Assembly: GCA_963718565.1 (NCBI GenBank)
Contig: OY970364.1
Span: 64,001-128,000, forward strand
Reading direction: 5' to 3'
Source of the DNA: an uncultured Verrucomicrobiae bacterium
GTDB lineage: Bacteria; Chlamydiota; Chlamydiia; Chlamydiales; Rhabdochlamydiaceae
DNA length: 64,000 bases
Shown: piece after piece, positions 1 to 64,000 of the stretch
How the letters are laid out: each line of letters begins with the position of its first letter
Position numbering within the stretch: position 1 is the first letter of the stretch
Program-made: the position numbers and the translations under genes
The notes under the pieces: model-generated
What the model saw: only the letters and a program-made list of their open reading frames with translations
Databases searched by the model: none
Told to the model about the DNA's origin: nothing

Positions 1-10661: not shown

Positions 10662-11960
10662 TTAAACCCTCTTTTTACGAATTTGTTCCAAAATCTTGTC
10701 AGCCATCTCTAAACTGATCTCAGGAATTTTAGCTAATTGATCTGCTGTTGCGTTCAAGACTTTACGCGGAGTATCAAAACCAGCGCTGATCAAGCTTTCT
10801 ATGATCATCCTGTCGAGAGCTCTATTCTCCCCGCCCAGGCTGATCCCCTCAATGGAAAGTTTTTCATCCAGTGTCGGATCTTCACTTAAGGCGAGCTGTG
10901 CTCCTTCGATATTCATTGCGGCTTGATATTGGCTCATCTTTTGCACTTGAAGCTCGACTTCAGCGAGTTCTCCGTTGAGACGGGCGTTCATGCCGCGTTT
11001 GCCCAGAGCTGCAGGATAATCTTCGTCATTGACGATGATGTTGATCGTCGATCTGTCTTCGCTGATGAACATCTTCTTAATTTCGATCGGCTGCATTGCA
11101 TTTTGCAAAAGCACAGCAGGATCTTCAGCGTAGGGGATGATGTCGATCTTTTCGTTATTGAGCTCACGGATGATGTTCTTTACGCGATTGCCGCGAATTC
11201 CTACACAGGCGCCGACAGGATCAACTTTTGGATCTTGGGAGCGTACAGCGACTTTAGTGCGATATCCAGCGTCGCGAACGATTTTTTCAATTATGATCGT
11301 TCCATCGCTAATTTCTGGAACCTCTTGAATGAAAAGCTGGGCAACGAATTCAGGATGGCTGCGGGACAGGATGACTTCAGCCCCTCCGTTTTCAGTATCT
11401 CGAACTTCTAGCAATAGCGCTTGGACGCGATCGCCAACATTGTATTTTTCTGTTTTTGGGTAAAAGCGGTCGGGCATGATCGCTTCTACTTTCCCCAAAT
11501 CGACAATGAGCGTGGCCCCGCGAATGATGCGCTTCACGGTTCCGGAGATAATCTCATTGATACGGTGACGATATTCTTCGTAAATGACATCGCGTTCTGC
11601 ACTGCGCAACTTCTGCGAGATGACTTGCCGTGCAGTTTGCGCAGCAATTCTTCCGAAATCTTGAGGTGTTACGGCAATGTCGACCCAAGACCCGATTTCG
11701 CAATTAGGATTGATTTTTCGAGCTTCTTCCAAGGAAATCTCTTCTTCGGGAATCGTCACTTTATCGACGACCTCTTTTTGAGCGATGACATCGATATTGC
11801 CCGTTTTCGGATTGATAGAAACGGAAACATTGATGTGTCCTTTGACGCTTTTACGAGCGGCAGCGCGCAAGGACTCTTCAACCGCAGAAATAATGACTTC
11901 CCGTTTGATTCCTTTTTCTCTTTCGAGGTATTCAAAAATGGCAACTAGATCTTTATTCAT
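10662..11960 (-). CDS. nusA: Transcription termination/antitermination factor NusA
   Basis: Motifs FGRIAAQTARQ, RDAGYRTKVAV and DPVGACVG. Confidence 0.97.
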   Translation of the reverse strand: MNKDLVAIFEYLEREKGIKREVIISAVEESLRAAARKSVKGHINVSVSINPKTGNIDVIAQKEVVDKVTIPEEEISLEEARKINPNCEIGSWVDIAVTPQDFGRIAAQTARQVISQKLRSAERDVIYEEYRHRINEIISGTVKRIIRGATLIVDLGKVEAIMPDRFYPKTEKYNVGDRVQALLLEVRDTENGGAEVILSRSHPEFVAQLFIQEVPEISDGTIIIEKIVRDAGYRTKVAVRSQDPKVDPVGACVGIRGNRVKNIIRELNNEKIDIIPYAEDPAVLLQNAMQPIEIKKMFISEDRSTINIIVNDEDYPAALGKRGMNARLNGELAEVELQVQKMSQYQAAMNIEGAQLALSEDPTLDEKLSIEGISLGGENRALDRMIIESLISAGFDTPRKVLNATADQLAKIPEISLEMADKILEQIRKKRV

Positions 11961-11966
11961 CTTTAA

Positions 11967-13742
11967 TTATTCCGTCGAACCTTCTTCGGATTCTTTGTCT
12001 TTTTCTTTATTTTGTTTTTCTTTGGCTTTCTTGCTTGGGGTCCGAGTTTTTGCATTGCCAACAACAATGTCATCGTGATTGACTTTGTTTTTATCTATGA
12101 GATATTCTTTGATTGAAAGCGCGATTTTTTTGTGCTCTGGGTCGAGTTTAATCACTTTTGCAGTGACCTCTTCGCCTTTGTTGACGACATCTTCCACTTT
12201 GCCAAAGGGTTGATCGGAAAGTTCTGTCACATGGACAAGGGCTTCAATGCCATTAGGCAATTCTACAAAAGCGCCGAAGGCGGTGATTTTAGAAACGATG
12301 CCTTTGACAAGAGTACCGACAGGCATTGTCTTTTCAATACTTTCCCAGGGATTAAGGCTGAGCTGTTTTACCCCAAGGGTAATTTTTTTGCTTTCTTTGT
12401 CGACCGAGAGGACAACGGCTTCTACCTTATCTCCCTTTTTGAGGACTTCAGAAGGGTGGGAAACCTTTTTGATCCAGCTCAAGTCGGAAATATGAATCAG
12501 TCCATCGATGCCGGGCTCGAGTTCGACAAAAGCGCCGTAGTTTGTCAAATTGCGAATTTCTGCAGTGACGCTGCTGCCAACAGGATATTTTTTCTCAACT
12601 TCGTCCCAAGGGTTCTTTTCTGTTTGTTTTAAACCAAGAGAGATTTTCCCTTCTTCTTTTTGGACAGAGAGAACAACAGCTTCGACTTCATCGCCTTTAT
12701 TGACGATTTCATTGGGGTCAGTGACTGTTTTTACCCAGGACATTTCTGAGACGTGGATAAGGCCTTCGATGCCAGGTTCAATTTCGATAAAAGCGCCATA
12801 GGGCACAAGATTGACGATTTTACCACGGATACGGGTCCCTGGAGGATAACGCTGTTCGATCTCTTCCCAAGGATTGGACTCTTTTTGCTTCATACCCAAG
12901 GCAACGCGCCCTTTTTCTTTGTCAACATGGAGGATCATCACCTCGAGCTCTTGGCCAAGTCCGACCATTTCAGAAGGATGCTTGATCCGTTTCCAGGTCA
13001 TGTCTGTAATGTGGAGGAGCCCATCGATGCCATCTAAATCCAAGAACACGCCAAAGTCTGTGATATTTTTGACAACTCCGCGACGGATATCACCTTCGAC
13101 GATATTTTCAAGGAGCTCTGCTTTGCGGGAGATGCGCTCTTCTTCGAGAAGTTCACGGCGAGAAACAACGATGTTTTTGCGCTCTGTATTAATTTTGAGG
13201 ATTTTAAAATCATAAGTTTGGCCGATGAACTCATCGAGATTTTTAATGCGCTTGTTATCGATCTGGGAGCCAGGGAGGAATGCTTCCATTCCGATATCGA
13301 CCATGAGCCCGCCTTTAACTTTGCGGATCACTTTACCTTTGACAATCGATCCTTCTTTACAGTGGTTGACAATGTATTCCCATTGTCTTTGGCGGCGAGC
13401 TTTTTCACGGGAAAGCACAATTTGCCCATCTTCGCCTTCGGTTTGGTCAAGATAGACTTCGACTTCATGGCTGAGAGAAAGTTCATTGGGTTCGATAAAC
13501 TCATTAATCGGCACCAAACCCTCAGATTTCAAACCGACGTCGACAACGACGAAATCTTTTGTAATCTCGACGATGCACCCTTTGAGGATTTGACCCGAAC
13601 TCATCAATGCGAGAGAGCCTTCGCCAGCCGCTTCCTCTTTACGGTCGAGTAGGTTTTTAAACTGTTTAGCGTCTTCTTCTTGGAATGCGACATCATCAAT
13701 AATGTTGCTTTCATTCCAGTCGGTTTGTTTCTGTTTGGACAT
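11967..13742 (-). CDS. rpsA: 30S ribosomal protein S1
   Basis: Six S1 repeats (FGVFLDL, YGAFIEI, YGAFVEL, FGAFVEL). Confidence 0.98.
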
Positions 13743-13845
13743 GTTAAAGGTTTCTCCTGAGTTTCAAGTGAAAGGGGAGAGATTATCAAAAGATTCGTAA
13801 TATTATCAATGACAAACTTAAGAACATAATGATATCATAATTCTT

Positions 13846-14640
13846 ATGAACTATCAAGAGACCATTGTTTTAAAATTCGGTGGAGCCTCCGTAGCCAACA
13901 CTCAACAGTTTTCAAAAATTGCAGAAATTATTTTAAACAAAAGTCTACAGTATCAGGTCGTTGTTGTCGTGAGTGCGATGGGAGACACCACCAATCAACT
14001 TCTTTCTCTGGCAAGGAGCGTTCATCCTAATCCTCCTCCGCGCGAGCAAGACATGCTTGTTAGCGTGGGGGAAAGAGTGAGTATGTCCCTCCTCGCTATG
14101 GCCTTGCATCTTAAAGATAAAGAAGCGATCAGCTTTACCGGAAGCCAGTCCGGCATTATCACTTCTGCAAAGCATTCGGATGCGCAGGTCATCGACGTAA
14201 AGCCTCACCGCATTCTTGAATCCCTTGGTAAGGGAAAAGTTGTCATTGTCGCCGGATTTCAGGGGGTTAGCAAAGAGGGGGAGATCACGACACTTGGTCG
14301 CGGGGGATCCGATACGACAGCTGTGGCCTTGGGTATAGCACTTGGGGCAACAAGCGTAGAGTTTTATAAGGATGTTGAAGGAGTCTATTCGGAAGATCCA
14401 AAGAAAGACCCCAGGGCGGTCTTGTTTCCTTATTTGTCTTTTGAAGAAGCGATTGAAATCGTGGAACGCGGAGCCAAAGTGCTTCATCCAAGATGTATTC
14501 GACTGGCTGCAAAGAACGGTCTGCCCTTAAAGATACTCTCTTTTTACGACCCGATGATGCGCTATCATTCAGGAACTTTGATCGGCCGGCCTGCTGAAAT
14601 TAGAGAAAATTCCTCTATTTTTGAAGGAAACAATGGATAA
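13846..14640 (+). CDS. lysC: Aspartate kinase (catalytic domain only, no ACT domains)
   Basis: Motifs VLKFGGASV, VVVSAMG, TTLGRGGSDTTA and GAKVLHPR; 264 aa. Confidence 0.88.
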   Translation: MNYQETIVLKFGGASVANTQQFSKIAEIILNKSLQYQVVVVVSAMGDTTNQLLSLARSVHPNPPPREQDMLVSVGERVSMSLLAMALHLKDKEAISFTGSQSGIITSAKHSDAQVIDVKPHRILESLGKGKVVIVAGFQGVSKEGEITTLGRGGSDTTAVALGIALGATSVEFYKDVEGVYSEDPKKDPRAVLFPYLSFEEAIEIVERGAKVLHPRCIRLAAKNGLPLKILSFYDPMMRYHSGTLIGRPAEIRENSSIFEGNNG

Positions 14641-16585
14641 TGCAACGCTGCAAGCAAAAGGCTTGCCGAGGGTTTCATGCGTTTTCGACGACGATCAAAA
14701 TAGTCCTCATAGCCTTCTCTACAGCGGCTCAATTCGCAACACTTTAATGAAGTTGCTTCCCTCTGATTTTTTTTTCTCAGAGGAAGTAGATGAGGGGCTT
14801 GCTTTAGAGTTCAACCGCCTCCTGCCTATTTTGAAATGGATAGAATGGGGGGATCAAAATCAGTATATATCAATTTTTTTACTCTGTCGACATCGTGTGA
14901 ACGGAGTGAAATTTTTTTATGAAATGATCAGTCGCTGGTTGCTTCCTGGAAAGAGACCGAATATCTGCTCTTTTTTCGCAACGGATTTTAGATTCCCGGA
15001 TCTCACGAATGAGACATTTACGATCTGCGAAGCTGTGATTTCTTTTGATAACTCTCTGGACAAAGAAGTGACACGCCATCAGCTTCCCGTTCTTGAAAGC
15101 GAGATACGCTTAGGATTGATTTCTGTTTATCATGCCAGCCGTATTTTGGAGATTAAGGGTTTGTCCGCGGATGAAAAGACGTCGATCATCCAAGAAAGAA
15201 TTGTTTCTTTGCTCGAAAGGCGTCCGCGCGATTTTGACCACGATATTTTCATGCAAATGCAGCATTTTTTAGTGATGTGTACCGAAGAATTCAAAGCAAT
15301 TCGCGAACATGCGCATATGAGTCGTATCATCTATGTGTTTTATCTTTTTCGCAAAATCTTGAAAAACCAGATGGAAAAATTTCCAACGCAACGTTTCATT
15401 CATGTGAAATTGAGCAAGACTTATTTACATCTTCCGTTTGGTATGAGAAAGGTGCTCGGCATTTTCATTGCGGTGAACCTGCAAGGAGATAATGAACTTT
15501 TCGAGGAGCGTCATATCGGCGTGGTTTTGCTCAATCAATTTCCGAAATTGTCTATTGTCAATGATTCTTTCTTTTCACGTTCCTCCAAAGAGGAGCATAT
15601 CCAATTGTTTTATGTGGAGGTCGACAAAGAAGATGGAACAGGTTTTTCTCTTGAGGAAATGAAACAAATTAAAGAACGGCTTCCTGAAGAAATTAGAAAC
15701 GGCATCGAAAAAGTGATGCGTCCCTTGTTTATGCCTCGGAATGAAGAAGAAGTCATGCGCAATATTATTATTCTCTCTAACCAATTAAAATTTTCTCGTG
15801 ATTTACCCCAAGTAGTGATTGCTTTTGACGAACAAACCGAAGGCGAGCTCGGCTTCACCGTGATTTGGATGAGAGTCTTAAAATCCTCCGATGCCGCTCT
15901 TCAAGAAACGTTTGAGCGCAGCGAGACTTTTTTGAAGTTCATTCCCGATCGCATGAAACAAGTCGGTTTTTTGCGTAAAAAATACCCAAAAGAGGTCACT
16001 GTATTTAGAGTGAAACTTGCTGCTTCTGTTTTTGTGCGAGCCGACCACTCCGTTGATCTCCTTAAGGCGCGTCAAGCGATCGTGCAGGAGTTGCAGCGCC
16101 TTTTAGGGGAATTCCGAGATTACAATGGGGGAATGATTGCAAAACAACATGAGCAATTTCTTTCTTTGAGAAGTTTGTTTTCTTCTTTAGACCGAAAAGA
16201 AGAACTTCTTTTAGAAAACTTCTTCCATTCGATTTTTCCTATCGAGTTGCGAAGCGTGTTCAATCCGCAGTTATTAAAAAAATTATTTTCCATGTTTTTA
16301 GAAGGCATACAAAAAAACAAGGAAACGGGTGGGAAGGAGGGTGTTTTCTTAAAAAACAGTAATCACCTTGGCTCTTATCTTTTGATCACTTACAATCAAC
16401 CCGTTTATAAGGAACGGGTTATCGAATGTATACAGGTGCTGCAAATTCCTTCTTCACAGCTTCTTACGTTGTCACTGCACATTTCTGAAACTTCTTATTT
16501 AGGTTTTATTTATTTGGAGGAAAACAGTGAAAAACGGGATAATTTTTTAAAAGGAATTGCCCATGCAACAGAAATTATCCATTAA
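14633..16585 (+). CDS. Conserved hypothetical protein
   Basis: ~650-aa ORF overlapping lysC and rpe at its ends; no recognised motif. Confidence 0.75.
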   Translation: MDNATLQAKGLPRVSCVFDDDQNSPHSLLYSGSIRNTLMKLLPSDFFFSEEVDEGLALEFNRLLPILKWIEWGDQNQYISIFLLCRHRVNGVKFFYEMISRWLLPGKRPNICSFFATDFRFPDLTNETFTICEAVISFDNSLDKEVTRHQLPVLESEIRLGLISVYHASRILEIKGLSADEKTSIIQERIVSLLERRPRDFDHDIFMQMQHFLVMCTEEFKAIREHAHMSRIIYVFYLFRKILKNQMEKFPTQRFIHVKLSKTYLHLPFGMRKVLGIFIAVNLQGDNELFEERHIGVVLLNQFPKLSIVNDSFFSRSSKEEHIQLFYVEVDKEDGTGFSLEEMKQIKERLPEEIRNGIEKVMRPLFMPRNEEEVMRNIIILSNQLKFSRDLPQVVIAFDEQTEGELGFTVIWMRVLKSSDAALQETFERSETFLKFIPDRMKQVGFLRKKYPKEVTVFRVKLAASVFVRADHSVDLLKARQAIVQELQRLLGEFRDYNGGMIAKQHEQFLSLRSLFSSLDRKEELLLENFFHSIFPIELRSVFNPQLLKKLFSMFLEGIQKNKETGGKEGVFLKNSNHLGSYLLITYNQPVYKERVIECIQVLQIPSSQLLTLSLHISETSYLGFIYLEENSEKRDNFLKGIAHATEIIH

Positions 16586-17291
16586 AGTCGAACCTTCGCT
16601 ACTTTCTGCCGATTTTGGCAAGCTAGCGGAAGAAGCGAAACATGCGGAAGAGGCGGGCGCTGATGCCTTGCATATTGATATCATGGACGGGCACTTTGTT
16701 CCGAACTTGACCCTCGGGCCTCGCGCTGTAGCCGCTGTCAATCGGGTGACTTCTCTCTTTCTCGACGTCCATTTAATGATTTATAATCCGTTCGATTACA
16801 TCGAACGCTTTGTCGAGGCTGGAGCTGACCGGATTACTTTTCACATAGAAGCGACGGAGGCCGTCGAGGATACGTTGAACTATATCCGTCGCTGTGGAAT
16901 CGAAGCTGGACTCGCATTTTGTCCTGAAACAAGCGAATCCTTGATCCCAAAGTATCTCGATAAATGCGATTTAGTTTTGCTGATGACAGTCAATCCGGGT
17001 TTTGGCGGGCAGGATTTCATTCCTGAAGTTCTTCATAAAATTCAATTCACGCGAGAAGTTTGTTCTCGGCTCAATATTCGAAAAGGAGGCAAAGTTCCTC
17101 AAGCGGACAAAAAAACAGCGGCAGATTTTACCCCTCCCTTCGATATCCAGGTAGATGGGGGGATCAATGGGGAAATGGCAAAAAAATGTATCGAAGCTGG
17201 CGCGAATGTCCTGGTCTCTGGAACCTACTTATATACTGTACCAAGTATGCGTGATGCCATTGTGCAAATCAAACAAATGGGAAAGGGATAG
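16557..17291 (+). CDS. rpe: Ribulose-phosphate 3-epimerase
   Basis: Motifs PSLLSADF, HIDIMDGHFVPN, MTVNPGFGGQ and VDGGIN. Confidence 0.96.
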   Translation: MPMQQKLSIKVEPSLLSADFGKLAEEAKHAEEAGADALHIDIMDGHFVPNLTLGPRAVAAVNRVTSLFLDVHLMIYNPFDYIERFVEAGADRITFHIEATEAVEDTLNYIRRCGIEAGLAFCPETSESLIPKYLDKCDLVLLMTVNPGFGGQDFIPEVLHKIQFTREVCSRLNIRKGGKVPQADKKTAADFTPPFDIQVDGGINGEMAKKCIEAGANVLVSGTYLYTVPSMRDAIVQIKQMGKG

Positions 17292-17293
17292 AC

Positions 17294-18256
17294 ATGAAAA
17301 AGATTGTCGTCATTGGGGGAGGAACAGGCAATTTCGCTGTTTTAAGGGGACTAAGAAATTATGAAGTGGATTTAAGTGCAATCGTTTCAATGGCCGACGA
17401 TGGCGGAAGCACAGGGATTTTGCGCGACGAGCTCGGTGTTTTGCCTCCGGGTGATGTGCGTCAATGCCTAGTAGCGCTTTCTAATTCTTCACATATGATG
17501 CGTTCTCTGATGAACTATCGTTTTGAAAACGGCGGCCTAGAAGGACATAGCTTTGGTAATTTGCTTCTCTCGGCGCTCGAAAAAGTGACCGGAAGTTTTG
17601 AGAAGGCTGTCGAAGAGATGGGCAAGATTCTCTTTATAAAAGGAAAAGTGATTCCTGTAACCACTCACGAGGTGCGTTTAAAAATGCTCCTCAACAATCG
17701 TCGCCTTTTAGAAGGAGAAAAAGAAGTTTATCTTTCTCAAGAGATCGATCAGGGATATAAAAGTATTTACTTGGAACCCTTCCCAAAGGCCAATCCTCAT
17801 GCCATCGATGAAATTATGAATTCAGATATGATCGTTATGGGGCCTGGTGGATTACATACGTCTTTGATCCCTAACCTTCTCGTCGAAGGAGTGAGTGAGG
17901 CGCTTCGAAACTCTCAAGCAAAGAAAACCTTTGTTGTGAACTTGATGAACAGAAAAGGGCAGACTACAGGGTTTAAAGTCGGTGATTATCTCAAAGAAAT
18001 TAATCACTTTATCGGCGAAGATATCTTTGATTTCATTTTAGTCAATAGCCAAAAGCCCTCCGAGGAATTAATCGAGGTCTACGCTGAAGAGGGGGAGTTC
18101 GTCGAAAATGACCTTTTTGAAGACCGGGTCATTTTTACGACATTGCTAGGAGAACCTAAGGAAACACCGAAAAAGGATTTGCTCAAACGCAACCTGATCC
18201 GTCACGATTCGAAAAAATTAGCTCAGGAGTTAATGAAGATTGTTAATCATCTTTGA
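17294..18256 (+). CDS. yvcK: YvcK/CofD-like gluconeogenesis factor
   Basis: Motifs IGGGTG, DDGGSTG.LR, PPGDVR, GHSFGNL, GPG and RHD. Confidence 0.9.
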   Translation: MKKIVVIGGGTGNFAVLRGLRNYEVDLSAIVSMADDGGSTGILRDELGVLPPGDVRQCLVALSNSSHMMRSLMNYRFENGGLEGHSFGNLLLSALEKVTGSFEKAVEEMGKILFIKGKVIPVTTHEVRLKMLLNNRRLLEGEKEVYLSQEIDQGYKSIYLEPFPKANPHAIDEIMNSDMIVMGPGGLHTSLIPNLLVEGVSEALRNSQAKKTFVVNLMNRKGQTTGFKVGDYLKEINHFIGEDIFDFILVNSQKPSEELIEVYAEEGEFVENDLFEDRVIFTTLLGEPKETPKKDLLKRNLIRHDSKKLAQELMKIVNHL

Positions 18257-18941
18257 TCTTGATGATACTTTGATCGACACATCGGGATGCATCACGCACT
18301 TCAAACTCGAAGATGCTTTAAATGCGATGGTGCGTGCAGGGTTTACTGTTTCCGATTTTCCTACAGCTCTTGAACTTCTGCGAAGACTCAACAGCACATC
18401 CGATAGTGCCCGGTCGGCAATCGCTGAATTTGTGGAAATTTTAGGTGGAGATAAATCTTTTTTTGAAATCGGTGTTAAAGAAGCTTATGAAAATATTCCT
18501 TCCGATTTGCCGGTCTTTCCTTTAGAAGGTGCTATTGAAATACTTACGGAATTGGGTGGCCAGCACCAGCTTGCCTTAGTGACAATCGGCAAGCCAATTC
18601 TGCAAATGGACAAAATGAAAAAAGCTGGTATAGATTCTCGAATTTTTAGTAAAATCGCTGTGACCGAAGAGAAAAACAAAAAGCCTCATTATCAGATGAT
18701 TATGGATGAGCTCGGATACGCGTCGACGGAGGTGCTCGTCTGCGGCGATCGAATCCCGCTCGATTTAGCTCCTGCCTGGGAATTAGGATTAAAGACAGTA
18801 AGAATTCAGTGGGGGAGAGGATTGAATTCGGCTGGATATAAAGGCGAAGTAGATTATTGTATTTCAGAACTCAAAGAACTTAAAGACATTGTAAATAGTT
18901 TAATGACTTTTTCTTCATTTCGAAAGGATAGATATTTATGA
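18240..18941 (+). CDS. HAD-family hydrolase
   Basis: Motif I FDLDDTL, KP and GD...D motif IV. Confidence 0.85.
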   Translation: MLIIFDLDDTLIDTSGCITHFKLEDALNAMVRAGFTVSDFPTALELLRRLNSTSDSARSAIAEFVEILGGDKSFFEIGVKEAYENIPSDLPVFPLEGAIEILTELGGQHQLALVTIGKPILQMDKMKKAGIDSRIFSKIAVTEEKNKKPHYQMIMDELGYASTEVLVCGDRIPLDLAPAWELGLKTVRIQWGRGLNSAGYKGEVDYCISELKELKDIVNSLMTFSSFRKDRYL

Positions 18942-19495
18942 CCACAAGTAACCAATTAGCTCCAGGGATGACTCTGTCGATGGATGGAAAAATCTATCGT
19001 GTGGAATCTTGCGTTAAAGTCACTGTAGCAAAAGGGGTCCCTTTCATCAAAACCAAATTGAAAAATTTGCTTTCAGATGAAGTTGTCGAAAGAAATTTTA
19101 AACTCAATCAACCCGTCCAAGATGTTTCCATCGCGGAAAGAAAATTAGAGTATTTGTACCTTGAAGGAAAAGACTATCTTTTTTTGGACGTAGGTAATCT
19201 TGAACAAGTCTTGGTGCCTTCCCAGGTCATCGGAGACAAAGTCAATTTCCTTAAAGAAGGAATTGAACTCAAAGCGATGTTCTATGGGGAGTCGATTTTT
19301 TCTGTAGAATTGCCGCAATTTTTAGAGCTCATGGTTGTAAAAACGGAAGAGAGTGAATCCGCTGTCCATGTCGCCAACGCAACAAAACTCGCGATTCTAG
19401 AGACGGGAGCAAAGGTCGAGGTTCCGATGTTTATTGAATCAGGGGATATCATCAAAGTGGACACTCAAACAAACGAATACATACAAAGAGTCTAA
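18938..19495 (+). CDS. efp: Elongation factor P (divergent paralog type)
   Basis: Motifs LEYLY, K.AILETGA.VEVPMFI and Y..RV; lies upstream of accB. The loop reads VAKG instead of PGKG. Confidence 0.9.
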   Translation: MTTSNQLAPGMTLSMDGKIYRVESCVKVTVAKGVPFIKTKLKNLLSDEVVERNFKLNQPVQDVSIAERKLEYLYLEGKDYLFLDVGNLEQVLVPSQVIGDKVNFLKEGIELKAMFYGESIFSVELPQFLELMVVKTEESESAVHVANATKLAILETGAKVEVPMFIESGDIIKVDTQTNEYIQRV

Positions 19496-19513
19496 AAAGT
19501 CTAAGGAGGAGTT

Positions 19514-20029
19514 GTGGACCTTAAACAAATCAAGGAATTAATGACTGCGATGGAGCGTGCAGGCATTAAAAAATTGACGATCAAACAGAAAGGCGGCGAC
19601 GAACTCCATTTGGAACGTCAAGAAGAACATCCCTCTCAGCTCCATGCCCCTGTTGCCACTTTCTATCCTCCTGTTTATGCCCATCCTCCTGTTCGCGAAG
19701 CAGAAGGCTTCGCGCGGTCTGCGCCTGTTCAAAAATCTGCACATGAAGAAACGTCACCAAGTAAGGATAAGGAAAAGAAATCTGAGGAAAGTTCGGGTAA
19801 GTTCGTCACATCGCCTCTTGTCGGCACTTTTTATTCTGCCCCCTCTCCAGAGGATCCCCAGTTTGCCAAAGTCGGTGATCGCGTCGATGAAAACAGTGTC
19901 GTGTGCATCATTGAAGCGATGAAAGTGATGAACGAAGTTAAAGCGGGAGTGAGTGGAACAATTGCAGAGATTCTTGTCGACAATGCCCATCCTGTCGAAT
20001 TTGGGACAAAGCTCTTCAGAGTCGTATAG
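19514..20029 (+). CDS. accB: Acetyl-CoA carboxylase biotin carboxyl carrier protein
   Basis: Motif SPLVGTFY and EAMKVMNE biotinylation motif. Confidence 0.97.
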   Translation: MDLKQIKELMTAMERAGIKKLTIKQKGGDELHLERQEEHPSQLHAPVATFYPPVYAHPPVREAEGFARSAPVQKSAHEETSPSKDKEKKSEESSGKFVTSPLVGTFYSAPSPEDPQFAKVGDRVDENSVVCIIEAMKVMNEVKAGVSGTIAEILVDNAHPVEFGTKLFRVV

Positions 20030-20055
20030 ACTACATTATCGGATAATAAGGTGTT

Positions 20056-21426
20056 ATGCAAAAAGTATTAATTGCTAATCGCGGAGAAATTGCCGTACGC
20101 ATCATCCGAGCTTGTCACGATATGGGTTTGCAAACTGTTGCTGTCTATTCTCAAGCAGATGCTGAAGCTCTACACGTTCTCCATGCCGATGAGGCGATTT
20201 GCATTGGCGAAGCCCCTTCACAAAAATCTTACTTAAAGATCTCCAATATCCTTTCTGCCTGTGAAATTACTGGTGCTGATGCACTGCATCCCGGCTATGG
20301 TTTTTTAAGTGAAAATGCGAATTTTGCTTCGATCTGTGCAAGCTGCGGTGTTAATTTTATTGGTCCTTCTGCGGAGACTATCGCTCTTTTAGGAGATAAA
20401 GCTAAGGCCAAATCTACTGCAAAAAATGTGAAGTGCCCGATCATTCCTGGGTCCGATGGCGTCGTCGAAGATGTCAAAGAAGCGCTGAAAGAAGCTAAAC
20501 GCATTGGCTTTCCTATATTCATCAAAGCATCTGCTGGGGGCGGAGGAAAAGGAATACGCATTGCCTATGATCCTGAAGAATTTGTCAGACAGTTTTCCGC
20601 GGCACGGGCTGAAGCAGAAGTCAGTTTTAACAACCCCGATGTCTATCTCGAAAAGATGATTGTCAATCCGCGCCATATCGAGGTGCAGATTATTGGGGAC
20701 AAACATGGCAATTATGCCTATCTTGGAGAAAGAGATTGCACGATCCAACGCCGCCGTCAAAAACTGATTGAAGAAGCTCCTAGTCCGATTTTAACGTCTT
20801 CATTACGAAAAAAAATCTGTGAAGCAGCTGTTGAAATCGCCCGGGCGGCTAAATACCATTCTGTGGGCACTGTCGAATTTTTGCTGGATGGAGATCGTAA
20901 CTTTTATTTCATGGAAGTCAACACTCGGGTCCAAGTTGAACATACAATTACCGAAGAATTGACGGGGATCGATCTTGTCAAAGAGCAGATCAAGATTGCC
21001 ATAGGAGAAAAACTCAAGTTCAAGCAAAAGGACATCGCATTTAAAGGCCATATTATTCAACTTCGCATCAATGCGGAAAATCCTGCGAATAACTTTGCTC
21101 CCTCCCCGGGCAATTTAGAATATTATATTCCCCCTGGAGGGCCACACGTCAGAATCGATAGCGCCTGCTACTCAGGTTATCGCATTCCTCCCAATTATGA
21201 TTCGATGATTGCCAAGCTGATCGTGATGGGAAAAGATCGTGCAGAAGCGATTGCCATCGCCAAACGAGCTTTGCGGGAGTTTCACATTGGCGGTGTTTAC
21301 TCCACAATTCCTTTTCATCAATACATGCTGGACGACCCTAAGTTTCTCAGCAACGACTATGTCATCAATTACATCGATCAGCTGATTCTCGAAGGGTGCA
21401 CATTTACTCCCAATAAAAGCAATTAA
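20056..21426 (+). CDS. accC: Acetyl-CoA carboxylase biotin carboxylase
   Basis: Motifs LIANRGEIA, HPGYGFLSEN, GGGGKG and EVNTRVQVEH. Confidence 0.97.
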   Translation: MQKVLIANRGEIAVRIIRACHDMGLQTVAVYSQADAEALHVLHADEAICIGEAPSQKSYLKISNILSACEITGADALHPGYGFLSENANFASICASCGVNFIGPSAETIALLGDKAKAKSTAKNVKCPIIPGSDGVVEDVKEALKEAKRIGFPIFIKASAGGGGKGIRIAYDPEEFVRQFSAARAEAEVSFNNPDVYLEKMIVNPRHIEVQIIGDKHGNYAYLGERDCTIQRRRQKLIEEAPSPILTSSLRKKICEAAVEIARAAKYHSVGTVEFLLDGDRNFYFMEVNTRVQVEHTITEELTGIDLVKEQIKIAIGEKLKFKQKDIAFKGHIIQLRINAENPANNFAPSPGNLEYYIPPGGPHVRIDSACYSGYRIPPNYDSMIAKLIVMGKDRAEAIAIAKRALREFHIGGVYSTIPFHQYMLDDPKFLSNDYVINYIDQLILEGCTFTPNKSN

Positions 21427-21478
21427 AGAACCAATTCTGGGCGTAATTAAAAATGTTGAGGTTGGGTGCTTGAAGCTG

Positions 21479-21539
21479 GCCTCCATTTCATATGTCGGAA
21501 ACACGCCAGCGCCGTGTTTCCGACATATGAAATGGAGGC
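21479..21539. repeat. Perfect 27-bp inverted repeat with 7-nt loop between convergent genes
   Basis: gcctccatttcatatgtcggaaacacg-ccagcgc-cgtgtttccgacatatgaaatggaggc. Confidence 0.9.
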
Positions 21540-21552
21540 ATTACTTCAATGC

Positions 21553-22452
21553 CTAGCCTCCACTTTGATTTACACCCGTCAATTCTGCAACTGCTTTAGC
21601 AACATCATCTCCCTCTGTAATGCTGCAGTGTCCATGATTAGGCACAAAAGCATAGCGTGCTTTTTGATTGACTACCTTCATCAAAGTGGAATCATAATTC
21701 GGTACCAGCCAGTCATGGGGCGAGGCAATAAATGTATATTCGCGTATCCATCTAGTTGACATCTCGTTCCATTCTTTATTCAAGCATTGATTGCGTAAGG
21801 AGTCTATGGGCATTTCCTCTGCAATGGGTTGTGACATTAGCGGCGACAGTCTTAAGGCGTTGGCCAAATTCACTAAAGAAGATCCATTACCCGCCCCAAC
21901 AATTGATACAGAATGCAATTTTTTAAGATGCGATGGATGACGGGTATTGCTTTTTGACAACTCAATTTCAAGGGCGCGTGCAATGCGTGCGCCATTGGAT
22001 ATTCCTATTAAGACCAACTCTTTTTCACCCGGAGTATTGGCCCATTTTACAATCTTTTCGAAAATAGGTTTTACCGTAAGATCGAGTTTGGCGTGTCCTT
22101 TTTCGTTAACACGAGGGATAAAAATATCTGTTTCCGAAAGTGTCTTTTTTTGCATTTCGTCGGCAATCTTTTTAAATTGCAAAGGGTCATCACCAAGGCC
22201 GTGTATGCAAACAATGAGTCTTTTTTTTGTAAAGTCCTTGTTTTGAGCATTTATCAATGATTCCCATTGCTTTTCAGCTTGATGCATACTCCGATTTATC
22301 TTGTTGAAAACCCCGATCAAAAAATTTCCACAACTTCGAATGAAGTCGATAACCTTTTTTATTGTATGAGTCTGCTCGTAATAATCAATGCAAGAACGTG
22401 GATTGTCAAAGAATGCAACGCCATGAATTAATGATGTTGGCTTTATAGTCAT
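21553..22452 (-). CDS. Alpha/beta hydrolase (lipase/serine esterase-like)
   Basis: Motifs CIHGLG, GISNG nucleophile elbow, DWLVP and HGH. Confidence 0.7.
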   Translation of the reverse strand: MTIKPTSLIHGVAFFDNPRSCIDYYEQTHTIKKVIDFIRSCGNFLIGVFNKINRSMHQAEKQWESLINAQNKDFTKKRLIVCIHGLGDDPLQFKKIADEMQKKTLSETDIFIPRVNEKGHAKLDLTVKPIFEKIVKWANTPGEKELVLIGISNGARIARALEIELSKSNTRHPSHLKKLHSVSIVGAGNGSSLVNLANALRLSPLMSQPIAEEMPIDSLRNQCLNKEWNEMSTRWIREYTFIASPHDWLVPNYDSTLMKVVNQKARYAFVPNHGHCSITEGDDVAKAVAELTGVNQSGG

Positions 22453-22557
22453 TATTTAAATTTCTCCTCTGAATGATATGTTTTGTATTAAAGAGAGTAA
22501 GTTTAGAACATAAGAAAGATAAAGTCCAATAATTGCGTCAAATGAAACAGCCTCTGA

Positions 22558-22687
22558 TCGTACGTCCTTAAAAACTCATGGCAAAAGTTGAAGACCATTT
22601 TGATCCATGCCAAACTTACCACTTATCGATCTTGATTGGGCACGGATCGAAATGGTCTTCAACTTTTGCCAGAGTCTTCAAGGAAGT
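22558..22687. repeat. Palindromic repeat element, family A, copy 1
   Basis: ~45-bp imperfect arms; the first 54 bp are identical to 30744-30797. Confidence 0.85.
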
Positions 22688-23089
22688 TAATGTACGTGCT
22701 ACCAGTCAAGGTGTGGCCGGAGAAGCCAAGGAACAGCTGAATAGCTTAAGGGTTGAAGGCAAACAGCTGCGACAGCAATGCATTGAAGCGGGATTGGTTG
22801 GTTTTATCAGCTTGGAAGCATGTTGGTAAGGCAGAGGTGCATGAACTATACTATTCATGATTGGATTCTGTAAAATTTTAAATTTCCCTAAAAAATATTT
22901 CAGCGATAGTGGATAATGCTTCTATGCAAAAGTTGTCCAATGAGCAGCGTTTATATTTAGAACAGCTTGTAAAAAAAACAAGAGATGTCAACGAACGGAA
23001 CCGTGTATGCGTCATTTTAGGTAGGGATGATTGCCACAGTCCAGGGGAAATAGCGGCGATTTTAAGAATTAGCGAGTCGTCCGTTTATG

Positions 23090-24390
23090 CAGGGCCATTT
23101 AACTAAAATGTTTTGACATTTTCGAACAGAAAAATGTTGCCAAAATTCCCTTTAAGTACCCACCACCGAAAGTTGCTGCGCGCCTTACGGAGGCGAGCCC
23201 CCTTTCTGGATCTACAACTGCAGCCATGTTCATAGCCAAACGTCGAAACAACCCCATGTTCTCCGCACTATTCCCTCTATCCGTCAATGCATAATCCTCT
23301 TCAAAAATCACATCAGCTACCCAATGGCATTTGTTTTCTATGCTCCAGTGCTGTCGGGTCCATTTAGCAAAATCTTTGGCAGATGCTCGACGACTCGAAA
23401 TATATAGCCGTCTAAATACCTCATTGGCAGTAGATCCAAGTTTTTGCCTCGTGGACCTTACTTCGATGAGACAGACTAAGTTTTTCCATTTGCCCGCATT
23501 TGGCAACCAGTCCAGGTCCTCGACGACTCGTACTTCTCGAATGTCGATTCGACCATGGCCTTTATCTACTTCCTGGTGAAACGAATGGGGGACTTCCTCC
23601 CATTCGACTGCGTGAGCTTGATCAAAAAAATTCTCCATTTCAGCGCACAGCGTTGGCTGGTTGTCCTTAACAGCCAGCAGATAATCTGCCTTCGCATCAA
23701 CGATTTGTTCTGCCGATTCGGCTACGGTGAAATGTGCATCTCCTGAAATAATCGCCCCCTCTACATTCACTTGCTCCAAAATGATTGGTAACGTGCTCTT
23801 TTCGACTGTTTTATTTGGGACCTTTTCCACGGCAAGACATAATCGATCCTCCGCTGCGAATAGCTCCACTACGTGTGTGACACCGCCTAGGAAATTTGCG
23901 CCTTTCATCCGTTTACCATCGATCGCCAATAGCTGATCGCGCAATGAAGCAGGAATTTTGCTGAACCATTTTTGCAAGTAGTGCTTGAGCGCACCAGGGG
24001 GTGTTTTCACTAAAAACCACCAGAGCGCTCCATGGGAAGGTGCTGAGAGCTCCTCACCTAGCAGAGAAGAAAACCACTCCTCCTGCAGAGAAACATATTC
24101 AGCGATTTCCTCAATCGTATTGCATCCACAAAAGAATCCGCAGAGAATAACAAGAGTCAAATACCAAACTGGATATAAGACACGTTTTTGATTACGTCGA
24201 TAATCAGGGAAATCTGCAAACTCTCCCTTGACGGTTTCCGCGAATACACGGGCATCAAAATTCTTACTAGCTTCTAGGATTGTGGCGTCGATTGGCTTAC
24301 GGCGTGACATAATAGGTCCTCCAAATTTGAGGAATTTATTATGCCATCTTAGCTGATCTGGTATCAAAAATTTTTAGTTAAATGGCCCTG
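23090..24390 (-). mobile_element. ISAs1-family IS, copy 1 (1301 bp)
   Basis: 19-bp perfect TIR cagggccatttaactaaaa; 10-bp TSD tccgtttatg at 23080-89 and 24391-400. Confidence 0.95.
23099..24310 (-). CDS. ISAs1-family transposase
   Basis: Motifs AIDGK, SGDAHF, DYLLAVKDNQPTL, DKGHGRID and RQHWSIENKCHW.AD..F.ED. Confidence 0.93.
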   Translation of the reverse strand: MSRRKPIDATILEASKNFDARVFAETVKGEFADFPDYRRNQKRVLYPVWYLTLVILCGFFCGCNTIEEIAEYVSLQEEWFSSLLGEELSAPSHGALWWFLVKTPPGALKHYLQKWFSKIPASLRDQLLAIDGKRMKGANFLGGVTHVVELFAAEDRLCLAVEKVPNKTVEKSTLPIILEQVNVEGAIISGDAHFTVAESAEQIVDAKADYLLAVKDNQPTLCAEMENFFDQAHAVEWEEVPHSFHQEVDKGHGRIDIREVRVVEDLDWLPNAGKWKNLVCLIEVRSTRQKLGSTANEVFRRLYISSRRASAKDFAKWTRQHWSIENKCHWVADVIFEEDYALTDRGNSAENMGLFRRLAMNMAAVVDPERGLASVRRAATFGGGYLKGILATFFCSKMSKHFS

Positions 24391-25281
24391 TCCGTTTATG
24401 ATTATCAAAGAGAATACGATGCCAAGCAAAAAACTATCAATGGTCCACATTTGGGAAAGGCCTCCAAGTTAACCCTAGACCAAGAAGATGCGCTGAGGAG
24501 ACATTTGAGTCAAATAACGTATCTCAAAATGAGCAAAATTTGTCTCTACGTTCTAGACGCATATCAAGTGAAATACACTGTGGCTGGTATGACAAATTGG
24601 TTGAAGAGGCATGGATTTGTTTATAAACATCCAATCAAAGTACCAGGAAAGCTCGATCCCGAAAAACAAGCTGCGTTCCTTAAAAAATACAATGAATTGA
24701 AAGCCGGTCTCCAAGAAGGCGAGAAAATTTTCTTTGGAGATGCTGTACACCCTGAGTATCAGAGCCAGTCTGTGGCTGGGTGGATCCTAAAAAACGAAAT
24801 AAAGACATTAGGAACAACCGCTAAGCAAGAGCGATTGCATTTTATTGGTGCCATTGAATTGACTGCAATGCAAGTCGTGACGAAGGAATATAGCACTGTG
24901 GATGCTGCAAGTGCGGTCGATTTTCTCCAAACGTTAGCGGCTAATACAGATGCAAAAAAAATCCACTTAATCTTAGACAACGGCAGATCAAACAAGAATA
25001 AGGAAGTGCAAAAATATTTGGATAGCCAAACCAAAATTCAAATACACTACTTACCTCCGTATTCCCCAAATTTGAATGCTATTGAGCGTTTATGGAAAGT
25101 TATGAGAGAGTGTGTTACTTATAATACACTGTATTCAAAATTCAATGAATTTACTGAGAAAATTAGAGATTTTTTCAACACTGGCGTTATTAATTTAAAA
25201 GACATGCTGAAAAAGCGAATTAACGACAATTTCCAAACAATTGAACTCAATCCTCTCCAGACTTCAATTTTCTAGAGTATA

Positions 25282-25437
25282 TACTATTCATGATTGGATT
25301 CTGTAAAATTTTAAATTTCCCTAAAAAATATTTCAGCGATAGTGGATAATGCTTCTATGCAAGAGTTGTCCAATGAGCAGCGTTTATATTTAGAACAGCT
25401 TGTAAAAAAAACAAGAGATGTCAACGAACGGAACCGT
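25282..25437 (+). mobile_element. Truncated second IS630 copy (left end only), head-to-tail with the first
   Basis: 156 bp near-identical to 22849-23004 (one substitution seen), separated from the first copy's right end by TA. Confidence 0.88.
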
Positions 25438-25517
25438 TGTCTAGCATTTGGGCTACCGATCCAAGATCGGAAGATCGATGAAAATGCAATCGCTAACAGG
25501 AGAGCCGAATAAAAACA

Positions 25518-26435
25518 ATGAAAGGGATTATTCTCGCAGGTGGACAAGGAACTCGGCTTTATCCGGTCACATTGAGCACATGTAAGCAACTTTTGCCTGT
25601 TTACGACAAGCCGATGATTTATTACCCGTTATCCGTTCTGATGATGTCGGGAATTCAGGAAATTTTGATCATTTCGACCCTCGAAGATCTTCCTCGTTTT
25701 AGGCAATTGTTCCATGATGGAGTCCATCTTGGATTAAGCATTTCTTATGCTGTGCAAGAAAGACCAGAAGGAATTGCCCAAGCCTTTTTGATTGGCGAAG
25801 ATTTTATCGGCGATGACAATGTCGCTCTCATTTTAGGCGACAACATTTTCTACGGACACCACCTTTCATCCTTAGTTTCTTCTTGTCGTTTTCTGGAGAA
25901 AGGAGCGATCATTTTTGGGTATGAGGTCAAAGATCCGCAACGCTATGGGATTGTCGAGTTCGATGACACAGGCAAAGTGACAGCCATTGTTGAAAAGCCC
26001 CAATTTCCTAAATCCAATTTTGCAGTCACAGGACTCTATTTTTATGACAATGACGTCATCGACATTGCCCGTCATTTAAAACCTTCAAAGCGTGGAGAAT
26101 ACGAGATTACTGATGTCAATCGGGTCTATCTTGAGCGGGGCGATCTGAACTTACGCCTGTTTGATCGAGGTTTTGCCTGGTTGGATACTGGCACACACTC
26201 TTCATTACAACAGGCTTCCAACTATGTGCAAACACTCCAAGAAAGACAAGGCATCAGTATTGCATGCCTAGAAGAGATCGCCTATAAAATGGGTTTTATT
26301 TCTCGTGAGGAACTCGAAAAGCGCGTTGCACTCCTTTTGAAAAGCGATTATGGCCAATACTTAAAACAGATGATCGAGCGGGATATACTGCGCCTCCGTC
26401 ATCATGCTGCTCCAGCGATCACGAACTTTTCTTGA
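25518..26435 (+). CDS. rfbA: Glucose-1-phosphate thymidylyltransferase
   Basis: Motifs [37 protein letters not shown] and WLDTGT. Confidence 0.96.
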
Positions 26436-27330
26436 AAAATTTTGTCCGTTGGCGCTTCTTAAACGGCATCACGCCCTGTTTTCCATAGACAACCTCATGC
26501 AAGTCTTCGATTGCCATGAAAGCGGTTGGATCTACCCGCAGGACAATTTCTTTCAGCTCAGATAAGTCTAAACGCTCGATGATCACAAAGAGAATTTCAC
26601 GCGTATCTCCAGAAAATCCTCCTTTGCCATGCATAATTGTTAGGCCGAGCCCTAGTTCATTCATGATGGCGTTGCCTAATTCTTTAGGTTTGGAAGAGAT
26701 GATGAGCGCGGATTTCAGTTCATCGAGTCCCACAATGACAAGATCGATCATTTTGAACGCCACGATGTAGGTCATGAGTGAACGCAAAGCGATGTGCCAA
26801 TCATGGAAAATCCAGCCATAAGCCGCAAAAATAAAGACATTGATAAAGAGGACAACTTGGCCGACGGTGAATCCTGTGCGTCGGTTAATTAAGATCGCTA
26901 AAATTTCTGTACCGTCTAAGCACCCGCCATGGCGGATGATGAGCCCAACGCCAATCCCTAAAATTGCGCCGCCAAAGACAATAATTTCCAAAGGATCCCC
27001 AATGAATGCTGGAGTTGTACGCAAAAGCATTAAAAATCCTGCGAACAAAAATACTGCGACGAGCATGTGGAGTACAAACGAACGGCGGATATACGTGAAG
27101 GCCCAATAAATAAATGGGATGTTTAGCAAAATCATCACATAGGAGAGATAGTTGTCGCCGTAAAGACGAGAGATAATCAAAGCAATACCGACGACGCCTC
27201 CATCGATCAATTGATTGGGAAAAAGAAAGATGCGGATAGCAACTGCAGCCAAAAATGCGCCCAAGGCGAGCCAAAAAAACGTCACGACGTAATGGAGATA
27301 GGTCTTAGCTGTTGTCTGAGAACCCGGCAT
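26419..27330 (-). CDS. YitT-family membrane protein
   Basis: Motifs [30 protein letters not shown] and VDPTAF. ATG at 27330 chosen because the longer ORF start lies inside a repeat. Confidence 0.88.
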
Positions 27331-27351
27331 AAACAATACACCCAATATAAC

Positions 27352-27462
27352 GAGGGAATTGCAAAACTCTTCGCCGCCGCCAACCGAACCCGCTGTGCGG
27401 GTTCTGGCAACAGGTGCCAAGATCATCGATTTTCTACTGGCGAGGAGTTTTGCAATTCCCTC
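27352..27462. mobile_element. MITE-like element, family B (internally deleted copy)
   Basis: 24-bp TIR gagggaattgcaaaactc(t/c)tcgcc with 1 mismatch; interior matches 49735-49803 in reverse orientation. Confidence 0.85.
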
Positions 27463-27526
27463 TAATTTTCCAAGAATAACTTCTTTTTGCAGGATTGTAC
27501 AGAAAATTTAGTCGTGAAAAACTGCA

Positions 27527-27565
27527 GAGGGAATTGCAAAACTCTTCGCCGCATAAAATCGCGCT
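27527..27565. repeat. Family B MITE end fragment
   Basis: gagggaattgcaaaactcttcgccgcataaaatcgcgct is the near reverse complement of 49929-49967. Confidence 0.8.
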
Positions 27566-27579
27566 GTTTTAAGGGAATT

Positions 27580-27652
27580 TGGGCGCAACAGGACTCGAAC
27601 CTATGACCACCTGTGTGTAAGACAGGCGCTCTACCAACTGAGCTATACGCCC
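27580..27652 (-). tRNA. tRNA-Val(TAC)
   Basis: Cloverleaf gggcgta…tgcgccca; anticodon arm cctgt-ctTACac-acagg; T-loop ttcgag. Confidence 0.95.
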
Positions 27653-27953
27653 GATGCGAAAAAAGGCATAGCTTAAAGCGCATTGCGATTTTTCTCAAGC
27701 GCTTTTCATCCGCCCTTCCTCTCGAAGGGCCGGGGTTTTCGTGATCTCCATACTCAATAAATAACAGATATTTGCTCATTTTTAATAACTTTAGTTTTAA
27801 AACATTAAAGTAAATAATTTAATTGTTATTAAATTTATTTAATAAATTGTCCACAACATGCTATTTTGATGTTGTTTAATGTTGAAAAAATATTAATTAT
27901 TGTAATATAATATAATTACTTGTGAGATAAAATTTTTTTTTAGGAGAAAACCT

Positions 27954-30644
27954 ATGGCGATTTCAACGGTCAATAGCGGAAGAGTTAATTTTGAAATGGC
28001 TAATCAACTTTTTCACTCCGTCGCTCTGCCCAATCAACAGACTATTCCTGATGAGTATGACGCATTGCAATCTTATCTCGATGAACTCAATCCAGGCAGC
28101 AGAAATTACGGTACCTTACCTGAACACCGGAAAATAACTTTGGAGAAAAAGATTAGCCAGCTTTTTAAAGAGATCGAACTCAAATTGCATCCCATCCATT
28201 TAAGCACCTCTGAAATCCTCAAAAACCAATACGATGCAGTTCAAGCGTTGATGCGGGGATTGCCTTCTTTGTCCTCCCCTAAGCAATTTCATTTGGCGAT
28301 AAAAGAACTACACCCTGAACTTCAGCAAAAAATCTATTACGCAGCTTGGCTCGCTTCAGGCGCTAATCCTGTAAACCGGTCTGGTCATACAGATCTTGAA
28401 ACTCCTGGAATATTGCAACGAAAGTTTCCGCCGTTATTTGCTTTTATGGAAGGAACCTTGCTAGAGCAGATTTCTGCGGACCTCTGGATGGAACATCAAC
28501 GGGCTCTACATCAAGAAAATGGTGAACAACAGCAGTTGGAACATTTGACTCAGCAAAGAGACAACGATAAAAAGATCATTTTTGAAACTCTTTTTAAGGA
28601 GATCAAAACCAATAATTTTCAAATGCAAGCGCTTTTCGATACCTTACCTAATAGTGTAAAAACCCAAGTTCCACAACCGCCTTATTATGGCCGCGGTTTT
28701 GATCCTGAACTTTATAACACCCTTGGTGCCCATTATGACAACACGACGGGAAAGACGATGTTTCGCGTCTACGCTCCCCATGCACGCGAGATCAAGTTAA
28801 ATTTAACGGCCTGGGGCAATGTTGAGCACACCCTCCAGATGATTAAAAAAGAAGACGGGGTATGGGAAGTTCAGACTGGGGACGCCAAACCAGGGCGGTC
28901 TTATCATTTTATGATCGTTGGCAAGAATGGCGGTGCGCCTTTTAAAAAAATCGATCCCTTTGCCTTTGGCAACATCATTCATCGTCGTGAGCCGCCAGGC
29001 AATCATGAATCGATCGTGCGCGACATTCATAAAGAATTTAACTGGACGGATAATTCTTGGATCACCACCGATCGCGTGAAGATCAATCCAGCAAAAACCC
29101 CAATAGTCATTTATGAAATTCATCCCCCCACATGGAAAAAACAGACAAACGGCAACCCGCTGAATTGGCGCGATCTCGCAGTTGAGCTCAGCAACTATTG
29201 TAAAGACATCGGTTATACCCATGTCGAATTGATGGCCCTGTTAGAGCATCCGCAGCCAGTTTCTATGGGATATCAAGTCACGAGCTTTTTCACACCGAAT
29301 AGTGACATGGGTTCCATCGAAGATCTCCAATACTTTGTGAATTATCTTCACGAACAAAAAATCGGTGTGATTGCAGATTGGATACCTGCCCACTTTGCCA
29401 TCGATGAATTTAGTCTATGTTCTTTTGACGGCACTCCGCTTTTTGAAGATGATAATCCCCATTTCGCGAGCCACCCTGAGTGGGGAACTTATGAGTTTGA
29501 TTTCAAAAAACAGTTTACTAAAGATTTCTTAGGATCCAACCTCGAGTACATCTTACGCGAGTTTCACTTTGATGCCGTCAGGGTTGATGGTGTGCAATCG
29601 ATGCTTAACCTCAGCTATGGAAGAAAAGGAGGATCTCGAGTCAATACATTGGGGACTGAGCACAACTTGGATGCCAAAACTTGGTTACGAAACATCAATA
29701 CTTTTGTCCATAATAAACATCCTGGAGTGCTTATGATTGCTGAAGAAGCAGGGGGGTTTCCGAATCTTACACGCCCTGTGACAGAAAGAGGGGTTCACAC
29801 AAACACTCGTGGTGTCGGCTTTGATCTGACATGGCATATGTGGTTCATGACTAAGGTTTTGGATTATTTCTCAATACCACCTCATTTAAGGACCTTCTCT
29901 TATGACTTGTTTAGCTCCACTATCAAAGATGTCGATTACAGCGAAGATTGCCGTCCCCGAGGACACGTCGTCCTTGCGTTCTCGCATGATGAATTTAAAC
30001 AGCAAAAAGGATCGCCTTATGCCAAAATGGGAGGACGTTCCGCTTATGAAAAATTTGCTAGTGCTCGCGTTTGGCTCGCCTATCACATTTTTAGAGGCGG
30101 CGGAGGCTTTTTGGACTTTATGGGTACTCCTATCCTCCAAACAGAAGAGTGGCACTGGCGTTTGATCAGAGGCCTTACGGCTGTTCAGTGGGAACTACTC
30201 TATCCAAGCAATCCTGACCATAAATACCATATCGGTGTCCGTGAGAGTCGCAAAGCTTTACTCCGTCTTTATCGCGATAATCCAGGATTGCAGGACCAAA
30301 CAGATGCGGGTATTTCTTGGATCGATGGGAAGGATTCTGAGAATTGCGTGCTCAGCATCCATCGCAGAGGGGGCAATCAACAATTTGCCTGCATCTTCAA
30401 CACCTCTGATAGAGATCTCCAAGATTATATGATTCCTTTGCCTAATGCTTCCTATGCTCCAGAATTGGACAGGCTCGTCGGGATTAAAGAAGTGTATAAT
30501 ACGGATGATGTTGCTTTTGGCGGAGAAGGAAGATTAAATGCCTCTGTTGAGATTATTCGTGATTCGTACTCAAATCGCCCTACGCACTTAAGATTGCGCC
30601 TCCCTCCCTGCACTGCAGTTGTGTTGGAAGAGCAATTTTCTTAA
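27954..30644 (+). CDS. glgB: 1,4-alpha-glucan branching enzyme (GH13) with a ~250-aa N-terminal extension
   Basis: Motifs LGAH, FRVYAPHA, IYEIH, GYTHVELM, DWIPAHF, RVDGV, IAEE and SHDE. Confidence 0.85.
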   Translation: MAISTVNSGRVNFEMANQLFHSVALPNQQTIPDEYDALQSYLDELNPGSRNYGTLPEHRKITLEKKISQLFKEIELKLHPIHLSTSEILKNQYDAVQALMRGLPSLSSPKQFHLAIKELHPELQQKIYYAAWLASGANPVNRSGHTDLETPGILQRKFPPLFAFMEGTLLEQISADLWMEHQRALHQENGEQQQLEHLTQQRDNDKKIIFETLFKEIKTNNFQMQALFDTLPNSVKTQVPQPPYYGRGFDPELYNTLGAHYDNTTGKTMFRVYAPHAREIKLNLTAWGNVEHTLQMIKKEDGVWEVQTGDAKPGRSYHFMIVGKNGGAPFKKIDPFAFGNIIHRREPPGNHESIVRDIHKEFNWTDNSWITTDRVKINPAKTPIVIYEIHPPTWKKQTNGNPLNWRDLAVELSNYCKDIGYTHVELMALLEHPQPVSMGYQVTSFFTPNSDMGSIEDLQYFVNYLHEQKIGVIADWIPAHFAIDEFSLCSFDGTPLFEDDNPHFASHPEWGTYEFDFKKQFTKDFLGSNLEYILREFHFDAVRVDGVQSMLNLSYGRKGGSRVNTLGTEHNLDAKTWLRNINTFVHNKHPGVLMIAEEAGGFPNLTRPVTERGVHTNTRGVGFDLTWHMWFMTKVLDYFSIPPHLRTFSYDLFSSTIKDVDYSEDCRPRGHVVLAFSHDEFKQQKGSPYAKMGGRSAYEKFASARVWLAYHIFRGGGGFLDFMGTPILQTEEWHWRLIRGLTAVQWELLYPSNPDHKYHIGVRESRKALLRLYRDNPGLQDQTDAGISWIDGKDSENCVLSIHRRGGNQQFACIFNTSDRDLQDYMIPLPNASYAPELDRLVGIKEVYNTDDVAFGGEGRLNASVEIIRDSYSNRPTHLRLRLPPCTAVVLEEQFS

Positions 30645-30745
30645 AACAGTTTCTTTTCCCAAAAGTGGTTGAAAAGCCCCTTTTTGTTTTTTAGAATCAA
30701 TTATAAGAGGGAATTGCAAAACTAACGCGAAAAGGACATTTTTTC

Positions 30746-30876
30746 GTACGTCCTTAAAAACTCATGGCAAAAGTTGAAGACCATTTTGATCCATGCCTGA
30801 TTGAGATCGATAAATGCAAAGCCTGGCATGGATCCAAATGATATTCAGTGCTTGCCATAGGTTTTTGAGGATGTAC
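30746..30876. repeat. Palindromic repeat element, family A, copy 2 (nested in the IS remnant)
   Basis: gtacgtccttaaaaac…gtttttgaggatgtac with ~52-bp imperfect arms. Confidence 0.85.
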
Positions 30877-31156
30877 ATTTTTTCGGGGTCTTATTTGCTA
30901 AAACCTGTTTCAGACCCGAAAAACCATCCTTAGTTGTAACAAGCTGCTGCTGCTTTTCCGTCAACGGATCAAGCTGTTCTTCCAGCTGAGGAAAAAGTGT
31001 TTCTTGAATTTTGCTCCAATACTGTGATAACGTAGCTGCCAATTGACTCATTTGAGTTGTCCCTTTGGCTGATGTGGTTTGTTTTCCAAGAAGATATCAT
31101 ATCAGCCATAAGGATTTTTGCATTGGTAAATGGAGGCAGAATCGCAGCCATTTTTC

Positions 31157-31269
31157 GAGCGAATTGCGAGATTGACAAAATGGGGTGATTTCCTGGGGGA
31201 GATTAAGCTGATTAGCTAAATAATTTCCCCCAGGAAATCACCCCGTTTTGTTAGTTTTGCAATTCGCTC
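31157..31269. repeat. ~49-bp-arm hairpin with family-B-like termini
   Basis: gagcgaattgc…ggggtgatttcctggggga / tcccccaggaaatcacccc…gcaattcgctc. Confidence 0.85.
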
Positions 31270-31300
31270 ATAAAATAAGCCTAAAACTCAGGTTGGAAAA

Positions 31301-31738
31301 ATGAAGAAGCTCATGTGGGCATTTGTTCTCCTCTGCGGTTGTTCACCTAATTCTTCCGAAGAATTCCAGAGGGAAGGCGAGGCGCGCTGCCGTATGTTAG
31401 TCGTCGATTTGCAGAAGATTGAAAACCGCGAGCAACTTCTTCTTACAGAGCCGATCTTGAAAAAGCATTTCGAAGGACTGGTCGATCTCATGATCGAGGT
31501 TAGAGAATTTCAACAAAAGGGGATCGAAGATATTTCCAATGAGCTTCCCTTTGAAGAAAACGTCACAGAGGCTTCTTTAGAAAACGAGTTGAGAAGGATT
31601 TACGCAATAGAAGGAGGGCGTGAAATCATCGAACGCGCCCAGCAAGAAGCCCTTGTGAGATTGGATGCTTATGAGCGCGCCCTTGTTAAAAAAAGAGAAC
31701 AAAGAAAAAACTCATCAAATAACGATTTACGTTCCTGA
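31301..31738 (+). CDS. Putative lipoprotein
   Basis: MKK followed by a hydrophobic stretch and an LCGC lipobox. Confidence 0.7.
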   Translation: MKKLMWAFVLLCGCSPNSSEEFQREGEARCRMLVVDLQKIENREQLLLTEPILKKHFEGLVDLMIEVREFQQKGIEDISNELPFEENVTEASLENELRRIYAIEGGREIIERAQQEALVRLDAYERALVKKREQRKNSSNNDLRS

Positions 31739-32469
31739 TAGAGTTTGAAATCAGTCATTTCGTTGACGTGGATCGGTACTGCTGTTGCAAAGCCTTGTTT
31801 GAGCAAATACACATCGCTTTCCTCGTGCTCATCATGTTCATCCCATTTTCCGCCGTGCCAAAAATAAGAATGTCCTTCAGGGTGCAGGCGATGAGCAGGA
31901 TCTTCAATCCAATAACCTTTTCCTTGGCGGGCTAGTTTTAAGCCGCGGAGTTCTTGGACATCCGGGAAATTAACATTGAGTAATGTTCCTTGAGGAAGTG
32001 GATTTTCGATCAGATGCTTCACTAAGGGATAAATCAAATGTTGGACCTTTTTATAATCAGGATTTGTGAAATTGACGCACGAAAAAGCAATTCCTGGGAC
32101 ATTGCGTAAAGCGCCTTCGATCACAGCGCCAATTGTTCCGCTATAAAGGACGTTGCGGCCGGAATTTGCGCCGCGATTAATCCCGGAAACGATGAGGTCA
32201 GGAGGAGAATTTAAGATGACGCTCATTCCCATGCGGACACAGTCTGCCGGCGTCCCATTGATTTTCCAAGCTTTTGTCCCCCTTTCCCACTGCACTTGCT
32301 GAATCAGGATGGGATCTCGGACTGTGATTGCAAGCCCGACTCCTGACTTTTCTGTCATGGGGGCGATGATATAAAGTTCAGCGACATCGACGAGGGCTTC
32401 CCATAAATACTTCAAACCGTCCGCTTCAATGCCATCGTCATTAGTAATTAAAATTTTTGGCTTACTCAT
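31669..32469 (-). CDS. surE: 5'/3'-nucleotidase SurE
   Basis: Motifs ILITNDDGI, GTPADCV, SGINRGAN and YSGT. Confidence 0.96.
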   Translation of the reverse strand: MSKPKILITNDDGIEADGLKYLWEALVDVAELYIIAPMTEKSGVGLAITVRDPILIQQVQWERGTKAWKINGTPADCVRMGMSVILNSPPDLIVSGINRGANSGRNVLYSGTIGAVIEGALRNVPGIAFSCVNFTNPDYKKVQHLIYPLVKHLIENPLPQGTLLNVNFPDVQELRGLKLARQGKGYWIEDPAHRLHPEGHSYFWHGGKWDEHDEHEESDVYLLKQGFATAVPIHVNEMTDFKLYQERKSLFDEFFLCSLFLTRARS

Positions 32470-32518
32470 CTCAATTTCTTTCCGTAATAAAAGTTCATTT
32501 TAGCATAAAAAGATAAAG

Positions 32519-32572
32519 GAGGGAATTGCAAAACTCCTTGCTAGCAGAAAATCGATGGTTTTGGCACCTGTT
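32519..32572. repeat. Family B MITE left-end fragment
   Basis: gagggaattgcaaaactccttgctagcagaaaatcgatggttttggcacctgtt is the near reverse complement of 27409-27462. Confidence 0.8.
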
Positions 32573-32601
32573 TTTATTTTTAAGTTCTTAATCGCTAGTC
32601 T

Positions 32602-34038
32602 CTAATCGATTGCTGGCTGGGACTTGTGTTGAGTCAATTTAGAAACAACTAGGATGAGCAGGAAGCTGGATATGAAACCGGGAAGCATTGAGGGAACATT
32701 GATAGAAAAAAGGATGTTAAAATAAGGCCAGATTGCCGCGATAATCCCTCCGGATAAAATTCCTGCCCAAGCACCGTACTTGTTGATCCCTCGCCAATAG
32801 AGCGAGAGCAGTAGCAGCGGACCGAATGAAGAACCCAGACCCGACCAAGCGTAGAGCACAAGAGAATAAATCGAACTGAATTTTCCAAAAGCGATGATAA
32901 ACGCGATGATTGAGACTAGGATTACGCCAACTCTTGCAACGATAAGCAGTTCTTTTGAAGACGCCGTCTTGCGGAAAATGCGCTTGTAAAAGTCTTCTGT
33001 GATGGTTGAGGAAAGTACAAGCACTTGTGAGCTCATGGCATTGATTGTTGCGGCGAGAACAGCGCACAAGATGAATCCCACGAAGAATGGAGCGAAAGAG
33101 GATTTAACCATTTCGATAAAGACAAGCTCAGAATCGATAGTTTGTCCGGAAAAGAATGCGATGCCCACGAGTCCGACCAAAGTCGCTGCGCTCAAAGAGA
33201 GGAGCATCCAACTCATGCCAATATATTTGGACTTTGAAATTTCATGCACATTGCGGATTCCCATGAATTTTGTCACAATATGCGGCTGTCCAAAGTATCC
33301 TAATCCCCATCCGGCAGTCATGCCAATGATCTCTAAAATAGTCTTCGCTGAAAAGTCTGGAAACAATGACATTGTCAATTTTTTGACCTCAATCTCATGG
33401 GAGATTCCAGACCAGCCACCCACTTTTTTAAGGAGAAACAGCGGAACAAAAATGATGATGCCCATCAGGAAAAATCCTTGGAAAAGATCGATCCAGGCCA
33501 AGGTCACATATCCGCCTGTGAACACATAGGGGATAACGATGAAGACGCCGACCAATACTCCCCAATAGTAGTTCAAATGGAACAATGTCTCTAAAAGCAA
33601 GCCAAGGCCAACCAAGCCCGCGGAGATATAAATTGTATAAAATAGAAGCGATATAATTGCCGTAAATACACGGATTGTGCCGGAAGTATCTGCAAGCCGG
33701 CTTTCAAAAAAAGAGGAAAAAGTCAGACTGTTGTACTGTTCTGTAGCAATGCGGATTTTTGGAGCAATCAGCTGCCAGTTCAAATACATGAACACCAAAA
33801 GACCGACCGCCGACCAGGCATTGAACAGTCCCCCTGTAAAGACGACAGCAGGGTACCCCATGAACAGCCAGCTGCTCATATCGCTTGCGTGCGCTGCCAG
33901 CGCTGTCAACCAGTAATTCATTGAGCGAGCGCCGATGATGAAATCCGCAGCGGAGAGATGCCTTCGATAGGAAAAAAATCCAATCGTAAGCAAAATCGCA
34001 AAATAGCAGAGCACCGCAAGGAGTTCTTCAACGTACAT
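32602..34038 (-). CDS. putP: Sodium/proline symporter
   Basis: Motifs ALAAHASDMSSWLFMG.P, WGLGYFGQPHI and AWSGLGSSFGP. Confidence 0.9.
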   Translation of the reverse strand: MYVEELLAVLCYFAILLTIGFFSYRRHLSAADFIIGARSMNYWLTALAAHASDMSSWLFMGYPAVVFTGGLFNAWSAVGLLVFMYLNWQLIAPKIRIATEQYNSLTFSSFFESRLADTSGTIRVFTAIISLLFYTIYISAGLVGLGLLLETLFHLNYYWGVLVGVFIVIPYVFTGGYVTLAWIDLFQGFFLMGIIIFVPLFLLKKVGGWSGISHEIEVKKLTMSLFPDFSAKTILEIIGMTAGWGLGYFGQPHIVTKFMGIRNVHEISKSKYIGMSWMLLSLSAATLVGLVGIAFFSGQTIDSELVFIEMVKSSFAPFFVGFILCAVLAATINAMSSQVLVLSSTITEDFYKRIFRKTASSKELLIVARVGVILVSIIAFIIAFGKFSSIYSLVLYAWSGLGSSFGPLLLLSLYWRGINKYGAWAGILSGGIIAAIWPYFNILFSINVPSMLPGFISSFLLILVVSKLTQHKSQPAID

Positions 34039-34131
34039 ATCGTCCTACAAGGCAAGAAAGATTCATCGCTTTCCAATTACTCAACATATCAGGTTAGCGA
34101 AATATTGAAAAATCTGATCTGAGAGTCTGTT

Positions 34132-34152
34132 GAGGGGTTTTGCAATTCCCTC
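34132..34152. repeat. Family B terminal repeat (right-end orientation)
   Basis: gaggggttttgcaattccctc lies next to the ttcA stop codon. Confidence 0.7.
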
Positions 34153-34153
34153 T

Positions 34154-34912
34154 TTATTTATTCAAGGCTTTCCGCGAACCATATTGTATTGAGGAATAAC
34201 TTAAGTTTTCCCGAGTATTGGGAAACTCTTTTTCTAACATGGCAATCAAGTCTTTGGTCTTCTTTCGCATCGAATTTTGGCCTACAGGGCATTGACAAAC
34301 TATACGGTTAAACCCATACATTGTTGCAAATTCTCGGATCTCCTCTTCGGAGATATAAATGAACGGGCGGATAATAGTCACACCGTAATTTTGCATAGGA
34401 ACTTTTGGCAGCATCGCGGCAAATTCGCCCTTATGCAATAAATTCATCAGAAGAGTTTGCACGCTGTCGTCGCGGTGGTGCCCAAAAGCAACCGTAGTCG
34501 CTCCCACTTTCTTGGCGGCTTCAAAGATTAAGGTCCGCCTTTCTCGGGAACAACTATAACATTCCAGATTTTCTCTTTCCTGTTTGGAAGAGCAATTCAG
34601 AAACGTCACTCCCAGCTCGTTGCAAATTCCTTTTAAAAAATTCTCACCGACGCCGGCCCCGCAAGAAAAAGCCCCGCTGACATGGATCGCATAAAGCTCA
34701 AGCTCGGGCAGACCTCTTCCGGAGATCGCCTTGAGCAAATACAGCAAACTCAAACTATCCTTGCCCCCACTCAAAGCGATTGCAAGCTTTTTCACATCTT
34801 TGAGGAGCTCAAATTCATAAATTGCTTTGCGGCACATGCTTTCCAGTTTGCCGCCGAGATGGGTCCATGGAGGACGAGCAATGGGAAGGTGTAAACTTAA
34901 TATTTGGTTCAT
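34154..34912 (-). CDS. ttcA: tRNA 2-thiocytidine biosynthesis protein TtcA
   Basis: PP-loop SGGKDS; motifs CYSC.R.RR, GHHRDD, IIRP and CP. Confidence 0.88.
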   Translation of the reverse strand: MNQILSLHLPIARPPWTHLGGKLESMCRKAIYEFELLKDVKKLAIALSGGKDSLSLLYLLKAISGRGLPELELYAIHVSGAFSCGAGVGENFLKGICNELGVTFLNCSSKQERENLECYSCSRERRTLIFEAAKKVGATTVAFGHHRDDSVQTLLMNLLHKGEFAAMLPKVPMQNYGVTIIRPFIYISEEEIREFATMYGFNRIVCQCPVGQNSMRKKTKDLIAMLEKEFPNTRENLSYSSIQYGSRKALNK

Positions 34913-35025
34913 ATCCTTTAAAAATGAGAGCTGATTATACTTTTTTGCCCATTAACCTCTCTATGTTTTTACTAGACTTGAATCAATTTTTTACGATATT
35001 CTGACCGATTTTGAAGAGGTTTTAA

Positions 35026-35253
35026 ATGCAAAAAGTTGGAAGAAACGATCCCTGTCCTTGCGGGTCGGGTAAGAAATACAAAAAATGCTGTGAGCTGAAG
35101 CAGAAGCACAAAAAGCTGACTGCCGATGCCGTCTCAGCATCAGCCCCACAATCCGCCGCGACTCAGGAGACATCCAAAGTTTCTTCCCTTTTTTTTAAGC
35201 GCGCCTCGGCGCCCAAAGCTCCTCCTGAAGAACCTCCCAATCCAATCATGTGA
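35026..35253 (+). CDS. SEC-C motif protein
   Basis: [20 protein letters not shown]. Confidence 0.85.
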
Positions 35254-35300
35254 AATTCTTGAGAATAAAGCAGGCCTGTGTTAAACTTTCCATCTCTTAT

Positions 35301-35372
35301 GCTGGTGTAGCTCAATGGTAGAGCATCCGCCTTGTAAGCGGACGGTTGAGGGTTCAAGTCCTTTCGCCAGCA
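35301..35372 (+). tRNA. tRNA-Thr(TGT)
   Basis: gctggtg…cgccagca; anticodon arm tccgc-ctTGTaa-gcgga. Confidence 0.95.
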
Positions 35373-35390
35373 TCTTTTTTCTTCCGCATC

Positions 35391-35472
35391 GGGGGTGTCG
35401 CATAGTGGCAATTGCAAGGGACTGTAAATCCCTCGTCTTCGGACTACGCTGGTTCGAGTCCAGCCGCCCCCA
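35391..35472 (+). tRNA. tRNA-Tyr(GTA)
   Basis: gggggtg…cgccccca; anticodon arm aggga-ctGTAaa-tccct; long variable arm. Confidence 0.95.
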
Positions 35473-35478
35473 TAAGAA

Positions 35479-35504
35479 AAAATACCCGCTAACGCGGGTA
35501 TTTT
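35479..35504 (+). terminator. Intrinsic terminator after the tRNA pair
   Basis: aaaatacccgc-taac-gcgggtatttt. Confidence 0.75.
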
Positions 35505-35798
35505 CATTTATGGGGGCGAAGCAAGTGCCCTTTGGCACTTGCGTCTGGACTCGAAGTGAGAGAGCCTGCGACCGAACCGGAACGCTCTTTCGCCGAAGAA
35601 CGGCGAAAGAGGAGCCAGCCGCCCCCATTCTCTCTATGGAAATTGTCTTAAAATCAGATCAAATTTGATCCCAAAATAAACCCCTAATGGGGTGCTCAAG
35701 GGACAGCAATACTCGACAAATTCCCTTTCTGGGAAAAACTCTCAGTGGTCTAAAAGATCGAATGCTGTTAAAATCCATCCTTTACTTTAGGCCTCTGA

Positions 35799-36128
35799 AT
35801 GAACAGTTATTCCATTCCATCTAACATACAGAACCGTATTATTCTTTATACAGCGGCTGATGGAAAAGTCACTGCTGATGTCATCTTTGCTGAGGAGACA
35901 TTTTGGTTGACTCAACGTTCTATGGCTGAGTTATTTGGAGTGAATATACCGGCGATTTCAAAACATCTAAAAAATATTTATGAAAGTAAGGAGCTAAGCC
36001 CTGAGGCAACTATTTCCAAAATGGAAACAGTTCAAATGGAGGGGCAACGTCAAGTCGCACGGGAAGTTGAGGTTTATAACCTAGACGCGGCAATTGCAGT
36101 GGGGCGTTTTCTTACAGATGTTTCATAG
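35799..36128 (+). pseudogene. RhuM/virulence-family protein, N-terminal fragment
   Basis: Motifs FWLTQRSMAELFGV..PAISKHLKNIY and YNLDAAIAVG; truncated. Confidence 0.8.
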
Positions 36129-36305
36129 TATTTTTTCTTGATTTCTTCTGGCAGTGTTTCATAGGCACGTTGTAAAAAAGAACATAGCTCTTCGAGAAAA
36201 AGATATCGTGGATTGAACTGAAAGACCCTTGTTTTTCCTACTAGAGTGCTAGCAAGGACGCCACCTCTTTCAAGGCGTAGTAGCGCTTGCTGCATCGGTG
36301 AAAGG
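36074..36305 (-). pseudogene. Winged-helix regulator C-terminal fragment, cut at the IS607 left end
   Basis: LLRLERGGVL.S..VGKTRVFQFNPRY.FLEEL; N-terminus is missing. Confidence 0.55.
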
Positions 36306-36358
36306 GGCTTGTAACAGAATCCCTTGAACTTATTCAAACCTGATTATATATTATCAGA

Positions 36359-36781
36359 ATGAACAAGTTTTTAAGCATTCAGGAAGCAGCAAAATGTTTG
36401 GGAGTTTCTCCACAAACACTCCGCCGATGGGAAAGACACAAGAAAATCGTTTCCTGTCATCGCATACAGGGCAGCCAACGCCGCTATAGTCTCACTCAGT
36501 TACAGCCATTTAATTGCGGAGATAAAACCTCTGATCGTCTAACTGTTGCCTACGCAAGAGTTTCGAGTCATGATCAAAAAGAAGATTTACAACGACAAGT
36601 CCATATGTTAGAAATTTACTGCTTTGCAAAAGGATGGGTGTTTTCGGTAACCAAAGACCTCGGTTCCGGGATGAACTATAATAAACGTGGGCTAAAACAA
36701 CTGCTTGAGCAAAATGGTTCAAGAAGCCATAAGAACAAACAGCTTTTGGCCAACCTTCAAAATGCGGTCGCCAATGTCTAA
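36359..36781 (+). pseudogene. tnpA: IS607 serine transposase TnpA with an internal in-frame deletion
   Basis: Motifs EAAKCLGVS.QTLRRW, YARVSSHDQKEDL and DLGSGMNY are present, then the sequence jumps to GSRS. The DRL.R segment is missing; 140 aa. Confidence 0.8.
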
Positions 36782-38240
36782 AGAGAATCTGGTTCTTAAG
36801 CTGAGAATTGAAGCAGACCCTCAAACAATTTCTGAGCTCGATGGGCAATCGCGGATCTGTAATTGGCTTTATAATCATCTGCTAGAAAAAAGCCTGGAAC
36901 TCAAGCGGGAATTTATCCATTCCGGCAACCCGGAGGCATCAAAGACCCTCTATACAGAAAGAGGACTCAGAAATGAACTTCCAAAACTCAAGGAAGAGCA
37001 CCCCTTTCTAAAAGTCGTCCACTCTTCTCCATTAAAAAATACCGCTTTGAGACTTAGTGAAGCAATCCGGGTTCATCAAAAATCAAAAAAAGGAAAACGG
37101 AAAGGCAAACAGATGGGTTGGCCCAAATTTCGGGCCTGGAAACGGGACTGGTTTTCTCTTTTTTACGATGAACCAGAAAAAGGTTTCAAGATTCACGGCA
37201 AAGCCTTGTTCCTCTCCCTTGGAATGGGCCAGGACCGCAAGCGCCGCTTCCTCACTCTCGAATTACCCGAAGCACATCTCCTCAAAGACAAAACCCCACG
37301 CAACTTGCGCATTATCTCCGAACTGGGAACCTACTATGCCATTTTTACCATTCAGAAAGAACTCCCCATCCGAAAACCCATTTCTAAAATCCTCGCACTC
37401 GATCCCAATCACAAAAATCTCGCCTATGGTGTTGACACAAGTGGAACAGCCATTGAGATTGCATCTCCTCACTGGCTCAAAACTTACGATAAACGCCTGG
37501 ACGAACTAAAAAGTAAAAGAGACCGCTGTGATAAAAAATCTAAAAAATTCCATGTTCTGGATGAAAAAGGCAATCCCACAAGAAAAGAATTCCATCTTCC
37601 TTCCAGGCAATGGAGAAAATACGATCATGCCCTAAAAAGCGCACTGCGTAAACGCCGAGAACAGACCAAGACGTTTATGTTTACAAGCGCACATCGCCTT
37701 TTCCGAAATTACGACTGCATTGGAATCGGAGACTATACACCAAATGGCGAAGGCATTACTAAACCAATGCGGCGAGCGATGAATAACCGATCCTTGATTG
37801 GACGTTGGAAAAACACCCTCTCCTGGGTAGCTCGAAAATCGGGAAAAACCTTTATTGAATTCGACGAGAAAGGGACAACCCGGACCTGTAGCCACTGCCT
37901 GCGGATTGAAGAGCGGGGAATCCCTGTCTCATTGAGACAATGGCAATGTCCACAGTGCAAGACCGTTCACATTCGCGACGAGAATGCCGCAATTAATGGC
38001 TTGAGAAAGATCTTGCGAGATCTTTCAGCAAAAAATGAAGGAGGATATCCTTCAATAGTGTCTGGCTCAGACCTCGCTTTTATCCAAAAGCGATGGGCCT
38101 GGTGTGTTTTGCCTAATGGTGTACATGTGACACCGTGGGGGCAAGACAGCAAAGCAATTTGCAGCACCAGGAAATTAAACCGAGGGCATGATAGCCCTCG
38201 ATCAAAAGTTGATAATTTGGTTATATATGATCAGGTTTGA
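36774..38240 (+). CDS. tnpB: RNA-guided endonuclease TnpB (rearranged RuvC type)
   Basis: N-terminal KLRI…CNWLYN; GWPKFR; RuvC-I LALDP; zinc finger CSHC/CPQC; RuvC-III RDENAAIN. Confidence 0.9.
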   Translation: MSKENLVLKLRIEADPQTISELDGQSRICNWLYNHLLEKSLELKREFIHSGNPEASKTLYTERGLRNELPKLKEEHPFLKVVHSSPLKNTALRLSEAIRVHQKSKKGKRKGKQMGWPKFRAWKRDWFSLFYDEPEKGFKIHGKALFLSLGMGQDRKRRFLTLELPEAHLLKDKTPRNLRIISELGTYYAIFTIQKELPIRKPISKILALDPNHKNLAYGVDTSGTAIEIASPHWLKTYDKRLDELKSKRDRCDKKSKKFHVLDEKGNPTRKEFHLPSRQWRKYDHALKSALRKRREQTKTFMFTSAHRLFRNYDCIGIGDYTPNGEGITKPMRRAMNNRSLIGRWKNTLSWVARKSGKTFIEFDEKGTTRTCSHCLRIEERGIPVSLRQWQCPQCKTVHIRDENAAINGLRKILRDLSAKNEGGYPSIVSGSDLAFIQKRWAWCVLPNGVHVTPWGQDSKAICSTRKLNRGHDSPRSKVDNLVIYDQV

Positions 38241-38281
38241 TCAAGTTTTGAAGAGCGGGATGATTATTGCGAAATACTCTC

Positions 38282-40702
38282 CTATTGTGAGAGGATTTCA
38301 ATTCCGCTGATTTTAGGATTTTCGATAACTTTAATAAAGTTTATCTCAATATTGTTATTTGTGACGTTTACAGGAAAACTAAGGTCTAAAGGCTTTGCAA
38401 ACCCAACTTCTTTAAATATATCCAGATTTGAAATAACGTTTACCCCATTAATATTTACACCAAATACACGTAACCCTGCAGCATGAAAATAGATTTCTGC
38501 AAACTTTAAAATAACATATTTAGGTCCATTCGAAACAGGTATGTTATATGAAAAATCGCCATATCGCTCTGTTGTATAAACTCCAAGGCAAGTTGGCAAA
38601 GTAGTAATCAGTTTTGTTTGACCACCTGAATAATACTGATCAGCTTGCCAAGTTACACCGGTACACGAGTCTGTAAGTACATTACCACCAGTATTTATAT
38701 AATAGCTGCTTAAGGCGTTATTTGCCGTTACGGTCACAACACTTTGAGCGGAATTGCCCGCATTGTTATATGCAATTGCTTTAAGCGTATGCTGGCCATT
38801 TGATAACTCAGTTGTATCAAGTGTAGCTGTATAAGGTGCAGCTTTATCTGATACTATCAATGTAGAATCTACATAAAAATCTACATGTGTAATCATTCCT
38901 ACCGGATCTGAAGCATTAGCTGTGATAGTAATTTTACCACTCACTGTCGCGCCATTTGCAGGCGAAGTAATGCTCACATTTGGAATGTCTGTTGAAGAAT
39001 GCGTTAGGCTAGCAAATAAATTGGCTCCATTAAAAGAACCCCATCCCGAAGCATTATCATAACCTGGACCAGCTTGATAAAATAAATTGTTGCCCATTGT
39101 AATATCATGATAATCCAGTGTCTGTGAGGCTGCTGTAGTCCCGATAGTATAAAGTGGGGGATTCGCAAACCCTAATACCGACATCGCAGCAGCCTGGCGC
39201 TGCTCGTTAACAAGAGCGGTAAAGGCCGCCCAGAGAGGAGCTGCACAACTTGTACCACCATATATCGACCATTGCCCATTATAAAAAATGGCATAGCCCT
39301 TATGTTGATCTGCATTTAACGAAATATCAGGTACATTTCGATTGGTCTTTGAATATACGGTAGAGACGTTTGTTTGCCATGAAGGGATTGGCCATACGCT
39401 GCTCACACCGCCTCCGCCAGCTCCATTGCCAAGGCCGTCGTTCCAGACCGCTTCAGTCGCATAAGCGCCAGTGGTTGCATTCACGGTAAGGCTGGTCCCT
39501 CCAACTCCAACCATGTAAGGTTGAGAAGCTGGATCATTCACTACAAGATTCATATTATTGGGATAATCATCATAGGCGCCGCTATCACCAGCAGCAGCAT
39601 AAATGGTCTGCCCTTGAGCGGCCATCTGCTGAAAAATTGCGTTCTCTGCTTGAAGACTTTGCGAGCCTGCTTCATCTTCTCCCAATCCCCAGGAGGTGCT
39701 CACTTGTTTGGCTATGTTGTCTGTAGCAATCCGATTATATGTATCGAGAACGCCTTGACTGCTATTGGGGCCTTCGTATACGTAAACCTGACTCTGCGGA
39801 GCTAACGCCAGCACAAGCTCTATGTCAAGAGCTACTTCAGGATCAGGAACATTACCTGAACCGCCATCAACTAAAACATTTGTCAAATTAGCAGAGGGCA
39901 GGCCAAAATAGGTCGTATATGCAGTGATATCGCTTGCTAGGTATGCCCCAAGCTCAAATAGAGCAACCTTTTGACCAGAACCGTTTGCTGATACTCCGTT
40001 GAGATTATAAGCTGTCTTGACATCGTTGGGAGCGTAACCCCCTCCTGGGCCAGAAGGAAATGATGAAGCGTTTGGAGCATCTAACATTTCTTTGCTTATC
40101 TCTTGACGCCGATTGTAAGCATGCCAAACAGCAGAGTTGTCTAGACCCACGATCCCCTTGATGATGGAAGCGATGGCAGCAGGAACTTCAGGCTCATCAT
40201 CAGGAGCATAAAATTTCCGGCCGTTGGTTTGTTGGTACATATTGAGCTTGAGTTGAAAAGCGGCTTCAACAGATTTTGTAGGTCCACTCACATTCAGCAG
40301 TGTGCGATTAGGATGTGTACCGATAACATCCAAGCCTAATTCTTTAGCATAAGCAATGATTGCATCGTAATCCTCCTGAGTTGGAGCAAAATTCTTGATA
40401 AATTCTGCAGAGGTCAAATACTTGCCATAATGTTGCTGGTCAGCGGGATCATTGATCTGTTGGATGAGCCTCTCCAATGCTTTTTGGTTGCGCAAAGGCA
40501 AGACAAAGGTAATCGGAACAGGCGTATTGACATCAAGATGTTCCTTGAAAACAGCTTGGGATACTGCCTTGCTCGGAACATGACCTGAAAGTCTTACAGT
40601 GGATTGGTTAGAAGTTTTATCCAATGCAACACCTATATTTAGTGTGAGCATCAGCATAAATACCATCAGGTATCTTAAACATCCTAAGACGCTATTTTTC
40701 AT
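38282..40702 (-). CDS. Secreted S53 (sedolisin/kumamolisin) peptidase with Ig-like (Big) and malectin domains
   Basis: Signal peptide; pro-domain YGKYLT..EF...F.P; EVALD, AAAGDSG, GGTSCAAP and GYD.ASGWG; ITSPANGATVSG Ig domain; ERYG/FAEIY/RVF malectin motifs. Confidence 0.88.
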   Translation of the reverse strand: MKNSVLGCLRYLMVFMLMLTLNIGVALDKTSNQSTVRLSGHVPSKAVSQAVFKEHLDVNTPVPITFVLPLRNQKALERLIQQINDPADQQHYGKYLTSAEFIKNFAPTQEDYDAIIAYAKELGLDVIGTHPNRTLLNVSGPTKSVEAAFQLKLNMYQQTNGRKFYAPDDEPEVPAAIASIIKGIVGLDNSAVWHAYNRRQEISKEMLDAPNASSFPSGPGGGYAPNDVKTAYNLNGVSANGSGQKVALFELGAYLASDITAYTTYFGLPSANLTNVLVDGGSGNVPDPEVALDIELVLALAPQSQVYVYEGPNSSQGVLDTYNRIATDNIAKQVSTSWGLGEDEAGSQSLQAENAIFQQMAAQGQTIYAAAGDSGAYDDYPNNMNLVVNDPASQPYMVGVGGTSLTVNATTGAYATEAVWNDGLGNGAGGGGVSSVWPIPSWQTNVSTVYSKTNRNVPDISLNADQHKGYAIFYNGQWSIYGGTSCAAPLWAAFTALVNEQRQAAAMSVLGFANPPLYTIGTTAASQTLDYHDITMGNNLFYQAGPGYDNASGWGSFNGANLFASLTHSSTDIPNVSITSPANGATVSGKITITANASDPVGMITHVDFYVDSTLIVSDKAAPYTATLDTTELSNGQHTLKAIAYNNAGNSAQSVVTVTANNALSSYYINTGGNVLTDSCTGVTWQADQYYSGGQTKLITTLPTCLGVYTTERYGDFSYNIPVSNGPKYVILKFAEIYFHAAGLRVFGVNINGVNVISNLDIFKEVGFAKPLDLSFPVNVTNNNIEINFIKVIENPKISGIEILSQ

Positions 40703-41656
40703 ACTAGGCCTCCCTTGTTTTAAAAATAGACTGCATGACACTTAAAAAACTCAAGGCTAACTCGAAAAAAAATATTTTGCAAAATATTTTCTGATTGATT
40801 GAAAAAAAATCTGACCTGGAATTTTCAACCCCTGCTCATGGAGCAGTGAAAGTGAGAATCAGGTAAAAGGTTTTACTTAATTCTCGTCAAAATCTGTCCA
40901 ACCTCCGCCAACCACCTCAGACACTGCCGGCAGAAATTAGCTGGTTTCATAATTGACATGTTCCCATAATCTGGTCATAAGACTAAGAAGCAACGTTCAG
41001 CTTATGGTTGGAATAAAGCTATGAGATTGGTTTACTTCTTATTCGGGATCAATCTTTTGTTAACCGAGAATTTGCTTTTTGCCAAGCACGAGAAAATGCA
41101 ATCTTACTCACAAGCATCTCAGGATCGATTTGTTTATTTTCTCCTCTATGAACTTCTTGATAAACAAGATGATGGATATTATCTCGAAATTGGTGCTGGG
41201 CATCCGATTAACGGCAACAACTCATACTTATTCGAGAAAAATCTAGGCTGGAAAGGGGTTAGCATAGATATAGACAAAGCATCCAAGAAGATCTGGTATT
41301 CTGTTCGACAAAACCCTTTGCTTATTGAAGATGCTACGCAATCTGATTATAAATCGATTTTAGAACCCTTTCCCCAGGTTATCGATTACCTTTCACTAGA
41401 TATCGATAGCAACTATGACATTGTCCTGCAGAGGATGCCTTTTAATGATCATATTTTCAAAATCATAACCATTGAGCATGACTTCTATAGATTCGGCGAT
41501 AAGTACAAAAGAGATGAACGGATGATTCTTACATCATTGGGTTATTATCTGCTTTGTCCGGATGTATGCGCTGCCCCCCAAAAACTGGACACTGGAATAA
41601 GAAATTAAATCGAGTGTAAAGTTTTTCTCTAAAAAAACAAAAAGGAGAAAAACATT

Positions 41657-41944
41657 ATGGCTAAACGAATCTCGCACCAAGCCAGTTTTAAAGGCAGGGT
41701 AGCGCTTGAGGCATTAAAGGAAGACAAGACACTATCAGACTTGGCCCAACAATTCAAAATACATCCAGCACAAATCACCAAATGGAAAAGTCAAGCAGTT
41801 CAAGGCATCTCGCGGCTGTTTGAAGATAGGCGTAAAAAAAAATCGGCCCCAGATATAGACATTGAGGCGCTTTATGCCCAAATAGGCAGGCTTCAGTCTC
41901 AGCTCGAATTTTTGAAAAAAAAAACCGGGGTTGACAACTCTTGA
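41657..41944 (+). CDS. IS3 OrfA (HTH)
   Basis: FKGRVALEAL…LAQQFKIHP.QITKWK and LYAQIGRL. Confidence 0.88.
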   Translation: MAKRISHQASFKGRVALEALKEDKTLSDLAQQFKIHPAQITKWKSQAVQGISRLFEDRRKKKSAPDIDIEALYAQIGRLQSQLEFLKKKTGVDNS

Positions 41945-42818
41945 GAAACGCAGGTTGATTGAACCTGAACATCCCATGTTATCTGTCGAGGCTCAATGTG
42001 AAGCGTTGGGCCTCCCTCGATCTAGTTATTACTATGCTCCTATAGTAGAGTCAGAGGAAACCCTTGCTCTTATGCAGAAAATAGAAGAATTGCATTATGC
42101 GCAACCCGAATATGGTTATAGAAAAATACATGCCGATTTAAGGCGTGAGGGATTTAACGTGAATGAAAAAAGGATTGAGAGGTTATGGAGAAAAATGGGG
42201 TTTTTATCTGTTCTTCCCAGAAAAAACCTCAGCAAACCCTCCGCATCACACCCGCACTATCCCTATTTATTAAATGGTTTGTGGATTGGAACTCCTAACC
42301 AGGTTTTCAGTGCCGATATAACATTTCTCCCATTGGCTAACGGTTTTGTCTATCTGATTACAGTGACCGATTGGTTTAGCAGATACGTGCTTGCTCAGGA
42401 GCTCTCGAACACTATAACTGTGGATTTTTGTCTTGCAGCACTAGAAATAGCCTTACAGAAAACGTGTCCAGAATATTTTAACACGGATCAAGGGTCTCAA
42501 TTTACAAGCACCGCGTTTCTAGAATTATTGCGGCAACGGGGTATCAAGATCAGCATGGACGGCAAGGGCAGGTGCATTGACAACGTCTATCAAGAGAGAG
42601 GTTGGTGGTCTCTGAAATACGAAAAAATATATTTACATCGTTATGAAACAGTAAGAGCACTGCGTGCTGGGGTTGATGAGTATATCGAGCATTTCAATTG
42701 CAGTAGACCGCATCAGGCCTTATTGTATGCGACACCCAATGAAATTTATCATGGAATCAAACCCAAATATTCAAAAGGAGAGTACAAAGGATTCGAAGTC
42801 AAAAAAGCAAAAAAATGA
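41931..42818 (+). CDS. IS3 OrfB (DDE catalytic domain)
   Basis: Motifs YGYRKI, SADIT, TDQGSQF, DNVYQER…LKYE and RPHQAL. Confidence 0.9.
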   Translation: MTTLEKRRLIEPEHPMLSVEAQCEALGLPRSSYYYAPIVESEETLALMQKIEELHYAQPEYGYRKIHADLRREGFNVNEKRIERLWRKMGFLSVLPRKNLSKPSASHPHYPYLLNGLWIGTPNQVFSADITFLPLANGFVYLITVTDWFSRYVLAQELSNTITVDFCLAALEIALQKTCPEYFNTDQGSQFTSTAFLELLRQRGIKISMDGKGRCIDNVYQERGWWSLKYEKIYLHRYETVRALRAGVDEYIEHFNCSRPHQALLYATPNEIYHGIKPKYSKGEYKGFEVKKAKK

Positions 42819-43430
42819 AAGTTGAAAATCCAAGAACGTTTGTGTACGTATATGCCAAGCATTCCGAGGGCTTTTCAAGAAGCCTGTCCGGCTTATTTGG
42901 GAAAGGCTTGTCGGGGGACTACCGTCCCCCCTGCTCCCGCCTTCGGCGGATGGGGCCCCTACCCCATCCACCTCAGTTTGGGCATTATAAGGTCTGTTTT
43001 TCAGAATAAGAGGAGGGTCGGGGCTTCGCCCCCGCACCCCCGAAAACAGGAAAGTTCTCACTGGAGAAAAAAGAAGAAAAGAAAAAAAGAGATTGTAGGA
43101 AATATAACCTTAGAATAATATGCAGCGAATATGAGCTGCAGAATGGCTTATAGAGAAAGACTTAACACAGAGAGTTACTTATTCCCCTCGATTTTCTGTC
43201 CAACTTTTTGTCGGCAGCGCAGTAACAATATTTAACCTTGGCATGGACTGTGCATTTGAGGACTGGTGGATTCATCCAAGTGCGTTCCCTGCTAATGTAT
43301 TATCTATGCTTGCATCTTTGGATTTGAAGGCAAAAGATAACGACCAAATTATAAATATCATTTATTGCAGTCGGTTATCGAATCCAATCGATTAGAATGA
43401 GGGCATTTTACACAGCTTATAAAATAGTGT

Positions 43431-44133
43431 ATGGAGAGGAAAACGGTTGTCGTCACAGGAGCTTCAAAAGGGATTGGCAACAAGCCAACGTCTGGCGAGT
43501 GTGGGTTACGATGTGATAGGAATTGCTCGCACAGAACCGGAAGAGATGTTTCCAGGTCAATTTCTCTCTTGTGATTTGAGCAGTGAAGGGGAAACAGAAC
43601 GCATCATCGCGATGCTTTTAGAGCGACATCATGTAGATGCCCTAGTGAATAATGTAGGAGCTGGGGGACCTCAACCATTGGGATCTATCGACCTTGCCTC
43701 CTTGAGAGCTCTCTATGATATCAATGTTCGCACAGCAGTTCAAATGACCCAAGGATTCGTTGGTGGGATGAAGGATCGCAATTGGGGACGCATTGTCAAT
43801 CTTGCCTCTAGAGCAATCTTTGGGGTTTCTGGACGTACTAGTTACGCAGCTGCGAAGAGTGCTCTCATTGGTTGTACGCGCGTATGGGCTCTTGAATTAG
43901 CTCCACTAGGTATTACCGTTAACGCTGTAGCCCCCGGTCCCATCGAAACCGTTATGTTTCGTGCAATTCGCCCTGCTGGTAGCGAGGCTGAAAAAGAACT
44001 GTTAGCGCACATTCCAATGGGTCGAGTGGGGGAACCCAAGGAAGTGGCCGCAGCAATCGAGTTTTTGCTTTCTGAAGATGCAGGTTTTATCACAGGACAA
44101 ACTCTCTGTGTGGATGGTGGCGGTAGCCTATGA
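43431..44133 (+). pseudogene. SDR oxidoreductase with an N-terminal frameshift
   Basis: ATG at 43431 gives MERKTVVVTGASKGIG in one frame; NNVG, YAAAK and PGPIET are in another; the shift is at ~43474-78. Confidence 0.82.
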
Positions 44134-45314
44134 TGAAACTTGGCATTGTCACTCGAAAGGATGAAAAAGAAAAGTGGGGTGGTGATCTTAAGGCAATTTA
44201 TTCGATTCATGAAGGCTTAAAAGAGATTGGACAGGATGTTCTGCTTGGTAAAACCGCAGAAGAGTTGGAAAATGTCGATTTTGTCTTATTGTCCAATATT
44301 TGTTGTGATCTGAAAGAAGACTTTGTCGCAATTCAGAAAATGCATAAGTCTTTTGGTGTCATCTGCTTTCATGAAGATCGAGATCAATATTATGGTCCTT
44401 GCTATGGTTTTGCTCATTATGTAGGGCTTTGTCTTCATCAACCTGAGCAGTTATTGGAGCAGTTATTCGAAAACCCAGAGATTGTTTATTATTTTTCCTA
44501 TCAATCGCCTTCTTTTTTCCAAGAGAATTTTTCAATTTTAAACCAGGCGAAAATTTGCATTGCGACATCGCAAACAGAAAAGCAAACTCTACAAAGAGAT
44601 TGTCCTGAATGTCCAACTGAAGCGATTCAATTAGACTGCGGCATTTCAGATCATTTTTTAAAACAAAACGATGATCTGTTTTTGAAATGGACAGGACTAA
44701 AACATAAAGAGTATATTTTACAAGTAGCTCGTATACAACCTCGTAAAAATCAGCTTGCAACAATTCTTGCAATGAAAGATCTCGATATTCCTCTTGTTTT
44801 CATTGCAACAGAGACGAGCATCTATTCTTCGTACGAAAAGCTATGCTTTCAAGCGATTAAAAAATGGCGAAAAGCCCCCACAATCATCATCAGCCAAGCC
44901 CATGAAAATCGCACAGATGGAAATTTACAAATTCTAAAAATGCCAAATGGTGAGATTTTACCTTTTTCAATGCTCGTCAGCGCTTATCAACATGCAGGTC
45001 TTATGGTGCATCCAGCCTTTTGCGAACTTCCCGGACTCGTTTACCTAGAGGCAGCAAAGCTTGGTATACCAATCATTGCTTCTGAATGGACAACAGTAAA
45101 AGATTATTTTACTGATCCAATAACGGGGCGATATTCCTTGGATGATCGCATTTCGTATGTACTACCGCATCATGTTAAGATATTAGAAAATATGATCTTG
45201 AGCCATTTTGGAAAGAAAGTAGATAAAAATTTTATCCATCCTATTTTTCAAAGGCAAAAAAGCGATGTTGCGAAAGATTTAATTCAATCAATTAAGAAAT
45301 ATATTGGTTCATAG
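44130..45314 (+). CDS. Glycosyltransferase (GT4-like)
   Basis: Motifs VARIQPRKNQL and ELPGLVYLEAAKLG.P. Confidence 0.82.
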   Translation: MMKLGIVTRKDEKEKWGGDLKAIYSIHEGLKEIGQDVLLGKTAEELENVDFVLLSNICCDLKEDFVAIQKMHKSFGVICFHEDRDQYYGPCYGFAHYVGLCLHQPEQLLEQLFENPEIVYYFSYQSPSFFQENFSILNQAKICIATSQTEKQTLQRDCPECPTEAIQLDCGISDHFLKQNDDLFLKWTGLKHKEYILQVARIQPRKNQLATILAMKDLDIPLVFIATETSIYSSYEKLCFQAIKKWRKAPTIIISQAHENRTDGNLQILKMPNGEILPFSMLVSAYQHAGLMVHPAFCELPGLVYLEAAKLGIPIIASEWTTVKDYFTDPITGRYSLDDRISYVLPHHVKILENMILSHFGKKVDKNFIHPIFQRQKSDVAKDLIQSIKKYIGS

Positions 45315-45433
45315 GAAGAATTGGGGAGCTATAACGAAGCAAAGCGCAGCAGATCGCCTGTCGCAGCACGCGAATAAGGGAGGGTAGGGGGCAAGTTGGG
45401 TTAATAAATTAATTTCAATGGTTAAATTAAAAA

Positions 45434-45459
45434 TGTACGGGCAAAGCTTTGCCCGTACA
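45434..45459. repeat. Perfect 26-bp palindrome (possible terminator or operator)
   Basis: tgtacgggcaaag|ctttgcccgtaca. Confidence 0.75.
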
Positions 45460-45561
45460 GTTAAAAACTCTTGGTAGCCTAAAAGATCCAATGTTGTTAA
45501 ATTCTGTCTTTGCTTTCAGGTAAAGCTTCCGAATGAACAATTAATCCAAGATGGTCAAGAA

Positions 45562-45837
45562 ATGATGCGTCGTTTCGATGGGAAAGTGTCTCCTAAAGAT
45601 GTTTTAGTGGATGTCATTGCGTTAAGTCGACGCTCTTGCACACACCCGATCCAAGGATGTTTAGCGTATGCAACCAGGGAAAATTTTGTAGGAAAGGCTC
45701 AAAGTTTCCTTCAAGAAATGAATGGTGTTTTTCGTTTTATCCAGAGGACTTTAAGCAATTATGGCCTAATGATGAGCCTTTTAAGCAAAGCTATACGCCA
45801 AATGGAGAAACGTGGACGGCTACAAGGAAATTGGTAG
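45562..45837 (+). pseudogene. Possible D-Ala-D-Ala dipeptidase (M15D) N-terminal remnant
   Basis: LVDV…LAYATRENFVG resembles the YAT..NF.G motif; the rest is missing. Confidence 0.35.
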
Positions 45838-45913
45838 AACAAGCTTATAAGCGATAATGCTGAATTTCTCATGCGATGGGTGCAGCCAATGATAGAAATC
45901 CGTGTGCCTCTTG

Positions 45914-46891
45914 ATGAAGAATAATTTCAAACCAGCTTGGTGGCTGCCTGGGGGCCATTTACAAACGCTGTGGTCCGGCCTAAGAAAAAGAAAAATTAAT
46001 ATTCCTTTGGTTCGCGAACGGCTGTGGCTGCCTGATGGAGATTTTTTGGATCTCGATTGGATTTCAGGTAATGCCAAGGCTCCTATTGTTCTTATATTGC
46101 ACGGCCTTAGTGGATCAATAGAATCAAGCTATGCCAAAGGAATGCTAAGAGCTTTGAAGAATTCGGGATTGCGCGGTGTTTTCATGCACTTTAGGGGCTG
46201 CAGTGGTGAGCATAACAGAAGTGTGCAGTTTTATCATGCTGGAGAGACAAAGGATCTTGGTTATGTTTTGCAAACATTCAATCAGCGCGAACCCACTACA
46301 CAAATAGCTGTTATTGGTTTTTCTCTAGGAGGAAATGTATTATTGAAATATCTTGGCGAAACACAGATGGACAATTCTATTTGCTGTGCAGTTGCTGTTT
46401 CTGTGCCCTTTTTATTAAATCGATTTGCAGACAAAGTTCAAAGGGGAGGCTCATCCATATACCAAAAATACCTTTTATCAAGACTTCGGAATAAAATATT
46501 GGACAAGGCTAGAAGCATGGCGCTTCCGATTGATTTAGAAAATTTGGATAAGATCAAAAATTTTTGGGACTTTGACAATGAAGTTACTGCTAAAATCCAT
46601 GGATTTAAGGACGCTAAAGACTATTACGAAAAATCGAGTTCGTTTCATTACTTATCAAGGATCAAGAAAAAAACATTGATAGTGCATGCTTGTAATGATC
46701 CGTTTTTGTATTTAGACGCTATTCCCCATCAGAATCAATTACCAGTTAACGTGCAGTTAGAGTTGCAACAAAGTGGCGGGCATATGGGTTTTATAGCGGG
46801 CAATTTGCCTTGGAATCCTAAATATTGGCTGGAAGAGCGAATTCCTTCCTATATTCAAGCGAATGTACTAAGAGTCAGTCCACAAACCTAG
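45914..46891 (+). CDS. YheT-family alpha/beta hydrolase
   Basis: Motifs GHLQT, DGDFLDLDW, HGLSGS, GFSLGGN, DP and GGHMGF. Confidence 0.9.
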   Translation: MKNNFKPAWWLPGGHLQTLWSGLRKRKINIPLVRERLWLPDGDFLDLDWISGNAKAPIVLILHGLSGSIESSYAKGMLRALKNSGLRGVFMHFRGCSGEHNRSVQFYHAGETKDLGYVLQTFNQREPTTQIAVIGFSLGGNVLLKYLGETQMDNSICCAVAVSVPFLLNRFADKVQRGGSSIYQKYLLSRLRNKILDKARSMALPIDLENLDKIKNFWDFDNEVTAKIHGFKDAKDYYEKSSSFHYLSRIKKKTLIVHACNDPFLYLDAIPHQNQLPVNVQLELQQSGGHMGFIAGNLPWNPKYWLEERIPSYIQANVLRVSPQT

Positions 46892-46919
46892 TTATACTGC
46901 GCCCAGTCTAGAGAACTGA

Positions 46920-47425
46920 TCACTTGTTGCCCTGATGGTATTCAAGCAATTCGTATCCCCAAGGGAGATCCATGCTGTAGAAAGTTCCATCTTCAGACTG
47001 CAATTCTATCTTCGCGATGCCTTTCCGCAATCCAATCACTTCCGGAGCAAGCTCACAACTTATCGGCCCTTGCAGATCTTGGGAGAGAATTTCCTTTCCG
47101 GAATGTGAGATCAGTTTATATTTCTCCTGCTTTCCAATGCCACAAATATCAAGATCATAGAGTGTGTTGCCGGGTTTTGCGCAAAGTAGAGTTCCTTTCG
47201 CTAAAAGATCTCCCGACTTGTTCTTCAAAAACAGAGGGCGGGGATAGAAGACAATTTCTCTGTATGCGTCTTTGGCAGATAGACGGATCGTTATCTTTTC
47301 TCCTGGCAAATAGCCGCGAGCGCTTACCACAATGCCTGCCGCCATGTTGCAATTTTTACATTTCAGGATACTTTCAGAAGAGAGCTGTGAATAAGGATAA
47401 TAGCGATCGGGAAGCGATTGTAATA
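46920..47425 (-). pseudogene. Hypothetical protein, 5' end cut by IS256
   Basis: ORF runs into the IS256 left TIR with no native start. Confidence 0.5.
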
Positions 47426-48912
47426 GGTAGTGTAACATTGTTTCTGTAAATTCAATTTTTCAAGAAAGTGTTTTGATAATTGAAAAAAAAGTTTGAGATC
47501 ACATTCTCTTAAGTTTAGACAAACAAACAAAAGGAGAGGTTATGATCTCAAACAGCACATATGCCCCTGTAATCAACGCATTAGTGGAAGAACTCGGACA
47601 ACAAGGCTTACACGGCCTCAGCGAACTCTTGAGCAGGCTCTTCAATGAATTAATGAAGACCGAACGAGAGCAGGTTCTTCAAGCTGGTCCATATGAGCGG
47701 ACAGAGGCTAGAAAAGGTTATGCTAATGGTTTTAAAGATAAAACGGTACAGACTCGTTTTGGAAAATTAGAACTCCAGGTTCCACAAACTCGAGAGATTG
47801 CATTCTACCCACAGTGCTTAGAGAAGGGAGAGCGATCAGAAAGGGCATTAAAATTGGCAATTGCAGAAATGTATGTTCAGGGTGTTTCAACGCGGCGAAT
47901 AGCTCCAATTGCAAAAGAGCTGTGCGGCTTTGATTTGAGTTCAACCCAAGTTTCTCGGGTTGCAATGATTCTCGATGAGGAGCTTGAAAAATTCCGCAGG
48001 AGAAATTTAGGTCACATCGTTTATCTTTATCTCGATGCCGATTATCAAAAGGTGAGACACGATGGACACGTCAGAGACATTGCAGTACTAAAAGCTGTTG
48101 GAGTGAACAAAGATGGATTTCGAGAAGTGCTTGGCATTTCATGCAGTTTATCTGAGGCCGAAGTGCATTGGAGGACATTCCTGGAAGACTTACTCTCTCG
48201 AGGATTAAGAGGAGTAGAAATGGTGATTAGCGATGATCACTCTGGGCTAAAAGCTGCACTAAGGGCAGTGCTTCCATCGGTTCCTTGGCAGCGCTGTCTT
48301 TTTCATCTTGCTCAAAACGCTCAAAGCTATGTCCCAAACACGGCAATGCGAGGAGAAATTGCACAAGCGGTACGAGATGTTTATCAAGCCTTGAATCAAC
48401 AAGAGGCTGAAAAACGAGTTAAGGAAACAGTGCAAAGATATGAAAAAAGAGCACCCAAATTTTGCAATTGGTTTGAAATCAATGCAATTGAGGCAATGAC
48501 ATTTTATCATCGGCCAAGAAGGCACTGGAAACAGATAAGGACTGTTAATATTGTTGAAAGGCTTAATGGAGAGATTAAGCGGCGAACAAGAGTAGCAAGA
48601 TTATTTCCCAATGAAGCGTCTTGTGAAAGATTGGTCACTGCCGTGGTATCTGAGATACACGATGAATGGATAAGCGGAAAGAGGTATTTGACGTTAGAAT
48701 AAAATATTGAGGAAAACAACGCTAACACCGATGGAACACTTTTTGTTTAGGGGTGAATTATCTGGCATAAAAAAGTGTCAGATTCGAAAAATTTTTCCTC
48801 AAAAGCAAAGTAAAAAGCCGAAGCGTCTCTGACGCGAGAGGCCGTTTTTATAGTAAGAAATTGACCTAAGTGAAGAAGATTTCAGATTTTACAGAAAAAT
48901 TGTTGCTTGATC
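47426..48912 (+). mobile_element. IS256-family element
   Basis: Imperfect ~25-bp TIRs (ggtagtgtaacattgtttctgtaaa / tttacagaaaaattgttgcttgatc); no clean TSD. Confidence 0.85.
47542..48702 (+). CDS. IS256-family transposase
   Basis: Motifs MYVQGVSTR, YLDA, ISDDH.GL, WQRC.FH and ERLNGEIKRRT…FPN. Confidence 0.95.
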   Translation: MISNSTYAPVINALVEELGQQGLHGLSELLSRLFNELMKTEREQVLQAGPYERTEARKGYANGFKDKTVQTRFGKLELQVPQTREIAFYPQCLEKGERSERALKLAIAEMYVQGVSTRRIAPIAKELCGFDLSSTQVSRVAMILDEELEKFRRRNLGHIVYLYLDADYQKVRHDGHVRDIAVLKAVGVNKDGFREVLGISCSLSEAEVHWRTFLEDLLSRGLRGVEMVISDDHSGLKAALRAVLPSVPWQRCLFHLAQNAQSYVPNTAMRGEIAQAVRDVYQALNQQEAEKRVKETVQRYEKRAPKFCNWFEINAIEAMTFYHRPRRHWKQIRTVNIVERLNGEIKRRTRVARLFPNEASCERLVTAVVSEIHDEWISGKRYLTLE

Positions 48913-48973
48913 GAAATACGGCAACATTATAGCCACAAGTTGCTATAAAATAAACCCAAAACTCGGGTTATTA

Positions 48974-49716
48974 CAGGGTATAGGAAATTAAGAAGAATTT
49001 TTTAAACTTAGTAAGGGTTTTTAAAGTGTCTCTTTTTCACATGTCGGGGACAAAGCACTGCGTGTCCTTTATCCCCTGCTGGCCCCCTTGGGACTCATCT
49101 CGCTTTGCCAAATCGCGTGCTCGTCGGGGGGCCGTGCAAAGCACTGATCCCCCCACGCGCTGACCGCGCTCTCCTGCGCTGCGATTTTGCTTTGCGATCT
49201 GAGTCCATCGGCTGCTCATGCGCTCACTTCCCGCCCTGGCTTCGCCCTTTCGGGCGGGTCCCTTTTCGCGTCGACTCGCAGAGCAATTCTGAATGCAAAA
49301 CAACCCCGGTCTTCTCTTATCAACAGAATGGATGCTTTTTTTGACTCTTTTAAAGAGTGGGCATATCAATGATAAGTGTAAAAAGCCTGATGTTTGATTT
49401 AAGAATGGCTCTGCGAGTCGACGCGAAAAGGGACCCGCCCGAAAAGGCGGAGCTAGGGCGGGAGTGAGCGCATGAGCAGCCGATGGACTCAGATCGCAAA
49501 GCAAAATCGCAGCGCAGGAGAGCGCGGTCAGCGCGTGGGGGGATCAGTGCTTTGCACGGCCCCTCGACGAGCACGCGATTTGGCAAAGCGAGCTGAGTCT
49601 CAAGGGGCCAGCAGGGGACATTGGACACGAAGTGCTGTGTCCCCGACATGTGAAAAAGAAGCACTTTAAAAACTTTTAGTGAATTTAAAAAAATCTTCTT
49701 AATTTCCTGCGCCCTG
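48974..49716. mobile_element. 743-bp non-autonomous fold-back element
   Basis: Arms ~48974-49290 and ~49402-49716 are reverse complements; ends CAGGG/CCCTG; 10-bp TSD cgggttatta at 48964-73 and 49717-26. Confidence 0.9.
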
Positions 49717-49734
49717 CGGGTTATTAATGCCGTT

Positions 49735-49967
49735 GCAGAAAATCGATGATTTTGGCACCTGTTGCCAGAACCCGCATAGCTGGTTCGGTTGGCGGCGGCG
49801 AAAGCATACTTGGATAAGTGGCTGCGAAGACACGAGAAGGTCCGGGGAACCTTCGTAAGTAGCAAAGCAGGTGAGCGAAGAGCGAACCGGGGTCGAAGGC
49901 AGCCGCCGCCAAGGCGATAGGTGCCAAAAGCGCGATTTTATGCGGTGAGGAGTTTTGCAATTCCCTC
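49735..49967. mobile_element. Family B MITE, long copy lacking its left TIR
   Basis: Right end gaggagttttgcaattccctc; interior matches the 27352 and 32519 copies. Confidence 0.8.
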
Positions 49968-49991
49968 AGCATCTTTGGTGCTCCCCAAATT

Positions 49992-51206
49992 TCAAGAATG
50001 GTTAGCTTTTTGCGACATGGCCCACCATAAAACTGCGGAAGCCAGTAGACATTGTATTAAAATGGATAGTGAAAAGGGAAAAGATACCTTGTCAGGAAAA
50101 TGGGACGCAATATTTGTTGCCAGAGCACCCCCCAAATAAGCAAGAAATCCCCATAAGGCACTTGCGCTTCCTGCAAGATGAGGAAAAATCGAAAGACTAA
50201 GACCGATGCAATTCGTAAAAATAAAGGCGATCCCAAAAAAGAGTAAACAAAGCGGGAGAACAATTACAGAAATACTAAGTATGTTATTTGCTGCTAGAAT
50301 TACCATCCCAGATGAAACAACCAAGATCCAAGAAACTCCCATTTTTATTACCCTATTTTGTGGAAAATGATGGATCAAGCGAATATTAAGCGAAGAACCT
50401 AAAAAATAACCTCCGGAAATGAGCAACATCATCCACCCAAAGACTACAGGTGAAAGTCCCAGAACTTTTTGCAGTAAAAAAGGACCCACTACATAGAACG
50501 AGGACAAAATACCATAGAGAAAAAAATCCGCGAGGACATATCCCATAAAAGCTTGGCTCAAAAGTAAGGTGAGATAATTTTTGCCTATTACAACGGGATG
50601 GATCGATTGGCGTTTTGCAGGGTCTTTTGTTTCAGGTAAAAAGAAAAAAGCCCATATCCAAATCATGAAGACAAATATAGCGAGGAAAAGAAAGTTGACT
50701 CTCCATCCCCACCACTCTTCAATATACCCACCTAGCACTGGAGCGACAACAGGAGAGAGCACCCACAAGATTCCTAAAAAAGCAACTTTCTTGGCAAGTT
50801 CTGTACCGTGATAAAGATCTCTTAAAATCGCCCTACAAAGTACATTTGCTGATCCGATGCCTATTCCTTGAATCAACCGCATGATCAGCAGGAATTCTAT
50901 AGAATGAGCAAGATAAGCTCCTACTGCACCACCGATAAATATTAGTAGACCTATGAGAAGAACAATTCTTCTCCCGAAGCGCTCTGAAATGGGTCCATAA
51001 AACAGCTGAGAGAAAGCAAAACTGACTAAAAAATATGTTAAGGTTTGTTGTACAATGCTTTTTGTAGTATTTAGATCCAATACCATTGAAGGTAATGAAG
51101 GCAAGTAAATATCGATTGCAAATTGCCCCAAGGTCACTAACATTAATGCTAGAAAAGCGACCATTCCTTTATTCATTTTTACCTTTGAGACGAATTGCTT
51201 TTTCAA
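49992..51206 (-). CDS. Bcr/CflA-family multidrug efflux MFS transporter
   Basis: Motifs IDIYLPSLP, YGPISERFGRR and RLIQGIG. Start could be the ATG at 51176. Confidence 0.9.
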   Translation of the reverse strand: MKKQFVSKVKMNKGMVAFLALMLVTLGQFAIDIYLPSLPSMVLDLNTTKSIVQQTLTYFLVSFAFSQLFYGPISERFGRRIVLLIGLLIFIGGAVGAYLAHSIEFLLIMRLIQGIGIGSANVLCRAILRDLYHGTELAKKVAFLGILWVLSPVVAPVLGGYIEEWWGWRVNFLFLAIFVFMIWIWAFFFLPETKDPAKRQSIHPVVIGKNYLTLLLSQAFMGYVLADFFLYGILSSFYVVGPFLLQKVLGLSPVVFGWMMLLISGGYFLGSSLNIRLIHHFPQNRVIKMGVSWILVVSSGMVILAANNILSISVIVLPLCLLFFGIAFIFTNCIGLSLSIFPHLAGSASALWGFLAYLGGALATNIASHFPDKVSFPFSLSILIQCLLASAVLWWAMSQKANHS

Positions 51207-51262
51207 GGCTATGTAAAACAGTATTTATAGTCTTTCTTTTTTTTAAAAAACTCAAAAGTATT

Positions 51263-51314
51263 TGGCAGAGTCGCAGCCTGTCAAAATTCACCAAACCTAA
51301 CCGCGCGCCGTATA
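51263..51314. repeat. Family C MITE end fragment
   Basis: Reverse complement resembles 55468-55518. Confidence 0.7.
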
Positions 51315-51929
51315 AAGTCTGGTCAGTTTTAAAATTATTTATTGTCAATACGGCATTTCTATTTTGCTTCTACAAATTACATTTTTAGTTTGCTTTTAAT
51401 ATTTAATTTAAGTTATAATCAATAGTAGATTAATTAATTTAATAATGGTAATTAAGATGTCGATTCAGCAAAAAACAAACAATATTAATGTTTATGATGT
51501 CGTGTCATTGTACGATATCCTGATGAAAAATGAATCTTCCGAAATCAGAAGCACATGTGAAGGAAATGGAAGGCAGATCACCACTTGGTTGGAAACCTTA
51601 TCCTCACCGGATGCCATTCCTAAAACTGATGCAAAAGAAATCACTCGACTGTTCCTCGAGAGATTTAATACAGAGGCACTACCACAATTGCATGGCAATA
51701 TTTATAATCGATGGGTCTTTACCCATCACGTCGAGCATAAAGATATAGAATTCGGCAAGCATTATCTCGAATCACATCCTGAAAGTCCTGTGGTATTAAA
51801 AGCGATTGCTGATTTTCTTCTCGTACATTTAGTCGCTTCATTATCAAGTGCATACAAACAAGAAGATTATGAACGAGCTCAATTAATTTACTCCATTTTA
51901 CCTAAAAAGATCCAGGATAGGATTGAGGG

Positions 51930-53230
51930 CAGGGCCATTTAACTAAAATGTTTTGACATTTTCGAACAGAAAAATGTTGCCAAAATTCCCTTTAAGTACC
52001 CACCACCGAAAGTTGCTGCGCGCCTTACGGAGGCGAGCCCCCTTTCTGGATCTACAACTGCAGCCATGTTCATAGCCAAACGTCGAAACAACCCCATGTT
52101 CTCCGCACTATTCCCTCTATCCGTCAATGCATAATCCTCTTCAAAAATCACATCAGCTACCCAATGGCATTTGTTTTCTATGCTCCAGTGCTGTCGGGTC
52201 CATTTAGCAAAATCTTTGGCAGATGCTCGACGACTCGAAATATATAGCCGTCTAAATACCTCATTGGCAGTAGATCCAAGTTTTTGCCTCGTGGACCTTA
52301 CTTCGATGAGACAGACTAAGTTTTTCCATTTGCCCGCATTTGGCAACCAGTCCAGGTCCTCGACGACTCGTACTTCTCGAATGTCGATTCGACCATGGCC
52401 TTTATCTACTTCCTGGTGAAACGAATGGGGGACTTCCTCCCATTCGACTGCGTGAGCTTGATCAAAAAAATTCTCCATTTCAGCGCACAGCGTTGGCTGG
52501 TTGTCCTTAACAGCCAGCAGATAATCTGCCTTCGCATCAACGATTTGTTCTGCCGATTCGGCTACGGTGAAATGTGCATCTCCTGAAATAATCGCCCCCT
52601 CTACATTCACTTGCTCCAAAATGATTGGTAACGTGCTCTTTTCGACTGTTTTATTTGGGACCTTTTCCACGGCAAGACATAATCGATCCTCCGCTGCGAA
52701 TAGCTCCACTACGTGTGTGACACCGCCTAGGAAATTTGCGCCTTTCATCCGTTTACCATCGATCGCCAATAGCTGATCGCGCAATGAAGCAGGAATTTTG
52801 CTGAACCATTTTTGCAAGTAGTGCTTGAGCGCACCAGGGGGTGTTTTCACTAAAAACCACCAGAGCGCTCCATGGGAAGGTGCTGAGAGCTCCTCACCTA
52901 GCAGAGAAGAAAACCACTCCTCCTGCAGAGAAACATATTCAGCGATTTCCTCAATCGTATTGCATCCACAAAAGAATCCGCAGAGAATAACAAGAGTCAA
53001 ATACCAAACTGGATATAAGACACGTTTTTGATTACGTCGATAATCAGGGAAATCTGCAAACTCTCCCTTGACGGTTTCCGCGAATACACGGGCATCAAAA
53101 TTCTTACTAGCTTCTAGGATTGTGGCGTCGATTGGCTTACGGCGTGACATAATAGGTCCTCCAAATTTGAGGAATTTATTATGCCATCTTAGCTGATCTG
53201 GTATCAAAAATTTTTAGTTAAATGGCCCTG
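51930..53230 (-). mobile_element. ISAs1-family IS, copy 2 (1301 bp)
   Basis: Same TIRs and identical transposase translation as copy 1; TSD ggattgaggg at 51920-29 and 53231-40. Confidence 0.95.
51939..53150 (-). CDS. ISAs1-family transposase
   Basis: Translation identical to 23099-24310. Confidence 0.93.
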   Translation of the reverse strand: MSRRKPIDATILEASKNFDARVFAETVKGEFADFPDYRRNQKRVLYPVWYLTLVILCGFFCGCNTIEEIAEYVSLQEEWFSSLLGEELSAPSHGALWWFLVKTPPGALKHYLQKWFSKIPASLRDQLLAIDGKRMKGANFLGGVTHVVELFAAEDRLCLAVEKVPNKTVEKSTLPIILEQVNVEGAIISGDAHFTVAESAEQIVDAKADYLLAVKDNQPTLCAEMENFFDQAHAVEWEEVPHSFHQEVDKGHGRIDIREVRVVEDLDWLPNAGKWKNLVCLIEVRSTRQKLGSTANEVFRRLYISSRRASAKDFAKWTRQHWSIENKCHWVADVIFEEDYALTDRGNSAENMGLFRRLAMNMAAVVDPERGLASVRRAATFGGGYLKGILATFFCSKMSKHFS

Positions 53231-53418
53231 GGATTGAGGGAAATATTTATTATAACGCTAAAAAATCCGGATTAACTGAACCAATTTTATTGGATGATCC
53301 CGAATTTGGCAAACATCATATTCACAATTGTTTTGCTACGAAATATGTTAGTCCAGATGTGGTAGAGGCATTTCATACGACTCCTATAAAGCCACAATTA
53401 TTTCCTGCTATTACCCCA

Positions 53419-53495
53419 CTTCCAGCAAATTATGATCCTCTTCCAGCAAATTATGATCCTCATACAGAAGAAAATTATGATCCTCATACAGAAGA
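53419..53495 (+). repeat. Overlapping in-frame tandem repeats (21 bp x2, 24 bp x2)
   Basis: Encodes LPANYDP-LPANYDP-HTEE-NYDP-HTEE. Confidence 0.85.
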
Positions 53496-54719
53496 GCTGT
53501 CATTTTACTTACAATTGACACCGGACTTTTATCAGAGAGTTTGGAAAGTAGCGACAGAATTTTCCAGCGAAGAATATGAACCTTGGAAAAATGATCTCCA
53601 AAAGGATCCTAACTTCGGAGAAAAAATATTTAACCAATATCCAGAAATGGACATTGTATTAGTAGCCGCGGTAGAGGAAGCAATGTGGCAAACCATCAAG
53701 TTAATCCCTGAAGCTATCTTCAAAGGAGATTTTGAAAGGGCCAAGCTGGCTTACTCTATATTTGGCCTATTCCCGGTCTTTGGCCTAGTAGATAGAGAAT
53801 GGCAGTTTGCTAGCTCATTGATCGAAGAAAAGATCTGGGAAGTTTGGTCAAAAGAGATGGGACAGAAAACAGCCGATCTTGAATTTGGCAAACATTATCT
53901 TGAAAAATATTTCGAAGAAAAAAAAGATGATCCTATTATTAATGCGGCATTTGAGCTTTTCTTCAAAGAAAGCGGACTGAATCCGGAACCTAATCTCTCT
54001 CGTTATTATAATAAAGATGTAAAAGGTTTGTTCTATGAGATCAAAAACCCGGAAACAAAAGCAGTGTACGGCTACATCCTGGGAACGATTCATATGGCTC
54101 CTATTGAATTCAATAAAATTCGCTATTTGGTAATGGAAAAATTTTTTGCATGCAATGTTGTTTCCCCAGAATTCGACTTAGTAACTTCTGACAATTACGA
54201 GCGTGGTAAAGAGAAATACAAAGATCTAAAGCATAAAACAAAAGTAGGATTCCTAGATTTGGAATTGCTTTTTGCTGCCCATTCGAACAATAAAAAGGTT
54301 GTTTCTTTGGAAACTTTAGATACCCAACGTGCACTTGCAAATACACTTGCGGAAAAGAGTAAGGATCTTGCTGTTATCTTTAAATCTGATCAAGACACTT
54401 TGAGCGATATTGAAAAAGCTCAAAAGGCATTTCATTTGACGATGTGCACTATATGGGCATCCGGCAATGAAGCTCAAATGACTGAGTTTCTTAATGCCGT
54501 GACAGCACAGGCAGCTCTTCATGATGAAAAAATGTTAAAATTCTGGCAGGTATCGAAACAAAGAAATCTACAAATGGCAGATAAAATCCATTCTATGTTA
54601 CAGGATCCGCACCTTCTTCCTTTCTTCATGCCCGGAGCATCTCATTTACTGGATGATCCGATCGCAGGTGATGGAATTATTTCTCTTCTTTGAGAAAAGG
54701 GTTGGAGTATCAACCAAAT

Positions 54720-55019
54720 TTAATTTCCATGAATTAACACGCCAATAACGACAAGCAATGCTCCGATTACTGCAACTAAATTTGAAGCAATCAGGACTTT
54801 ATTTTTTAATAATACCCCATAAACTAACCAACTCGAAACAGAAATAAGTCCAAATAAAAAACCAATAATTGAAATGTCGTTTGCAGACTTTGTTAGAAAT
54901 ATCTTAACTCCCTGACTATAAAATAATAACTGGCCAAGAATTCCGACGACCAACATATATTTTTCGTAACGAATCAAAGCCTTGGGTTTTGATTGAGCTT
55001 CAATAGAATTCTTGTTCAT
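54720..55019 (-). CDS. SemiSWEET/PQ-loop family small transporter
   Basis: Three TM segments; Q..KI..TKSA.DIS and WLVYG motifs. Confidence 0.75.
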   Translation of the reverse strand: MNKNSIEAQSKPKALIRYEKYMLVVGILGQLLFYSQGVKIFLTKSANDISIIGFLFGLISVSSWLVYGVLLKNKVLIASNLVAVIGALLVVIGVLIHGN

Positions 55020-55467
55020 GGCTACCTTCCCAATTTTTTTTTACGTTCGTTTTTCTCAAAATATATCTAATGCTATAATAAATGGTTTATTTGATCTAGT
55101 GGGGGCAAGAGGATTGGTGAAAAAACCCGGCCCTTAAGGGCGGGGTCTCTGCCGGAGGACAGACCATTTCCGGCATACCAAGCAAGAATACCCAATAACA
55201 GCATAAAAAAATACTCATATATCGTCCTAGCATTGATAAGCTCTGAAATATTAAATTCAGAAGTCGAGGATTGCAAAAATGGCTGTAAAACGACTACTTC
55301 TTCTTGCCATGAGTCTCTTGACTATGTAGAGCATAAAGAGAATTGTGGAAATTGGAATTGTAAATGTTCTTGGGAAACCTGGGTAGCTATGAAAAGCGGT
55401 GAGTCATATACAGCTCCAATCAAAGAGACGGGCAAGCCAAAAACCAACTTTTAAATCACTTCCGGTA

Positions 55468-55638
55468 TATACCGCGCTCCGTTAGGTTTTGTGAATTTGG
55501 ACTGGCTGCGGCTTTGCCCAATCAATCCTCTTCCCCAGTCATAGTTTTCACTATGGCTTCGTCATTCGGACCGCAAGCTTCGATTGTGCTTTGCCTCGCT
55601 CTAGTCCAAATTCACAAAACCTTCCTGCGCGCGGTATA
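55468..55638. mobile_element. Family C MITE (TA-bounded, ~170 bp)
   Basis: tataccgcgc…aggttttgtgaatttggact / agtccaaattcacaaaacct…gcgcggtata. Confidence 0.8.
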
Positions 55639-56442
55639 CTAGCGAACGAGCGTGTCCCAATAATCCCGCATCTTTTTAGAGAGATGCTTTTTTACTGATT
55701 TCAAATTAATGTCAGATTGGGGGCCTTCTGTGTCTATAAATGCGAATTTCCCATGTTTTGTAAACGGAACATTGCGGGTCAAGTGGAGCACACTTCTACC
55801 CCCATAGCCATGCTTTATAATAGAATATAATTCATCTAGATGTTTGCGTTTAATGCCCTTCTTCCACATCTGTTCTGTTTCTTCATCACTGACAAGTGCC
55901 ATATCCGTTTCCACCAGAATAACAGACTGAGGGTTCAAGGAGCTGGAATAAGGATAAACGGGAAGAACAAACAACCATTTGTCCGGGACTGAAAAATAGC
56001 GAATGTTTTTGTGCTTAATCACCTTTCTTATCTTTTGTGCTTCAGCACAACGGCTTGCCAGCCATACCCAATGGGGGAGTTGATTACGAGAACGTTTTTC
56101 TGTGTCAAGGTGCAGTTTAAACACATAACCTGGAATCGCTGGATGCCGAGCAACGATAACAAAGCTATTAGGCAAGGGCGGAGCAATCACTTCGAATCCC
56201 GCATCGGCAAACGTTCTGTCATTTTCAAGAACCCTTGACTGTGAAAAAATGAAATCAAGAGTTGCCTTTATTGGATGCTCAAGTGGAATAAGATGATGAG
56301 CGATCTTTAAACGCATGGGGTTAGTCAGTAACGGATTATCATGAAAGTTTGGATAGTTCTCCGGTACATAGCCAATGACAGGAATGGCAAAACAATTCGC
56401 ACTTAAAATTAATAAGAGAAAAAATTTGCTGTAACGCTTCAT
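55639..56442 (-). CDS. Hypothetical exported protein with kinase-like motifs
   Basis: Signal-peptide-like N-terminus; YVFK, VPDKW and N…FAFIDTE. Confidence 0.6.
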   Translation of the reverse strand: MKRYSKFFLLLILSANCFAIPVIGYVPENYPNFHDNPLLTNPMRLKIAHHLIPLEHPIKATLDFIFSQSRVLENDRTFADAGFEVIAPPLPNSFVIVARHPAIPGYVFKLHLDTEKRSRNQLPHWVWLASRCAEAQKIRKVIKHKNIRYFSVPDKWLFVLPVYPYSSSLNPQSVILVETDMALVSDEETEQMWKKGIKRKHLDELYSIIKHGYGGRSVLHLTRNVPFTKHGKFAFIDTEGPQSDINLKSVKKHLSKKMRDYWDTLVR

Positions 56443-56673
56443 TAAAACGCTTGAGGGTAAGACGTGCTTTCGGTGTTGATTTGTAAAGAAAATATAAATT
56501 TAATTCAAGGATTTGTGTAGCCAGAAATTTGGAGTTCAGACTTTTCTCTCGAATATTTCCCTGCGAAAATTTCAATAAGCTTTGCCATTTATTAAGATTT
56601 TTTATATGCGTATACAAAAGTTGCGCACGGCTTATAGCCATCGCAACGCGTTAATTTTTTATAAAAATAAGGA

Positions 56674-58275
56674 ATGGATATGAAAACTAAAAATTATTCA
56701 AAAACTTTAGACATGCATGATTATAACATAGTTCCTGAGATGAATTTTATTAATCATATTAAGGGTAAATTTAGTGGAACCTTTCGGGCTTGTCATGAGC
56801 ACCGCAACTGGGAGTATGGCTTATGCTTAAATGCTCTTAGGGCAAACGGAGCTTTAAAAATTCTGGAAATCGGCGGCACTGGTTCTGTTTTCGCAGCTAG
56901 TGCTGCAGCGTTAGGGATGGAAGTTACAGTGGTTGATCCTGATGGGGAAGGAGCTGGCTTATTTGATCGACAAAACCTGCTGCTGGGTCGTTCAGCTATT
57001 GACTTTAAACAGTTAGACTTTTTTCAGTATTACACTCTGAAAAAATTTGATGCGGTTGTCTGTATTAGCACTCTAGAACATGTGCCCGATGATGAAAATT
57101 TTTTCAGACGGCTTTTGGGACTGATCAAAGAAGGAGGCTTGTTGTATTTGACTATGGACTTTCATCCCAGCGGGCAAAGATTTGTCGATGGCCATCTTCG
57201 GACCTATCACCAAGAGCAGCTGTTGGCTTTGATTGCTATAGCACGAGAATATGGGTTTGAGCCTTATGGAGGGATTCCAGATTACTCATGGAGAGGAGAA
57301 GCTGTCGGTCAGTATACTTTTGCATCCCTTGTCCTGCAAAGAAAGAAAAGGCAAGAAACTCCTGTGGTTTTGTTCATCAATCACAAAGCAGAGCAGTGCG
57401 GCGTATACCAATATGGAAAAAGAGCAGCTAATATCTTAAAACGCTCTCAAAAATGTCGTTTTGTCTATGTCGAAGTAGATTCAGCAGAAGAGTATTGGCA
57501 AAAACTTTCCCAATATCGACCAAGCGGAATCATTTATAATTATCATCCTTTCACGATGAAATGGATAGACTCTATGATTCTTGCCCACAATCGCAAGAAG
57601 GGTATTTTTAATCTTGCTTTGTTTCACGATCTTTCCGTTGGCAGTTTTGATTGTTATATTAACCTTGATCCCGATTTTCCTGAAAATTCGATTTGTTTTT
57701 CGACTCCACGTCCTTTATTTGACTACGAGAACACACATGTCAATCCCCAAATCCCGGTCATCAACTGTTTCGGACTCAATTGGCAAGGTAAACAGCATCC
57801 AGAACTAGCGCGGTTAGTGAATCATGAATTTGATCATGCAGTTTTGAATTTTCATCTTCCAATGAGTCCTTTCGGTTTTAGCAAAGACAAGATTGAAGAG
57901 ACCGTCAATGCTTGCCGCAGCGCGATCACAAAGAAGGGCATTCAAGTCAATTTTACGCATCATTTTATGTCTGAAGAGGAACTGCTCGATTTCTTGGGAA
58001 AAGGCAGCTTGAATGCTTTCCTCTACGATGAACTGAATGGACATGGATGTGCGAGCACCATCGATTATGCATTATCAGTAAAGAGGCCGATTGCAATCAA
58101 CAAGAGCTTTATGTTTAGACATATTCGCGATGCAAAACCTAGCATTTGCATTGAGGATCGGAGCTTAAAAGAGATCATGGCGGCAGGTTTTGCTCCTTTG
58201 GAACCTTATTATGAAAAATGGAAATCAGATCGGTTTTTGCAATCTTACGAAAACGTGGTGGAAACTCTTTTGTAA
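56674..58275 (+). CDS. Class I SAM methyltransferase fused to a glycosyltransferase-like domain
   Basis: LEIGG and FDAVVCISTLEHV; C-terminal half has CGVYQYG and IDYALSVKRPIAI. Confidence 0.7.
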   Translation: MDMKTKNYSKTLDMHDYNIVPEMNFINHIKGKFSGTFRACHEHRNWEYGLCLNALRANGALKILEIGGTGSVFAASAAALGMEVTVVDPDGEGAGLFDRQNLLLGRSAIDFKQLDFFQYYTLKKFDAVVCISTLEHVPDDENFFRRLLGLIKEGGLLYLTMDFHPSGQRFVDGHLRTYHQEQLLALIAIAREYGFEPYGGIPDYSWRGEAVGQYTFASLVLQRKKRQETPVVLFINHKAEQCGVYQYGKRAANILKRSQKCRFVYVEVDSAEEYWQKLSQYRPSGIIYNYHPFTMKWIDSMILAHNRKKGIFNLALFHDLSVGSFDCYINLDPDFPENSICFSTPRPLFDYENTHVNPQIPVINCFGLNWQGKQHPELARLVNHEFDHAVLNFHLPMSPFGFSKDKIEETVNACRSAITKKGIQVNFTHHFMSEEELLDFLGKGSLNAFLYDELNGHGCASTIDYALSVKRPIAINKSFMFRHIRDAKPSICIEDRSLKEIMAAGFAPLEPYYEKWKSDRFLQSYENVVETLL

Positions 58276-58284
58276 CCTGAATAT

Positions 58285-59112
58285 ATGAAAGCCAGAACTA
58301 AAAATAAAAAAAATGGAAACTTATTTATGAATCTACATAAAAAAAATCATACGTTTTGTTCTAACAGTGTTGATGGTTCGCAAGAATTAGAATATTACAT
58401 CAATACATTCCCACAAGAAGAGTACATTGTTTGCGAAGTTCCAAAGCAAGGTAAATTTTACGTCGAACCCCGCAGAAAAGATCACGTGAAAGACATTTTG
58501 AAAACTGGACAGGCTTGGGAACCTCATATTCTTGAGAAAATTGAGCAATATGTTAAGCCTGGCACAATAGTACTTGATATAGGCGCCCATATCGGCACAT
58601 TTACAATCCCATTGGCAAAAGCAGTAGGAGAAAGTGGAACGGTATATGCTTTTGAGCCGCAACGCAAAATTTTTAGAGAACTCATAAAAAACTGCGCATT
58701 AAATGGCTTTCAGAATGTCATTTGTCAGCGTCTTGCTATTGGTGATCAACACCAAGTGATTGAAATGGATAAAGAGACATATCCTGGAAGTGAGGGCAGT
58801 ACAGGTATTGGCTATGGTGGAGATGCGGCTGAAATGAGAACCATTGATAGCTTTGGTTTTAAAAATGTGTCATTTGTAAAAATTGATGTAGAACGCTCAG
58901 AAAACCAGGTCCTCGATGGAATGGTTCTTACCATCCAGAACAATAAACCAATTATCATTATTGAACTGCAAGGTGGTTATTGTTGGGAAACTGCTCCAAC
59001 ACATATCAGACAAAAAATGCAAGATTCCATCGACAAACTGACCACATTAGGATATGTAGTTACACGACTTTATCTACATGACTTTTTAGCCATGCCAGCA
59101 GGTATTCATTAG
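58285..59112 (+). CDS. FkbM-family methyltransferase
   Basis: Motifs LDIGAHIG, YAFEPQ and KIDVE. Confidence 0.88.
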   Translation: MKARTKNKKNGNLFMNLHKKNHTFCSNSVDGSQELEYYINTFPQEEYIVCEVPKQGKFYVEPRRKDHVKDILKTGQAWEPHILEKIEQYVKPGTIVLDIGAHIGTFTIPLAKAVGESGTVYAFEPQRKIFRELIKNCALNGFQNVICQRLAIGDQHQVIEMDKETYPGSEGSTGIGYGGDAAEMRTIDSFGFKNVSFVKIDVERSENQVLDGMVLTIQNNKPIIIIELQGGYCWETAPTHIRQKMQDSIDKLTTLGYVVTRLYLHDFLAMPAGIH

Positions 59113-59207
59113 ACGCATTTGATTTACACCCAGTCAAATACAGAAGATTTATTTAAGTATAAAGATTATTATTTCGGTACTCATTGAATGGACTTTAAAT
59201 ACGCATT

Positions 59208-59441
59208 TTGCAGATGTCTTACCTGGAGTCACTGAAGTTGTTTGGGAAAAGCAGCGCATCATCGGTTATGGCATCGGCCCCTTTAGCTCAAGGCGGGGTT
59301 GTCGATTCGAGCGGTAGAGTTTATGGAGTGAATCACCTGATCGTTGCAGACAATTCCATCGTTCCCTCTCCTATCGATGGAAGCCCTATGACATCGGCTT
59401 ACCTGATTGCTGCTAACATTGCTCGCATTTTAGGGTATTGA
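59208..59441 (+). pseudogene. GMC oxidoreductase C-terminal remnant
   Basis: GVVD..GRVYGV..L.VAD.SI.P motif only. Confidence 0.65.
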
Positions 59442-60425
59442 AGAGATTTCCAAAACGGCAGCCCCTTGAATCTTACTGTTCTTGAAGTCATCCAAGGCTT
59501 CATTCGCTTTTTCCAGAGGATAAGTAGTCACTGAGGTGTGAATAGGATGCTTTGCTAGGACCGCAAAAAACTCTTTTGCATCATTGCGAGTTAAATTGGC
59601 AACGGATTGAAGCACTTTTTCTCCCCAAAGGAGACTATAAGGAAAAGAGGGGATATCACTCATATGAATGCCCCCGCAAATACAGCGCCCACCTTTTTTT
59701 AAGGCTTGGAGTGCAATAGGGACGAGTTCACCCACTGGAGCAAAGACAATAGCTGCGTCGAGAAGAACGGGGGGAGGCGTTTTGGAACTGCCAGCCCAAA
59801 CAGCTCCTAATTGTTTTGCAAATTCTTGCCCTGGTGTATCTCCTTCACGAGTAAAAGCGTAGACTTCTTTACTCTCGTGGACTGCTATTTGGATGATGAT
59901 ATGAGCGGCCACTCCAAATCCATAGAGGCCCAATGTTTTTTTAGGAGCAGCCTTGCGATAAGCGCGGAATCCGATCAAACCTGCGCAGATGAGAGGAGCC
60001 ATATGCGGATCGCTAATTCCTGGAGGAAGGGGAATAGCAAAATCTGCTTTACAGGTAGTGTATTCTGCATATCCCCCATCCACTTGATAACCTGTAAAGT
60101 GAGCATTGTCGCATAAATTTTCCTGCCCTTGTTTGCAATATTCGCAATGATCACAGCTTTTCCCAAGCCAGGGCACTCCGACGCGATCTCCCGTCTTAAA
60201 TCCTTTGACATTCTTGCCGATCTCCGCAACTTCTCCGACAATTTCGTGGCCTAAAATCAGGGGGAGTTTTGGATGGGGAAGATCGCCCTCTTTGAGGTGT
60301 AAATCGGTGCGGCAAACTCCGCAAACCTTGACTTTGATGAGGAGTTCATCTTCTTTAGGTTTTGGTTTTAAAACATCTTCTTGAACAAGCGGTTTTTTCT
60401 GTTCTTTGAGGAGCATTGCGCGCAT
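59430..60425 (-). CDS. Zinc-dependent alcohol dehydrogenase family protein
   Basis: Motifs CGVCRTDLH, GHEIVG, C..C..C…C and GGYAEY. Confidence 0.92.
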   Translation of the reverse strand: MRAMLLKEQKKPLVQEDVLKPKPKEDELLIKVKVCGVCRTDLHLKEGDLPHPKLPLILGHEIVGEVAEIGKNVKGFKTGDRVGVPWLGKSCDHCEYCKQGQENLCDNAHFTGYQVDGGYAEYTTCKADFAIPLPPGISDPHMAPLICAGLIGFRAYRKAAPKKTLGLYGFGVAAHIIIQIAVHESKEVYAFTREGDTPGQEFAKQLGAVWAGSSKTPPPVLLDAAIVFAPVGELVPIALQALKKGGRCICGGIHMSDIPSFPYSLLWGEKVLQSVANLTRNDAKEFFAVLAKHPIHTSVTTYPLEKANEALDDFKNSKIQGAAVLEISSIP

Positions 60426-60558
60426 GGATATGTATTCCTCCGATATATATCACTCTGTTTATATTAAAATTTGGTTTCCTTACCATAGTGAAAATTGGCT
60501 TCCATTGCTCTTAGTTGATGGGGTATCATAAATACGAACAATCAACGATTTAAAAAAT

Positions 60559-62157
60559 ATGAATGATCCATCTTCTATCCGAGAAGCTGTTGCAAAACGG
60601 CGCACTTTTGCCATTATCAGCCACCCGGATGCCGGAAAAACAACGCTGACGGAAAAACTTCTGCTCTATTCTGGAATGATCCATACTGCCGGAATGGTCA
60701 AAGGACGAAAGGGGAGAAAAGCAGCTGCCTCAGATTGGATGGCCATGGAGCAGGAAAGGGGGATCTCGATCACCTCGTCTGCAATGCAGTTCACTTACAA
60801 AGATACGGTTATCAATGTTTTGGACACACCTGGCCACGAAGACTTTTCTGAAGACACCTATCGGACCTTGACTGCCGCTGATTGTGCGATCATGGTGATC
60901 GATGCTTCCAAAGGCGTAGAAAAACAGACCCGAAAACTATTTGAAGTTTGTCGCTTGAGGAAAATTCCAGTCATGACGTTCATCAATAAGATGGATATGC
61001 CCGGGCGCGATCCCCTCGAGCTCATGAATGAAGTGGAAAATGTTCTAAACATTCATTCTTATGCAATGAACTGGCCTTTGGGAACAGGCAAAGAGTTCCA
61101 GGGAATTGTGGATCGAGCAAGCCAAGAGTGTATTTTTTTTACCAAGACCTCCATCGGCGGCGCTCAAAAAGCAGAGATGACGCGGCTTCCTTTAAAAAGT
61201 CAGGAAGTTAAAAATCGGATCGGTGAGGAGAGGTACAACAAATTATTGGAAGAATTGGATCTATTGGAAATGGCGGGAAACCCTTTTTCCAAGGATGCAT
61301 TTCTTTTTGGTGAAGTCACCCCCGTTTTCTTTGCATCAGCCCTTACAAATTTTGGAGTCGAGCCTTTTTTTGACGCGTTTATTCACTTAGCACCATGTCC
61401 ACATGTAAGGTCAGCGATTTTATCCGATGGGGCGGAAATCGAAATCGATCCAGTGACGACGCCTTTTAGCGGATATGTTTTCAAGCTTCAAGCAAATATG
61501 GACCGGCGCCATCGCGACAGCATGGCCTTTATCCGAATCTGTTCAGGATGTTTTGAACGCGATCTCGTTGTTAAGAACCATCGCTCCGGCCGAGAAATCC
61601 GATTATCGCGTCCTCATGGAATGGTGGCAGGCGAACGGACGACATTGGACTATGCTTATCCTGGGGATGTGATCGGCGTGATCAATCCTTCTTTATTTGC
61701 CATCGGCGATACGCTCTCACTTTTAGGTGGATTCAATTTTAAGCCGCTCCCTCAATTTCAGCCTGAGATTTTTGCACGACTTCATCCTAAGGACGTCGGT
61801 AAACGAAAGTCCTTCGATAAAGGCATTTTACAACTGAGTGATGAGGGCGCGATTCAATTGCTCAAATCTTACGAGCGAGAAGGGGAACTTATTTTTGCAG
61901 CTGTTGGGCAATTGCAGTTTGAGGTGATGCAATACCGCTTGAAAGACGAATATGGTGTGGAGACGGTTCTCTCTCCTCTTCCTTTCCAATGCAGTGCCTG
62001 GATTTTAGGAGATATCAAAACGTTTAACAAATCGACAAGCTCGATGCTTGTCCAAGATCGGCAAGGAAGGCCAATGGCCTTGTTTACAAGCCAGTGGGAA
62101 AAACAATATAGCATTAGAGAAAATCCGCAATTGCAATTTGTCGATGTCCTTGTTTAG
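60559..62157 (+). CDS. prfC: Peptide chain release factor 3
   Basis: Motifs RRTFAIISHPDAGKTTLTEKLL, DTPGHEDFSEDTYR and VGQLQFEV. Confidence 0.97.
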   Translation: MNDPSSIREAVAKRRTFAIISHPDAGKTTLTEKLLLYSGMIHTAGMVKGRKGRKAAASDWMAMEQERGISITSSAMQFTYKDTVINVLDTPGHEDFSEDTYRTLTAADCAIMVIDASKGVEKQTRKLFEVCRLRKIPVMTFINKMDMPGRDPLELMNEVENVLNIHSYAMNWPLGTGKEFQGIVDRASQECIFFTKTSIGGAQKAEMTRLPLKSQEVKNRIGEERYNKLLEELDLLEMAGNPFSKDAFLFGEVTPVFFASALTNFGVEPFFDAFIHLAPCPHVRSAILSDGAEIEIDPVTTPFSGYVFKLQANMDRRHRDSMAFIRICSGCFERDLVVKNHRSGREIRLSRPHGMVAGERTTLDYAYPGDVIGVINPSLFAIGDTLSLLGGFNFKPLPQFQPEIFARLHPKDVGKRKSFDKGILQLSDEGAIQLLKSYEREGELIFAAVGQLQFEVMQYRLKDEYGVETVLSPLPFQCSAWILGDIKTFNKSTSSMLVQDRQGRPMALFTSQWEKQYSIRENPQLQFVDVLV

Positions 62158-62194
62158 AATGGCGTAATCATTGGGATAATTTTAAGGTGTCACC

Positions 62195-64000: not shown

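Follow-up and report, generated by a model that had tools for sequence, protein, structure and literature searches.

An IS607-family element with a rearranged TnpB active site and a predicted omega-RNA in a chlamydial genome

A tnpB gene in the window, which is the whole stretch of 64,000 nucleotides analyzed here, raises the question of whether an IS607 element with a rearranged nuclease site encodes a working RNA-guided system, and of how close this system is to the Fanzors of eukaryotes and giant viruses. An earlier sequence-only reading had proposed an IS607 TnpB with a Fanzor-type RuvC site, a candidate omega-RNA and a role of its intracellular host as a conduit to eukaryotes and giant viruses. 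We consider it quite likely that positions 36304 to 38258 are a non-autonomous IS607 element with a TnpB of the alternative-Glu ("Ealt") type, a 3' omega-RNA and a guide predicted to come from the flank. The features of this element are listed in Table 1.

Table 1. Position of the element and its features in the window
Feature	Position	Strand	Remarks
Whole IS607-family element, non-autonomous derivative	36304..38258	+	1955 bp; from blastn against own genome
Left end, including the GG crossover dinucleotide expected for IS607	36304..36358	+	Starts GGGGCTTGTAACAG
tnpA remnant, 140 aa	36359..36781	+	MerR-type HTH and first ~58 residues of the serine-recombinase catalytic domain
tnpB ORF, 488 aa	36774..38240	+	ATG overlaps tnpA stop; stop codon 38238-38240
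RuvC-I Asp D210, ILALDPNHKN (motif DPNHKN)	37401..37403	+	Invariant; end of model strand 206-211
G319 at canonical RuvC-II Glu position, CIGIGDY	37728..37730	+	End of model strand 315-319
Alternative RuvC-II Glu E365, FDEKGTTRTC	37866..37868	+	E365-x6-C372; two residues past model strand 359-363
C4 zinc finger C372, C375, C392, C395	37887..37958	+	C372, C375 and C395 invariant, C392 nearly so (56 sequences)
RuvC-III Asp D402, RDENAA	37977..37979	+	R401, D402 and N404 invariant; aligns with ISDra2 TnpB D361
Dual-use stretch, codons ~416-456	38019..38141	+	Conserved C-terminal protein segment overlapping the 5' half of the omega-RNA
Optional upstream hairpin GAAGGA / TCCTTC	38037..38053	+	In most relatives, not all; outside the RNAalifold consensus and uncounted there
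Predicted omega-RNA (reRNA) scaffold core, ~200 nt	38056..38258	+	Covariation; final GG at 38257-38258
Last ~32 ORF codons, read-through over omega-RNA	38142..38240	+	Without protein-level constraint
Hairpin of the sequence-only reading, 7 bp, loop ATGATA	38181..38200 (38181-38187 / 38194-38200)	+	Consensus helices 6 and 7
Predicted guide-encoding flank, first ~16-20 nt outside the element	38259..38278	+	Inferred from the TnpB/IS607 mechanism as described by Yoon et al. (PMC10711439) and 14 variable junctions

Ends, copies and transposase of the element

The blastn search of the element's own genome retrieved seven full 1955-bp copies with 99.4 to 100% identity and different flanks, one copy that is interrupted near the right end, and many fragments. 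None of the 15 left and 14 right junctions in this genome shared its flank with another. The left junction was GGGG in 14 of the 15 cases and AGGG in one, and the right end, ...GAAGAGCGG, was common to all 14 junctions, with GCGG as its last letters and diverging sequences beyond. The element thus has GG at both ends, unrelated flanks and no longer conserved target, as expected for IS607; GG crossover dinucleotides at IS607 ends are described in the legend to Fig. 3 of Yoon et al. (PMC10711439). The same start, GGGGC...AACAG, was also present in three multi-copy groups of other genomes. The sequence-only reading had assigned positions 36774 to 38275 and placed the right end near gagcGG. This right end proved accurate, and the element stops exactly at 38258, so that 38275 is 17 nt too far.

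As compared with two 206-aa copies, the tnpA of the window has an in-frame 198-bp (66-aa) deletion after window position 36713, and the missing block, which contains the DRLLRFG stretch, would correspond to the core of the catalytic domain. The remaining protein had Pfam matches to MerR and Resolvase, the latter restricted to profile positions 2-58 of 145, and matched NF033518 over profile positions 2-114 of 187 with 108.5 bits (cut-off, 110); the full-length copies elsewhere in the genome scored 214 to 217 bits. Related loci with a complete upstream flank numbered 65; an IS607-type TnpA directly upstream was full-length in 34 of them, partial in 14 and absent in 17. On the basis of these 34 loci and the full-length tnpA copies, the element family qualifies as IS607, of which the window copy is a defective member.

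The genome contains eight intact, near-identical tnpB frames without stops, all associated with the tnpA deletion, as well as ~10 broken tnpB fragments. The short form of tnpA was found in 10 copies, and both full-length tnpA copies are accompanied by a broken tnpB. There are thus two kinds of copies, namely, those that kept tnpA and the omega-RNA and lost tnpB (2 copies) versus those that kept tnpB and have the tnpA deletion (8 copies), and IS607 copies with complementary defects can be present side by side in one genome. Since the core of the catalytic domain appears to be lost, the element would depend for its mobilization on one of the two full-length tnpA copies, acting in trans.

No conserved base upstream of GGGG that would point to a TAM was observed at the 15 left junctions. 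In the search for an empty site, the match between the left flank of one copy and relatives from the same genus was restricted to a gene 950 nt away, and the right flank of another copy had no match in five relatives. An open reading frame test on joined flanks preferred the arrangement flank+GG+flank and was dropped as unconvincing, because the continuing frame passes through a terminator-like stretch. A solo right-end fragment beside a palindromic repeat was also considered as an empty site and was discarded, its junctions being ambiguous.

The rearranged active site of TnpB

TnpB was recognized by the NCBIfam model NF040570 (guided_TnpB) with 137.6 bits (cut-off, 100) over residues 9-412, and by PF07282 over residues 345-408. 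The score with NF038280 (IS607_TnpB), an "exception"-type model for a narrower subfamily, was 61.6 bits, far under its cut-off of 350. The AlphaFold2 model of the protein had a pLDDT of 86.7 and a pTM of 0.79.

The sequence-only reading had noted a Pro after the RuvC-I Asp, the sequence IGIGDY at the canonical RuvC-II Glu position, a Glu just before the zinc finger and an intact RDENAA motif in RuvC-III, and each of these observations was borne out. D210 is followed by Pro, G319 faces the Glu at chain position 278 (iigtEhl) of ISDra2 TnpB (8bf8_A) in a phmmer alignment, E365 is found six residues ahead of the zinc finger, and D402 is present. E365 aligns with E467 of chain 9b0l_P, the mimivirus L79 Fanzor2, and the mutation E467A abolishes cleavage by mimivirus Fanzor2 (ApmFanzor2), as reported by Jiang et al. 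(PMC10530073). In an alignment of 56 homologues with identities down to 25% (alignment A2), D210, G319, E365 and R401-D402-N404 were invariant and N212 was at least 90% conserved; the motif DPNHKN was invariant in all 20 closest sequences (alignment A1). The protein thus contains the RuvC triad D210, E365 (at the alternative position) and D402 along with the four Cys, and the topology of the model fits. This supports the earlier classification as an IS607-family TnpB with the Ealt arrangement, which is found in Fanzors too. TnpB would be an RNA-guided endonuclease of the Ealt type, in which the Glu of the triad is located after beta-5 and not on beta-4.

The exchange of Glu for Gly with a compensating Glu is a feature of the largest branch of rearranged TnpBs as described by Altae-Tran et al. 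2023 (PMC10691335), and G319 and E365 correspond at the residue level to this RIIr-5 type. In the rearranged TnpBs, which include RIIr (PMC10691335) and TnpB2/TvTnpB (Jiang et al. 2023, PMC10530073), Gly replaces the RuvC-II Glu as in the window protein, and the alternative Glu is likewise ~45 residues downstream, just ahead of the zinc finger. RNA-guided nuclease activity in the absence of collateral activity has been reported for these proteins (PMC10691335, PMC10530073), and for TvTnpB activity was demonstrated by experiment (PMC10530073). TvTnpB is archaeal and associated with IS605 (PMC10530073), whereas the window TnpB is bacterial and belongs to IS607.

The predicted omega-RNA and the end of the protein

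The RNAalifold analysis of 32 homologous loci resulted in 50 pairs, 33 of which showed compensatory changes. Paired cells amounted to 93.9%, as compared with 43 to 49% when the partners were slid, changes on both sides were seen in 34 pairs versus 18 to 21 after sliding, and none of 500 shuffles attained any of these measures. The closing helix is formed by 38065-38068 (GCTC) and 38253-38256 (GAGC). Conserved G-U pairs, present for example in 28 of the 32 loci at columns 104/133, fit plus-strand RNA only. In the hairpin cgagggc-atgata-gccctcg, already recognized in the sequence-only reading, all seven pairs change on both sides among the 32 loci; considering these compensatory changes and the invariance of the active site, both the hairpin and the rearranged site are more than chance. 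The arms of the optional upstream hairpin are complementary and vary between relatives (alignments A3 and A4).

The earlier proposal of an omega-RNA over the 3' region of the ORF is thus strengthened by strong covariation, and the 3' boundary is where it had been placed, at GAGCGG (38258). Similarity stopped sharply after GCGG in all 18 aligned loci. Judged from the sequence alone, the element has a structured 3' omega/reRNA that reaches the transposon right end, with a variable guide position beyond. The tnpB transcript would bear this ~200-nt structured RNA in its 3' part and, because the scaffold end ...GAGCGG is the right end of the element, the next ~16-20 nt of flanking DNA would become the guide. 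The 16-nt sequences that follow the 14 right ends had no other GG-preceded match in the genome with up to two mismatches. An Rfam search over positions 34500-39500 gave no match to an omega-RNA family at E values up to 1, and two tRNAs were the only families at gathering score. Two metatranscriptomes shared 0.12 and 0.05 of the sampled words; their contigs were mostly 90 to 95% alike, indicative of relatives, and do not span the omega-RNA, so that they are neutral as to an RNA.

The ORF had been noted to extend ~80 aa past RuvC-III, and we counted 86 aa after D402. As the ORF spans the conserved 3' 200 nt, this stretch might be the right DNA end with recombinase sites, or a C-terminal protein domain, with no RNA involved. 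It is true that TnpA has to recognize the IS607 ends, that three deletion derivatives retain the element from position ~1738-1752 through the right end, and that residues 439-455 were confidently modeled as a beta-hairpin within the dual-use stretch (pLDDT of 73-87 for residues 431-450). However, Watson-Crick and G-U pairs of the plus strand are kept, which is explained neither by duplex DNA sites nor by coding, and the frame is lost past about codon 449-466. The shared reading frame was seen in 30 of the 32 rows at alignment column 108, in 24 at column 135 and in 10 by column 185, with stops scattered over columns 136-268. Codons ~416-456 showed a dS of 0.22-0.64, lower than the 0.9-1.8 upstream, and a dN/dS of 0.22-0.51. 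In the last ~32 codons, dN/dS was 0.4-3.3, i.e., about 1, and residues 459-488 had a pLDDT below 50. An explanation through DNA sites or protein only is, in our view, hardly conceivable. Protein constraint is confined to the first ~450-465 codons, the rest of the ORF is read-through over the RNA, and the functional length of TnpB is about 455 aa. This limit, the tnpA deletion and the split of the copies are additions to the sequence-only reading.

A well-described system of this kind is ISXfa1 of Xylella fastidiosa (Yoon et al. 2023, PMC10711439), which, like the window element, is an IS607 element with a serine-recombinase TnpA and the GG crossover at both ends. According to the same source, its reRNA is structured, overlaps the tnpB 3' end, continues into the flank and contains a fixed right-flank G in the scaffold, to which we liken the invariant GCGG at the scaffold end of the window element. 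The ISXfa1 reRNA has a length of ~150 nt and the TAM is GGG (PMC10711439), as compared with a conserved core of ~200 nt in the window, where, in addition, tnpA is internally deleted. By analogy with characterized TnpBs, the ribonucleoprotein may cut the empty donor site left by excision. This site would have a G-rich TAM beside the guide match, probably with GG or GGG, and repair from a sister copy would restore the element, resulting in its retention or in homing.

The number of copies might instead reflect a recent burst of a non-autonomous element mobilized by TnpA, in which tnpB is carried along as an inactive or decaying passenger or has been domesticated as a regulator. The canonical Glu is gone, every tnpB-bearing copy has a deleted tnpA, the genome also contains the broken tnpB fragments mentioned above, and near-identical copies alone are no proof of selection. 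Across species, however, codons 1-415 are under purifying selection, with a dN/dS of 0.07-0.08 at a dS of 0.9-1.8 in the comparisons with four of the five equal-length relatives (dS was saturated for the fifth). Furthermore, there is no or almost no variation at the catalytic and zinc finger positions down to 25% identity, compensatory changes maintain the omega-RNA structure, the guide position is variable, as it would be for a working guide system, and Ealt nucleases were reported to be active by experiment (PMC10530073). We consider such a passenger status unlikely. Considering the eight intact near-identical copies and the low dN/dS, an active TnpB is plausible.

Relationship to Fanzors and host range

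The sequence-only reading had also suggested a special kinship with Fanzors. TnpB would then be a "pro-Fanzor," a relative or ancestor of the eukaryotic and giant-virus Fanzors, for which a chlamydial host that shares amoebae may have served as the conduit. The two groups have the alternative Glu in common, with E365 opposite E467 of Fanzor2, and in the window protein the RuvC-I Asp is followed by Pro, the association is with IS607, as described for Fanzor2 (PMC10530073), and the host is intracellular. The published Fanzor fingerprint combines DPG with Ealt (Yoon et al., PMC10711439). The alternative Glu precedes the first CxxC by six residues in the window TnpB as well, and the remainder of the regular expression fits, with 16 residues between the CxxC pairs and 6 to the Asp, but RuvC-I is DPN instead of DPG in all 20 sequences. 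Since the regular expressions of Yoon et al. demanded D-P-G or D-x-G (PMC10711439), the DPN proteins would have slipped through this published screen for Fanzor relatives. In distant proteins of the same clade, the motif reads DQN, DLN or DFN, so that the Pro is not a shared derived mark. The Fanzor2-like rows scanned had DPG or DLG, rarely DIG, DMG, DGG or DAG, and never DPN; this alternation of DPG and DLG indicates that the Pro is of little phylogenetic value.

Profile scores and fold were not nearer to Fanzor2 than to ISDra2 TnpB. The A2 profile (56 sequences) gave 119.8 bits for ISDra2 TnpB versus 94.4 for Fanzor2, and the corresponding values for the A1 profile (20 closest sequences) were 47.5 and 49.1 bits. 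In the Foldseek search, ISDra2 TnpB 8h1j ranked first (TM 0.80, E 2.3e-18), and Fanzor2 was sixteenth (TM 0.57). The phylogeny that the sequence-only reading had proposed as a check was calculated in a "quick" search from 79 hand-picked proteins, without named pro-Fanzor or Fanzor1 rows, and showed no grouping of the chlamydial sequences with the Fanzor2-like clade. They form a terminal twig in a 37-row prokaryotic clade (support 99), which includes rows with relatives from records titled Bacillaceae, Chloroflexota, Acidobacteriota and archaea. The Ealt rows were kept together relative to the Ecan outgroup (support 93), and the DPN clade together with five DxG rows forms the half opposite the Fanzor2-like clade, an arrangement that would favor kinship. 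However, the stem of the Fanzor2-like clade measures 1.6 substitutions per site, and the AU test rejected a union of this clade with the chlamydial sequences (delta lnL 80.4, p 0.00018). A pro-Fanzor identity is thus very unlikely, and the idea of a conduit to eukaryotes and giant viruses finds no support, the chlamydial twig being deep in the prokaryotic clade. As far as can be told from sequence comparison, the TnpB is a member of a known and widespread bacterial group within the large DxNH(K)N/Ealt clade of prokaryotes, which is distinct from the Fanzor2-like clade, and the window element leaves the current picture of Fanzor origins unchanged.

Direct comparison with the known proteins is in agreement with this placement. 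Fanzor2 (Acanthamoeba polyphaga mimivirus L79, PDB 9b0l) shares with the window TnpB the Gly at the canonical Glu position (IGK versus IGD), the alternative Glu at the same alignment position, the C4 zinc finger, RDEN and an IS607-type partner. It differs in that the single-sequence match reached only 30 bits, in its lower profile score (94 versus 120 bits for ISDra2 TnpB), in its position in a separate clade behind a long stem, and in its host, a virus or eukaryote. The cyanobacterial "pro-Fanzors" (Yoon et al. 2023), compared here by description, are likewise IS607 TnpBs of bacteria in which Ealt is combined with a Pro following the RuvC-I Asp, but their defining marks are DPG and a common group with Fanzor2, whereas the window family has DPN and is outside the Fanzor2-like clade. 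ISDra2 TnpB (PDB 8h1j, 8exa, 8bf8), the best structural match and the best profile match with A2, resembles the window protein in domain order and in the overlap of its omega-RNA with the gene's 3' end. Where the window protein has Gly, ISDra2 TnpB retains the canonical Glu; its RuvC-I motif is D-hydrophobic-G, and its context is IS200/IS605, with a Y1 transposase and single-strand transposition.

The assumption of an intracellular host agrees with our data. The closest relatives are chlamydial MAGs, and the genome contains at least four full-length TLC nucleotide transporter genes, as compared with none in 14 control genomes. We regard an obligate intracellular life of the host bacterium as very probable. 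One may combine these observations in the doubtful proposal that, among bacteria, the DxNH(K)N/Ealt clade, which is largely IS607-associated, is the nearest large sister group to the Fanzor2-like lineage as a whole, was missed by motif screens, and is now expanding in an amoeba-type intracellular symbiont. If this were true, Fanzor2 would have arisen from a bacterial pool that is not limited to cyanobacteria and extends to bacteria living in the same host cells as giant viruses. Independently of this, and equally doubtful, the split into 8 versus 2 copies would illustrate in a natural setting that persistence is driven by TnpB and not by the transposase.

The element provides a further well-defined example of an Ealt-type TnpB, probably active, whose predicted omega-RNA is clearly delimited and whose scaffold/guide boundary is exact. 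Collateral cleavage is reportedly absent in Ealt-type enzymes, which are of interest as compact editors. In the literature that pairs "TnpB" with "chlamydia," we found no work devoted to chlamydial TnpBs, as judged from matches at the level of titles, and in a wider literature search neither "IS607" nor "TnpB" was among the matches listed. The TnpB family of the window spans many bacterial phyla, and TnpB was present in 103 of the 301 environmental Chlamydiota genomes sampled. TnpB is thus common in environmental Chlamydiota, contrary to an earlier census that is said to have called the phylum TnpB-poor.

Identity and active site of the TnpB

The 488-residue ORF of the element is a TnpB, with a match of 137.6 bits to NF040570 (cut-off, 100) and a further match to PF07282; the narrower IS607_TnpB model, NF038280, gave 61.6 bits, far under its cut-off of 350. 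The sequence-only reading held that the RuvC-II glutamate had moved to a position just before the zinc finger (Ealt), and this was borne out by alignment to proteins of solved structure. In the alignment to ISDra2 TnpB (8bf8_A), the Glu at chain position 278 is matched by G319 of the IGIGDY motif and D361 by D402; in that to the mimivirus L79 Fanzor2 (9b0l_P), IGIGDY is aligned with ICIGKL and E365 with residue 467. Nine residues (D210, G319, E365, C372, C375, C395, R401, D402, and N404) are invariant in 56 homologues down to 25% identity. In an AlphaFold2 model built from the alignment of these homologues (pLDDT 86.7, pTM 0.79), D210 ends a strand, G319 ends the next catalytic strand, E365 is two residues past strand 359-363, and D402 begins a helix. 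The predicted topology is the one expected of RNase H, with the Glu shifted one strand on.

The substitutions D324A and E467A are reported to kill ApmFNuc, whereas TvTnpB, a TnpB with the same rearrangement, is reported to be active as a TAM-dependent nuclease and to lack collateral activity (Jiang et al., PMC10530073). Glu-to-Gly replacement with a compensating Glu is described as the largest branch of rearranged TnpBs (Altae-Tran et al., PMC10691335). Overall, the initial observation holds, its annotation has been made precise, and biologically the system belongs to a known class.

Coordinates of the element and associated features (window positions, or positions on the contig of the same genome, C1, and on the loci L016, L020, and L147)
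Feature	Position	Strand	Basis or remark
tRNA gene	35301-35372		Rfam, 71.9 bits
tRNA gene	35391-35472		Rfam, 56.8 bits
109-aa ORF	35799-36128		RhuM virulence-protein N-terminus, 27.4 bits, under cut-off
Whole element, 1955 bp	36304-38258	+	blastn vs own genome
tnpA remnant ORF, 140 aa	36359-36781	+	ORF list and sequence
tnpB ORF, 488 aa	36774-38240	+	ATG overlaps stop of the 140-aa ORF
Full-length tnpA copy	C1:48414-48968	-
Full-length tnpA copy	C1:1529877-1530769	-
Deletion derivative	C1:888343-888560		starts at element position 1738
Deletion derivative	C1:1190630-1190833	-	starts at element position 1752
Deletion derivative	C1:1529877-1530082	-	starts at element position 1750
~1.1-kb insertion	L020:3427-4482 (about C1:191126-192241)	-	at element position 1924 of an otherwise intact copy
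~70-bp palindromic repeat	C1:20549-20650		example
~175-bp repeat	L016:550-723 (C1:1966179-1966352)
DPG + Ealt tnpB	L147:1110-2276		27-kb, virus-sized IMG/VR contig

Relation to Fanzors and distribution in the phylum

Yoon et al. (PMC10711439) give DPG plus Ealt as the Fanzor fingerprint and use the name pro-Fanzors for the IS607 TnpBs of cyanobacteria that carry it; their regular expressions require a Gly two residues past the RuvC-I Asp. The RuvC-I motif is DPNHKN throughout the near family of our TnpB. In the 150 best cluster representatives it is more frequent than any other form, although DQN, DLN, and DFN are also seen, and it is carried by loci whose records are titled Bacillaceae, Anaerolineae, Acidobacteriota, Methanohalobium, and others. 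Because of the Gly requirement this DPN family would escape the screen, and kinship with Fanzors therefore deserved a real test.

Searches with the single sequence scored ISDra2 TnpB at 33.1 bits versus 30.1 bits for Fanzor2, and those with the profile of 56 homologues at 119.8 versus 94.4 bits; with the profile of the 20 closest sequences the scores were 47.5 and 49.1 bits, respectively. Foldseek placed ISDra2 TnpB first (TM 0.80) and Fanzor2 sixteenth (TM 0.57). We then considered a tree of 79 hand-picked sequences, namely, our TnpB, 36 others of the DPN clade, 5 other D-x-G sequences with Ealt, 31 Fanzor2-like sequences (5 of them named), and an outgroup of 6 TnpBs with the canonical Glu. 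Giant-virus homologues were gathered by motif pattern; one, on a 1.26-Mb contig, scored 360 bits to L79, and its relatives include proteins that their sources attribute to Megavirus chiliensis, Cotonvirus japonicus, mamavirus, and Megavirus courdo11. The tree (IQ-TREE "quick" mode, LG+C20, SH-aLRT support only) has long branches and contains no named pro-Fanzor or Fanzor1. The Fanzor2-like sequences form one clade (support 100, stem 1.6), and a second (95) unites the DPN clade (99, 37 sequences) with the five D-x-G sequences; our TnpB sits in the DPN clade, at the tip of a chlamydial twig. Forcing the chlamydial and Fanzor2-like sequences together, with a row set written after the tree had been seen, cost 80.4 log-likelihood units (AU p 0.00018). 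This grouping, the hypothesis of the sequence-only reading, is not supported by the tree; the motif is DPN and not DPG. Since DPG and DLG alternate among the Fanzor2-like sequences, Pro is weakened further as a Fanzor marker. A small TnpB family with DPG and Ealt (IGIGDL, NVNERGTTKTC; L147 and proteins P0271-P0273) scores 165 bits to the DPN-family profile and falls on the DPN side of the tree, not the Fanzor2-like side.

Of the 13 best loci, 8 come from records titled Chlamydiae or Chlamydiales, as do 19 of the 80 retained; some close relatives are filed under different MAG labels. Five genes of the genome match the TLC nucleotide-transporter family, four over the full length, and 0 of 14 control genomes has any. 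An obligate intracellular lifestyle can therefore be inferred with good support; the sequence-only reading had taken the host to be a probable intracellular bacterium. The TnpB family itself is patchy: of 60 further genomes from the same GTDB family, 5 have one or two matches each (E <=1e-20). Across the phylum, TnpBs as a whole are common, with a guided_TnpB match in 103 of the 301 genomes sampled, our own counted (87 over the curated cut-off), a result that sits uneasily with the description of Chlamydiae as TnpB-poor (PMC10691335). These matches are mostly ~380 aa long and exceed 300 bits, unlike the family studied here.

The predicted omega-RNA and the tail of tnpB

In 18 aligned loci the region 3' of RuvC-III is strongly conserved up to GCGG, with no conservation beyond. 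A motif search recovered an ...AGAGCGG-type end from 53 of the 70 related loci whose RuvC-III is recognizable, and several of the others show visible variants. RNAalifold predicted 50 pairs in 8 helices from 32 non-identical loci, 33 pairs having compensatory changes. Paired cells amounted to 93.9%, compared with 42.9-49.0% when partners were slid by 1-3 columns; pairs changed on both sides numbered 34 versus 18-21, and cells with such changes 258 versus 36-63. None of 500 shuffles, a control inflated by relatedness, matched any covariation measure. Although the structure on which covariation was counted comes from that very alignment, the observed values lie far above the slid controls. The hairpin picked out from the sequence corresponds to helices 6 and 7 of the consensus, and 7/7 of its pairs covary. 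The closing helix (38065-38068/38253-38256) is invariant, so covariation speaks neither for nor against it. Conserved G-U pairs are frequent and consistent with an RNA of the plus strand.

The tnpB frame runs into this RNA. It is kept in 30 of 32 rows at column 108 (window ~38118, codon ~449), the two exceptions being frameshifted further upstream already, in 24 at column 135 (~38141), and in only 10 at column 185 (~38168); stops are spread across columns 136-268. Nei-Gojobori dN/dS against five equal-length relatives was 0.07-0.08 for codons 1-415 (dS 0.9-1.8, one pair saturated), 0.22-0.51 for codons 416-456 (dS 0.22-0.64), and 0.4-3.3 for codons 457-488 (dS 0.05-0.50). In the AlphaFold2 model, residues 439-455 form a confidently predicted beta-hairpin, and the chain is disordered from 459 onward. 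Taken together, these data indicate that ~40 codons serve both protein and RNA; the final ~32 are read-through without protein constraint.

Copies, ends, and mobility

The 2.28-Mb genome, a single contig, harbors 7 full-length copies of 1955 bp (99.4-100% identity) and many fragments, as well as one copy broken by the ~1.1-kb insertion. There are 8 stop-free TnpB frames, matched over 488/488 residues in 7 cases and 486/488 in one, and 10 partial matches. The insertion encodes a 351-aa transposase (DDE_3 and HTH_33), which we take to be IS630-like, and splits the 3' part of the omega-RNA of its host copy. The three deletion derivatives or fragments are independent, begin within <=15 nt of one another, where the conserved omega-RNA has its 5' edge, and all reach the right end.

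All 14 right junctions read ...GAAGAGCGG followed by unrelated sequence, so that the right end first placed near gagcGG is exact, in agreement with the blastn limits. Among 15 left junctions, 14 start GGGGCTTGTAACAG and one AGGG. No bases are conserved outside the ends at these 15 left and 14 right junctions. The left GGGG can be read as GG of the target plus GG of the element, or, slightly favored, as a putative (G/A)GGG target with the element starting at CTTG. The TAM is reported as GGG for ISXfa1 (Yoon et al., PMC10711439) and TGGG for ApmFNuc (Jiang et al., PMC10530073). With a start at CTTG, the empty site would offer a putative GGG TAM, and the occupied right junction (CGG) would stay uncut. 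By analogy with characterized TnpBs and ISXfa1, tnpB mRNA would yield, after processing, an omega-RNA with GCGG at the end of its scaffold, the flank directly beyond would act as guide, TnpB would cut the matching empty site beside the TAM, and repair off the sister chromosome would bring the element back.

The 140-aa ORF is a fragment of an IS607-type serine recombinase, with a MerR HTH and a resolvase domain of which the first 58 profile positions are present; NF033518 is matched at positions 2-114 of 187. This short form occurs in 10 copies, including ours, and a full TnpA of 206 aa (positions 2-187; 214-217 bits) in 2 others. The two forms differ by a single in-frame 198-bp deletion after element position 410 (window 36713), which takes out 66 residues; the catalytic domain thereby loses its DRLLRFG stretch, among others. 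Both full-length tnpA copies are paired with a defective tnpB: one retains only residues 1-180, with two stops and no right end, and in the other, a ~0.9-kb mini-element, tnpB is deleted in frame and tnpA is followed by the terminal 206 bp, which hold the omega-RNA and the right end. Each of the 8 intact tnpB genes lies downstream of a deleted tnpA (8 of the 10 short copies). The element occurs in complementary defective forms within one genome; as the simplest reading, we infer that a non-autonomous, tnpB-bearing derivative spread recently with TnpA supplied in trans. The deletion was seen as a split match in 0 of 80 related loci; where the full upstream flank was present (65 loci), the TnpA homologue was full length in 34, partial in 14, and absent in 17.

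Upstream of the element, at a distance of ~830 nt, are the two tRNA genes, and the intervening 109-aa ORF, with its weak RhuM match, may be what is left of an integrated element. The ~70-bp palindromic repeat occurs in at least 29 places of the genome and also adjoins a solo IS607 right end at C1:888561. In at least 10 places the right half of the repeat is fused to a different repeated end, always at the same breakpoint, and in one case it is fused to the IS607 right end; the repeat may represent a hot spot for insertions or a small mobile hairpin element. The ~175-bp repeat has internal inverted symmetry, and dozens of copies of it occur both here and in relatives of the same genus.

Follow-up and report, generated by a model that had tools for sequence, protein, structure and literature searches.

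An unusual fold-back MITE in a chlamydial genome, with arms that point to a hitherto undescribed structured module

The window analysed here, 64,000 nucleotides of a chlamydial genome, contains an intergenic element of 743 bp (48974..49716, plus strand) that begins with CAGGG, ends with CCCTG and folds back on itself over nearly its whole length, as delimited by repeat search, folding, arm alignment and a 100% self match. Beside it lie a gene with a profile match to MFS_1 (49992-51206, minus strand) and, downstream of that gene, a terminator-like hairpin (AACCCGAGTTTTGGGTT plus a T-run; 48953..48969, minus strand; pattern match only). The insertion point is the 3' flank of this hairpin, and the element now separates hairpin from gene; a pattern search found no promoter-like site in or beside the element. 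The window also holds two minus-strand copies of a 1301-bp ISAs1 insertion sequence, at 23090..24390 (duplication TCCGTTTATG; ends and flanks compared) and at 51930..53230 (ends CAGGGCCATTTAACTAAAA, duplication GGATTGAGGG), both with CAGGG...CCCTG ends and perfect 10-bp duplications, as an initial annotation of this DNA had reported. The second of these is a candidate source of transposase and encodes a protein of 422 aa (51939-53207; NF033564, 273.8 bits).

Flanking the element is a perfect 10-bp target-site duplication, CGGGTTATTA (48964..48973 and 49717..49726), located by repeat search and by the census described below. Repeat search and alignment divide the interior into a left arm of 326 nt (48974..49299, plus strand), composed of an AT-rich outer 55 nt and a GC-rich core, a right arm of 324 nt (49393..49716, minus strand), and an AT-rich loop of 93 nt (49300..49392) that is not conserved in the elements of relatives. 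The terminal ~33 nt are similar at the element's two ends and form inverted repeats, defined by terminal pattern and end comparison: CAGGGTATAGGAAATTAAGAAGAATTTTTTAAA, an ISAs1-type terminus, on the left (48974..49006, plus strand), and CAGGGCGCAGGAAATTAAGAAGATTTTTTTAAA, as read on the minus strand, on the right (49684..49716). An inverted-repeat search resolves the pairing into three collinear blocks of 113 nt (86%), 148 nt (97%) and 71 nt (90%), which together cover 48974-49299 against 49393-49716; in an arm-against-arm alignment, 298 of 326 columns are identical (91%), with 2 gap columns, and the longest perfect complementarity extends over 101 bp (49128-49228 against 49463-49563). GC content is 27-29% in the outer 55 nt, 60% in the cores and 38% in the loop, for a window average of 43%. 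As single-stranded DNA the element is predicted to fold at -395.6 kcal/mol (20 shuffles: mean -119.9, sd 4.3; z = -64). Four frames cross the arms (155, 171, 79 and 65 aa), none with a Pfam match at E<=0.01. The initial annotation was exact as to length, termini, the duplication and its sequence, and the position of a perfect complementarity of ~100 bp, and the AT-rich outer arms, GC-rich core and lack of a credible ORF that it described are all borne out; its picture of an element that is nearly all hairpin also stands, its dimensions (arms of ~315 bp, loop of ~110 nt) being replaced by those given above.

Sequence of this family occurs at 37 places in the 2.28-Mb source genome, whose organism is present in soil and freshwater metagenomes. 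Three copies are near full-length, at genome coordinates 112974 (the window copy), 903840 and 2255834, all with different flanks: that at 903840 measures 736 bp and is 94% identical to the window copy, and that at 2255834 is 98% identical and is interrupted at position 714 by an IS701-type insertion sequence. Partial copies match the window copy at 98-100% identity. The left/right polarity of the arms, which differ by 9%, is kept in every copy (the two possible orientations of the copy at 903840 align to the window copy at 94.5% and 83.8%), and therefore whole elements were copied. Eight of the 12 two-ended copies are flanked by 10-bp duplications matching at 9 or more of 10 positions, six of them perfect and all of different sequence, a level of agreement that random 10-mer pairs reach in 22 of 200,000 trials; the duplication is absent from the other four. 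These are the further copies with distinct target-site duplications for which the initial annotation had proposed a search. A pattern for the terminal 21-mer hits 41 sites in the source genome; among 18 congeners it is absent from 15 and has at most one hit, with 2 mismatches, in three. Degenerate copies with the same outer end are present in genome G017. No clean empty site for the copy at 903840 was found among the congeners: the orthologous region of G004 is free of the element, with an unalignable left side, flanking genes separated by 375 bp rather than 890 bp, and a different small inverted-repeat element. Contigs of four DNA runs likewise contained no joint skipping the window element. 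With its many copies, its duplications differing from site to site and no ORF with a family match, the element is, as first proposed, non-autonomous and mobile. It is a genuine DNA transposon that folds back on itself, is present in multiple copies and has moved recently, and it amounts to a long MITE whose full-length form, at 743 bp and 52% GC (window 43%), has neither the miniature size nor the AT-richness of that class, and whose derivatives of 46-423 bp do have the size.

The initial annotation had ascribed movement to an ISAs1-family transposase. All CAGGG...CCCTG intervals 40-2500 bp long and flanked by a 10-bp repeat matching at 9 or more of 10 positions were counted in a census of the genome. 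There are 21, of which 11 are ISAs1 and 10 belong to the fold-back family (in four of these ten, a single right end is combined with four tandem left ends); the reversed-motif control returned none. This combination of ends and duplication is, in the source genome, exclusive to the 1301-bp ISAs1 and the fold-back family; among other abundant insertion sequences, the IS1634-type terminates in CCCAAGTTCGC with flanks of 4 bp, IS630 is flanked by TA, and the IS701-type differs again. The resident ISAs1 is present in 13 copies of ~100% identity, with perfect 10-bp duplications around 11 of the 12 copies listed and with 11 intact, 100% identical copies of the 422-aa transposase (one of them matched from residue 5); tblastn at E<=10 found no second ISAs1-type transposase gene in the genome. 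Together, the exclusive signature and the single ISAs1-type transposase make mobilisation in trans by the resident enzyme likely.

The ends themselves are less alike than this signature, and the annotated fading of similarity after ~5-6 bp was correct. Element and resident ISAs1 agree at CAGGG(C) and at scattered A/T positions, amounting to 11-14 of 26 ungapped positions, where two unrelated IS ends share 7-11 of 26; a gapped comparison gives 18 of 26, in AT-rich sequence. Neither the source genome nor the three chlamydial ISAs1 end types examined (CAGGGCCATTTAAC..., CAGGGGCTTTTC... and CAGGGTCTTTTGATTAAAAAGA) yielded an ISAs1 with ends matching those of the element, so that the attribution to this transposase family keeps the exclusive signature but loses the matching partner that the annotation had suggested seeking. 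Against the element ends, CAGGGTCTTTTGATTAAAAAGA-type ends reach gapped scores of 7-9 and the resident ISAs1 3-9. There is also no mini-element bearing the ISAs1 repeat, all 25 of whose exact hits fall in the 13 IS copies. The congener G016 carries the same ISAs1 (protein 91% identical, identical ends, 24 matches) but only one hit to the element terminus, with 2 mismatches, and ISAs1 presence alone is therefore insufficient to produce the fold-back family. A second ISAs1 type in G016 has a 9-bp duplication in the two copies whose flanks could be read. With the resident transposase as query, no counterpart was found in G017, despite the degenerate fold-back copies there. In the mechanism we favour, a transposase of the ISAs1 family, most probably the one encoded by the resident ISAs1 with its 13 copies, would bind the ~30-bp terminal repeats that start with CAGGG, cut the element ends and insert the element by a 10-bp staggered cut of the target, giving rise to the flanking CGGGTTATTA.

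Beyond anything in the initial annotation, the arms contain a conserved module. A covariance model (R1) places a GC-rich, structured copy in the left arm (49080..49289, plus strand, 213.9 bits) and an inverted copy in the right arm (49403..49611, minus strand, 212.6 bits). The module spans ~250 nt, and its alignment (24 arms, 14 genomes) consists of conserved blocks separated by four variable, covarying hairpins, whose stems have been wholly replaced across families of the order with pairing kept. In this alignment 95.7% of cells are paired (shuffles, 89.4%) and 17 pairs have changed on both sides (shuffles, 9.7), values that none of 500 shuffles reaches in either case, for a structure derived from the same alignment, in which many rows are related and the arms of one element are non-independent. 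Slid controls are 34-52% paired. Across the order, 12 of 150 genomes contain a match to the model, which in the source genome finds nothing beyond the places already located by BLAST; Rfam has no match at E<=1 in positions 47000-52000 of the window or in four loci of relatives, and a 22-mer from the module has 0 matches in viral contigs. A single arm folds better than its shuffles on both strands (z = -3.5 and -5.3), and a strand test of G-U versus A-C pairs shows no preference, both orientations folding with G-U pairs of their own. The conserved internal fold belongs to the individual arm and not to the large hairpin. Over the same columns, arms of relatives measure 210, 205, 197 and 191 nt, lengths that differ by non-multiples of three. 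Template-switch correction of quasi-palindromes could mimic compensatory change without selection.

The ends of module-bearing elements are of three kinds or more. Those of the family described here are CAGGG termini with a 10-bp duplication. G071 has an element of ~380 bp that contains one module and whose ends read TA followed by GTACTCTGTAACAG, and G041 has fold-backs of ~516 bp with ends of TA followed by GACATGTCGGG in four of five copies; the IS630 transposase of the source genome, used as query, found no counterpart in either genome that might partner these TA-flanked vehicles. Unpaired single modules occur in the source genome too (family B, for example at genome positions 1008836-1009158), similar fold-backs are present in other genomes, and at locus L022 of G016 tandem outer sub-repeats in the arms produce a 1.2-kb palindrome. 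A fold-back with 309-nt arms in G019 (L031/L145) encloses a 75-aa fragment resembling DDE_Tnp_4. Such a transposase was considered as the autonomous parent of the arms and rejected: the module is absent at 11 of 12 loci with relatives of the fragment, G019 being the exception, and the transposase-rich genomes G075 and G164 have no module match. No DDE_Tnp_4 was found in the source genome, and we read the G019 fragment as a piece of an unrelated IS that lies within the loop. The arms are not ISAs1 sequence but two inverted copies of an older GC-rich module, which is dispersed in many environmental chlamydiae in elements whose ends differ widely.

In Escherichia coli, SbcCD cuts an interrupted palindrome of 246 bp in each round of replication (PMC3315005). 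In the source genome nothing exceeds the family cut-off for either SbcC or SbcD, the weak matches being RecN, RecF and a generic phosphoesterase, in keeping with the host without this hairpin nuclease that had been suggested; an SbcD above the cut-off is present in 8 of 80 genomes across the order and in none of the four from the source's family. The big palindrome would be tolerated because it is imperfect (91%), is interrupted by a 93-nt loop and resides in a host without SbcCD. Shorter family members, of 46-423 bp, look like products of central deletion, and decay would proceed through such deletions as well as through IS insertions. Given an imperfect, interrupted palindrome, missing SbcCD and a family that decays by central deletion, persistence probably needs no special role. 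The initial annotation had read persistence as a sign of either a structured role or missing SbcCD; the absence of SbcCD holds, the need for a special role does not, and the arms do carry a conserved fold.

Three other readings bear on these conclusions. That the palindrome is an artefact of assembly or of long-read fold-back, absent from cell DNA, is close to refuted and in our judgement scarcely credible. Chimeras formed by fold-back are a known artefact of long-read sequencing (PMC12338684), and no contig from four public DNA runs spans the whole palindrome; among the contigs listed for these runs the right junction of the window copy is uncovered, although such a gap in coverage proves nothing. 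However, short-read contigs from two runs cross the loop and both inner arm ends (X1, 49295-49437; X3, 49281-49431), and the left junction lies within one from another study (X5, 48885-49069). The three near full-length copies in different flanks, the imperfect arms (91%) with their inherited left/right differences, the precise 10-bp duplication, the short derivatives with identical ends and the comparable fold-backs of other genomes likewise speak against an artefact. Rather improbable, but of more substance, is a different mover: an ISAs1-family transposase with ends matching CAGGGYRYAGGAAATTAAG, now lost or never resident (supplied after horizontal transfer), in which case the resident ISAs1 would not recognise the element and the copies would be those of a finished burst. 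The weak identity of the two sets of ends would be expected on this account, as would the variability of chlamydial ISAs1 ends, among which the CAGGGTCTTTTGATTAAAAAGA type scores as well as the resident one; G016, with the same ISAs1 and without the family, and G017, with degenerate copies and no resident-type transposase found, point the same way. It is countered by the single ISAs1-type gene of the source genome (tblastn, E<=10), by a 10-bp duplication equal in length to that of the resident ISAs1 where the second type of G016 gives 9 bp, and by timing: several copies are 98-100% identical and their last moves were therefore recent, in the same period as the spread of the 13 identical ISAs1 copies.

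The third reading concerns what the arms are for rather than how the element moves, and is compatible with resident-ISAs1 mobilisation. The module may be a functional structured RNA or single-stranded DNA element carried by differing transposon ends; it might stabilise or terminate transcripts, serve as a scaffold to which proteins bind or help the element to spread. Block conservation across the families of the order, replaced stems that still pair, at least three kinds of ends, single unpaired modules in the source genome and the better-than-shuffled folding of a lone arm all favour such a function, which we nevertheless consider distinctly unlikely: Rfam offers no match, neither strand is preferred, no promoter-like site accompanies the element, the multi-copy, patchy distribution (12 of 150 genomes) resembles that of selfish DNA, and nested insertion with recombination among MITEs could yield the mosaic without function. 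A broader and still doubtful proposal is that the module represents an undescribed class of structured RNA or single-stranded DNA, selected for its fold and riding on several unrelated mini-transposons (ISAs1-type and TA-flanked) as a bacterial counterpart to the structured-RNA cores of eukaryotic SINEs; the 743-bp fold-back would then be one vehicle, formed by inverted duplication of an end plus module. The account we prefer, and hold to be somewhat probable as a whole, remains that of a fold-back MITE mobilised in trans by an ISAs1-type transposase, with arms from an older module, a tolerated palindrome and decay by central deletion.

We regard the element, then, as an unusual fold-back MITE that points to a structured module not described before. 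If moved by ISAs1, the family would provide this little-studied group of insertion sequences with a first series of natural substrates, from 743 down to 46 bp, showing which end sequences suffice. A 0.7-kb near-palindrome that persists as several copies within one bacterial chromosome without SbcCD is a natural case whose decay products can help to examine the tolerance and trimming of palindromes beyond E. coli, and the covarying arm module, found across the order in different transposon frames, is a candidate for a new structured nucleic-acid motif.

Among known systems, REPIN/RAYT elements and Rickettsia palindromic elements are likewise dispersed hairpin-forming repeats, here in an obligate intracellular bacterium, but they differ from this family in that the window copy is intergenic, arm lengths change by non-multiples of three and insertions bear 10-bp duplications; a REPIN/RAYT system was rejected, as PF01797 has 0 matches in the source genome (95% complete, 1 contig) and the control was positive in 6 of 14 genomes. 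Eukaryotic Foldback (FB) transposons have very long inverted arms and a short middle. The resemblance to them is one of shape only, extending to the tandem outer sub-repeats in the arms of G016 locus L022: there is no sequence relation, and the present element occurs in a bacterium, has ends of the ISAs1 type and is flanked by a 10-bp duplication. With ISAs1 (NF033564), the family that ISfinder describes with CAGGG ends, it shares the CAGGG...CCCTG termini and 10-bp duplication, as measured on the resident copies, and a loose pattern of CAGGG, ~8 bases, then TTAA or TAAAA; unlike ISAs1 it has no transposase gene, an unrelated interior, and repeats alike only at CAGGG(C) and scattered A/T positions. 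In none of the 16 papers that contain both ISAs1 and MITE do the two terms stand together in title or abstract, and a review of bacterial MITEs mentions neither ISAs1 nor Chlamydia, and hence no MITEs of chlamydiae (PMC10969869). Like the MITEs described there (Coxiella QMITE1 and QMITE2, Correia, Chunjie), the element has terminal inverted repeats and no transposase gene; family members are graded in size and identity, with duplications less and less recognisable the older the copy, a transcript would form a stable stem-loop, and mobilisation in trans by an insertion sequence is presumed (PMC10969869). In the same source, full-length QMITE1 measures ~400 bp and Chunjie 235 bp (PMC10969869), whereas the present element reaches 743 bp and is nearly one hairpin with 326-nt arms. 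It further departs from MITEs in having a GC-rich rather than AT-rich body (60% in a window of 43%), and in arms made of a module that is older than its ends and independent of them.

The fold-back element occupies 743 bp (window 48974-49716), begins with CAGGG, ends with CCCTG, and is flanked on both sides by a target-site duplication, CGGGTTATTA (48964-48973 and 49717-49726). Repeat search and arm alignment confirm the hairpin described in the initial annotation, with these ends and a 10-bp direct repeat. The arms (48974-49299 and 49393-49716; 326 and 324 nt) consist of three collinear inverted-repeat blocks of 113 nt (86%), 148 nt (97%) and 71 nt (90%), agree in 298 of the 326 columns of an end-to-end alignment, and enclose a 93-nt loop; their longest perfect complementarity, previously put at ~100 bp, is 101 bp (49128-49228 vs 49463-49563). 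GC content is 27-29% in the outer 55 nt of the arms, 60% in their cores and 38% in the loop (window, 43%), and the single-stranded DNA fold reaches -395.6 kcal/mol, against a mean of -119.9 in 20 shuffles (z = -64). None of the four open frames that cross the arms (65-171 aa) has a Pfam match at E<=0.01, which bears out the absence of a credible ORF.

Upstream of this copy is an IS256 transposase gene (47542-48702, plus strand); on its other side an MFS transporter gene (49992-51206, minus strand) reads towards the element, its stop lying 265 bp away. A minus-strand hairpin resembling a terminator (48969-48953) is predicted by pattern match only; the element inserted into the 3' flank of this hairpin, so that transcripts of the MFS transporter may now read through into the element. 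Elsewhere in the window are a 547-aa ORF (2939-4582, minus strand) with a RasGAP domain (PF00616, 47.1 bits), a eukaryote-type domain of the kind anticipated in effectors of intracellular bacteria, and a TnpB-like gene (36705-38240, plus strand; 511 aa, Cas12f1-like TNB domain), one of ~10 copies genome-wide; a search of the genome for a Y1 transposase found none.

BLAST with the element against its own genome, a single contig of 2.28 Mb, yields 94 alignments that merge into 37 places. One near-full-length copy (903840-904575; 736 bp, 94% identity) has TGCGGCTGCG on both flanks, and another, at 2255834 (98% identity), has an IS701-type element inserted at position 714; partial copies elsewhere are 98-100% identical to the window copy, which implies that the last moves were recent. 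Two-ended copies of the family number 12 (46 to 2337 bp), with 10-bp duplications, all of different sequence, that are perfect in six, match at 9/10 in two, and are absent in four; random 10-mer pairs match at 9/10 or better in 22 of 200000 trials. The BLAST search proposed in the initial annotation for copies with different duplications was thus successful for eight of the 12. The arms diverge by 9%, and this left/right difference is kept in every copy (for that at 903840, identity to the window copy is 94.5% or 83.8%, depending on orientation), which indicates, from the alignments, that the palindrome is older than its copies and that the element was duplicated whole, as a unit.

Short-read contigs of public soil metagenomes extend across the loop into the inner ends of both arms (X1, 49295-49437; X3, 49281-49431), and a contig of a freshwater run from a separate study (X5, 48885-49069) contains the left junction. 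The public runs, possibly with the source sample among them, offer no contig across the entire element, and the right junction falls outside the contigs listed. Given the independent copies, and contigs over the loop and left junction, the element is almost certainly no artefact.

A composite copy (locus L045, G000:C1:1847649-1849985, on the genome's single contig), flanked by ACTGATTTGA, comprises in order three 174-bp left ends in tandem (period 178 bp), positions 1-351, an IS701-type insertion (363-aa ORF) and positions 536-743. The arm-internal motif AAAGCACTGAT is repeated in the flank ahead of each unit, which suggests that the left-end units were amplified by slippage between the flank and arm copies of this motif. 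Two mini-elements, of 56 bp (G000:C1:2078393-2078448; with GAATCAGGTT as a perfect duplication and a right end that differs from that of the family) and 46 bp (G000:C1:748155-748200; two ends only, without duplication), may be minimal ends that still transpose.

The element had been taken for a non-autonomous one moved by an ISAs1-family transposase. ISAs1 is present in 13 copies of ~100% identity, including both in the window, each 1301 bp long and with CAGGGCCATTTAACTAAAA as its ends. A perfect 10-bp duplication flanks 11 of the 12 copies listed, the 422-aa product belongs to the ISAs1-family transposases (NF033564, 273.8 bits; cut-off 70), and tblastn (E<=10) finds no second ISAs1-type transposase in the genome. 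Among the other abundant insertion sequences, the IS1634-type (608-aa transposase, 19 ORF copies) has CCCAAGTTCGC ends and 4-bp flanks, IS630 (16 ORF copies) has TA flanks and TACTCT ends, and the IS701-type (12 ORF copies) has ends that are different again; IS256, IS3, IS66-type and TnpB elements are also present. A census of all CAGGG...CCCTG intervals of 40-2500 bp in the genome, with flanking 10-mers matching at least at 9/10, recovered 21, comprising 11 ISAs1 and 10 of the element family (four of these 10 combine a single right end with each of four left ends in tandem, and one is the 56-bp mini-element at 2078393), and a reversed-motif control recovered none. This confinement to ISAs1 and the element family is our strongest argument for a shared transposition chemistry.

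A simple descent of the element from ISAs1 is nevertheless argued against by three observations: their ends agree only at CAGGG(C) and scattered A/T positions (11-14 of 26 ungapped identities, vs 7-11 of 26 for unrelated IS ends), the similarity stopping after ~5-6 bp as first noted; no mini-element in the genome carries the ISAs1 repeat itself; and the congener G016 shares the ISAs1 (protein 91% identical, ends identical), yet has only one hit to the element terminus, with 2 mismatches. The terminal pattern of the element occurs at 41 sites in its own genome, at one 2-mismatch site in each of three of 18 congeners, and at none in the other 15. The resident ISAs1 is the likely mobiliser of the family in trans; the original proposal is supported as regards a non-autonomous mobile element with the CAGGG ends and 10-bp duplication of ISAs1, and stands as probable as regards the transposase.

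Outside the window, two tandem ISAs1 copies 10 bp apart (G000:C1:1131537-1134149), with the 10-mer TCTATTTATG before, between and after them, form an IS dimer of a type that some IS families use as an intermediate in transposition. The first of the two ISAs1 copies in the window directly adjoins a truncated IS630 copy (ORF 24382-25275; the pair spans 23090-25275), and the IS630 alignment breaks off exactly at the ISAs1 end, which suggests that ISAs1 inserted into IS630.

In E. coli, SbcCD cleaves the hairpin that an interrupted palindrome of 246 bp forms on the lagging strand at each round of replication (PMC3315005). The suggestion that the present host lacks this nuclease holds for its genome (95% complete, one contig), where the one SbcD match (26.8 bits; cut-off 77.65) is a generic phosphoesterase and the two SbcC matches, at the N-terminal P-loop, are RecN and RecF; SbcD exceeds the cut-off in eight of 80 genomes of the order and in none of four of the family. 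Divergence of the arms (9%) and the 93-nt spacer make the palindrome less of a problem as well. Decay of the family is nevertheless evident. Shortened two-ended forms (216, 175, 169, 168 and 167 bp) retain positions 1 to ~79-96 and ~625-670 to 743, with deletion junctions within the first hairpin of the arms; being a short palindrome in itself, this hairpin forms direct repeats between the two arms, and we infer that the centre was lost through slippage or recombination between them. Other family copies are interrupted by IS701-type and IS1634-type insertions. Three truncated copies (G000:C1:1944605, 2002949 and 1499591) all stop at one repeat, starting GGTGCGCCCGGTATGGGCAATTACTAGTCGG, which is probably another IS targeting or recombining within the GC-rich arms.

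The element core (~positions 52-692), with a GC-rich module of ~250 nt in each arm, has BLAST matches in 16 of the 24 other genomes compared within its family-level group and in none of 16 genomes of other families; its presence does not track that of the ISAs1 gene, and only two congeners match the outer ends. The 24 arms aligned, drawn from 14 genomes and related as rows, share five conserved blocks (ACATGTCGGG, CTTGAGACTCATCTCGCTTTGCCAAATCGCGTGCTCG, CTGCGCTGCGATTTTGCTTTGCGATCTGAGTCC, CGGCTGCTCGTGCGCTCAC and CTCGCGTCGACTCGCAGAGCC), between which lie hairpins with stems wholly replaced among arms and pairing kept. In the 45-pair RNAalifold structure, derived from the same alignment as tested, 95.7% of cells are paired (shuffles, 89.4%; partner slid, 34-52%) and 17 pairs are changed on both sides (shuffles, 9.7), values reached by 0 of 500 shuffles in each case; both strands fold about equally well. 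A covariance model of 206 positions hits 12 of 150 genomes across the order, spread over at least six more family-level groups, and nothing new in the element's own genome; no Rfam family matches the module. A module 22-mer occurs in 22 stretches of public MAGs, labelled by their submitters as Chlamydiales, Parachlamydiales, Simkaniaceae, Parachlamydiaceae, Rhabdochlamydia or Chlamydiia and, for some, Verrucomicrobia, Acidobacteriota, Planctomycetaceae or Granulosicoccaceae, and in no viral contigs.

The module is also framed differently among relatives: singly within ~380-bp elements with ends TA then GTACTCTGTAACAG (genome G071), in ~516-bp fold-backs with ends TA then GACATGTCGGG in four of five copies (G041), and between other outer arms (G019). 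Single unpaired modules with other flanks ('family B', ~84% identity to the element arms) occur in the element's own genome (G000:C1:1008836-1009158, from 1284084, and 1440504-1440826, for example), with the inner flank AATCTCAAGGTT, which also adjoins the module in G019, and a small hairpin, GGAGGCATTATTTCAATGCCT, as outer flank. In G016, a module pair forms the centre of a ~1.2-kb palindrome (locus L022, G016:C22, about 1250-2470) that is without CAGGG ends.

The literature searched yielded no account of MITEs that bear ISAs1-type ends, nor of MITEs in chlamydiae, and none of the 16 papers in which 'ISAs1' and 'MITE' both occur pairs them in its title or abstract; neither 'ISAs1' nor 'Chlamydia' occurs in a MITE review (PMC10969869). 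Two Rhabdochlamydia genome papers discuss IS expansion and mention neither palindromes nor MITE transposons in their main text, although their supplements may list repeats; 'mite', used seven times in one of them, denotes the arthropod in the passages seen. The conserved arm module is the aspect most worth following. The outer arms of the L022 palindrome, built of tandem 106-141-bp sub-repeats (three left, four right), resemble those of eukaryotic Foldback elements, and the window element itself, which has only CAGGG(C) and the duplication length in common with the presumed autonomous ISAs1, behaves like a MITE and has the other defining features except small size and AT-richness.
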